The notes beneath the pieces are model-generated. The model did not search any database and was not told where the DNA came from. It saw nothing but the letters and a program-made list of their open reading frames with translations. A DNA stretch of 64,000 nt from the human T2T-CHM13v2.0 reference genome, Homo sapiens. Below, piece by piece: positions 1 through 64,000 of the stretch. Both the position numbers and the translations under genes were made by a program. The first letter of the stretch is position 1. The number at the start of each line of letters is the position of its first letter. The stretch lies in assembly GCF_009914755.1 (NCBI RefSeq), contig NC_060943.1; one strand, given 5' to 3'.

Positions 1-122
1 TCCCTACCTGATTTTTGCCACACAGTCCCTCCTACAGACACTGTAGGGTGGCTCTGGGGGTTGTTGGGGATCCCTATAGGCCTGGGCTGCTCTCTGTCCC
101 CACCTGCCTGTGCTCCTTCTCT

Positions 123-450
123 CTTTTGTTGTTGTTGTTGTTGTTTGTTTGTTTTGTTTTGTTTTTCAGATGGCAGTTTCATTCTTGTTGCCCAGGCTGG
201 AGTGCAATGGCACGATTTTGACTCACTGCAACTTCTACCTCCTCGGTTCAAATGATTCTCCTGCCTCAGCCTCCTGAGTAGCTGGGATTACAGGTGCACA
301 CCACCACACATGGCTAATTTTTGTATTTTTAGTAGAGAAGGGTTTTCGCCATGTTGACCAGCCTCATCTCAAACTCCTGACTTCAGGTGATCCGCCTGCC
401 TCAGCTTCCCAAAATGCTGAGATTACAGCTGTGAGCCACCACACCCGGCC
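123..450 (-). mobile_element. Alu (AluS-type), full length
   Basis: Reverse Alu body ending ...gtgagccaccacacccggcc; (GTT)n/T tail; 16-bp TSD cctgtgctccttctct at 107-122 and 451-466. Confidence 0.95.
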
Positions 451-1207
451 CCTGTGCTCCTTCTCTTTGCCTGCTGTCAGGGCCCTAACGTGGAGAAGGA
501 GGCAGGTCCTCAGCCTCAGGTATAGCTGAATGTCTTTTGGAGTGTTTGAAGCATGCTTTATGTCTTAGAAATTCTAAAAAGTAAAACGAATTCCAATTGT
601 AATGTCTGTTAGTTTTCCTGAGCCAACTGGAAGAAAAGGATTTTTCACCTGAAATTTTTAAATGACACCCAAGGATAGCCACCAGTGTCTTGGCCATGGA
701 AACCTCCTATGTGCTTCCCACCCCTGGTTTGATTTGCAACCTCATGATTGTGTTGCCCTGAACATACTTTCCTCTGGTGAATATGGTTCACATGGTTAAC
801 ACCACTTCATGAGAGGGGGGCATCATGTAGAGATGAGAATGGATTGTCTTTAGTTACCATTGTGCCTCTTTGTCACCTGAGAGGCTCACTTTTCCTGGCT
901 GATTCCATAAGTGTGTTAGTGTTGTCAGACACCTCTGGACAACTCAAATGACAAGGGGCTGTTGTTTTATAAAGGAAACAAAGGCTTTGGATGTGAAATC
1001 CTTCTTTTCTTTTTCCCTTCTTTTAGGTGAAATACTTCAGTTTTTTTCTTAAGGGTAAACAGTGGTATCTTAGCAGGTTTAGCGTAAGAATTGGCATGTG
1101 CTAGGTTGTGGTTTCAGTGTGGATGGGCAGTTCCCAAGATGGAGAACCAGGTCTCACTGAATTGCAGGAGCCACACTTTCTCTTTTTCATATCCCCCACC
1201 ATGTGCA

Positions 1208-1529
1208 CGTGTGTGTGTGTGTGTGTGTGTTTACACATACAGGTCTCACTCTGTAACCCAAGCTGGAGTGCAGTGGCTGAATGATGGGTCACTGCAGCTT
1301 CAAACTTTCAGTCTTAAGTGATCCTCCTGCCTCAGCCTCCCCAGTAGCTGGGACCACCGGCATGCACCAGCCTGCCTGGTTCTTTTTTTTTTTTTTTGGT
1401 ATTTTTTTAAAGTAGAGACAGAGCCTTGCCATGTTGGGTAGGCTGGTCTTGAACTCCCGAGCTCAAGCAATCCACCCGCATTGGCTTCCCAATGTACTGA
1501 ACTACAGACATAAGCCACTGTGCCCGGCC
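1208..1529 (-). mobile_element. Old Alu (AluJ-like) with (TG)n microsatellite at its tail
   Basis: gtcactgcagcttcaaact...aagtgatcctcctgcctcagcc and gagctcaagcaatccacc are AluJ-type; (TG)n at 1208-1230. Confidence 0.85.
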
Positions 1530-2229
1530 TAGTTTTATTATCTGATTACACAAGTATATTTCTTCATAACAATTCACTGAGCTTTACTTGAATGAAGAAT
1601 TTCTTCATGTATTTCTCTATGCATGTTACATATCAATAAAAAATTACATAGTACATATTTGCACAAAATGCTAACTCACTATCTCAAAATAACAGCAGTA
1701 ATTTTTTTTTGCTTGTTTCATGGTGAGACACACTCAGAACATGATCATACTTCTCTGCTATCATGACACACTTATTTCACAGTTTTTTATGGCTCTACAA
1801 ACAATAGAAATAAAGAAGGGGTCTCTTGTGTGCACTTATGGGGTATACTTAAATGTAGAGAATTTTGCAGCCAACATTATATATGAAAAAACTTACACCT
1901 TGATAGGTAAAAGATGAAGGGCCAGCCTGTGTGAGAAATTTTTATGGGATATTTGTTCCCTCACAATATCAGAAACAGAATATTGGTCCACTGCTCTTAA
2001 CCTACTTCATAAGTTAAGGACAACTTTTTCACAATAAGTTAAGGAGCATTTCCAGGATGCCCTTACTCTTCTGAATGGCCATGATTTGTTAGGTCTTTCT
2101 TTCCATGGTATAAAGTAAATGAGGCAATGGTTAGAAATGTATCCCCCCAATAGGGCTCTATAGAAGATTATACTGTAAAGGCTATGATTACACAATAGAT
2201 TTTAAATTTACTTACTAAAGTTGTGCTAA

Positions 2230-2544
<315 letters not shown>

Positions 2545-3010
2545 CAATAATATTATTTCTTTTAATTACTTATTGGATGAACAGAGAAGTACCTATGAAG
2601 TTGCTAACACTTGTAGTTGCACATGGAGAAATACGTAGTGTAGGCTCCCTGAGCCTACTCTGCATCCACGGAGATGCAGTTGCAGCGGATTAATGAACAG
2701 TGTGCTTGGTTGAAATGAGTAGACCACTTATCTAGCTAACTATTCGGCCTATTTAATTTTAGTTGGTGTTTCGTGGGGACCCTGGCTAAAAAGCATGCTT
2801 CAAACTCTTGGTATCATTCTCCTGATAGTTGAAATAGTAGTGTCTCCCTACTTCACCGTATTCTCTCAAAAGTTATAAATGTTTGCATGCAGTCATCTCC
2901 AAAATGTCAAATGATCTCTTTTAAACCAGAATGGCAGAAACTCAAAGACACATGTGACTACGAAGACACCATAACCTATGAATGACATGATAAGGACAAA
3001 AACCCAAAAT

Positions 3011-3484
<474 letters not shown>

Positions 3485-3518
3485 TCACACCGTGACCTAT
3501 GTGAGAGCTTACAAATAG

Positions 3519-3818
<300 letters not shown>

Positions 3819-3827
3819 TGGGGTGAA

Positions 3828-3983
3828 TTTTTTAAACAAAATTATTTATGGCCATCATCTGGACTGAGCATGTGCACTCTTCCCAAACAGACCAAAACAA
3901 AACAAAATGAGTCACTCATGCCAAAAGTGAGCTAATCAAACCTAAAATTTAAGAAAATAGCTAGATCTTAGACCAGTTTTTCT
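3828..3983 (+). mobile_element. 5' part of an ERV1 (MER4-group-like) LTR, truncated
   Basis: taaacaaaattat...ggccatcatctggactgagc...aacagaccaaaac...atgagtcactcatgc directly follows the PPT; breaks off into an Alu fragment after ~155 bp. Confidence 0.55.
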
Positions 3984-4144
3984 TTGGGAGGCGGAGGCGA
4001 GTGGATCACCTGAGGTCAGGAGTTCGAGACCAGTCTGACCAACATGGAGAAACCCCTGTCTCTACTAAAAATACAAAATTAAAGCCAGGCGCGGTGCCTC
4101 ATGCCTGTAATCCCAGCACTTTGGGAGGCTGAGGTGGGTGGATC
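3984..4144 (+). mobile_element. Doubly truncated Alu left-arm fragments joining the LTR to the tandem array
   Basis: tgggaggcggaggcgagtggatcacctgagg...ctactaaaaatacaaaatt, then a second left-arm start cut at ...gggtggatc. Confidence 0.85.
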
Positions 4145-4766
4145 TTATCAACTTTAGCATCCAGGAAGGAGCATAAAAGATTTTAAAAAGAGAGAGAGAG
4201 CAAAGAACACAGAAGAAAAACCACAGCAACTCCCTCTAAGTGCTGTTGAAGCCAACTAAAAGTGGGGCTAGAAAAAAAAACAGAGGAAGAAGCTTGAGTA
4301 GTTTCACGTACTCGGGAGGCCGAATGGAAAGACCACCTGGGCAAGACTGAGGAGATCGAGGCTGCAGGGAATCACAATCGCATCCTTCTCCTGGACCTGA
4401 AGAGTACTGCCACTGGTGACCGCTTTCTGGTCTACCTTAGACATGGCAAGCTGGTGGCCAAGTCCAATGCTCATGGCTGAAGTCTGTCTTAACATAAATA
4501 AACTAACAACTAACAGTAAATATTTAACAATAATAAGTAATAACAAATAATAACAAGACAAATAAGTGAGAGGGAACACAGATAAAAGGTAATTAATGTC
4601 ACAATTAATTGTTGTCTCTCTTTCTCTGTCTCTCTCTTCCTCAATCTCCATGTGTCACACTTTCACACCCAGGCTGGAGTGCACGTGTGTGGTCACAGCT
4701 CATTGCTGATCACTCACCTGCACTCCAGCCAGAATGTGATACAGTAGGAAGACCTAGCTAAAAATA

Positions 4767-4807
<41 letters not shown>

Positions 4808-5903
4808 CAATTTCAGCATGCAGAAAGGAGCATAAGAAAATAAAAGAGAGAGAAAGAGCAAAGAAGAAAGGAAAAAAAAAAAAACCACAGCAACTCACTG
4901 TAAGTACTGCGGAAGAAAACTAAAAGTGGAGCTGGAAAAAAAAAAGAACAGAGGAGGAAAGTCCAAGTATTTTCAGGTACTCTGGAGGCCAAGATGGATG
5001 GGACGACCACCTGTGAAAGACCAGGGAGATTAATATCGCAGTGAATCACAATTGCATCCCTCTGCCTTACCTGAACACTACTACTGGTGAGAGCTATCTG
5101 GTAGACCTTAGAAGTGGCAAGCTGGCAGCCAAGTCCAATGCTCGCAGCCAACATCTGCCTCAAAATTAATAAATAACCGACAGTAAATAATAAGAAAGAA
5201 ATGATAATGGACAATAATATTACCAATAAATAAATAAGTGGGAGTGAACAAAAATAAAAGGTAATTAAAATCACAATTAACTGTATCTCTCTCTGTCTCT
5301 ATTTCTCTGCCTCTCTCTGTCTTTCTGTTTTAGTCTGGGTCTCTGTCTCTCTGTCTTTCTGAATCTCTCTTCCCTGATCTCCGTGTGTCACACTGTCAAA
5401 CCCAGGCTGGAGTGAACGTGTGTGGTCACAGCTCACTGCTGATCATGTACCTGCACTCCAGCCAGGGTGTGACAGACTGAGAAGACCTGGCTAAAAAAAT
5501 ATATGTGTATATATAAAACATCAACTTCAGCATACAGGAAAGAGCGTAAAAAAAAATAAAATAAGAGAGAGAGAGAGAATGAGAGCAAAGAACAAAGAAG
5601 AACAACTATAGCAACTCTCTCTAAGTACTGTGGAAGCAAACTGAAAGTGGGGTTAGAAATAAAACAGAGGAACAATGTCTGAGTAGTCCCAGGTACTCGG
5701 GAGGCCAAGATGGGAAGACCACCCGGGTGAGACTGGGGAGATCCAGGCTGCAGTGAATCGTCATCACATCTCTCTTCTGGACCTCAATGGTACCACTGCC
5801 AGCAAGAGCCAAATGGTCAACCTTAAACATGGCAAGCTGGCGGCCAAGTCCAACACTCGTGGCTGACATCTGTCTAAAATGTATAAACAAATAAACAAAC
5901 AAT

Positions 5904-6198
<295 letters not shown>

Positions 6199-6949
6199 CA
6201 TAAATATTTAACAATAACAAAGAAATAACAAACAATGATAAGACCAATAAATAAATAAGTGGGAGTGAACAAAGGTAAAATGTAATTAATATAACAACTA
6301 ATTGTTGTCTGCCTCCCTGTCTCTCTCTGTTTCTGTCTCTCTGCCACTGTCTGTTTGTGTCTCTGTCTTTCTGTCCCTCTCTCCATCGATCTCCATGTGT
6401 CACACTCTCACACACATGCTGGAGGGCAGGGGCATGGTAACGGCTCACTGCTGATCCAGCACCTACACTCCAGCCAGGGTGTGACAGTGAGAAGACCTAC
6501 CAAAAATCAAATTTAAACATCCACGTCAGCGTTCAGGAAGGAGGGTAACAAAAAAGAAAAAAGAAATGGAGCAAAGAACAAAGAAGAAAGACCACAGCAA
6601 CCCCCTCTAAATACCGTGGAAACAAAATGAAAGTGGGAGTAGAAAAAAAAAAGAAGGAAGATGGCCTGAGTAGTCCAAGGTAAATGGGAGGCTGAGATGG
6701 GAAGTCCTCCGGGTGACATCGGGAAGATCGTTGCTGCATTGAATCATGATGGCATCCCTCTGCTGGGCCTGAACAATACTACTGCCAGTGAGAGCCATCT
6801 GGTCAACCTTATCACCAGCGAGAGCCATCTGTTTGACCTTAGACATGGCAAGCTGGCAACTAATCCAACGCTCGCAGCCAACATCTGTTACAAAATAAAT
6901 ATACAAAAAAACCCAATAGTAGATATTTAACAATAACTAAGAAATAATA

Positions 6950-7352
<403 letters not shown>

Positions 7353-8161
7353 TCACACTCATGCTGCAGTGTGTCAAAAAAAAATCTAAGAGGTCAACTT
7401 CAGCATGCAGAAAGGAACATAGAAAAATAGAGTGAGAAGAACAAAGATTTAACACAACAGCAAGTCACTCTAAGTACTGTGGAAGAAACTGAAAGTGGGG
7501 TTAGAACCAAAACAGAGGAAGTAGGTCCTAGTAGTCCCAGGTACTTGAGAGGCTGAGATGGGAAGACTACCCTTGTGAGACCAAGATCGAGGCCACGGTG
7601 GATCATAATCACATCCCTCTGCTGGACCTGAAACGGTATGGCCACCAGCGAGGCCATCTGGTCGACTTCAGACATGGCAAGCTGGCAGCTAAGCCCAACG
7701 CTCATGGTCAATGTCCATCACAAAATATATAAACAAACCAACAGTAAATATTTAACAATATCAAAGAAATAATAACAACAAACATTAAACACCAGTAAAT
7801 AAATAAGTGGAAGTGAACAAAGGTAAAAAGTAATTAATATTACAATTAAGATCTTCTTCACTCTTTTTCTCTCTTTCTCTCTCTTCATTTGTCACACCCA
7901 GCTGGAGTGTGACCAAAAAATCTAAAAGGTAAACTTTTTAAAAAATTTTTATTATTATTATACTTTAAGTTTTAGGGTACCTGTGCACAATGTGCAGGTT
8001 AGTTACATATGTATACATGTGCCATGCTGGTGTGCTGCACCCATTAACTCGTCATTTAGCATTAGGTGTATCTCCTAATGCTATCCTTTCCCCCTCCTGC
8101 CACCCCACAACAGTGCCCAGAGTGTGATGTTCCCCTTCCTGTGTCCATGTGTTCTCATTAT

Positions 8162-11985
<3,824 letters not shown>

Positions 11986-12048
11986 TATGATGTTAGCTGT
12001 TTATTTTGCTTGTTAGTTGATGTAGTTTCTTCCTAGTCTTGATGGTCT

Positions 12049-13064
12049 TTACATTTTGGCATGATTTTGCAGTGGCTGGTACTGGTTGTTCCTTTCCATG
12101 TTTAGTGCTTCCTTCAGGAGCTCTTTTAGGGCAGGCCTGGTGGTGACAAAATCTCTCAGCATTTGCTTGTCTGTAAAGTGTTTTATTTCTCCTTCACTTG
12201 TGAAGCTTAGTTTGGCTGGATATGAAATTCTGGGTTGAAAATTCTTTTCTTTAAGAATGTTGAATATTGGCCCCCACTCTCTTCTGCGTTGTAGAGTTTC
12301 TGCTGAGAGATCCGCTGTTAGTCTGGTGGGCTTCCCTTTGTGGGTAACCCGACCTCTCTCTCTGGCTGCCCTTAACATTTTTTCCTTCATTTCAACTTTG
12401 GTGAATCTGACAGTTATGTGTCTTAGAGTTGCTCTTCTCAAGGAGTATCTTTGTGGCATCCTCTGTATTTCCTGAATCTGAATGTTGGCCTGCCTTGCTA
12501 GATTGGGGAAGTTCTCCTGGATAATATCCTGCAGGGTGTCTTCCAACTTGGTTCCATTCTCCCCATCACTTTTAGGTACACCAATCAGATGCAGATTTGG
12601 TCTTTTCACATAGTCCCATGTTTCTTGGAGGCTTTGTTCATTTCTTTTTATTCTTCTTTCTCTAAACTTCCCTTCTTGCTTCATTTCATTCATTTCATCT
12701 TCCATCACTGATACCCTTTCTTCCAGTTGAATGCATCGGTTCCTGAGGCTTCTGCATTCTTCACGTAGTTCTCGAGCCTTGGCTTTCAGCTCCATCAGCT
12801 CCTTTAAGCACTTCTCTGTATTGGTTATTCTAGTTATACATTCGTCTAAATTTTTTTCAAAGTTTTCAACTTCTTTGCCTTTGGTTTGAATTTCCTCCTG
12901 TAGCTCGGAGTGGTTTGATTGTCTGAAGCCTTCTTCTCTCAACTTGTCAAAGTCATTCTCTGTCCAGCTTTGTTCCATTGCTGGTGAGGAACTGCTTCCT
13001 TTGGAGGAGGAGAGGTGCTCTGCTTTTTAGAGTTTCCAGTTTTTCTGCTCTGTTTTTTCCCCAT
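12049..13064 (-). pseudogene. L1 ORF1, frameshifted near its 5' end
   Basis: ATG at 13064; span is 1016 nt (not a multiple of 3); 309-aa ORF 12978-12049 ends QPLQNHAKM. Confidence 0.9.
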
Positions 13065-13647
13065 CTTTGTGGTTTTATCTACTTTTGGTCTTTGATGATG
13101 GTGATGTACAGATGGGTTTTTGGTGTGGATGTCCTTTCTGTTTGTTAGTTTTCCTTTTAACAGACAGGACCCTCAGCTGCAGGTCTGTTGGAGTTTGCTA
13201 GAGGTCCACTCCAGACCCTGTTTGCCTGGGTATCAGCAGCGGTGTCTGCAGAACTGTGGATTTTTGTGAACCGCGAATGCTGCTGTCTGATCATTCCTCT
13301 GGAAGTTTTGTCTCAGAGGAGTACCCGGCCGTGTGATGTGTCAGTCTGCCCCTAGTGGGGGGTGCCTCCCAGTTAGGCTGCTCGGGGGTCAGGGGTCAGG
13401 GACCCACTTGAGGAGGCAGTCTGCCCATTCTCAGATCTCCAGCTGTGTGCTGGGAGAACCACTGCTCTCTTCAAAGCTGTCAGACAGGGATATTTAAGTC
13501 TGCAGAGGTTACTGCTGTCTTTTGGTTTGTCTGTGCCCTGCCCCCAGAGGTGAAGCCTACAGAGGCAGGCAGACCTCCTTGAGATGTGGTGGGCTCCACC
13601 TAGTTCGAGCTTCCCAGCTGCTTTGTTTACCTAAGCGAGCCTGGGCA

Positions 13648-13902
13648 ATGGTGGGTGCCCCTCCCCCAGCCTCGCTGCCACCTTGCAGTTTGATCTCAGA
13701 CTGCTGTGCTAGCAATCAGCGAGCCTCCATGGGCGTAGGACCCTCCGAGCCAGGTGCGGGATATAATCTCCTGGTGCGCCGTTTCCTAAGCCCATTGGAA
13801 AAGTGCAGTATTAGGGTGGGAGTGACTCGATTTTCCAGGTGCCGTCTGTCACCCTTTTCCTTGACCAGGAAAGGGAACTCCCTGACCCCTTGTGCTTCCT
13901 GA
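13648..13902 (+). CDS. L1 antisense ORF0-like reading frame, open (84 aa)
   Basis: MVGAPPPASLPPCSLISDCCASNQR...IRVGVTRFSRC within ORF-track 13522-13902 matches the primate L1 ORF0 N-terminus; expression unknown. Confidence 0.6.
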   Translation: MVGAPPPASLPPCSLISDCCASNQRASMGVGPSEPGAGYNLLVRRFLSPLEKCSIRVGVTRFSRCRLSPFSLTRKGNSLTPCAS

Positions 13903-14116
13903 GTGAGGCAATGCCTCGCCCTGCTTTGGCTCACGCATGGTGCACTGCACCCACTGTCCTGTGCCCACTGTCTGGCACTCCCTAGTGAGATGAACCTGGT
14001 ACCTCAGATGGAAATGCAGAAATCACCCGTCTTCTGCGTCGCTCACGCTGGGAGCTGTAGACCGGAGCTCTTCCTATTCGGCCATCTTGGCTCCTCCCAC
14101 CCTAAAAGGTAAACTT

Positions 14117-17100
14117 AAGCGTGTAGAAAGCTACGTAGGAAAAGAGAGAGAGAAAAGAAAAAAAAAAGCAAAAGGACAGCAAGTCATTCTAAGTACTCTG
14201 GAAAAAAACTGAAAGTGGGGTTAGAAAAAAAATAGGAAGAAGGTCTCAGTAGTCCCAGGTACTCAAGGAGGCCAAGATGGGAAGACCACCCGGGTGAGAC
14301 TGGGGAGATGAAGGCTGCAGTGGATCACAGTTGCATCCCTCTGCTGGACCTGAACGGTACTGCCACAGGTGAGAGCCATCTAGTGAAACTTAGACATGGC
14401 AAGCTGGCAGCTAAGTCCAAGGGTCATGGGTGGCATCGGTCTCAAAATTAATAAACAAAAATACCAACAGTAAAAAAAAATTAACAATAACAAAGAAATA
14501 ACAAACAATATTAAGGACCAAAAGTAAATAAGTGGGAGCGAAAAAAAAGGTAATTAATATCACAATTAAGATCTTCTCTCTCTGTCTCTCTCCTTTTGTC
14601 ACATCCAGGCTGAAGTGTGACAAATGAAAAATAACCTAAAAATTCAACTGCAATGTGCATGAAAGACCATAGGAAAATAAAGAAAAGAACAAACAAGAAA
14701 AACAACAGCAAGTCACTCTAAGTACTGTGGAACAAATTGAAAGTGGGGTTAGTCTGTAATATTGTTTGTTATTCTTTCTTTATTATTGTTAAATATTTAC
14801 TGTTGGGTTTTTAAATTTATTTTGAGACTGATATCAGCCTCAAGGCTTGGACTTAGCTTCCAGCTTACCATCTTTAAGGCTGACCAGATGACTCTCGCTA
14901 TGCCATGTCTAAGGTTGACTGGATGGCTCTTGCTGGAGGTAGTACCATTCAAGTCCAGCAGAGGGATGCCATCGTAATTCACTGTGGCCTCATCTCTCTG
15001 GTCCCACCCAGGTGATCTTCCCATCTCAGCCTACCGAGTACCTGGGACTACTCGGACCTTCTTCCTCTGTTTTTTTTTTTTTTTTCCTAAACACACTTCC
15101 AGTTTGTTTCCACAATACTTAGAGTGACTTGTTGTTGTTTATCTTCTTTGTTCTTTTGTCTCTCTATTCTCCTATGCTCCTTCCTGTATGCTGAAGCTAA
15201 TCTTTGTTTTTTTTTTTTTTTTTTGGTCACACTCTAGACTGGGTGTGACAAAGAGACAGAGAGAGAGAGTGTGTGTGTGTGAGAGAGAGAAAATAAATCT
15301 TAATTGTGGTACTAATTACCTTTTACCTTTGTTCACTCCCATTTATTTATTTATTGGTCTTTAATATGGTTTGTTATTTTTTGTTATCGTTATATATTTA
15401 CTGTAGGTTTTTAAATATATTTTGAGACAGATGTCGGTTGCAAGCATTGGACTTAGCTGCCAGCTTTTCATGTCCAAGGTCGACCAGATGGCTCTGGCCT
15501 TGCCATGTCTAAGGTCATCCATATGACTCTTGCCAGTGGCAGTACCGTTCCGGTCCAGCAGGAAGATACGATCATGATTCACTGTGGCCCTTGACCTCCC
15601 TGGTCTTGCCCAGGTGGTCTACCCATCTCTGCCTCTTGAATATCTGGGGCTACTCGAACCTTCTTCCCCTGTTTTTTTCTAACCTCACTTTCAGTTTCTT
15701 TCCACAGTACATAGAGTGATTTGCTGTTGTTTTTCTTCTTTGTTCTTTTCTCCCAGTATTTTCCTACACTCCTTCCTGCATGCCGAGGTTGACGTTTTGT
15801 TGTGTGACTACCTGGATAAGACTGGAAAGATCAAGGCTGCAGTGAATCAGGATTGCATCCCTCTGCTGGAGCTGAATGGGACTGCTGCTGACAAGAGCCA
15901 TATGGTTAACCTTAGACAGCAAAACGTGAGCCATCTGGAGGACCTTAGACATGGCAAGGCAAGAGCCATCTGGTCGACCATAGACATAGCAATCTGGTGG
16001 CTAAGTCCAATGCTTACAGCCAACAGCTGTCTCAAAATAAATAAACAAAAAACCCAACAGTAAATATTTAACAATAACAAAGAAATAATAACAAACAATA
16101 TTAAAGAAAATAAATAAGGAGGAGTGAAAAAGGTAGAGTACAATAAATATCACAATGAAGATTTTCTCCTCTCTCTTTCTCTCCATTTGTGACACCCAGG
16201 CTGGAGTGTGACAAAAAAAAAAAAAGAAAGAAAGAAAAGAAAATAGGTTAACTTCAGCTTACAGGAAGAAGTGTAGGAAAATAGAGAAAAGAACAAAGAA
16301 GAAAAACAATAGCAAGTCACTATAAGTACTGTGGAAATAAACTGAAAGTGGGTTGAGAAAAAAACAAACAAACAAACAAAAACAGAAAAAGAAGTTCTGA
16401 GTAGTCCCGGGTACTTGGGAGGCTGAGATGAGAAGAACACGCAGGTGTGACCAGGGAGATTGAGGCTGCAGTGAATCACGATCACATCCTTCTGCTGGAA
16501 CTGAACAGTACTGCTACCAGTGAGAGCCATGTGGTGAATCTTCGACATGGTAAGGGAAGAGCCATCTGGTTGACCTAATACATGTCAGGGTGAGAACCAT
16601 CTGGTCAACCTTAGACATGGCAAGCTGGCAGCTAAATCCAATGCTCACTGCCAATGTCTCTCAAAATAAATAAACAAAAAAAGTAAATATTTAACAATAA
16701 CAAAGAAATGATAACAATATTAAACACCAATAAATAAATGAGAGTTAACAAAGGTAATTAATATCACAATTAAGATCTTTCTCTCTCTCTCCTCTGTGTG
16801 TGTGTCTCTCCCCTTTGTCACACCCAGGCTAGAGTGTGATAAAAAAATATTTAAAAGGTCAACTTCACTGAGGAGGAAGGAGCATAGGAAAACACAGAAA
16901 AGAGCAAAGAAGAAAAACAACAGCAGGTCACTGTAAGTACTTTGGAAACAAACTATCAGTAGGGTTAGATAAAAAACAGAGGAAGAAGGTTGTTTCAGGT
17001 ACACGGGAGGCCAAGATGGATAGATCACCCAGGTGAGACTGGGAACATTGAGGTCACAGTGAATCACGATCGCATCCCTCTGCTGCACATAAACTGTACT

Positions 17101-17890
17101 GTCACCAGCGAGAGCCATCTGCTCGACCTTATACATAGCAAGGCAAGAGATACCTAGTTGACCTTAGACATGGCAAGCTGGCAGCTAAGTCCAATGCTTG
17201 TGGCTGAGATCTGTCAAAAAATAAATACACAAAAAACAACAGTAAATATTTAACAATAAAGAAATAGTAACATACAATATTATTGACCAATAAATAAGTG
17301 GAAGTGAACAATAATAAAAGGTAATTAATATCACAATTAAGATCTCTTTTCTCTTTCTCCCTGTATGTCACACCCAGGCTACAGTGTGATAAAAAAATCT
17401 AAAAGTCAACCTCAGTGTGCAGGAAGGAGTGTAGGAAAATACTGAGAGAAAAGAACAAAGAAGAAAAACAACAGCAAATCACTCTATGTACTGTGGAAAG
17501 AAACTGAAAATGGGGTTGGAAAAAACAGAGGAAGAAGGTCCGAGTAGTCCCAGGTATTCAAGGGGCCGAGATGGGTTGACCACCTGGGCAAGACCGGGGA
17601 AGTGAAGGCCAGAGTGAATCACCATTGTATCCTCCTGCTGGACCTGAACGGTACTGCCACTGGTGAAAATCATATGGACGATCTTAGACATGGCAAGGCG
17701 AGAGCCATCTGGTCAACCTTAGACATGGAAAGCTGGAGGCTAAGTCCAACGCTTGCGACTGACATCTGTCTCAAAATAAATTTAAAAACCTACAGTAAAT
17801 ACATAACAACAAAAAAAATTAAAGACCAATAAATAAATAAATGGGAGTGAACAAAGGTAAAAGGTAATTAGTGTCAAAATTAACATTTAT

Positions 17891-17925
<35 letters not shown>

Positions 17926-19150
17926 CTGTCTCTTTGTCACACCCAGTCTGGAGTGTGACCAAAAAAAACAAACCAAAAGGTCAGCTTCAGCGTACAGGAA
18001 GGAGCATAGGAGAATAGAAAGAAAAAAGAACAAAGAAGATAAACAACAACAAGTCACTCTTAAGTATTGTGGAAACAAACTGGAAGTGTGTTTAGGAAAA
18101 AAACAGAGGAAGAAGGTCCGAGTAGTCCCAGGTACTGGTAGGCTGAGATGGGAAGATCACCTGGGTGGAACCAGGGAGATCAAGGACGCAGAGATTCACA
18201 ATCGCATCCCTCTGCTGGACCTGAATGGTACTACCTCCAGCGACAGCCATCCAGTCGACCTTAGATATGGCAAAGCGAGAGTCATCTGGTCAGCCTTAAA
18301 GATGGTAAGCTGGAAGCTAAGTCCGAGGCTCGAGGCCGATATCAGTCTCAAAATAAATAAACAAAAAAACCCAACAGTAAATATTTAACAATAACAAAGA
18401 ATAACAACCAATATTACAGACCAATAAAGTGGGAGTGAACAATGGTATAAGGTAATTAATATCACAATTGAGATCTTCTCCTTTCCTCTCTCTTTTTTCT
18501 CTCTCTCTCTCTCTTTTTTCCATTTGTCACACCGAGGCTGGAGTGTGACAAAAAATAAAATCTAAAACTTCAATTTCAATGTCCAGGAAGGAGCTAAGGA
18601 AAATAGAGAAAAGAACAAAGAAGAGAAACAACAACAAATCACTCTAAGTACTATGGAAACAATCTGAAAGTGGGGTTAGAGAACAAACAGAAGAAGAAAA
18701 TGCGAGTACTCCCACGTACTACTCGGAAGGCCAAGATGGGTAGACCACCTGGGCAAGACCGGGGAGATGGAGGCCACAGTGAATCACGATTGCATCCCTC
18801 TGCTGGACCTGTGTGGTACTACCGCCGGCAAGAGCCACCTGGTCGACTTTAGACAATGCAAGCTGTTGGCTAAGTCCAACACTTGCGACCAACATCTGTC
18901 TCAAAATAAATTTAAACACCAACAGTGAATATATAACAATAACAAAAAATAGCAAACAGTATGAAAGACCAATAAATAAATGAGTGAACAAAGGTAAAAG
19001 ATAATTAATATTACAATTAAGACCTTCTCCCCTTACTCTCATTTTTTCTCTCTCTCTCTTTCTCTCCCTGTTTGTCACACTCAGGCTCGAGTGTGACAAA
19101 AAAATAAACCAAAAGGTCAACTTCAGCATGCAGGATGGAGCATAAAAGAA
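14117..19150 (-). repeat. Same tandem array, right part (~8 units plus partials), with an inverted block at 14753-15798
   Basis: Cores at ~14249, 16400, 16995, 17542, 18121 and 18705 plus a partial unit from 15805; reverse-orientation cores at ~15045 and ~15645. Confidence 0.95.
15477..15489 (+). terminator. Intact Sal-box-like motif AGGTCGACCAGAT
   Basis: Contains GGTCGACCAG, shared with the human (GGGTCGACCAG) and mouse (AGGTCGACCAG...) TTF-I terminator cores; second intact copy on the - strand at 15970-15979. Function untested. Confidence 0.45.
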
Positions 19151-19385
19151 TAGTTTGCGGGTTAGGGCTCAGAAATGGAAGGAAGGCTGGGAAATGCAGG
19201 ACCACAAGAAATGAAAAGCTGTGTTCATTCTCCCCTGGTGACCCTATGCTCAGCAGGGACTAGCAGAAACTGAGGGTTTTGTGATTTGAAAGGGAGGATG
19301 AGTCCAGCCACATACCCCTGGCTGTTACCTAATGTGTGGGCTTCACTAACATTAGATAGTAATTTGGGGAAAAGAGTAGAAATAG

Positions 19386-19698
<313 letters not shown>

Positions 19699-21128
19699 CT
19701 TCATATAAGAGTTTTCAGTGTGAGTTTTTTTTTTCTTCTACTGGTCAGCATAGAACCTTTTTTCAACATGTGAGTTTCTTCCTAATTACTGGATTGTGGC
19801 ACCAAAAAAAAGGCATATTTGAAGTTCTAAATGTCATATTATACATTGTGAAGTGACTTCTCAGGACTGATCTTATCTAAGAAAGAAGTCTGGAGAAAGA
19901 GAGAAAAGAAAGAGACATGAAGAATGGCAATATCAACCCAGGTGATAGTCATTCTTGGTTGATTATCTTCTTAATGCAGTGCTGTGTTTAGCACTGACTA
20001 ACCTTTGATTCTGCAGTCTCCTACCTGACACATTGGCTTGCACTCACCCAGGACCTTACCTCAGTCTCCTCCCATCTTTATTTAACTGTCATTTCATGAA
20101 ATGGCACTTGTGAAAAGGCTCTGTATAGATTGTCTTGGGCAAAGCTTCACTCCAGACCTAGATTGAGGACACGGAGTGGGCTCTGTGGGTTCAGTAGAGT
20201 TGAGCTGCAGGGATTGTTTAGGGGCCACATCTGGAGGTACCATCTGCTTTCTCTGAACCAAAATTAAACAAAATGCACATGTAATGGTGCATTAATATCC
20301 AGGAAGACCTGGGGAATCTTAGACAACAAATATTGATACCAAAAAACTGGCTAAGTTTGACTTCATAATGCATTTGAAGCTAACCCAAGTGAATTAGTGC
20401 TGTTTGAGCCTCAAAGTAGAATCCATAAAACTCTACAATTACAAATATAAGCCAATTCCATCTTTAAATTAAATTTGTTGTAGGTTGTGCCTTGTCTGAA
20501 AAAGTAACTCTTCTGTTCCAGAAACTGACCACTGCCAAAACCATGCATAAGGTGTGAAATAATTACTAACTCATAGGCTGAAATTGTGGAAAGAATATAA
20601 TATCAAGAACATAAGCCATTCCATAACTGATCATAATTTAATATAATGTAATTCTCAGTGGTCCTCATTGTTGCTTTGTGATGTATAAAGATATGGAATA
20701 TGTTTTATGAAAAGTTCTTCAATACATTTTGACTATTAATCCGCTAACTCTTATTTTCTCTACAAGAGTCAGGAATGACTCCAAGATTAGTAGATATATT
20801 TCTCCAATACCTTCATGCATATAAAGTGCATAGAATGTAGCTGATTGAATTATCTTATTCTTTTCAAAAATATTAAATGTAGGTTTTTTGTTGTGTTATT
20901 TTACCTGCTAGGGCATATTATATACTTAAGAAAGATCATAATTGGATGGCGACAGAAAACATCTGGTCTTTGTCAATTATGATAAGACTATTTGCTTCAT
21001 TAAATCAGGGAAGGAGGATTCAAGGAAAGGTAACTTGATGACCTTAATGTTTTCACATTAGAAAAAAAAAAGCATGGATTTCAATTGTTTTCAGAATTGA
21101 ATAGTTTGTGACATTTCTTCTTGGTTTA

Positions 21129-21386
<258 letters not shown>

Positions 21387-22073
21387 CTATTTCAATTATT
21401 TAAGTAAATAAGTATCTGTGCCTCCAGTTTTCCTCTCCAAAATGGATTTGTTTTAATATATTTAATGATTCTAACATTGAAATAACTTTATTTGATGTTT
21501 TCATTCACTAAAAATACAATTTTCCCTGTAATAAATGGTTAGATTTAATTTGGTTAGATTTAAATGAGATCGCTACAATCAAAACTCTTTTAAAGTACAA
21601 ATATATTTTATAACTGACAAATATGCAAAATTAAAAATAACAAATTTGTGACATATTAAAGTGTATCTGTGTCTGTAAGATTGAGAAACATAGTGGATAA
21701 GCACATTGTCTACACCTGAAACTTTCTTTTTACAATGAGGTGACTTTAGAAATGTCATTCAGCCTTCTTTTGTTTAATATCTCCTTACCTGTAAAAAGGG
21801 AACAATAAAGCACATTGTAGATGTATGATAAAAATACATGTAAAACCTGTTATAGTATTCTAGAGTAGTGTTATAGTATAGTGGGAATATATATGTTTTT
21901 CTCTTTAGAACAAAAGTATTGTGAAATAAAAGTTTCAATAAAATATTTCTGAGTTGGATACAATGGGAAGTACACAGTAGAATGTTTCTATTTTCTCCAT
22001 AAAACAGACCTCATCTGTCCATGAAAGATCTCCTCACGTGGAAATGAAATTATCAGTTACTTGAAAATATCAG

Positions 22074-23002
22074 ATTGTCTCCAGTAATATAGCAGTAGGA
22101 ATGATCTTATCTCAGACCATAGTTAAATAGTTGGATTTTTTTTCTTCCTTGACATCAGATTTTCTTTAATTACCAGATGCACATTGTGATACACAGATTT
22201 GACTCTCAAGCACCTATGGCCAACTCCTTGGTACTCTCCAAAAAGGTCCCTTAGACAATGACTGATTTGGAGTTGAAATATTTTTTCAGTAATATTAGAT
22301 AGAAAGTTGTTTTCTGTATTCACAGAGTGGCCACAGCATGTGCATTGGCACCATCTGCCTCTTGAGTATCTCCCAGGTCATCACCATCAGCCCCCAAAAC
22401 CTCAGGTGAACGTAGCTTAAACTACATGCTTCCAAATATATTTGAATCTCTAATATCCAAATTATGTGCTGAATTCTGAATAGGCTTGTAAATGTCATTT
22501 TTTCCTGTGTATGTTACTGGTAAGTGGAACACCATAAAGAACACAAAGATTATTTTAAACACTGTTCTGGAGTAGTTAATAACAGAATTCCACATTTATG
22601 ACATGTCATGTTTTTATCATTTTTTAGTGTTTTGTGTTTGGAAATTATAACCTGGGCCAACAGCTCCATGACCTTTATTCTGTTCAACACAAGTGGTGGG
22701 TCCAACATATTCATAGGTCCAACACCACTCCTAAATTCTCACATGAGTCCAGAGTCACCCAAAGCATCTTTGTCCTAAAGGAGCACCTTTGTATCATTTT
22801 ACACTCTCTCCTACATCTTTTCAGTATATATGGTTATTTTGTATAATTCAAATTGTTGGCTTATGAACAACTCTAAACTGATTACCGCTTGTTTTTTTCT
22901 ATAGTCAGGCCCATTGTTCTCCTAAGCCATGACCCCAGGATAAACAGTATAACCTCTTCATGCTGTGGAAGGAATATACAGTTTCCTAAGATAATCAGAT
23001 AG
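22074..23002 (+). pseudogene. Vomeronasal type-1 receptor (VN1R2/VN1R4-like) pseudogene
   Basis: Fragments IAVGMILSQTIV, TDLTLKHL, ANSLVLSKKVP*TM, KVVFCIHRVA, CIGTICLLSISQVITISP, PVYVTGKWN, HKWWVQHIHRSNTTPKFSHESRVTQSIFVL and LLSHDPR are colinear with V1R GPCRs; start lost (ATT); many stops and frameshifts. Confidence 0.93.
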
Positions 23003-24490
23003 ATCTACATTTTATGTGGAATTATTTTTTAAATGTGCAGACATGTATTCATTATTTTATGCAGAGGTTAAATTCCCACAAAGAGCAGTCACATATCAGA
23101 GAACCTGTGAATCACAGACTGAGTCCCTGCCCTCATAGAATTTATTGTATGGTAGCAATGACAGTTACAGACTAAATGTTTTGAATAGTTTTTTGATAAT
23201 TTTCTATTTACTAAATGTTATAATAAAGAAATGTAGAGGCCAAAAATTTATCTTAAAATTGGGCCTCTAATAATTTAGACAATGGAAAGCTTATATGGTT
23301 ATGTAGCTTTAAACTAATTAAGTTAAAATGTCATAGATGGCTCATAGGTACATCAAGATGGTAGAATGGAAGGCTTCGCCAACCATCCCCCCTGCAAGGA
23401 CACCAATTTAACAATGACCTACATTTAAAAAGCACCTTCGTAAGAACCAAAAGTCAGGTGAGCACTCATGGTACCTGGTTTTAACTTCATATTGCTGAAA
23501 GAGGCACTGAACGGGTAGGAATAACAGTCTTGAATCTTTTACACTATTTTTCCCACATCCCCCAACAATGGTGGCATGGTGCAGAAAGGGAGAGTTCAGC
23601 AATTGTGAGGCATTGAATTCAGTGCTTTCCTGTTATAACGGAAAGAAAAAGCAAACCAAACTCGGCTAACACTTGCTGATGGAGGAATTATTTAAACCAT
23701 ATAGTTAAATACAGTTGCTGGTGATAGTAAGTACACAGAAAATTAAATAATATTATAACACCGTAACTGTGGTGTGTGAACTACTTTTATGCAAGGTAGA
23801 AAGACTAAACAATAAACCAATCAAAAATAACAACTGCAACAACTTTTCAAGACATAGACAGTAAAATTACATATAAATAGAAACAACAAAAACTGAGGGA
23901 AGAGATTTAAAGCATACAGTTTTTATTATTCTTTTTGCTTCTTTGTTTATTCAAACAGTGTTAAGTTGTTATTAGATTAAAATAATAGATTACAAGATAG
24001 CATTTGCAAGCTTCATGGTAACCTCAAACCAAAAAACATACAAGAATACACAAAAAATAAAAAGCACAAAACTAAGTCACATCACCAGAGAAAACTACCT
24101 TCAATAAAAGGAAGACAAAAAGCAAAGAAAGATAAAAGAGAAGACCTCCTTCACTAAAAGGAAGACAAAAAGCAAAGAAAGATAAAAAAGACCCCAAAGC
24201 AACCATAAAACAAATAAAATGGCAGAAGTAAGGTTTTGCTTATCAATAATAACATTGAATGTAAATGGACTAAACTCGCCAATCAAGACAGAGTGGATGA
24301 ATGTATATAAAAACAAGACATATTGATCCTTTGCCTGTAAGAAATTCACCTCATCTATAAAGACATACATAGACTAAAAATTTTAGAAATGGAAAAAGAT
24401 ATTCAATGTCAATTAAAAAAATGCAGTAGTAGCTATACTTACATCAGAAAAATAGATTTTTAGACAAAATTTATAAGGAAAGACAAAGAG

Positions 24491-24784
<294 letters not shown>

Positions 24785-25489
24785 GACAGAGAGGTTACTA
24801 TGTAATCATAAAGGGGTAAATTTAACAAGAGGGTATAACAATTTTAAATATAAATACAACCAACTCTTGAGCACTGAAATATATAAAGCAAATATTATTA
24901 GAGCCTGAGAGAGATAGACTCTAATACAATAATAGGTGGAGACTCCAAAAACCCACTTTCAGCATTGAATAGATGTTACAGATATTCCAGACACATTATC
25001 AACAAAGAAACATTGGACTTAATCTGTTGCACTATAGACCAAATGTACCTAGTAAATATTTACAGGACATTTTATCTAATGGTTGCAGAATGCATTCTTT
25101 TCTTTAGCACATGGATTATTTTCAAGGATAGACTATATGTTAGGTCACAAAAAAGTCCTAAAACATTCAAAAACTAGAAATAATATCAAACATCTTATTT
25201 GTCCACAATGGAATAAAATTATAAATTAATAAGAAGAGGAATTATAAAAACTATACAAATACACAAAAATAAACAATATGCTTCTGAGTGATTATTGGGT
25301 CCATGAAGAAATTAAGAAGAAAATTAAAAATGTTCTTGAAACAAATGATAATAAAAGCACTGTGTATCAAAATCTATGGGATACACAAAAGCAGTACTAA
25401 CAGGAATGTTTATAGGTATAAGTGACTACATCCCAAAAATGGGAACATTTTCAAATAAACAACCTAATAATGTATCTTAAAGAACTAGA

Positions 25490-25923
<434 letters not shown>

Positions 25924-27687
25924 CTAAACAAAATTTTAAAATCCAAATTTAAAACAATTTAACAAACAAAAAAATAAACTAAGAAACAAGAGGGCAAGTT
26001 AGTGAGGCCTACAGGCTCCAGGACAATGTAAGAGATCTCAGAAGCCTCCCATGCTTTCTTGTTTGCCTCCGCTGTTCTGAGGTATCCAGTTAACTCACAA
26101 GACTCCATCATCCCAGCCTGGAAAATGACTCTGGTTCCACTTCCAAAAAAGAACCCCAAAGCTATGACAGGGATGGCCTTCAGATCAGTGATAGGATGCT
26201 CTGCCATGTTCTATACTAAGCTGAGTGCTCAGTCCCACAAACCGCCAGGCCAATTTTTGCTCTGAAAAACCTCCAGAGGATAATAGAGAAATTTCTAAGG
26301 ATCTGAGAGTAGAGTGGGTAACTGATAGACAGCAAGGTCAACTCACCTTTTTAAGCCTTTGAAATTTAGAGGCCACTCAGGTCAATTACTTCAATTTACA
26401 GAGAAAAAAGTTTGAGGTTTTCACTACTGTATTCCCCTCCATACTGGGTGTAGGGGGATTCCTCCCGGTTTTAATTACAGAGAGCAGTGAATGCAGAAGC
26501 CAAGTTTTTGTCCTCTGAAAGCTTTCCTGGGGATGGCCACAGCCCAGGCAGATCCATGGGAACCTTGAAGTTCCCAAGTCATCAGTTATAGGTCCTGGAC
26601 ATGTTACCAGGAGACTGGGTGCCCCTACCCCATGGCAAAGCTGCCGCCATCCTCTGTCTTCTTTCTTCTCGTCACTCCATCAGTGTTAACTCTTCCTTTA
26701 ACCTGAGAAGTCTGTGTGTGTGTGTGTGTCTGTGTGTGCACACGTGCATGCAAAACTGTGCAGGTTTAATGATGCAGACATGAGTTTGCTGCATATGAGA
26801 AAATTGGCAGAAATTCTCAGGATCTCAGGGACTCTCATTCCTAAAGCAAACCCCATTATAAGGATGAACCTTGGCCTATGAGGTCAGAATGCTCTTTTAT
26901 CCTCTGGACTCTGCCAACTTTATGTTCTCTGGGCCATTCTCTGCTTCTCTCCAGACTTCAATTTCCCAGTTATCCAGTGAGATGTTAGATGTCAAAGTGC
27001 TTAAACCACAGCTCAGCCTGCACATGGTGCAAGTTCCCTACCAACTAGGATGGGTGTAGCAGAGCTGTGATGAGGGTGTGCCCAGATCTTCCTCACTTGG
27101 GCAGAAATAGATGGGTTCTGCACTGGGCAGCTGGACCTTCTGTCCAAAAAGTCATGCACACAGGATCCTTCAAGGCCCACAGACAATGTGTGCATGTGGG
27201 ACCCACCTTTATCCCCCAGCAGCTCCCACTGGAGCATACCCAATATGTCCCCTGTCCTCTGCATCTAGAAAGTGGTGACATCCACACTTAACACACGGAC
27301 TGATAAGCCCTTTGTGGTGGAGTAGTCCTACAAAAAGAATCTGAGATGCTATTACTGTACAAGGAATTATGGAGGTGGGCCATATAGAAGCACTAGAACT
27401 TCAGAATTAAATCTCCCCACTCCTGCCTCCACCACTATGCAGATAAGAAAATGTCTTAAGAAAGAGACATGTCTTACCGAAGATTACCAGGGATTCCATG
27501 TCAAAGCTAGCACTTTGGTTAGGATTACATTTGCCTACAAGTAGAAGGATACCCAATATAATAGTAGTGCAGACAAAAGACAGAATGCTTTCTTTCTGAT
27601 AAATAAGAATCTTAGAGCTGGACAGTCCATGCTGACTCTGGACTGTGCACCAAGGCAGTCAAAAATAATCTATCTTTTTGCTACAAC

Positions 27688-29570
27688 TTTTTTTCTAACT
27701 TTTAAGTTCAGGGGTACATGTGCAGGATGTGCAGCTTTGTTACATAGGTAAATATGTGTCATAAAGATTGGTTGTATACATTGTTTTATCACCCAGGTAT
27801 TAAGCCTACTATCCATTAGTTATTTTTTCTGCTTCTCTCCCTCCTCCCACTCTCCACCTCATGATATGCCCCAGTGCATGTTGTTCCTTCTGTGTGTTCT
27901 CATCATCTAGCTCCCACTTGTAAGTGAGAAAATGTGGTATTTGGTTTCCTTTTCCTGCATTAGTTTGCTAAAGATAATGGCCTCCAACTTCTTCCATGTC
28001 TAAAAAGGACATGATCTTGGTTTTTTTTTTTAATGGCTGCATAGTATTCTGTGGTGTATATGTACTACATTTTCTGCATCCAGTCTATCATTGATGAACA
28101 CGTGGGTTGATTTAATGTATTTGCTATTGTGAATAGGTCTGCAATGAATGTGTGTGTGCATGTGTCTTTATAATAGAATGACTTTATAATAGAATGACAT
28201 ATTCATTTGGGTATATACTCAGTGATGAAATTGCTGGGTTGAATTTTATTTCTGTCTTTAGGTCTTTGAGGAATCATCACACTGTCTTCCACAATGGTTG
28301 AACTCATTTACACTCCCACCAACAGGGTAAAAACGTTCCTTTTTCTCCAAAGTTTTACCAGCATATGTTATTTTTTGACTTTTTAATAATAGCCATTTTG
28401 ACTGGTATAAAACAATATCTCATTGTGGTTTGGATTTGCATTTCTCTAATGATCAGTGATGTTGAGGTTTTTTCATATGCTTTTTTAGCTGCATGTATGT
28501 CTTCTTTTGAGAAGTGTCTCTTTTTGTCTTTTGCTCACTTTTTAATGGGGTTGTTTACTTTTTTCTTGTAAATTTAAGTTCTTACAGATGCTGGAAATTA
28601 AATCTTTGTCAGATGCATAGTTTGCAAAAATTTTCTCCCATTCTGTACGTGGTCTGCTTACTATGCTGATAGTTTTTGTTTTTTCTTTTCTTTTCTTTTT
28701 TTCTTTCCTTTTTTTTTTTTTTTGCTGTGCAGAAGCTCTTTAGTTTACTTAGATCCCATTCATCAATATTTCCTTTGTTTTAATTGCTTTTGGCATCTTC
28801 ATCATAAAACATTTGCCCATGTGTATGTCCTGAATTGTATTGCCTAGGTTATCTTCCAAAGTTTTTATAGTTTGGGGTTTTACATTTTAGTCTTTAAACC
28901 ATCTTGAGTTGATTATTGTATATGCTGTAAGGAAGGAGTTCAGTTTCTTTTTTTAAATTTTACTTTAAGTTACAGGATACAAGTGCAGAATGTGCAGGTT
29001 TGTTACATAGGTATACATATGCCATGGTGGTTTGCTGCACCTATCAACCCATTATCTAGGTTTTAAGCCATGCATGCATTAGCTTTTTGTCCTTATGCTC
29101 TCCCTCTCCTCACCTCCCATCCTCCGACTAGCCCTAGTGTATGTTGTTCCCCTCCCTGTGTCCATGTGTTATCATTGTTCAACTCCCACTTACAAGTGAG
29201 GACACGTGGTGTTTGGTTTTCTGATCTTATGTTAGTTTGCTGAAGATGATGGAGGAAGAGAGTCCGTTTCAATTTTCTGCCTATGGCTAGCCAGTTATCC
29301 CAGCACCATTTATTCAATGGGGTGTCCTTTTCCCATTGCTTGTTTTTGTCAGTTTTGCCAAAAATCAGATAGTTGTAGCCATGTGGTCTTATTTCTGGGT
29401 TCTCTATTCTGTTTTATTGGTCTGTGTGTCTCTTCTTGTACCAGTACCATGCCTTTTTGGTTACTATAGCCCCGTAGCATAGTTTGAAGTTGGGTAGCAT
29501 GATATCTTCAGCTTTGTTATTTTTGCTTAGGATTGTCTTGAGTATTCAGGCTCTTGTTTGTTTCAATATA
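27688..29570 (-). mobile_element. Older L1PA (PA10-15-like) 3' fragment with a nested short L1PA8-like 3' end at ~28946-29250
   Basis: Two L1 3'UTR starts (ttttaagttcaggggtac; tttaagttacaggatac); the host resumes after aggaagagagtccgtttc, echoing aggaaggagttcagtttc. Confidence 0.85.
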
Positions 29571-29573
29571 TAA

Positions 29574-35702
<6,129 letters not shown>

Positions 35703-35719
35703 ATTTTGATCTTTACCCA

Positions 35720-38700
35720 CACAGATAATTGTGATGTATTTCTAGGACTCTCACCTAAATAAAGTTATCCTTTTACCTGGGCTCTCCTCTCAGGGGTTAT
35801 TGCAAGGTATTGCTGGACGTAAAGCCTAGGTGATGTGACTCTTCTAGACTGCTTAGCCTTTGCTCAATACAAAATTGTAATGTTTCAATGGATCCAAGAC
35901 CTAAATGATGTGACTATCATCTCTTGCCTGAGCCCTGAATACATTGTGTTTTGTGACACTGTGACTCTCTTGCATGGGCCCTGCCAACAGAAGGCATTAT
36001 GACATATCTCTGGCTGCATCAATTATTTGATGTGACTCTGCTGTTTTACCTGGACATTGCCCATAGAAGAGATTGTGACATATCTCTGGGCCAAATAGCT
36101 AGGTGTTGGTGACTCTCCTCTTTTGCCTGTGCCAGGCTCCCAGAAGGAATAATGAATTATCACTAGGCCCAGCACAAATGCAATGTCATTCTTCTGCCTG
36201 ATTATTGTCCACAAGGGCCACTGTGACATATCTCTGGGCCCATGACCTAGGTGATGTGATTCTCATTTTCTTTCTGGGACTTGTCCACAGTGAAAATTGT
36301 GACATATTTCTTGCTGTAGCACCTACATTATATTACTCTCTACTCTTGCCTGAGCCCTGCCTACTGGTGTGATTGTGACAGATAAGTGGGCACTGACCTT
36401 ATGTTATGTGATTCTTATCTTTTTTTCTAGCTGTATTTACCAGGGACATTGTTACATATTTCTTGTTCCCTCACCAAGGTGATGTGACACCTCTGCCTAA
36501 GCCTTTCTCTCAGGAAGTATTGTGGCAAATTGTTGTACCTGGCACCTAAGTAATGTGACCCTTCTCTACTTCTTGGGCTCTGCTGAAGGAGGCATTGTGA
36601 TGTATCCCTGGACACAGGGCCTAAGGGATGTTACTCTCCTCTCCTGCCTGGGCCCGGCATACATTGTGTGTTGTAATATATGGCTGCACCCAACAAGTAC
36701 GTGATGCAACTCTACTCTACGGTCCCTGAAGACAGGGGTATTATATGATACTGTTTGTTCATCACCTAGGAGATATGACACATTTTTGTTGCCTGGGACC
36801 TGCCAAATAAGAAGATTGTGACATATCACTTGATCCATCATCTAGGTGATATGAGTCTCTCTCTCTCTCTTTTTTTTTTTTTGCCTGGTCCCCACATGTT
36901 TTGGGTATTGTGACATATCGCTGGGCCCAATACCTAGAAATGGAACGCTCCTGGCTGGGGCCTGTCCACAGTGGACCTGGTGACATATTTCTGCATTTAT
37001 CACCTAAGCAATGTGGCTCTCTTCTTCTGCCTGCACCCTGCCTACAGGGAAGATTGTGACATGTTGCTGGCCTCAGCAAACAGATGATAAGTCTCTCCTA
37101 ATTGAGTCTTGCCCACAGAAAGCATTTTGACACATCGCTGGGCCCATTAACAAGGTGATGTGGTTCTGCAGTCTACATCCTGCATCCAGCTTTCAGGAGG
37201 GGATTGTGATTGTAACATATTCCTGGCTAAGTACCCAGGTGATATTATTCCTCTGCCTGGTCCCTTCTGTCAGGGAAGATTGTGACATATTCCTGGACCA
37301 GAACATAGGCGATGCGACTCTCCTGTTTGCTCCCTACCCACAGGTAGGGACATATATCTTGGTCCAGCTAACAGTTGCAATGATGACTCTAATACCACAC
37401 ACCAGCCAACAGAAAATATACTGTCTGTTTTAGCTGAGGTTAGAGACACGGGTAAAATCCCATGTCTCCTCTTTGTATGAAGGTTATAGAAAATTACCAC
37501 TTTCTCACACATTGTATAAAGCCCTAGTGTGGAACAAAATGTCACCACGGAACCCAGCATTCAAATGAGATTGTGTTTCTCATATTCTCACCCTACCATC
37601 CATTAGGATTTTCACCCTTACACGTGGACAGAGCCCACAGGTGAGGTCCTGAATCACACAGGTTGACACAGTCCACAGCTGGAATTGTTTCTCTCATTTG
37701 CTAAGTTGGGATGGTGACTCATTTCCAAACCTAGTTCACTTCTGTTTGGACTGAGCCAATTGAAGAGAAGTTGACTCTGAGACAAGCGGTTAGGGTAAAA
37801 ATTATAACCATGGGTCCATACCAGAAGGGAGGTCTCAAAGCATATTGAGGCTCTCATGCATAAAGCCCTCAGGTGCTACAAAGTGTTTCCTGACAAGGCA
37901 CAGCACAGGTGAGATTTTGACACTGGTATGCACATCATACTGCCACATGAACACAGCCAACTTTTGAGGTTCTGAATGTCACATTTGGAGGCAGTCGAAA
38001 CTTGAAAAAGTGACTCTTATATGTGGATCCAGTCCACAGGTGGGCTGGTGACTCTCCGTCCAAGATTCAGCACACCTGTGAGGCTGTGACTCTACTAAGG
38101 AGGCATAGTGCACAGAAGAAAGCGAGGTTCCCACGCACAGACCTAGTCCACCATTAAGATTGTGACTCATGTATTTAGACCCAACATAGAGGAGATGTTG
38201 ACTCCCATACTTAGAATTGGGTCATGTGCAAGAACTTTAACTTTATCCCTGTATCTTTCTGCATGTGAGACTGTGTGACATATGCCTCTGTCCAGCAACT
38301 GAGTGATTTAACACTTCTGCCTTGGCCCAACCCACAGATGGAATTTTGACATATTGCTAAACCCAGCACCTTCATCATGGGACTCTATTCCACTGCCTTG
38401 GCACTGCCCATAGACAGCATTGTGACATATCACTGTCACTAGGCCTTATATTCAGTTAATGTCAGTCTCCTCTTCTGTTTTGTCACTGTGCACAGAAGGC
38501 ATTGTGACGTTGGGCCCCACACCCAAGTTATGTGATTCTCCTACCTGTACCCTGCCCACACGGCCCATTGTGATATGTTGCTTGGTCCAGAACCCAGGTG
38601 ATGTAACTCTCTTGCCTTGGCCCTTCCTACAGGAGGCATTATGACATCTCTGCACCCATTAGCCAGGTGATATGACTCACTTCTGCCTGATCGCTGCTCA

Positions 38701-41700
38701 CAGGGAATATTGTGACTCATCACTGGGCCCAGCATTGAGTTGATGTGACTCTTCTATTCTTTTTAGGTTCTGCCTGCAGGAGAGATTGTGATGTGTCTCT
38801 GGACTCAATAGTAAGGTGATGCTACACTTTTGCCTTGGTCCTGACCTCAGAAAGCTTTGTGACATATTACTGGGCTCAGCAACAACATGATATGAGTCTC
38901 TTGCTTGGACCCTGCCCACAGGGGGCATTGTGGCATATCTCTAAGTTCATGAACTATTTGATGTGACTCTTCTTGCTTATGTGGGCTTTACAATTAGAAG
39001 AGATTGTGACATGTCTCTGATTCCAGCACCTAGGTGTTGTGACTCTCCTCGTTTGCCTGTGCTATGCTCACTGGATGTAAAGTAAATGATCACTAGGCAC
39101 GACACACAGGCAATGTGATTCTACTGCCTGGTCATTGCCCACAGGGGTCACTGCAACATATCTCTGGGCCCATTACCTAGATGGTGTAATTCTCCTTATT
39201 TTTCTGCTTCTGTCCCCAGTAGGGATTGTGACATATTCCTTCACCCAACATTTATGTTATGTGATTCTCCTCTCATGTCTGGACTCTGACCACTTGTAAT
39301 TTTGACATAAGGCTGGGCTCATCTGTCTAGGTTATGTGACAGGTTATGTGACTCTCTTCTTTTTTCCTAAGCCCTACCTACAGGGAGCTTTGGTACATAG
39401 CTCTGGGCCCCTCACCGAAATGATGTAATCCTCATTCTTGGGCCCTTCACTCAGTAGGTATTGTGATATATTGATGGACTCAGCACCTAGGTGAGGTAAC
39501 TCTCTTCTACTTCTTGGGCTCTGACCAAGGAGGTATTGTGATGTATCGCTGAGCCCAGCACATAGGTAATGTTACTCTTTTTGTTTATCACTTGGATGAT
39601 GTGACACATTTTATTTTTCTGCCTGGGCCCTGCTAAAAAGGGGGATTACAACATATCATTTGGCTCAGCACCTATGTGATGTGACTCCTTTCTTCTAGGC
39701 CCCACATATTTGGTGTATTGTGAAATAACGCTGGGTCCCACACCTAGAAAATAAGAGGCTCCTGCCTGGGCCCTGCCCACAGGGGGCCTTGTGACATATA
39801 TCCACATACACTACGTAGGAAATGTGACTCTTCTTTTCTGCCTGGACCCTCCTAACAGAAAAGATTATGACGTATCACTGGACCCTGCAAGAAGGTGGTG
39901 AGTCTCTTTTGACTGGGTCTTGAATACATAGATCACTGTGACATATTGCTGAGCCCTTAGAGAAGACTGTGACATACATCTGGCCCCAAACCCAGGTAAT
40001 GTTACTCTCCTGCTTACTCCTGATCTGGAGGAGTGATTGTCACATATATCTTGGCCCAGCTCACTGGTGTGATGATGACTGTCATACCTTCAACTTGCCA
40101 ATGAGAGAGATACTGTCTCTTATAGCTAAGCTTAAGGAAAAAGATAAGATCCTGGGTGTCCTTTTTGTACAAAAGTCACAGAGGTTTACCACTCTCTAAA
40201 GTCCTCTAGTGGTACAGAGAGTGTCACCACAGGTCCAAGGACACAGGAGATATTGTATTTCTGGTATACACACCCTGCCAATCCTTAAGATAGTCATCCT
40301 CACACATGGACACAACCCACTGGTGAGATCCTGAATCTCATACGTAGACACAGTCTACAGATGGAATTGTGTCAGTCATATGTGAACATCTGGACACATA
40401 TGGGATAGTGACCCATCTCTAAATCCAGCTCATAGGCAGATGAGTACTCTTCTATTTAGACACAGCCAATTGGGGAGGTGTTGACTCTCATACCTGAGCT
40501 TAGAATGACAGGTACAATCATGGGCCCATATCAGCATGAAGGTCTTAATGCAGATTGCAACTCACATGCATATCATATTGTATTACTTCATTTTCACACT
40601 GCTATAAAGAACTGCCCAAGACCAGGTAATTTATGTAGAAAAGAGGTTTAATTAACTCACAGTTCCACATGGCTGGGGAGGCCTCAGAAAACTTACATTT
40701 ATGGCAGAAGAGGAAGCAGGGACCTTCTTCAACAGGTGGCAGCAGGGAGAAAGTGAATGAAGAAGGAACTTCCAACATTTATAAAACCATCAGATCTCCT
40801 GAGAACTCACTCACTATCACGAAAACAGCATGGAGGAAACTGCCCCATGATCCAGTTACCTTCCTGCTTTGACACGTGGAGATTACAATTGTAGATGAGA
40901 TTTGGGTGAGGACATAGAGCCAAACCATGTATCTCATAAATTCTTTGGGTGGTACAGAGAGTGTACTAATAGCCTAGCTGAAAGGTAAGATTGTGACAGT
41001 AGTAAGCAGACACAGTCAAGAGTAAAGATTGTTGTCCTCTCACATGAGCATGGCCCACTGTTGAGGATTTGAATCTTATATCTAGAGGCAGTCAAAAGTT
41101 GCAATGTTGACTCTCATTCATGAATTCGTTATGCATGGATTTTGTGACCCTTAAACCATAATTTAGCACACGTGTCAGGCTGTGACTTTTCTAAGGGGAC
41201 ACAATGCCCAGAAAACATTGAGAAGCTGCTGCACAGATCCAGTTCACAGTTGAGGTTGTGACTTGTCTACTTTACCCATCATACAAGACATGTGGACTCT
41301 CATACCTAGAACCAGAACATGTGAGGGATTGGTAATTTCATCCCTGTATTTTTTGAAGGTCTGATTGTGACATACACCTCTGCCAAACACCTGATTTGAC
41401 TCTCCTGCCTGGCTTGGTTCACGGGTAGAATTGTGATATATTGCTGGACCCAGCACCCAGGTGAGATGACTCTATTCTCAAGCCTTGGTGCCTCTTACAG
41501 GAGGCACTGTGACATATCGCTGGGATTTGCAGTCAGGTAATGTAAATTTTCTCTCCTACCTTGGTGCTGCCAATAAGGGGCATTGTGTCATATTGCTCAT
41601 TTTAACACCCAGGTGATGTGACTCTTCTGCCTGGGTCCAGCCTAAAGGGGGGATTGTGACATCTCTCTGCACTCATCACCCAGGTAATGTACTCTCATCT

Positions 41701-42760
41701 CTTGCCTGGTTTCTGTTCACAGGAGGGAAGGTGACATATCTCTGAGCTCAGCACCTAGCTAATGTGACACTTCTCTTCTTCCTAGGTTCTGCCCACAAGG
41801 GAGATTGTTACATATATGCTGGGCCCAGCTTTAAGATGTTACTCATTAGCCTTGTCCCTGCCTTCAGAAGGCATTGTGACCTATTGTGGGACCCAGGACC
41901 AAGGTGATGTCACTTTCTTGCCTTGACTCTGTCAAGAGGAAACATCGTGACGTATCTCTGGGTCCATAAAATATTTGATGTATCTTTCTGTTCTTACCAG
42001 GGTTTTGCTTATAGAAAAGCTTGTTGCATATCTCTGTGCCCAGCATCTCAGTGATGTGACTCCCTCTCCTGCCTGGGCCATGTCCACAGATGAAAAACTG
42101 GCTTATCCCTGGGGCCCAGCACACAGGCAATCTGATTTATTTCTCCTACTCTCTTTCTGCAGGGGGCATTGTGAAGTATCTCTTAGCCCATCAACTATTT
42201 GATGTAAATCTCTTCTATTACCTGGGGCTTTGCCCATAGGGGAGGTTGTAACATATCTCATGGCCCAGAATGTAGGAGATGACACTCTGCTCTGATTGTT
42301 AATATTGCTTTGCTCACCACTTACTTGATATGACTCTCCTCTCATGCATTGTCCCTGCCCCTTCGGGTGATTGTGACATATAGCTGGCTGTAGCCCCTAG
42401 GTTATGTAACTTTCCTCTTCTTCCTGAGCCCTACCCACAGAAGGCATTGTGCTGTATCTCTGGGGCTCTCACCTAGGTGATGTGGCTCTCCTGCTTTGGT
42501 CTTCCTCTCAGAAAGTATTGCGATGTATTGCTGGACCTAGAACCTAGATGATGTGGCTCTCCTCTACTGTTTGGTCTCTGACCAAAAAGAGATTGTGATG
42601 TATCACTAGGCCAGCATCTAAGTGTTGTGGCTCTCTGCTCTCTCCTAGGCACTGCATACATTGCGTATGGTGACACATGGCTGGATCCAAAACCAAAATA
42701 ATGCAACTCTTTTGCATTGGCAACGTCCACAGGTGTATTACCACATATCTTTTCCTTTAG
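35720..42760. repeat. Complex, diverged beta-satellite (BSR/Beta)
   Basis: ~70-bp units gtgatgtgactctcct...gcctgggccctgcccaca...attgtgacatatc.ctgggcccagcacctag, alternating with gtgactctcata-type blocks. Confidence 0.9.
40579..40934 (-). mobile_element. MaLR solo LTR (THE1D/MSTA-like) inside the satellite
   Basis: tgtattacttcattttcacactgctataaag...gagatttgggtgaggacatagagccaaaccat. Confidence 0.9.
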
Positions 42761-42840
42761 CTCTGAAATTGAGCTCTGAAATAATATGGATTTTTTATCT
42801 TTGTGCCCATCTCTCCTGTTGAGTTTAAACTTTAATCCAG

Positions 42841-43155
<315 letters not shown>

Positions 43156-43209
43156 AACTGTAATCCAAAGCCATGAAAATAGTCACAATTACTGTCACAA
43201 AGTGATAAC

Positions 43210-46200
43210 TTTTTTCTCCTCCTCCTTCTTTTCTCTTCCTCCTTTGCATCTCCTCCTTTCCTTTTCCTCTCTTCCTCCTCCTCTCATCCTTCTCCTCCTC
43301 TCCTCCTCATCTCTTCTTCCTCCACTCTTCATGTTCTCCTCCTCTTCTTTTTCTCCTTTCTCCCCTCCTTTTCTTCCTCTCCTCCTCTTCCACTTCTCCT
43401 CTTTCTTCCTCCTCCTCTCCTTTTCTTCCTCTCATATTTCTCCCCTCCTCCTCTTCCACCTCCTACTCTCCTTCACTTCTCTTCGTTTCATCCTCCTCTC
43501 TTCCTCCTCCTCTTTCTCCTCTCCTTCTCTCCTCCTCACTTTTTCCTCCTCTTCCTCTTCTCTTTCTCCTCCTCCTCTCCTCCTTCTCCTCATGTCCTCC
43601 TTCTCCTCCTCCTCTCCTCCTTTTCCTCCTCTCCTCCTTCTCCTCCTCCTCTCCTCCTCCTCCTCTCCTCCTTCTCCTCCTTCTCTCTTCTCCTCTCCTC
43701 CTCCTCTCCTCATCTCTTCCTCTCCATTTTCTCTTCCTTCCCCTCTCCTCCTCCTCTGCCTTCTCCTCTTCTTCTCCTTTCCTCTTATTTTTCTCCTCCT
43801 CATCCTCTCATTCTCCTCCTCCTCCACTACTTTTCTCCTATTTCTCCTCTCCTCCACTGCTCTTCCTCTCCATTTCCTCCTCCTCTCCTTCTTTTTCTTC
43901 TCTCCTCCTGCTCCTCTTTCTACTTTTCTCCTCCTCCTTCTCCTCTCCTCCTGCTACTCCTCTTCTCCTTTTCTCCTTCTCCTTCTCCTCTCCTCCTCCT
44001 ACTTCTCCTTCTCCTGTCCTATTCCTCCTCTCCTCCTCCTTCCCCAAAACTCTCCTCCTCCTTCTCCACTCCTCCTCCTAGTACTCATCTTTTACTCCCC
44101 ATCCTCTCCTCCTTATCTCCTCCTCCTCTCCTCTCCTTATTTTTCTCCTCCTCCTTCTCCTGTCCTCTTCCTTCTTCTCTCCTCTTTCCCCTCTTTTTAC
44201 TTCTCCTCTCCTCATTCTTTTCTCCTCCTCCTTCTCTTCTCCTCTTCCTTCTCTTCTCCTCGTCCTTCTTCTTCCTCTTCCTCTCCCCTTCCTCCTCCAC
44301 AACTCCTTCTTCTTTTTCTCTTTTCCTCCTCCTTCTACTCCTTCTACTCTCCTTCTCCTCTCTTCCTCCTCCTCCTCTCCTTTTCCTCCTCTCCTTCTCC
44401 TCCTCCTCCTCTTCCACTGCTCCTCCTTCTCTTCTCCTTCCCCTCTCCTCCTCTTTCTCCTTTCCTTCTGTTCTTTTAATCTCCTCCTCCTCTCCTCCTC
44501 CTTCTCCTCTCCTCTTTATTCTACGCTCCCCCTCCTTCACCTCTTGTCTTCCTCCTTCTCATCTTTTACTCCTCTTTCTCTTCTACTTCTTCTCCTCTCC
44601 TCCTCTCCTTTCCTTTTCTTTCTCCTGCTCCTTCTCCTCTCCTCCTCTTCTTCTCTCCTCTTTCTCCTTTTTTCCTCCTTTCCTTCTCCTCTCCTCCTTC
44701 GCCTCTTCTCCTTCTCCTACTCATCTTTTACTCCTTCCTCTTCTTCTTTTCCTCTCCTCCGTTCCTTTTCTTTCTCCCTTTCCTCCTTCTCCTCTCCTCC
44801 TCTTCTTCTCTCATCTTTCTCCTTCTTTTTTCTCCTATCCCTCTCCTCTCATCCTCTGCCTTCTCTCATCTTTCTCCTTCTTTTTTCTCCTATCCCTCTC
44901 CTCTCATCCTCTGCCTTCTCTCTTCCTCCTCTGCTTTCTCCTCTCTTCCTCCTCCTTCTCTCTTCCTCCTTTTTCTCATCTCCTCTTCCTTCTCCTTTCC
45001 TCCTCCTTCTCTTTCTTCCTCATCTCCTCCTCCTCCCTCCTCCTCACCCTCTCTTCTCCTCCTCTTCCTCCTCTCCTCCTCCTCTCATCTCCTCTTCCTC
45101 CTCCACTCATTCTTTTCTCCTCTCCTCCTTCTCTCCTCCTCTCCTTTTCCTCCTTTTCCTCCTACACCTTCTAGTTTCCTCCTCCTCCTCCATCTCTTCT
45201 CCTCCATCTCTTCTCCTCTTCCCCTTCTCTTCCTCCTCTTCTCTTCCTCCTTTTCCTCCTTTCTTCTCCTCTTCTCCTCCTCCACTCCTACATTTTTTCC
45301 TCCTCTTCTCCTTCTTCTCCTCTTCTCCTCCTCCACTTCTCCTCCTAGTCCTCCCCCTTTTCCTCCTCCCCTCTTCCTCCTCCCCCTTCTCCTTTTCTTA
45401 TTTTTCTCCTCCTACTCCTCTTATTCTTCTCCTCCTCCACTCCTCCTCCTTCTTCTATTTCTCCTCTCCTCCTCCTCTCACCCTCTCAATTTCCTCCTTC
45501 TCCTTCTCTCCTCCTCCTTTTCTCTTTTGTTTTCTTCTCTCCTCCCCCTTCTCCTCTCCTTCTCCTCCTTCTCCTCCTTCTTTTCCTCTTCTTTTTATCT
45601 CCTCCTCCTCTCCTCCTCTCCTCCTCCTTCTCCTCTCCTCTTCTCCTCCTTTCTTCCTCATTCTCCTCTCCTCCTCCCCTTAACCTCTCCTCCTCCTACC
45701 CCTCTCCTCCTACTATTACTCATCTTTTACTCATCCTCCTCTCCTCCTTCTTTTCCTCTCCTTCTTTTTTTATTTTCCTTCCTCCTCCTCCTTCTCCTCT
45801 CCTCCTTTTACTCCTCTCCTTCTCTCATCCTCCTCCCCATCTCCTCCTTCTCCTCCTCTCCTTCTCTTTTTCCTCTTTTCCTCTTCTCCTCTTCATTCTG
45901 CTCTCCTCCTTTTCCTCCTAAACATCTTCTCATCCTCCTATTCATATTTTACTCCTCTTCCTCTCCTCCTTCTTCTCCTCCTCTCCTTATTGTCCTCCTC
46001 CTCCTTTTATCCTCTTCCTTCTTCTCTCCTCTTCCTTTTACTTCTCCTCTCCTCCTCCTCCTTCTCCTCTTCTCCTCCTTTTATTCCTCTCCTCCTCCTC
46101 TTTTCCTCCTCCTCCTTTTCTTCTTTTTCTACTCTCCTTGTCTCCTCTTTCTCATCCACTCCTCCTTCTCCTTCTCTCCTTTTCTGCTTCTGCTTCTACT

Positions 46201-49200
46201 CTCCTCCTTTTCTCCTTTTTTCTTTCTCCTCCTTCTGTCCTCCTCCTTCTCCTCTCCTCCTCTTCTCCTCCTCTCCTCCTTTTTCTCCTCTTTTCCTCCT
46301 CCTTCTCCTCTACTTCTCCTTTCTTCATTCTCCTCTTCTCCTCATTCTCCTCTTCTTGTCCTCTGCCACTTCTTCCACTCCTACTGATCTTTTACTCCTC
46401 CTCCTCTCCTCCATCTTCTCCTCTCCTCCTTTCCTTTTTTCTCCTCCTCCTTCTCTTCTTTTCTTCTCTCCTCTTCCTCCTCCTTTTATTCTCTTCTCCT
46501 TTTCCTCTCCTCCTCTTCCTTCTTCTCCTCTTTCTTCTTTCCCTCTTTTCCTCCTCCTTCTCCTTTCCTCCTCCTTCTCCTTTCCTCCTCCTCCTTCTCC
46601 TTTCCTCCTCCTTCTTCTCCTCTTGTCTTCCTTCTTCCTCTTCCTCTCCTCCTCCCTCTCTCTTCTCCTCCTCCTCCTCTTTTCTTTCTCCTTGTCTCCT
46701 CCTCTCCTCTTCCTCCTTCATTCCTTTTTCTCCTCTCCTTCTACTCCTTCTACTCTTTTCCTCCTCCTCTTTCTTCTCTTTTCCTCCTTCCCCTCTCTTC
46801 CTCTTCTCCTCCTCCTATCCTCCTTCTCCTCCTCCTTCACTCCTACTCGTGTTCCTCTCTTCCTCCTTTCCTCCTCCTCCTTCTTGTTCTCTCCTTCTCC
46901 TTTTTCTCTCCTCTTCCTCCTCCTCCTCTCCTCTTTCTCTCCTTCTCTTCTCCTTTTTCATTCCTCTTTCTTTCTACTCCTCTCTTCTTCTCTCTCTTCT
47001 CCTCCTCCATCTCCTCTCCCCCTCCTTTTCCTCCATTTCCTCTTCCTTCCCCACTCCTCCTCCTTCTCCTCTTCTTTTCCTCTTCCTTCTACTCCTTCTT
47101 CTACTCTCCTCCTCCTCTGCCTCTCCTCCTTCTCTTCTCCTCTCCTCCTCCTTCTTCACTCCTCCTTCTCCTCTCTTCCTCTTTTTCTTCCTTCTCTCTT
47201 TTTTCGTACTTCTCCTCTCCTCCTCCTTCTTAACTCCTCCTTCTCCTCTCTTCTTTTTCTTCCTTCTCTTTTTTGTACTTCTTCTGCATTCCCCCTCCTC
47301 TCCTTTTTCTCCTCCTCACCTACTTTTTCTGCTCTCCTCCTTCTACTCCTTCTTCTCCTCTTCTCCTCCACTTCTTCTTTTACTCCTTCTCTTTTTCCTC
47401 CTGCACCTTGTCCTCTCCTCCTCCCCTCCTTTTCCTTCTTTTTCCCTCCTTTTTCTCTCCTCCTCCTTTTCCATTTCTCCTCTCCCATCCTCCTCCTCCA
47501 CTTCTCCTCTTGTCCTTCTCTTCTCCTTCTTCTCCTCTTTTCCTCTTCCTCCTTCTCCTCTCCTCTTCCACTTCGTTTTTCTCCTCTCCTGCTCCTCTTC
47601 ATTTTCCCCTCCACCTCCTTTTCTTCTTCTTCTCCTCCTCCTCTCCTCTTGCTCCTTCTCGTTCTTCCCCCCTTTTTCTTTTCCCTTCCTACTCCTCCTC
47701 TCCTTCTCCTTTTTACTCCACTCCACCACCTTTTCTCCTCCTCCTCTATTTTCCATCTCCTCTCTTCCTTTTCCTCTTCTTTTTCTCCTCTTCTTCCTCT
47801 CTCCTTTTTCTGTCTCCTCCTCCTTTCCTCGTCCTCCCCTCCTTTTTCTCTTTTCTTTCTCCTCCTCTCCTTCTCCTCTTCCTCCTCCCTTCTCCCTCCT
47901 CTCCTTTTCCTCTCCTCCTTCTCCTTTCTTCCTCCTTTTCTCCTCCTTTTCCGTCTCCTCTCCTCCTCCTCCTCTTCTCCTCCCCTCCTCTTCTCCACCT
48001 TTTTCTCTCCCTTCTTCTCCTCTCCATCTTCTCTTCCTCTCTTACTTTTCCTTTCTTTCCTCTTTCTTCTTCTGCTGTCCTCCTCCTTCTCCTCCTATAT
48101 TTCTCCTCTCCTCCTGTTCCTCCTCTTCCTCTCCTCCTCCCTTTTTCCCTCTCCTCTTTCTCCTCCTCCTTTTTTCTTCTCTCTTTTGGCTTCTCTCCTC
48201 CTTCTTCCCTCCTTCTCCTCTTCCTCCTCATTTTCCTCTTCTCCTTCTTCTCCTCATCCTCCTCTCCTCCTCCTTTCCTCCTTCCCCTCCTCCTCTTCCT
48301 CCTACTCTCTTCCCCCCTTTCTCCTCTTCTTTTCTTTTTCTCCTACTTTCCTCCTTCTCCTCAATCTTTTCCTCCTTTTTAGCTCCTCTACTTCTCTCTC
48401 TCTTCTCCTCGTCCTCCTTCTCTCTTCCTCCTCTCCTCATACTCCTTTTCCTCTCCTCCTTCTCCTCCTCCTCTACTCCTTTTTCTCTTCATCTCCTCCT
48501 TTTCCTTTTTCTCTCCTCTTCCTCTCCTCATCCTCCTTTTCCTTTTTTCTCTCCTCTTCCTCCCATCCTCTTTTTCCTTCTTCTCTTATCCTCCTTCTCC
48601 TTCTCTTTTTCTCCCCTTCTCTTTCTCCTCCTTCTCTTCTCCTCTCATCCTCATTTCCTCCTCCTCTTTTCCTCCTTCTCTTTTTCTCCTCTTCTCCTCC
48701 TCTAATTCTCCTTTTCTTTCTCCTCTAATCCTCCTCATTCTCCTTTTTTTCTACTCCTCCTTCTCTTCTCCTCCTCCTCTCCTTTTTTCTCCTCATTCTT
48801 TTCATCTCCTCCTTCTCTTTCATCTTCTCTTCCTCCTTCTCCTCCTCCTCTTCCTCCTCCTTTTCTATTCCTTCTCCTCTCCTCCTAAATTTCCTTTTTC
48901 TTTTCTTCCATCCCTTTCTTCCTCCTTTTTTCTTCTCTTCTTCTCCTCTTCATCTCCTACTCCTCCTATTTTTCTCCTCCTCTCCTTTCTTTTTCTCCCC
49001 TCCTCTTTCTTTTCTCCTCCTTCTTCTCTCCTATTTCTCCTTTCCTCCTCCTCTCCTTCACCTCTTCATCTCCTCCTCCTTCTGCTCCCCATTCTCCTTC
49101 TCTCCTCCTTTTTCTCTTCGTCTTCTCCTCCTTCTTCTTGTCCCCCCCTCCTTCTCCATCTCCTCTACTCCTCTTCTCCTCCTCCTCTTCTTCTCCTCCT

Positions 49201-49512
49201 GTCCTCCTCCTTCTCTCCTTCTTTTCCTCCTTTCCTCCTTTTTTCTCCTCCTCTCCTTCTCCTCCTTCTTTTTCCTCATTCTCTTATTCTTCTCCTCCTT
49301 CTCCTTCTCTCTCTTTTTAATCTACTTCCTCCTAGCTTCCCTTTTTTCCTCTCCTCTCCTGGTCCTGTTGTCCTCCTCTCTTTTTTTTTCTCCACTTCCT
49401 CTCTTCTTCCTATCTTCTTCTCCTTTTCTCTTCTAGTTCTTCTCTTTCCTCCTCCTTTTCTTCTCTTCTCCTCCTCCTCTTTCTTCACTCCTCCACTCCT
49501 ACTCCTCCTCTT
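43210..49512 (+). repeat. ~6.3 kb polypyrimidine / polypurine low-complexity tract
   Basis: The + strand is almost only C/T (CTC/CCT/TCT motifs) with sparse A and G. Confidence 0.99.
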
Positions 49513-49662
49513 ACTGAGCCATTAGCCATGCCAAGCAGCATCCAGCACACATAGTGGCAGCCTCTTCAGCGCTGCACTAGAAAGACCTGATGTACATTTA
49601 TATTAGCTTTTGGAGGATAGTATTAATCCAGCCTAACTCAGGCGGCCAAGTATATATATGTA

Positions 49663-49705
<43 letters not shown>

Positions 49706-49955
49706 ATCTATTCTATGAGAAAGAATCTTGCTCTGTCACCTAGGCTGGAGTGCAGTGGCACAAGATTATGAGTCACTGTGTCCTCAAGAGATCCTCTCAC
49801 CTCAGCCTCCCGAGTAGCTGGGACTACAGGTGTGGCCCATCACACCTGACTAATTTTTTTTTCAGTGACCGGGTCTCAACATGTTGCCTAGACTGGTCTG
49901 AAACTTCTGGGCGCAAGCGCTCCCTCTGTCTTGGCCTCCCGGAATACTGGGGTGA
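49663..49955 (-). mobile_element. Decayed AluJ-like element with (TCTA)n tail microsatellite
   Basis: (TCTA)n at ~49663-49705, then tcttgctctgtcacctaggctggagtgcagtgg...ttggcctcccggaatactgggg. Confidence 0.8.
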
Positions 49956-50279
49956 ATTTATTTCTTACAGAACCGCCCTGATTCAGATGGTGCAAGCCTC
50001 GCAGGCCAGAAACATCTTCCTGACGCTGCTCCCCACCTTCTGCCCTCTCTTTCCCAGCATCCTTCCCCTGTGGAAAGAGAAACTTTCCTTCTAAGGTCTT
50101 TCCAGCCCCTCCCTGGCAGGGAAGCCTGGAAACTAGGGCCCCTGCTTTCCCCTGCAGTCGCAAAGCATCTGGGTGCTGGCCAGGAGGTGGCCTCCTGGGG
50201 TGCTCTCACCAGGGTGTTTGGTGGAAGCCCCTGACGCACCCTGCTCTGTGGATTTGATCTTCCTGGGCAGAGGACACTG

Positions 50280-51065
50280 GCTTCGAGGGGGCAGCAGGCA
50301 GCCCTGCGCCCTGGCCCTTTCCTGGCTGGCGGTTTTGGTGTGGCTGACTACCTACCACCTTAGGCGCCCAGGAAAGAAGGGGGCCAGGGCCTGGCCATGG
50401 GGGCGCCTATCGGTCCTTGCCCTTCCGTTGGCTAAGTGCGTGTTTTACAGAGATCCGTCGGTGTGGATTGCACCTTCCTTGTTTTACAGGGATCCGTCGA
50501 TGTGGAGTGCACCTTCCTTGCAGTCGGGGGCTCGGTGCCGGGTGCCGTCGTTAGTCCAGGAAGAAGGCGGGGAGCTTCTCCCGCTCGAACAATTTGCAGC
50601 TAGTTCCGGGGCTTCCCTTCCTCCTCCCACACCGGCCCGCATCCTAGTGTTGCTTTCTCTGCCCCCAGCACCAGCCTCTTCTTGGGCTCCCTCCTCCCCT
50701 TCCCACTCGCGTCTCTTAGGAAACTGCGACCCTAGTGTTTGCTAAGGAGCAGGGGAGGTCCTTCCCGTCGCCGACGCCCCCCGCCCGGGAAGCGGCGCGT
50801 TTTCTGGGCCGAGGGCGCATCGAGGATGTGACCCATTCCCTGGCCAAGGGTGTGGGTGGGGAACGGCAACCGATCTCACTGCCTGGCGGGGCAGCTTCCT
50901 TTCCAGGCAAGGCGGAGACCTGCAGGGCGTGGAGACCCCGCCCGGCGCAGAACGCGCTGGCCAGTGGGCAGCTTGACAGGGTCCCCGTGTGCCTAGCGAC
51001 CCTCTTCAGCGCTGCATCCATGAGAGGTTATAAATGAGGCGGAAAGAATTTTTCCCTGCTCAGCG
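50280..51065. promoter_or_regulatory. CpG island / candidate promoter
   Basis: Non-repeat GC-rich stretch with retained CpGs (gccgacgcccccgcccgggaagcggcgcg; ccccgccc GC box at ~50936); flanks are CpG-poor. Confidence 0.7.
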
Positions 51066-51866
51066 GATTTGTCCTTTTTCTCTCCTGACTGGATAGGAGA
51101 TAGAACACAGATACAGCCCAGATCCGGGGCAGCAGTTCACACTCCATTACAAAACTCTACACAGCTTCCGAGCTAGCAGCAGCACACATTCAGGGAACAT
51201 TGGAGGGATTTTCTTCTTCTTTTGTGGGTGGTAATGTTGGTGGTTGTGGAGAGAGATAGAAGAGTGAATAAGAAAAGTATAACGATTTGGTAGGCTGAAA
51301 AACCTGTCTGGGATTTTCATTAATAGAAAATTGAACTCTTGTCCTTGTTTAAGAGTTCAGATTTAAGCTTAGCCCTTTCAAAGTCAATGGAAACAAAGTT
51401 TGCCTTTTAGATAGGAATGCTGAAAATAATGAGACACTTCTGTCTGGAGGAAACAAAATGATTTCTGCAAAGGCAGAGTCGCCAGTCCATCCCCATATAT
51501 TTGAGGGTTTTTTCCTTTTTTAGATATGTGTGGTCTCTGCACCTATGCACAATGTTACTGAAGTATATTTAATAGAAGTGGAAAGTGAGGGAAAGGGAAT
51601 TGCAAATAGAAGAATGTGATTTTGTTTTCATTTTTTTCATACCTGTGAAAAGCATTCTCTAGATTTGATGCTTTTTCAAGTAGGCAGTATAGTTTCTAAA
51701 CCCTATTTTAATCAGGGAGTCTGTTAGAGACCACAATCTTGGCTAAAACCTCTTTGGAAACACACACACACACAAATGCTTAATTCTGTGCTACCTTCAA
51801 GAGTTGGCAGAATTTTTGCAGGAATGAGTATGAGTTCCTTCTAAAGGATCTTGTGCTCCATTTTAG

Positions 51867-52313
<447 letters not shown>

Positions 52314-52765
52314 TAAAGGGTTTGCTGGATGTGCGAGACTTTTAAGAAGTGCTACTGATGCTTATGGATATATGGAATATCATTCTCTGGGGTTTTCTAT
52401 ATACCACTTTATTTCTCATCAGAAATTCAGACTCAAAGCCCTTAGCGTGCCAGACACGAGTTTGTTATGTGATGGTTAACACGCATTTCACTGAGCTGGT
52501 ACAGGTGATACATTCATACCTAACTTGTTACACCATCTAAGTGACCGTTTGATGAAAGGGTCTTTTATTTTAAGTTTATTCAGGCAGACTTTTGAGGTCT
52601 TATTTGCATCTGGCAAAGGTACAGCATGTTGAAGGAGAAAAAATAAACCTTACCTTATTATTCCTGCATTAGATCAATAGCTGTTTATTGGCCACCTGGT
52701 CTGTGCCAGGCACTGTACAACATGGGTGACCTAGTAATAAATGGATGGTAATAAATGTAGTTGCC

Positions 52766-53048
<283 letters not shown>

Positions 53049-53049
53049 T

Positions 53050-53548
53050 CAGGAGTCCTCAACACCCAGGGCACAGACTGATACCAGTCTGTGGTCTGTT
53101 ATAAACCAAACCGCACAGCAGGAGGTGAGCAGTGGATGAGCGAGGCTTCATCAGGATTCACAGCCACTCCCCATCACTCGCATTACAAATCAGCAGCAGC
53201 ATTAGATTATCGTAGGAGTGCAGACCCTATTGTGAACTGCGCACGTGAGGGATGTAGGTTGTACACTATTTACGAGAATCTAACGCCTAAGGATCTCTCA
53301 CTGTCTGTCATCACCCCTAGATGGGAACCTTTAGTTGCAGGAAAACAATCCCATGGCTCTCACTGATTCTACGTTATGGTGAGCTGTATAATTATTTCAT
53401 TATATATTATAATGTAATAATAGAAACAAAGTGCACAGTAAGTGTAATGCGCTTAAATCATACCAATAGAAAACCATCTTGCCACATCCGTGAAAAAATT
53501 GTCTGTCACAAAACCAGACCCTGGTGCCAACAAGGTTGAGGAGCACTG
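53050..53548 (+). mobile_element. MER1A hAT-Charlie DNA transposon fossil
   Basis: caggagtcctcaac...gttgaggagcactg termini; perfect 8-bp TSD ccctacat at 53042-53049 and 53549-53556. Confidence 0.9.
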
Positions 53549-56381
53549 CCCTACATTGTACAGTGCCTGACATACACCAGGTAGCCAAAAAAATTCTTAG
53601 TGGGGTTAATTAGAGCTTTTAAAAACTGTATTTGTCTTTCCCTAGCTTGCTTTGTATTTTCTCTTTTTTCCGTGTTCTCAGAGACAATGGGGTAGGACTA
53701 TATAAATGTGTGATATTTCTGGTAGTTTAATTACTTTAAAATGTTCTTTATTCATTTTGATGTACCTTCTTGGACTAAGTTATTTTCACCCTGCTTCTTT
53801 GAAATCATTCAGGAAAGATTCCATGTTTATACTCAGAACAACACTATTAGGGTTGGGTGGGTATGTTGACCCATTTTATAGCTGCTTTATGAGGTACCCA
53901 GTGGCTGGCAATAAATTAAGCTCAGCATCCACAATTCCTAACTACCATCTAGCTCCATGGAACACCTGCTTTATAGAGTCAGCTTGATCTCAAAAAAAAA
54001 AAAAATCATAGATTTAAATGTATACTGCTTATTTACCTCTGTGTATGTGTGTTGTTATTTTTAATAAAGACCTTTTTTTTTCAAAATAAATTTGATTGAA
54101 TTTGAAGGTATAAGGGAATTTCAAATGAAACTTTAGCCTCTGGTGACGTTGCCATTGATGAATATGATGATAGACATCTTTTCAGTAGCCTTTCTACCTC
54201 ATGGGATTGTTGTAAAGATAAATAAATGTTCCAGAAACTCAAAACCTACATATGGAATAAAGTGGTTTATTTTGAGATCAGGAAGTTTTGTGGGTATCCA
54301 CTGTGGATTTCCTTTCCAGAATTTTGAATTTTTGAGTGATTTGCTTTGGGGAAGGGTGCTACTGGCCTTAAGTATACAGACACTAGAAATGCTGCTCAGC
54401 ATATTACAATGCACAGGATAGCCACAAATGTCAGCAGAGCTGAAGTCAAGCAAGCCTGCTTGAGAGGTGTAGTAGTGGCCTTTATTGCATCCACAAGCAC
54501 AGTGGGTGCATTCCCTGTATTGCATGTGCTATATTTAGAAATCTGAAATTCCATAAAGTAAGTAAGCTTTTATTTGCCTCTAAGATGCCATGGTTGGCAA
54601 GGTCAAAGTTTTACAAGAAGCTTGGGATTGAGGAAAACATTAAGTGGTATTCAGTGTATTTGAAAACTCCATAGTAAATAAGAGCTCTAGAACTCATCAG
54701 CTTCTTCAACAAATGAGATGCATTGGCTCTGTAAAGTTGTTTTGGTAGGTGGCTCCTACCTGAGTTATTTAGGAAATTCGCTTCGATGCTGTCATCTGCC
54801 AGTCTCCCTCATGTTTTCAGTTACGTGGAGTATATCTTTTAAAAAAATTCTTTGAACTAGCTCTTACTAGCTTGATAGTTAATGTTTTTGCATTCATAGT
54901 CTCCCTTATTTTAATTTCTCAAGTTTTTGCAAAATTCTTACATAACTATCTGCCCTTTTCATAGACTGGTGTTTCTGAGCCAGGTCTTCTGTCCACACAT
55001 GTCGTCTTGAGAGAGTGGATGTTAGCCAGCTGCCCTGGCTGAGATGGATGGGGACAATACAGGGATGCAATAAAGGAGACAGTGATAATTTATATGATCT
55101 GGGACCCCAGGCCTCACACCAGAACTGTCTAGTATATGTTTAGCAAATAAGTGCCACTGATTTGACCTTTGTCCTGCCCTTCCACTTTCCACCCTACTAC
55201 ACAAGCAGGAAATATGCACGAGATAAGGCAGGAAGATGAGGAGACTGAATTCCAGAAAAGAAAGGGCTGCCTGCAGTAAGCAGACAGTTGCCTCCACAGT
55301 GGTCTGGGCTCCCACTTACCTTAGAGACATGTGCAACACTTGAGAATAGTTGTTTTAAAATTCTGAAATCAGTGGACAGACTGTAAGCATCCCATTGCAG
55401 TCAGTTGCCAGGTACCTGTTCTCTGCAGCAACCTTTCACCTCCCATACTTGGGAGTGAGTTCTGTTCCTGCAGAGTGCCCTGTGCATTCTGGTGCTTTTG
55501 TGCCCTCTCCTTTAACCTATAAACTGACAACTCTAACTCTACATTTTCACTTACAATTTTTCTGAAGCAGTAATCTTTTGTGATCCTGATCACACTACAA
55601 GTCCTTCACCCTGCAAGTACTTGTAAAAATGAAAGTAATGTCCATTCCTTCTGGAAGGTGATTGCCATGCACACAACCTACTAGGCCAGGAACATTACTG
55701 ATGGCTGTCCTGATGCATGTCTCTCTCACCCCCATGTCCAATCAGTCACCAGGCTCTCCTCAAAACCATGCTTCAGTCACTGACTTTGGCTGTTTAATCA
55801 CTTCTGACCTAAGGCCCTCATTGAGTCATAAGCACCTCTTAATTTTCTGCCACCAGTTTCTCTCTACTGCTGTTAATCTTCCAGCTTGCTGCCAGAGTCA
55901 TCATCCTCAAAAACAAAAGCTGCTGTCATTGTTTGCCTGCCTAATAACATCTCTTGCCTCCCTGCTGTCTGCAAAAAGAAAAATCCAAACTCCTTCACTT
56001 GTTTTACGAAGACCCATATCTGCTTCCAAACCAAATTGCTAGTCTTGGCTCTTGTCTCTGTCTTCCACATCACTGACACACTGAATAATTCTTTACTGCC
56101 CCTGCTGTTGCATGGGTTGTTCTTTTTGTTTTGTCTCCATCCCCTTCCCCCAGCAAAGAATATTTACTCTTTACTCTTCATTGAGACCCATCTCAAATAG
56201 TACCTTTTCTAGGGAGAATTAGGCCTTCTGTTCCTAATAACTTTTACCCTCGTCTATCAAGTCTGTCTGCTGTAATTTATCTGTTAACATGTTTCTCCTA
56301 CCTCAAGGATATTTTTCCCATCTTCTGTACCTAGCACAATTGCATGGCTGATGCTCACTGACTACTGCATGTTGATTTACT

Positions 56382-56599
56382 TATTTTATTTTACTTGTTT
56401 GAGAGATGGAGTCTTGCTCTGTTGCCCAGGCTGGAGTGCAGTGGTGCAATGTAGGCTCACTACAGTCTCTGTCTCCCTGTTTCAAGCAATTCTCCTGCCT
56501 CAGCCTCCCCAGTAGCTCAGATTACAGGCACCCACCACCACGTCCAGCTAATTTTTATATTTTTAGTAGAGACAGGTTTCACCACATTGGTCAGGCTGG
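56382..56599 (-). mobile_element. Alu truncated in its left arm
   Basis: Reverse Alu stops at ggtcaggctgg. Confidence 0.9.
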
Positions 56600-56891
56600 G
56601 AAATGAAGGGATGGGCCAAATTAAAGGAATAGGTTGGGCTAATTAACTGCAGCAGGAGCATGTCCTTAAGGCATAGATCACTCATGCTATTGTTTGTGGC
56701 TTAAGAATGCCTTTAAGTGGTTTTCTGCCCTGGGCGGGCCAGGTGCTCCTTGCCCTCATTCTGCTAAACACACAACCTTCCAGTGTGGGTGTTATGGCCA
56801 TCATGAACATGTCACAGTGCTGCAGAGATTTTGTTTATGGCCAATTTCAGGGCCAGTTTATGGACAGATTTTGGGGGGCTTGTTCCCAAAA
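56597..56891 (-). mobile_element. MER9 (HERV-K9/HML-3 LTR), 5' ~290 bp only
   Basis: Reverse complement reads ttgggaacaagcccccc...ccataaacaaaatctctgcagcactgtgacatgttcatgatggcc...ggcccatcccttc. Confidence 0.88.
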
Positions 56892-56914
56892 ACTGTAAAT
56901 GAAGTAATTAAAAT

Positions 56915-57210
56915 GGCCAGCCAGGAGTGGCGGCTCATCTCTGTAATCCCAGCACTTTGGGAGGCTGAGGCAGGTGAATCACCTGAGGTCAGGACTTTGA
57001 GACTAGCCTGGGCAACATGCCACAACTGTATCTCTATAAAAAATTTTAAAAAATAGCTAGATGTAATGGTGCACACCTATGGTCCTAGCTACTCGGGAGG
57101 CTGAGATAAAAAGATGGTTTGATCCTGGAAGGTGGAGGTTGCAGTGAGCCAAGATTGTTCCACTGCCCTCCAGCCTGGGTGACAGATTAAAACCCATTTC
57201 AAAAAGAAAA
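56915..57210 (+). mobile_element. Old Alu
   Basis: Diverged dimeric Alu. Confidence 0.88.
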
Positions 57211-57229
57211 TTAAGATAAAAATTAAAAA

Positions 57230-58450
57230 TGTGTGGGAAAAAAGATGGAAAGACAAACACAATATAATAAAACCTGTGAGATAAAGCAAATATAATACTA
57301 AGAGGGCAGTTTACAGCCTAAATGACTGCATCAAAAAAGTAGAAAGCTTACATATTGAGCACCTGACATCACACACTCTTCAAGGAACTAGAAAATTAAT
57401 AATAAACAAAATTCCAAGTTAGAAGAAAAAAATAACAAAAATCAGAACAGAACCAAATGAAATAGAGATGAAAAACAATAAAAATGATCAACAGAATAGA
57501 GTTGGTTTTCCAAAAAGATAAAATGGGTAAATTGCTAGGTAGATTAACCACAAACAGAATGAAAATCTAAATAAACAAAATCAGTTATGAAAGAAGACAT
57601 TACAATGGATACAACAGTAATACAAAAGTTCACTAGAAATGATTATAAACATCTAGACACTAATAAACCTGAAAACCTAAAAAGAATGAATAAATTCATG
57701 AAAACATACAACCTCCCAAGATAGAGCCAGGAAGAAATAGAGTACCTGAACAAACCAGTAATGAGTAGCATGATTGAGTCAGTAATAAAAAGTATCTCGA
57801 CAAAGAAAAGCTCAGGACTGGATAAACGCACAGCCAAATTCTACCAAATATACAAAGAATAATAATCCTCCTTAAACTCTTCCCAAAAATTGAAGATAAT
57901 CAAATTCTCCCTAAGTCACTCTGAGGTCAGTATCACCCTGATACCAAAACTAGCCAAGGACACAACAAAGAAAACTATTATTATATTATTATTATAAAAA
58001 ATAGACAAATGGGACACAAAAGAGTTTTTGCACAGTAAAAAAAAAAAAAAAATCAACAGGATAAATAGGCAACCTACAGAATAAAAGAATATATTTGCAA
58101 ACTATGGGCCAACATGAAACCAATATTCAGAATTTACAAATAACTCAAACAATTCAAAAATATCATAATAATAAGAAATCCCATTGAAAAATGAGCAAAT
58201 ACTACTAAGCATTTTTCAATAAAGACATACAAATAACCAACACGCATATAAAAAACATGCTCAATCTCAACTAAAAATAAAACTACGATTTGATTCAGAA
58301 ACCTCATCATTGGGTATCTACTCAAAGAAAATTAGTTTATTACATGAAAATGATACCTAATATCACCTACAAATAGGTAACTGCAAATGAAAACAGTGAT
58401 GAGGTATGACTTCAAATCTGTTAAAATTACTAATATCAAAAAGAAAAAAT
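57230..58450 (+). mobile_element. Old L1 ORF2 fragments
   Basis: A-rich ORF2-like text (aacctcccaagatagagccaggaagaaataga; cagccaaattctaccaaa), with internal deletions. Confidence 0.8.
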
Positions 58451-58453
58451 AGA

Positions 58454-58810
58454 GGCTGGGCACGGTGGCTCACGCCAGTCATCCCAGCACTTTGGGATGC
58501 CAAGGCGGGAGGATCACTTACGTTCGGAAATTCAAGACCAGCCTGACCAACATTGGGAAACACCATCTTTACTAAAAATACAAAATTAGCTGGTCATGGT
58601 GGCACATGCCTGTAATCCCAGCTACTCCAGAGGTTGAAGTGGGAGAATCTCTTGAACCCAGAGGAGAATCACTTGAACCCAGGAGGGGAAGATGGTGGTG
58701 AGCTGAGATCATGCCATTGTACTCCAGCCTGGGCAACAAGAGCAAAACTCTGCCTCAAACAAACAAACAAACAAACAAACAAAAACAAAAAGGAAAGAAA
58801 GAAAAGAAAA
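58454..58810 (+). mobile_element. AluS with a ~21-bp internal duplication and (CAAA)n tail
   Basis: ggagaatctcttgaacccagaggagaatcacttgaacccagg. Confidence 0.9.
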
Positions 58811-59267
58811 AATACAGAAATAGCAAGTAACATCTGTCATTGATGTTCCTGAGATTTCTGAAACAAATCTTAATGTCACCACTGCTCTCACACACTTCAG
58901 ATATGATGGAAAAAGAAAACTTCAGAAATGATCTAACATGCACTTCCTCAAAATACTCAGAGATATTCTTATATCCCCCCTTGAAGCAATGGAAGAGGAG
59001 GCATATCATGCAGCACCTTATAAGCCATAAAGAGGACTTTAGCTCTCACGGTACCTTCAAAGGAAAATCACTAAATAGCAAGTAACGTCCATAGAGAATT
59101 TAATGGTATGGGACAAATGATGCTCCTATACAAAAGCTACAGAATAAAAAATGGCTTTTTAGGAAACATTTCCACTGAAGCAGAGCATCCCATACCACAT
59201 TTTAAGGTCTGCAATTCTTTTTGACCTTTGTACCTCTCGTCTGTGTTATCTGCTTCATTCATGCTTA

Positions 59268-59462
<195 letters not shown>

Positions 59463-59867
59463 CTAGAAATTTAATTCCAAAATACTGTTTTCTGACAGAA
59501 ACTTTTGAATATTTAGAACATATTTTACATTTCTGGGTCCTTAGCTCTACTATTCAATATTATTGAATTTAAAATTGGTGCTGGATATTGAATTTTAATA
59601 TTTGGGCAAGAATATTTAATGCCACTGAATTTCTAGAATGACCATTAATCTAGAGTGAAGAATACAGATTAGCTCAAGAAAGGGGAAGTTTCCTGTTAAA
59701 ACATCTTGAAGATTTTCTTTTCTGTTCCAGTAAACCTTCAAGTTTTCCTTAAAAGTGTTGATCTAAAAATAATTTGTGCAGAGGAAAAACTGCCAAAATC
59801 ATTCTACAAAGGGAGAAAATAGAAGCCTTAGGGTGTATTAGAAAACCTGGGGAAAATGTATTGACAC

Positions 59868-59991
59868 CGAGAGACCAGTTTTCGGCAGTTCTCTAACACT
59901 GCATCTCTGAACAAATTTCACTGAGCAGTATTCAGACATTCCACACCTCCTGAGAGAATTCTATGGCCACAGCCTTGAAAGTTAACATTTC
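59868..59991 (-). pseudogene. KRAB-A exon, disrupted
   Basis: ttattttag acceptor; EMLTFKAVAIEFSQEVW, 1-nt deletion, then CLNTAQ*NLFRDAVLENCRKLVS; 124 nt versus the usual 127. Confidence 0.92.
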
Positions 59992-60622
59992 CTAAAATAA
60001 ACCCAAAGACCCACACATACTTAGCAAGTGGTCATAGGCAGAATTATTAATTTTACTCTAAGTGTTTGAGAGTTAAGAGAACTGGCTCTGTTTCACATAA
60101 GAGACTGGCATTATCCAATAAAATATTGTTCAATAGAGAAAGATTCTCTAATGTATTCCTTCATTCTGAGGAAAGAGGATGAAACAAGATCCACAAAACC
60201 AGTGTATGTATTATAGTTTTCTGAATGACACAGCATAATATTTATGGCAAAAACACAAGCATTTACAGTTTTGAGTGCCATATATACATTATACAGAGTA
60301 AGGTGTGTACAGTTCTCATATGGAGAAGTCACAGTAAGTTAGAAGTTACCTCTCGAATTTTAATGCATACATTAATAAACTGGAGATTTTGTTAAAATAC
60401 GTATTCTAATTCAAGAGATCTGGGATGAGACCTGAGTTACTGTATTGCTAACAAACTCACCAATGATGTCAATGATTCTAGCTTAAGAAAAATACTCTGT
60501 AAAACATCTAGTAAGTGATAGAACCTGGGTTTTTTCCCCATGTATATGACCAGTAAACAAAGATGACAGCCTTCATTTTCCAAAGCAATGTATAAACAAA
60601 GAGAAACTATTAAGAAAAAGAG

Positions 60623-60978
60623 TGTAAGAAAAATGGATGTTCTGTGGTCAAAAATAGGCCATGGTAAACGTCTGGTTCAGCATGACTCAGTTAGTTTAGA
60701 GTGCAGGTGCACCATTCTACTTATTATGTAACCTGGTTGTATAAGCTCATACTTGGCTCTGATCCACTATTGAGTGAAAAGAGTACACAGACAGGTGGAC
60801 AGGAGGGAGAGGGAGAGTAAAGCTGCTCACCCTGTACACAGGGCTCGTGCTCAGGCTTGTGCCTAGAGAGAAAAAAAAGCCATCTCAAAAATTCCCATAG
60901 TTCCTTGATTGTTTTTCCAGCAACCCACCACTCACCCACCCACTCCTGTTAGACCTCAGATTAGGCTGGAACCTGACA
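60623..60978 (+). mobile_element. LTR18-like (ERVL) LTR in KRAB-ZNF intron 1
   Basis: tgtaag...atggatgt...ggtcaaaaataggcc...gcatgactcag...aagctcatacttggctc...ggaacctgaca. Confidence 0.7.
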
Positions 60979-61929
60979 CTTGGCATGATAGGGGAGCTTT
61001 CAGAGTAAATGTGATTGTTTATGCACATTAGTCACCTCTCCAAAATACCTATTAATAATACAGTTTTTAAAAAGAAACATTATAGTGAAGAAATTCTTCA
61101 GAAAACACGTTAACCAAGTTAATAAAATTAATGGGACAGATTGGTATCAGGTGCTGATACATATAGGAGGATGCAACATGACTCTGTGAGACTACTGGCC
61201 AAAAAACATAAATTATAATCTGAATCTAATCATGAAAAATGTGTTTTATGTAAAGTTCAAGCCACATATGTTGCCCATGTTTTGTAATTTCTAGTAGTGT
61301 ATCTAAAAACTCTTTTAGCATTCTAGAAGGCAAATTTCTTTGAATTCATTCCTTTAAATATCTTTCTAAATTATTCCAGGCTATTAATTTCATCCTTTTA
61401 AAGTGTGCATTTAAAAATTATGTTCTTCATAGAGCTGATGGAGCCCTCCGATGGAACCCAAAAGGTGCGGTTTTCTCCCTCACTGATATCTGAGGACCCA
61501 GCACCATCCCCAATAAGAATGTTTTATATCCCCACCTGCCCAGGCTGATCTGTCAACAAAGGGAATACTCTCAATATTTCAGGGTATAAATTCAAGGTAT
61601 TAGTTGTGATATGTAAGAAGCCTGGATGGAGAGAATAAAGATAAGGTTCTGATATATAGAAGTGAATTATTTTAATGAGGTCCTTTCACTGTCACGAGAA
61701 GACAAGAGAAATGTAGTTCAAATAATCTTGTTAGGCAAAAGCATCAGAAGTAGAAATGTAAATTATTGCAATTCTAAATACATGACATTCTAGAAGAAAA
61801 TGTGGACAGAATTTTGACCTGGGACACACTTACCTGACAATCAACCATTTCTTCCTCTCTTCTCTGATTCCTTCTCAGGAGAGATTATCTGAACAAATCA
61901 CCATTTCATCTTGAGACTGTGTCTTTAAA

Positions 61930-64000
61930 GGCATCAGGACAGACTCTCTGAAGGAAGCAGACTGCTCCTGCAGGACCCTGGAGACACCCCAAATACTGTG
62001 AGTGCCACAACTGCAGAAGTGGGAAAGGGAGATCCTCCTCTCCTAAACACACAACCCCACTGGAGAAGCTGAAAGTCTGTTTGTGGGAGAAGTTTCTAAC
62101 TACCTGGAGCTGCGTCAAGTTAGAGAGCCAAGCTGAGTGAAATACAGGGGTGTAGGAGGCAACAAAGAGGCCCTGGGAGCTCGCTGAATCCCCAAGGAGC
62201 CCATTCCTGCCTAGCACCACAGGGATCCATCAAGGGGAGGACAGAGGAGCAGGGGGTAAAACTTCCAAGGGGAGAAGGACTTCCCTAGCTGAACTTTGTA
62301 ACAATTTGAATGGGGCAAGAAGACTTATGGCCAGAACTTGGGGGAAGGCATGAATCCGGCTTGAAGACTTCACAGGCATGGAAGAACTAAAGCCCTTTTT
62401 TTTCCCGCAGCTGGGAGACAGAAAGCCTGGGGAAATTTTCAAGCCCAACTCGCCCTCCACCTGGAAACAGACTCAGGTCTGTTATGAAGGGCACAGTGAG
62501 AGTGAGACCAGCCCTTTCGTTTGCATGGGAGCTGAGTAAGGCCTGTGACTGCCAGCTTTCCCCCACTTCCCTGACACCCTGCATGACTCAGCAAAGACAG
62601 CCATAATCCTCCTAGGTACACAACTCCAGTGACCTGGGAATCTCACCCCCATCTGCCACAGCAGCTTCAGCAACAACCACCCAAGGAGACTCTGAACTCA
62701 GGCATGCCTAGCACCCCCCGCACCCATTGGTCTTTCCCTAAACACCATGGTAGCAGAAGAAAAAGGACATATAATCTTGGGAGTCCTGGGTTCCCACCCA
62801 CTGCTAGTCCCTTTCAACAGTACTACAGCTGATGCTTTCTGGAAAGCACTATCTCCTGGCAGGAGGTCTACCAGCACAAAAATAAAGCATTAAACCACCA
62901 AAGCTAAGGACACCCATGGAGTCCATTGCACCCTTAGCCACCTCCACCAGAACAGGCACTGGTATCCATGGCTGAGAGACTCATAAACACTTCACATCAC
63001 AGGACTCTGTGCAGACAACCCCAAGTATCAGTCTGGAGCTGGGAAGACTCATTGGGTGGCTAGATCCAGAAGAGAGACAACCAATCACTGTAGTTCAGCT
63101 CACAGGAAACCACATCCACAGGAAAAGGGGGAGAGTACTACATCAAGGGAACACCCTGAGGGATAAAAAAAAAAAATCTGAACAACAGTTTTCAGCTCTA
63201 GACCTTCCCTCTGAAAGGGACTACCCAAATGAGAAGGAACCAGAAAAGCAAACCAGGTTGTATGACAAAAGGAGGTTTGTCAACACCCCACAAAAAAAAA
63301 AAATCACACTAGCTCACTGGCAATGGATCCAAACCAAGAAGAAATCCCTGATTTATCTAAAAAAAGAATTCAGGAGGTTAGTTCTTAAGCTAATGATGGA
63401 GAGACAAGAGAAAGGTGAAGCCCAATGCAACAAAATAAAAAAAAAATCATATGAGAAGTGAAGGAAGAAATATTCAACAAAATATATAGCTTAAAGAAAA
63501 AAAAATCAAAAATTCAGGCAACTTTGCACAGACTTTTAGAAATACGAAATGCTCTGGAAAGTCTCAGCAGTAACAAGTAGAAGAAAGAAATTCAGAGTTC
63601 AAAGACAAGATATTTGAATTAACCAAATTCAACAAAGACAAATAAAAAAGAATAAGAAAATATGAACAAAGCCTCCAAGAAGTCTGGAATTATGTTAAAT
63701 GACCAAACCTAAGAATAATTTGTGTTCCTGAGGAAGAAGACAATTCTAAAAGCTTGAAAAATATATTTGAGGGAATAATCAAGGAAAACTTCTCTGGCCT
63801 TGCTAGGGACCTAGACATGCAAATACAAGAAGCACAAAGAACACCTGGAAAATTCATTGCAAAGAGATCTTCGCCTAAGCACACTGTCATCAGCTTATCC
63901 AAAGTAAAGACAAAGGAAAGAATCTTAAGAGTTGTGAGACAGAAGCACCAGGTAACCTATAAAGGAAAACCTACCAGATTAACAGCAGACTACTTAGGAG
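61930..64000 (+). mobile_element. L1PB-type element: 5'UTR and decayed ORF1, running off the window
   Basis: ctcctgcaggaccctggagacaccccaaatactgtgag 5'UTR; atgagaaggaaccag near 63229; ORF1-like gagggaataatcaaggaaaacttc...cacctggaaaattc. Confidence 0.85.

What the first reader, a model, noticed from the sequence alone, without database searches (positions are those of the whole stretch)
5670..5900. The array unit is built on an Alu right arm with the Sal module spliced into its 3' end
Seen: each unit has gtagtcccaggtactcgggaggccaagatgggaagaccac...gagatcgaggctgcagtgaatcacgatcgc, then the Sal module, then ctgtctcaaaataaataaa. Known: an AluJ/FRAM arm reads gtagtcccagctactcgggaggctgagg...gaggtcgaggctgcagtgagccgtgatcgc...ctgtctcaaaa. 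Inference: an Alu arm captured a terminator motif and the hybrid was then amplified. If the rDNA homology holds, the primate R-repeat would itself descend from an Alu, later obscured by GC drift, and this array would preserve the intermediate.
Basis: partly seen in the sequence, partly recalled or inferred. Interest (0 to 1): 0.75.

Follow-up and report, generated by a model that had tools for sequence, protein, structure and literature searches.

The report
Decayed rDNA spacer repeat holding Alu
This chromosome 19 tandem repeat is an old, decayed copy of the ribosomal-DNA spacer next to the rRNA terminators, and it carries a real fragment of an ancient Alu element that the present ribosomal spacer repeat probably still holds in blurred form.

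Summary
The Alu resemblance is real. The unit consensus matches Alu right-arm positions about 157-248 (E 1e-13 with a J-type profile, E 2e-11 with younger Alus). 36 of 40 units match at E<=0.01, and reversed controls give nothing.

The rDNA homology also holds. It runs on the opposite strand and covers nearly the whole unit:
- The first half aligns collinearly to the R repeat (E 1.6e-7 and 2e-7).
- The second half aligns to spacer about 0.7 kb beyond the last R repeat (E 1.5e-9).

The segment shared with rDNA runs about 30 nt into the Alu-like stretch (22 of 32 identical). There the R repeat is itself weakly Alu-like (26 of 36; 8 of 1000 shuffles reach this).

The unit is therefore not built on an Alu. 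It is a reversed, permuted copy of rDNA spacer that contains an Alu fragment cut off near position 248, next to a Sal-box element. The closing 'ctgtctcaaa' has no significant Alu match and sits where the homology breaks inside the second Sal box.

The 'Sal module' is a 35-bp minisatellite unit found at other loci and is related to HSAT4. The Sal boxes are mostly decayed, so the array is probably inert satellite DNA.

The parts
4130..7926 (+). Array block A: five units of the chr19 satellite (long type, about 660-720 bp before two later Alu insertions)
   Evidence: Direct-repeat spacings of 664-721, and 986-1021 where an Alu is inserted. Unit-profile hits.
7927..14101 (.). Later insertion that splits the array. 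The hub's table lists it as masked repeat. I did not classify it.
   Evidence: Unit homology stops at 7926 and resumes at about 14102. Masked stretches are in the hub's table.
14102..18910 (.). Array block B: short-type units of about 550-590 bp, with inverted units at 14820-15799
   Evidence: nhmmer hits on both strands.
5511..5600 (-). Unit start and GA/A-rich run. It lies where the R repeat has its T/CT microsatellite (low complexity).
   Evidence: blastn matches on the minus strand to the R microsatellite. Low complexity, so weak evidence.
5601..5682 (-). Part homologous to the R repeat stretch between its T-run and its Alu-like piece
   Evidence: The unit profile hits 4 of 4 R repeats on the minus strand, E 1.6e-7 to 6.2e-5. 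Without the Alu part the best E is 3.5e-4.
5683..5779 (+). Fragment of an old Alu right arm (Alu about 157-248), antisense to the rRNA direction of the homologous rDNA
   Evidence: E 1.2e-13 (J-type profile) and 2.2e-11 (window Alus) for the consensus. 36 of 40 units at E<=0.01.
5780..5838 (-). 'Sal module': one unit of a 35-bp minisatellite. The decayed Sal-box core is at 5814-5822.
   Evidence: blastn of the consensus against R: 56 of 75 identical, E 2e-7. The 35-bp period is shown at 15891-15992 and at other loci.
5839..5872 (-). Continuation of R homology (the GGCTAAGTCC motif up to the CAGCTG that opens Sal box 2). Homology to R ends here.
5873..5905 (+). Tail-like A-rich stretch ('ctgtct.aaa...'). 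Its origin is unresolved.
   Evidence: No significant Alu-profile match.
5906..6194 (-). Younger full-length Alu inserted into unit 3
   Evidence: Rfam SRP match and Alu profile match, E 1.2e-52.
6246..6312 (-). Core of the unit's second half, homologous to rDNA spacer about 0.7 kb beyond the last R repeat
   Evidence: Second-half profiles hit my rDNA coordinates 17416-17512 on the minus strand, E 4e-5 and 1.5e-9.
6391..6510 (.). Palindrome made of an antisense and a sense piece of an Alu 3' region (long-type units only)
   Evidence: Alu profile hits on both strands, model 217-286. A weak miRNA-like hairpin hit in unit 1.
15891..15992 (-). Three tandem copies of the 35-bp Sal module, with one exact GGTCGACCAG at 15970-15979
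   Evidence: TRF and motif search.

Best explanation
The array is pericentromeric satellite DNA. Its unit is an ancient copy of the rDNA intergenic spacer just downstream of 28S. It reads on the opposite strand and is circularly permuted. It comprises most of one R (terminator) repeat plus spacer that today lies about 0.7 kb beyond the last R repeat.

Shown:
- The unit holds a genuine fragment of an old, J-type-like Alu right arm (Alu about 157-248). In rDNA terms it lies antisense to rRNA transcription, between the T-run and the Sal boxes.
- The R repeat aligns with the unit through at least the first ~30 nt of that fragment.
- The 'Sal module' is homologous to the R repeat's Sal-box element and its GGCTAAGTCC flank. 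It is also the unit of a 35-bp minisatellite.

Inferred:
- An Alu landed in, or next to, the terminator region of an early primate's rDNA spacer and lost its 3' end.
- The stretch was copied to chr19, with a breakpoint inside Sal box 2.
- It was amplified there by unequal exchange at about the age of J-type Alus, and has since decayed by CpG loss. The rDNA copy drifted towards G+C under homogenisation.
- Today the array most likely has no sequence-specific function, because nearly all its Sal boxes are mutated.
For: Alu:
- Consensus against the J-type profile: 37.8 bits, E 1.2e-13. Against the window's Alus: 30.4 bits, E 2.2e-11.
- 36 of 40 units at E<=0.01; reversed control empty.
- The unit profile also finds the true Alus of the rDNA spacer at model positions about 140-236.

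rDNA homology:
- Unit profile against a 50-kb rDNA unit: 22 hits at E<=1e-3. Four of them are the R repeats, all on the minus strand in the same register (E 1.6e-7, 1.5e-6, 6.2e-5, 6.2e-5). Reversed rDNA gives 0 hits at E<=1e-3 (best 1.6).
- Consensus against R by blastn: 56 of 75 identical, E 2e-7, over the Sal box, GGCTAAGTCC and CAGCTG.
- The MAFFT alignment is collinear, 194 of 327 columns identical.
- The stretch between the two anchors scores -1.0 against -11.2 +/- 4.0 for shuffles; 18 of 1000 shuffles reach it.
- Second half against rDNA 17416-17512, minus strand: E 4e-5 and 1.5e-9.

Alu in the common ancestor:
- 22 of 32 bases identical between unit and R inside the Alu-like start; P about 7e-6.
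- Adding that stretch raises the R hit from 16.0 to 24.4 bits.
- R against the J-type consensus directly: 26 of 36 identical, in the same register and orientation. 8 of 1000 shuffles and 1 of 306 other rDNA pieces reach this.
- 8 states are shared by unit and R against Alu. There are 18 R-only and 3 unit-only changes.

Age and decay:
- Mean K2P of units to their consensus is 0.17, against 0.19 for the 14 J-type Alus.
- CpG observed/expected is 0.26-0.33 in the arrays against 1.12 in R.
- The window has 2 exact GGTCGACCAG cores, 10 with one mismatch, and 0 exact human 11-mers.
Against: - A profile of the unit's Alu-like part alone does not find the R repeats. E is 5.6-7.1 in the 3.15-kb R region, and no hit falls inside R in the 50-kb search.
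- Alu profiles against R give only E 0.03-0.15.
- At columns where unit and Alu differ, R agrees with Alu in only 4 of 27, no better than chance. R's Alu signal is therefore not independent of the unit.
- Through the unit-anchored alignment, R equals Alu at 39 of 68 columns. 57 of 2000 shuffles and 6 of 272 GC-rich rDNA pieces reach this, so support is only moderate.
- The Sal part scores weakly with the profile (E 0.05-0.09) and is strong only with the consensus.
- The 5' part alone scores E 0.12.
- The direction rDNA to chr19 is inferred, not shown. A piece of a tandem array inserted into rDNA would give the same collinearity.
- A solitary relative on chr10 has a fuller J-type Alu with its own 'ccctgtctcaaaa' tail exactly where the units have the Alu fragment plus Sal module.
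- No rDNA from another primate could be examined.
Confidence: 0.68

Rival explanations
1. A free Alu right arm took up a terminator-bearing module inside its 3' part, so that the Alu's own end and A-tail follow the module. This hybrid was amplified, and the rDNA R repeat descends from it (chr19-type unit first, rDNA second).
For: - The order Alu body, Sal module, 'ctgtctcaaa' plus a long A-rich stretch is present in the units.
- The chr10 solitary copy has an uninterrupted J-type Alu ending in 'ccctgtctcaaaataaataaac', followed by the same A-rich sequence as the units.
- The collinearity of the permuted unit with rDNA would also arise if about 1.3 units of such an array had entered the spacer.
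Against: - The tail motif has no significant Alu match (E 0.78, or no hit).
- Up to CATCTG the sequence before it aligns to R's Sal box 2 region, within the 56-of-75 blastn match. The 'ctg' therefore belongs to a truncated Sal box.
- Sal boxes are needed in rDNA and, from recalled knowledge, exist in mouse. The module must have come from rDNA anyway.
- The chr10 copy carries the array's own unit junction, so it derives from the array. It is explained by a later Alu insertion into the A-rich stretch with loss of upstream sequence (inference).
Confidence: 0.15
2. The Alu fragment belongs to the chr19 lineage only. It was inserted or converted after that lineage separated from rDNA. The R repeat's resemblance to Alu at that place is chance.
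For: - The Alu-like part alone does not retrieve R.
- Alu profiles against R are not significant on their own (E 0.03-0.15).
- R agrees with Alu at only 4 of 27 columns where the unit differs from Alu.
Against: - The unit-R alignment runs without a gap from the non-Alu part into the Alu-like start. 22 of 32 bases are identical (P about 7e-6) and the score rises by 8 bits.
- R's own best local match to Alu lies in the same register and orientation. 8 of 1000 shuffles and 1 of 306 other rDNA pieces reach it.
- Unit and R share 8 substitutions against Alu.
Confidence: 0.13
3. The likeness to rDNA is chance or low complexity. The array is an unrelated composite of an Alu piece and an HSAT4-like 35-bp monomer.
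For: - The first blastn found only inserted Alus and TC microsatellite.
- Several sub-blocks are weak on their own (E 0.05-0.12).
- The 35-bp module occurs at loci with no other unit sequence.
Against: - Three separate collinear blocks lie on one strand: E 1.6e-7, 2e-7 and 1.5e-9.
- The four R repeats are the top non-Alu hits in 50 kb, and the reversed decoy is empty.
- Homology extends beyond the 35-mer into GGCTAAGTCC and the next Sal box.
Confidence: 0.03

Closest known systems
R repeat of the human rDNA intergenic spacer (the terminator repeat; about 680-830 bp, typically three copies, carrying Sal boxes bound by TTF-I). Source: passages of PMC8559705 seen. The consensus GGGTCGACCAG is quoted in a passage of PMC6281188 seen.
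   Same: Collinear homology runs over the stretch from the pyrimidine run, through the Alu-like piece, to Sal box 3 and the start of Sal box 2. Unit size is similar, and a purine/pyrimidine microsatellite sits at the same end.
   Different: - It lies on chr19 next to the centromere, not in a nucleolus organiser.
- It holds one Sal module instead of three Sal boxes.
- About 180-290 bp of each unit come from spacer further downstream.
- CpG o/e is 0.3 against 1.12, and units differ by K2P 0.30.
- The Sal boxes are mostly mutated.
Degraded rDNA-derived fragments scattered in the human genome, mostly near centromeres (Robicheau et al. 2017, PMC5381670; abstract and passages seen).
   Same: It is rDNA spacer sequence relocated to a pericentromeric region and decaying there.
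   Different: That survey used megablast-level similarity and removed Alus and simple repeats from its probe. The passages found do not mention chromosome 19 or the R repeat (0 occurrences of either term). Here the copy is about 60-75% identical to rDNA, tandemly amplified into four arrays, and informative about the ancestor of the R repeat.
Alu right monomer of old type (AluJ / free right Alu monomer). The names are recalled. The reference here was a consensus of 14 genome copies carrying a 17-nt signature.
   Same: About 80% identity over Alu positions 157-248, in right-arm register. It scores better against the old type than against the window's mostly younger Alus.
   Different: No left arm, no first 20 nt of the right arm, no demonstrable 3' end or A-tail, and no 7SL-like fold by Rfam.
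HSAT4, a 35-bp satellite at 19q12, 16p11, Xp11 and 1q42 (Warburton et al. 2008, PMC2588610; passages seen).
   Same: Same 35-bp period. It is physically adjacent on 19q12. 22 of 35 bases are identical in phase and on the same strand, and 4 of 5000 shuffles reach this.
   Different: The Sal-type 35-mer has its own distribution: chr19 arrays, chr13 at 18.44 Mb, chrX at 140.37 Mb, chr10 and chr12. It is closer to the R repeat's Sal element than HSAT4 is (20 of 33 against 16 of 33, by hand alignment, not by a tool). I identified the neighbouring satellite as HSAT4 from its period and genomic distribution, not from a reference sequence.

Membership tests
Alu (right monomer, old J-type-like) | Significant similarity to an Alu profile | tested here: met
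   E 2.2e-11 and 1.2e-13 for the unit consensus. 36 of 40 units at E<=0.01. Reversed control empty.
Alu (right monomer, old J-type-like) | Right-arm rather than left-arm register | tested here: met
   Both profiles align only model positions 157-248.
Alu (right monomer, old J-type-like) | Old-subfamily states in the region of the 17-nt signature | tested here: met
   37.8 bits against 30.4 bits, and local score 42.5 against 33.5. Caveat: the 14 reference copies were chosen for an intact signature.
Alu (right monomer, old J-type-like) | Own 3' end and A-tail contiguous with the body | tested here: not met
   The alignment ends at about 248. The tail-like motif, about 95-110 nt later, gives E 0.78 or no hit.
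Alu (right monomer, old J-type-like) | Target-site duplications | not tested
   The A-rich flanks are too low in complexity. No test was run.
Alu (right monomer, old J-type-like) | 7SL-like structure (Rfam Metazoa_SRP) | tested here: not met
   At E<=1, all 5 SRP matches among the 13 Rfam matches in 3900-8000 fall on true Alus. None falls on the array's Alu-like pieces.
rDNA R repeat | Collinear sequence homology to the R repeat | tested here: met
   4 of 4 R repeats hit, E 1.6e-7 to 6.2e-5. blastn 56 of 75, E 2e-7. MAFFT 194 of 327.
rDNA R repeat | Sal box GGGTCGACCAG | tested here: inconclusive
   The consensus keeps the 10-nt core GGTCGACCAG, which is 10 of 11 positions of the human box. 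The window has 2 exact cores, 10 with one mismatch, and 0 exact 11-mers.
rDNA R repeat | Position downstream of 28S in a nucleolus organiser, homogenised and CpG-rich | tested here: not met
   The arrays lie at chr19 23.4-24.1 and 30.3 Mb. CpG o/e is 0.26-0.33 against 1.12, and K2P between units is 0.30.
HSAT4 (35-bp satellite) | 35-bp tandem period | tested here: inconclusive
   The module is single-copy in the finding's unit. It is tandem (3 to 66 copies) at 15891-15992 and at other loci.
HSAT4 (35-bp satellite) | Monomer sequence and genomic distribution of HSAT4 | tested here: not met
   Only 22 of 35 bases identical to the neighbouring HSAT4-type monomer. The distribution differs.

The most novel reading that the evidence does not exclude
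The terminator and replication-fork-barrier repeat of primate rDNA (the R repeat) was assembled around an antisense fragment of an early Alu at about the time of the J-type Alus. That same terminator module then seeded two kinds of satellite DNA outside the nucleolus organisers. One is the ~0.6-kb chr19 pericentromeric arrays. The other, by amplification of its Sal-box element, is a family of 35-bp satellites that includes HSAT4. On this reading the chr19 consensus is a usable fossil of the ancestral R repeat.
Probability: 0.35. Interest if true: 0.7.

Novelty: new variant of a known kind. Interest (0 to 1): 0.55.

Why it matters
- It gives a concrete origin for a set of chr19 pericentromeric arrays.
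- It probably gives an origin for a dispersed 35-bp satellite family: the Pol I terminator region of rDNA.
- It offers a slowly evolving outside copy from which the ancestral state of the fast-evolving R repeat can be read. One result is that a transposon fragment sits inside that functional module.
- It provides sites with a few intact Sal boxes outside rDNA (9 and 11 exact cores in the stretches fetched at 24.14 and 30.30 Mb). These could be tested for TTF-I binding on a complete assembly.
- Chromosome 19's pericentromere is reported to associate with nucleoli (passage of PMC2845662). Whether rDNA-derived repeats contribute to this is pure speculation here.
- I found nothing in print on any of these points in five full-text searches or in the passages read. 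Curated repeat libraries could not be consulted, and neither could two supplements. These were the Alu table of PMC6281188 (old .xls) and the tables of the T2T repeat preprint (closed). Any of them may already name these units.

Tried and rejected
- Rfam scan of 3900-8000: only true Alus match the SRP model.
- First blastn of the array against rDNA, unmasked: swamped by inserted Alus and TC microsatellite.
- Alu profiles directly against the R region: E 0.03-0.15, not significant alone.
- Profile of the Alu-like part alone (unit columns 172-267, 172-290, 204-290) against R: nothing significant.
- Test for columns where R equals Alu but not the unit: 4 of 27, no excess.
- Rest of the unit (tail, second half, unit start) against the rest of the R repeat (Sal box 2 to Sal box 1): no similarity. 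137 of 500 shuffles reach the global score and 445 of 500 the local score.
- Second-half hits at rDNA 23213 and 27644 are A-rich and TC-rich low complexity, and were discarded.
- J-type Alus in the window: none carries the 17-nt signature. The only 2 matches have 2 mismatches each and read as a different variant, so copies were taken from the genome.
- Three small fetches meant to sample HSAT4 returned alpha satellite instead. The distribution search replaced them.
- Supplement search of PMC6281188: no Alu coordinates readable.
- Reading the chr10 solitary copy as a pre-module ancestor: considered, but thought less likely than a later Alu insertion, because that copy already contains the array's unit junction. 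Left unresolved.
- No unit phylogeny was built. Relative age rests on K2P to the consensus compared with J-type Alus.

Full report
WHAT IS THERE. The finding lies in unit 3 of a tandem array. The array occupies window 4130-7926. A long insertion at 7927-14101 interrupts it. It continues at 14102-18910, with two to three inverted units at 14820-15799. A genome search with 5510-5905 found 53 matches at E<=0.001. Of these, 48 lie on chr19 in four places: 23.415-23.423 Mb, the window, 24.142-24.147 Mb, and 30.299-30.309 Mb on the other side of the centromere. The other 5 are solitary fragments on chr3, 5, 6, 10 and X. None lies in the rDNA arrays. nhmmer found 66 pieces in the four chr19 stretches, 40 of them spanning the Alu-like part. 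I recovered 34 'second halves' of units. Four hold later insertions, 25 are short (about 160-230 nt, giving units of about 560 bp) and 5 are long (260-340 nt). The long ones occur only in window block A and its near-copy at 23.416 Mb.

THE ALU-LIKE STRETCH IS REAL. I built a profile from the 20 Alus that nhmmer finds in the window. It matches the unit consensus at 172-262, equal to Alu 157-242 (30.4 bits, E 2.2e-11). To get an old-type reference without typing one, I located a 17-nt signature in the genome. It has 4,534 + 4,545 matches, and the reversed control has 0. I fetched 14 copies and built a second profile. That profile gives 37.8 bits, E 1.2e-13, Alu 158-248. 36 of 40 units have such a hit at E<=0.01, 31 of 40 at E<=1e-3, and 2 of 40 have none. 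The reversed consensus gives nothing. The register is that of the right arm only. The Rfam SRP model does not see the fragment. The alignment ends near Alu 248. The closing 'ctgtctcaaa' motif, about 95-110 nt further on, has no significant Alu match (E 0.78 to the left-arm end, or no hit).

THE rDNA HOMOLOGY HOLDS, ON THE OTHER STRAND. I located 5.8S genes with Rfam RF00002 and fetched one 50-kb rDNA unit. Its four R repeats carry GGGTCGACCAG on the rRNA strand.
- The unit profile gives 22 hits at E<=1e-3 in this 50 kb. Four are the R repeats, all on the minus strand and in one register (E 1.6e-7, 1.5e-6, 6.2e-5, 6.2e-5). Reversed rDNA gives none.
- The consensus also matches R by blastn at 56 of 75 (E 2e-7), over the Sal box, a GGCTAAGTCC motif and the CAGCTG that opens the next Sal box.
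- MAFFT aligns the two collinearly, with 194 of 327 columns identical.
- The stretch between the two anchors is weakly but measurably similar: 18 of 1000 shuffles reach its score.
- Block by block the signal is uneven. The 5' part alone gives E 0.12. With the A-run it gives 3.5e-4. The Sal part by profile gives 0.05-0.09.
- The second half of the unit matches rDNA 17416-17512, again on the minus strand (E 4e-5 and 1.5e-9). That is about 0.7 kb beyond the last R repeat.
- Two other hits of that profile are low complexity. The remainder of the R repeat (Sal box 2 to Sal box 1) has no counterpart in the unit.

Read in permuted order, the unit is therefore collinear with reverse-strand spacer from about 17.5 kb back to Sal box 2 of the last R repeat, with parts missing.

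DOES THE SHARED SEGMENT OVERLAP THE ALU? Yes, but only its start is secure. The unit-R alignment runs without a gap from the non-Alu part into the first ~30 nt of the Alu-like stretch. 22 of 32 bases are identical there, with binomial P about 7e-6 at a 0.30 chance rate. That stretch raises the score from 16.0 to 24.4 bits. R's own best local match to the J-type consensus is in the same place and orientation: 26 of 36 identical. 8 of 1000 shuffles and 1 of 306 other rDNA pieces reach this.

In the three-way comparison of the Alu part (68 columns):
- 36 columns agree in all three.
- 18 are changes in R only.
- 8 are shared by unit and R against Alu.
- 3 are changes in the unit only.
- 3 differ throughout.
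The R-only changes lean to G+C, 8 against 3.

Several results count against a strong claim. A profile of the Alu-like part alone does not find R (E 5.6-7.1). Alu profiles against R give E 0.03-0.15. R agrees with Alu at only 4 of 27 columns where the unit does not. The unit-anchored count of R = Alu (39 of 68) is reached by 57 of 2000 shuffles. I conclude that the common ancestor of unit and R repeat very probably held at least the first third of this Alu fragment. Beyond that, R is either too diverged or has lost it.

WHAT THE 'SAL MODULE' IS. It is one unit of a 35-bp minisatellite. Copy numbers are:
- three at 15891-15992;
- 51 at chr19:30.30 Mb;
- 22, 9 and 3 on chr13;
- 66 on Xq27;
- 3.5 on chr10, between mariner-like inverted ends;
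- 2.2 on chr12, behind an Alu tail.
Next to the 19q12 array lies another 35-bp satellite. Its genomic distribution (19q12, chr16 at 38.4 Mb, chr1 at 227.7 Mb, chrX at 57.4 Mb) is that described for HSAT4 (passages of PMC2588610). The two 35-mers share 22 of 35 bases in phase, and 4 of 5000 shuffles reach this.

HISTORY AND DIRECTION (INFERRED). The unit's homology to R stops inside Sal box 2, while rDNA has the box entire. Sal boxes are required in rDNA and, from recalled knowledge, occur in mouse. The simpler order is therefore: an Alu into the terminator region, then a spacer copy to chr19, then amplification. Units differ from their consensus by K2P 0.17, against 0.19 for J-type Alus, which points to an early primate age. 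The arrays have lost their CpGs (o/e about 0.3 against 1.12). The window keeps only 2 exact Sal-box cores. The reverse direction is not excluded. The chr10 solitary copy has a fuller Alu in place of the fragment plus module and remains ambiguous.

LITERATURE. The passages I read describe the R repeat and its Sal boxes (PMC8559705), Alus and Sal boxes of the primate spacer (PMC6281188), and transposon remnants in spacers (PMC10319768). They also cover scattered rDNA fragments (PMC5381670), HSAT4 (PMC2588610), nucleolus-associated chr19 (PMC2845662) and T2T repeat annotation (preprint 10.1101/2021.07.12.451456). None states that the R repeat holds an Alu fragment or that chr19 arrays or HSAT4 derive from the terminator region. 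Five full-text searches gave nothing more. Repeat libraries and some supplements could not be consulted.

VERDICT. It is wrong about the architecture: this is a spacer copy that contains an Alu fragment, not an Alu that captured a terminator. It is unproven about the Alu tail.

Noticed in passing
L049 (chr13:18441293-18445012), L050 (chrX:140366375-140368678), L051 (chr10:32988971-32989091), L052 (chr12:46905066-46905141): The 35-bp Sal-type unit forms arrays of its own away from chr19. On chr13 there are 22, 9 and 3 copies, flanked by sequence that looked to me like LINE-1 (recognised by eye, not tested). On Xq27 there are 66 copies in unique sequence. On chr10, 3.5 copies sit exactly between mariner-like inverted ends (ttaggttggtgca...tgcaccaacctaa). 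On chr12, 2.2 copies sit between an Alu's A-tail and a (TA)n run.
   Followed up: partly
L047 1-3314 (chr19:30296001-30299314), next to the Sal-type 35-mer array at L047 3986-5759: A second 35-bp satellite adjoins the Sal-type array. Its distribution (19q12, chr16 at 38.4 Mb, chr1 at 227.7 Mb, chrX at 57.4 Mb) fits HSAT4 as described in print. It shares 22 of 35 bases in phase with the Sal-type unit and contains GGGTCGCCCAG, one base from the human Sal box. HSAT4 may therefore descend from the rDNA terminator element.
   Followed up: partly
L041, reverse strand, 1453-2115 (chr10, about 50.0657-50.0663 Mb): This solitary relative of the unit has a 5'-truncated J-type Alu (positions 73-207 plus end and tail, with a (CA)n run inside) where the units have the Alu fragment plus Sal module. 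It also has a nearly whole Alu right arm (155-260) where long units have a palindrome. It is either an early form or the result of a later Alu insertion with deletion.
   Followed up: partly
window 4130-7400 and chr19:23416400-23420100 (L044): Window block A and the array 146 kb upstream are near-copies. Unit 3 is 89% identical to its counterpart, and the same antisense Alu follows both. This points to a segmental duplication of an already interrupted array.
   Followed up: partly
window 14820-15799 and 15757-16029: Inverted units create a head-to-head junction inside block B. The annotated exon of the predicted lncRNA LOC105372335 (15757-16029) lies on array sequence, including the triple 35-mer.
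   Followed up: no
L035/L036, my rDNA coordinates 17264-17370 (chr13:5791264-5791370): The rDNA spacer holds an antisense and a sense Alu fragment back to back, between the two regions that match the unit. Long-type units have a similar Alu palindrome at the corresponding place (window 4650-4760, 5385-5490, 6391-6500). The match is consistent but not shown to be significant.
   Followed up: partly
window 4671-4731: A weak Rfam match to a miRNA hairpin family (mir-9447, E 0.0033, far below its gathering score) reflects the Alu-derived palindrome of the long units. It is not a miRNA gene.
   Followed up: no
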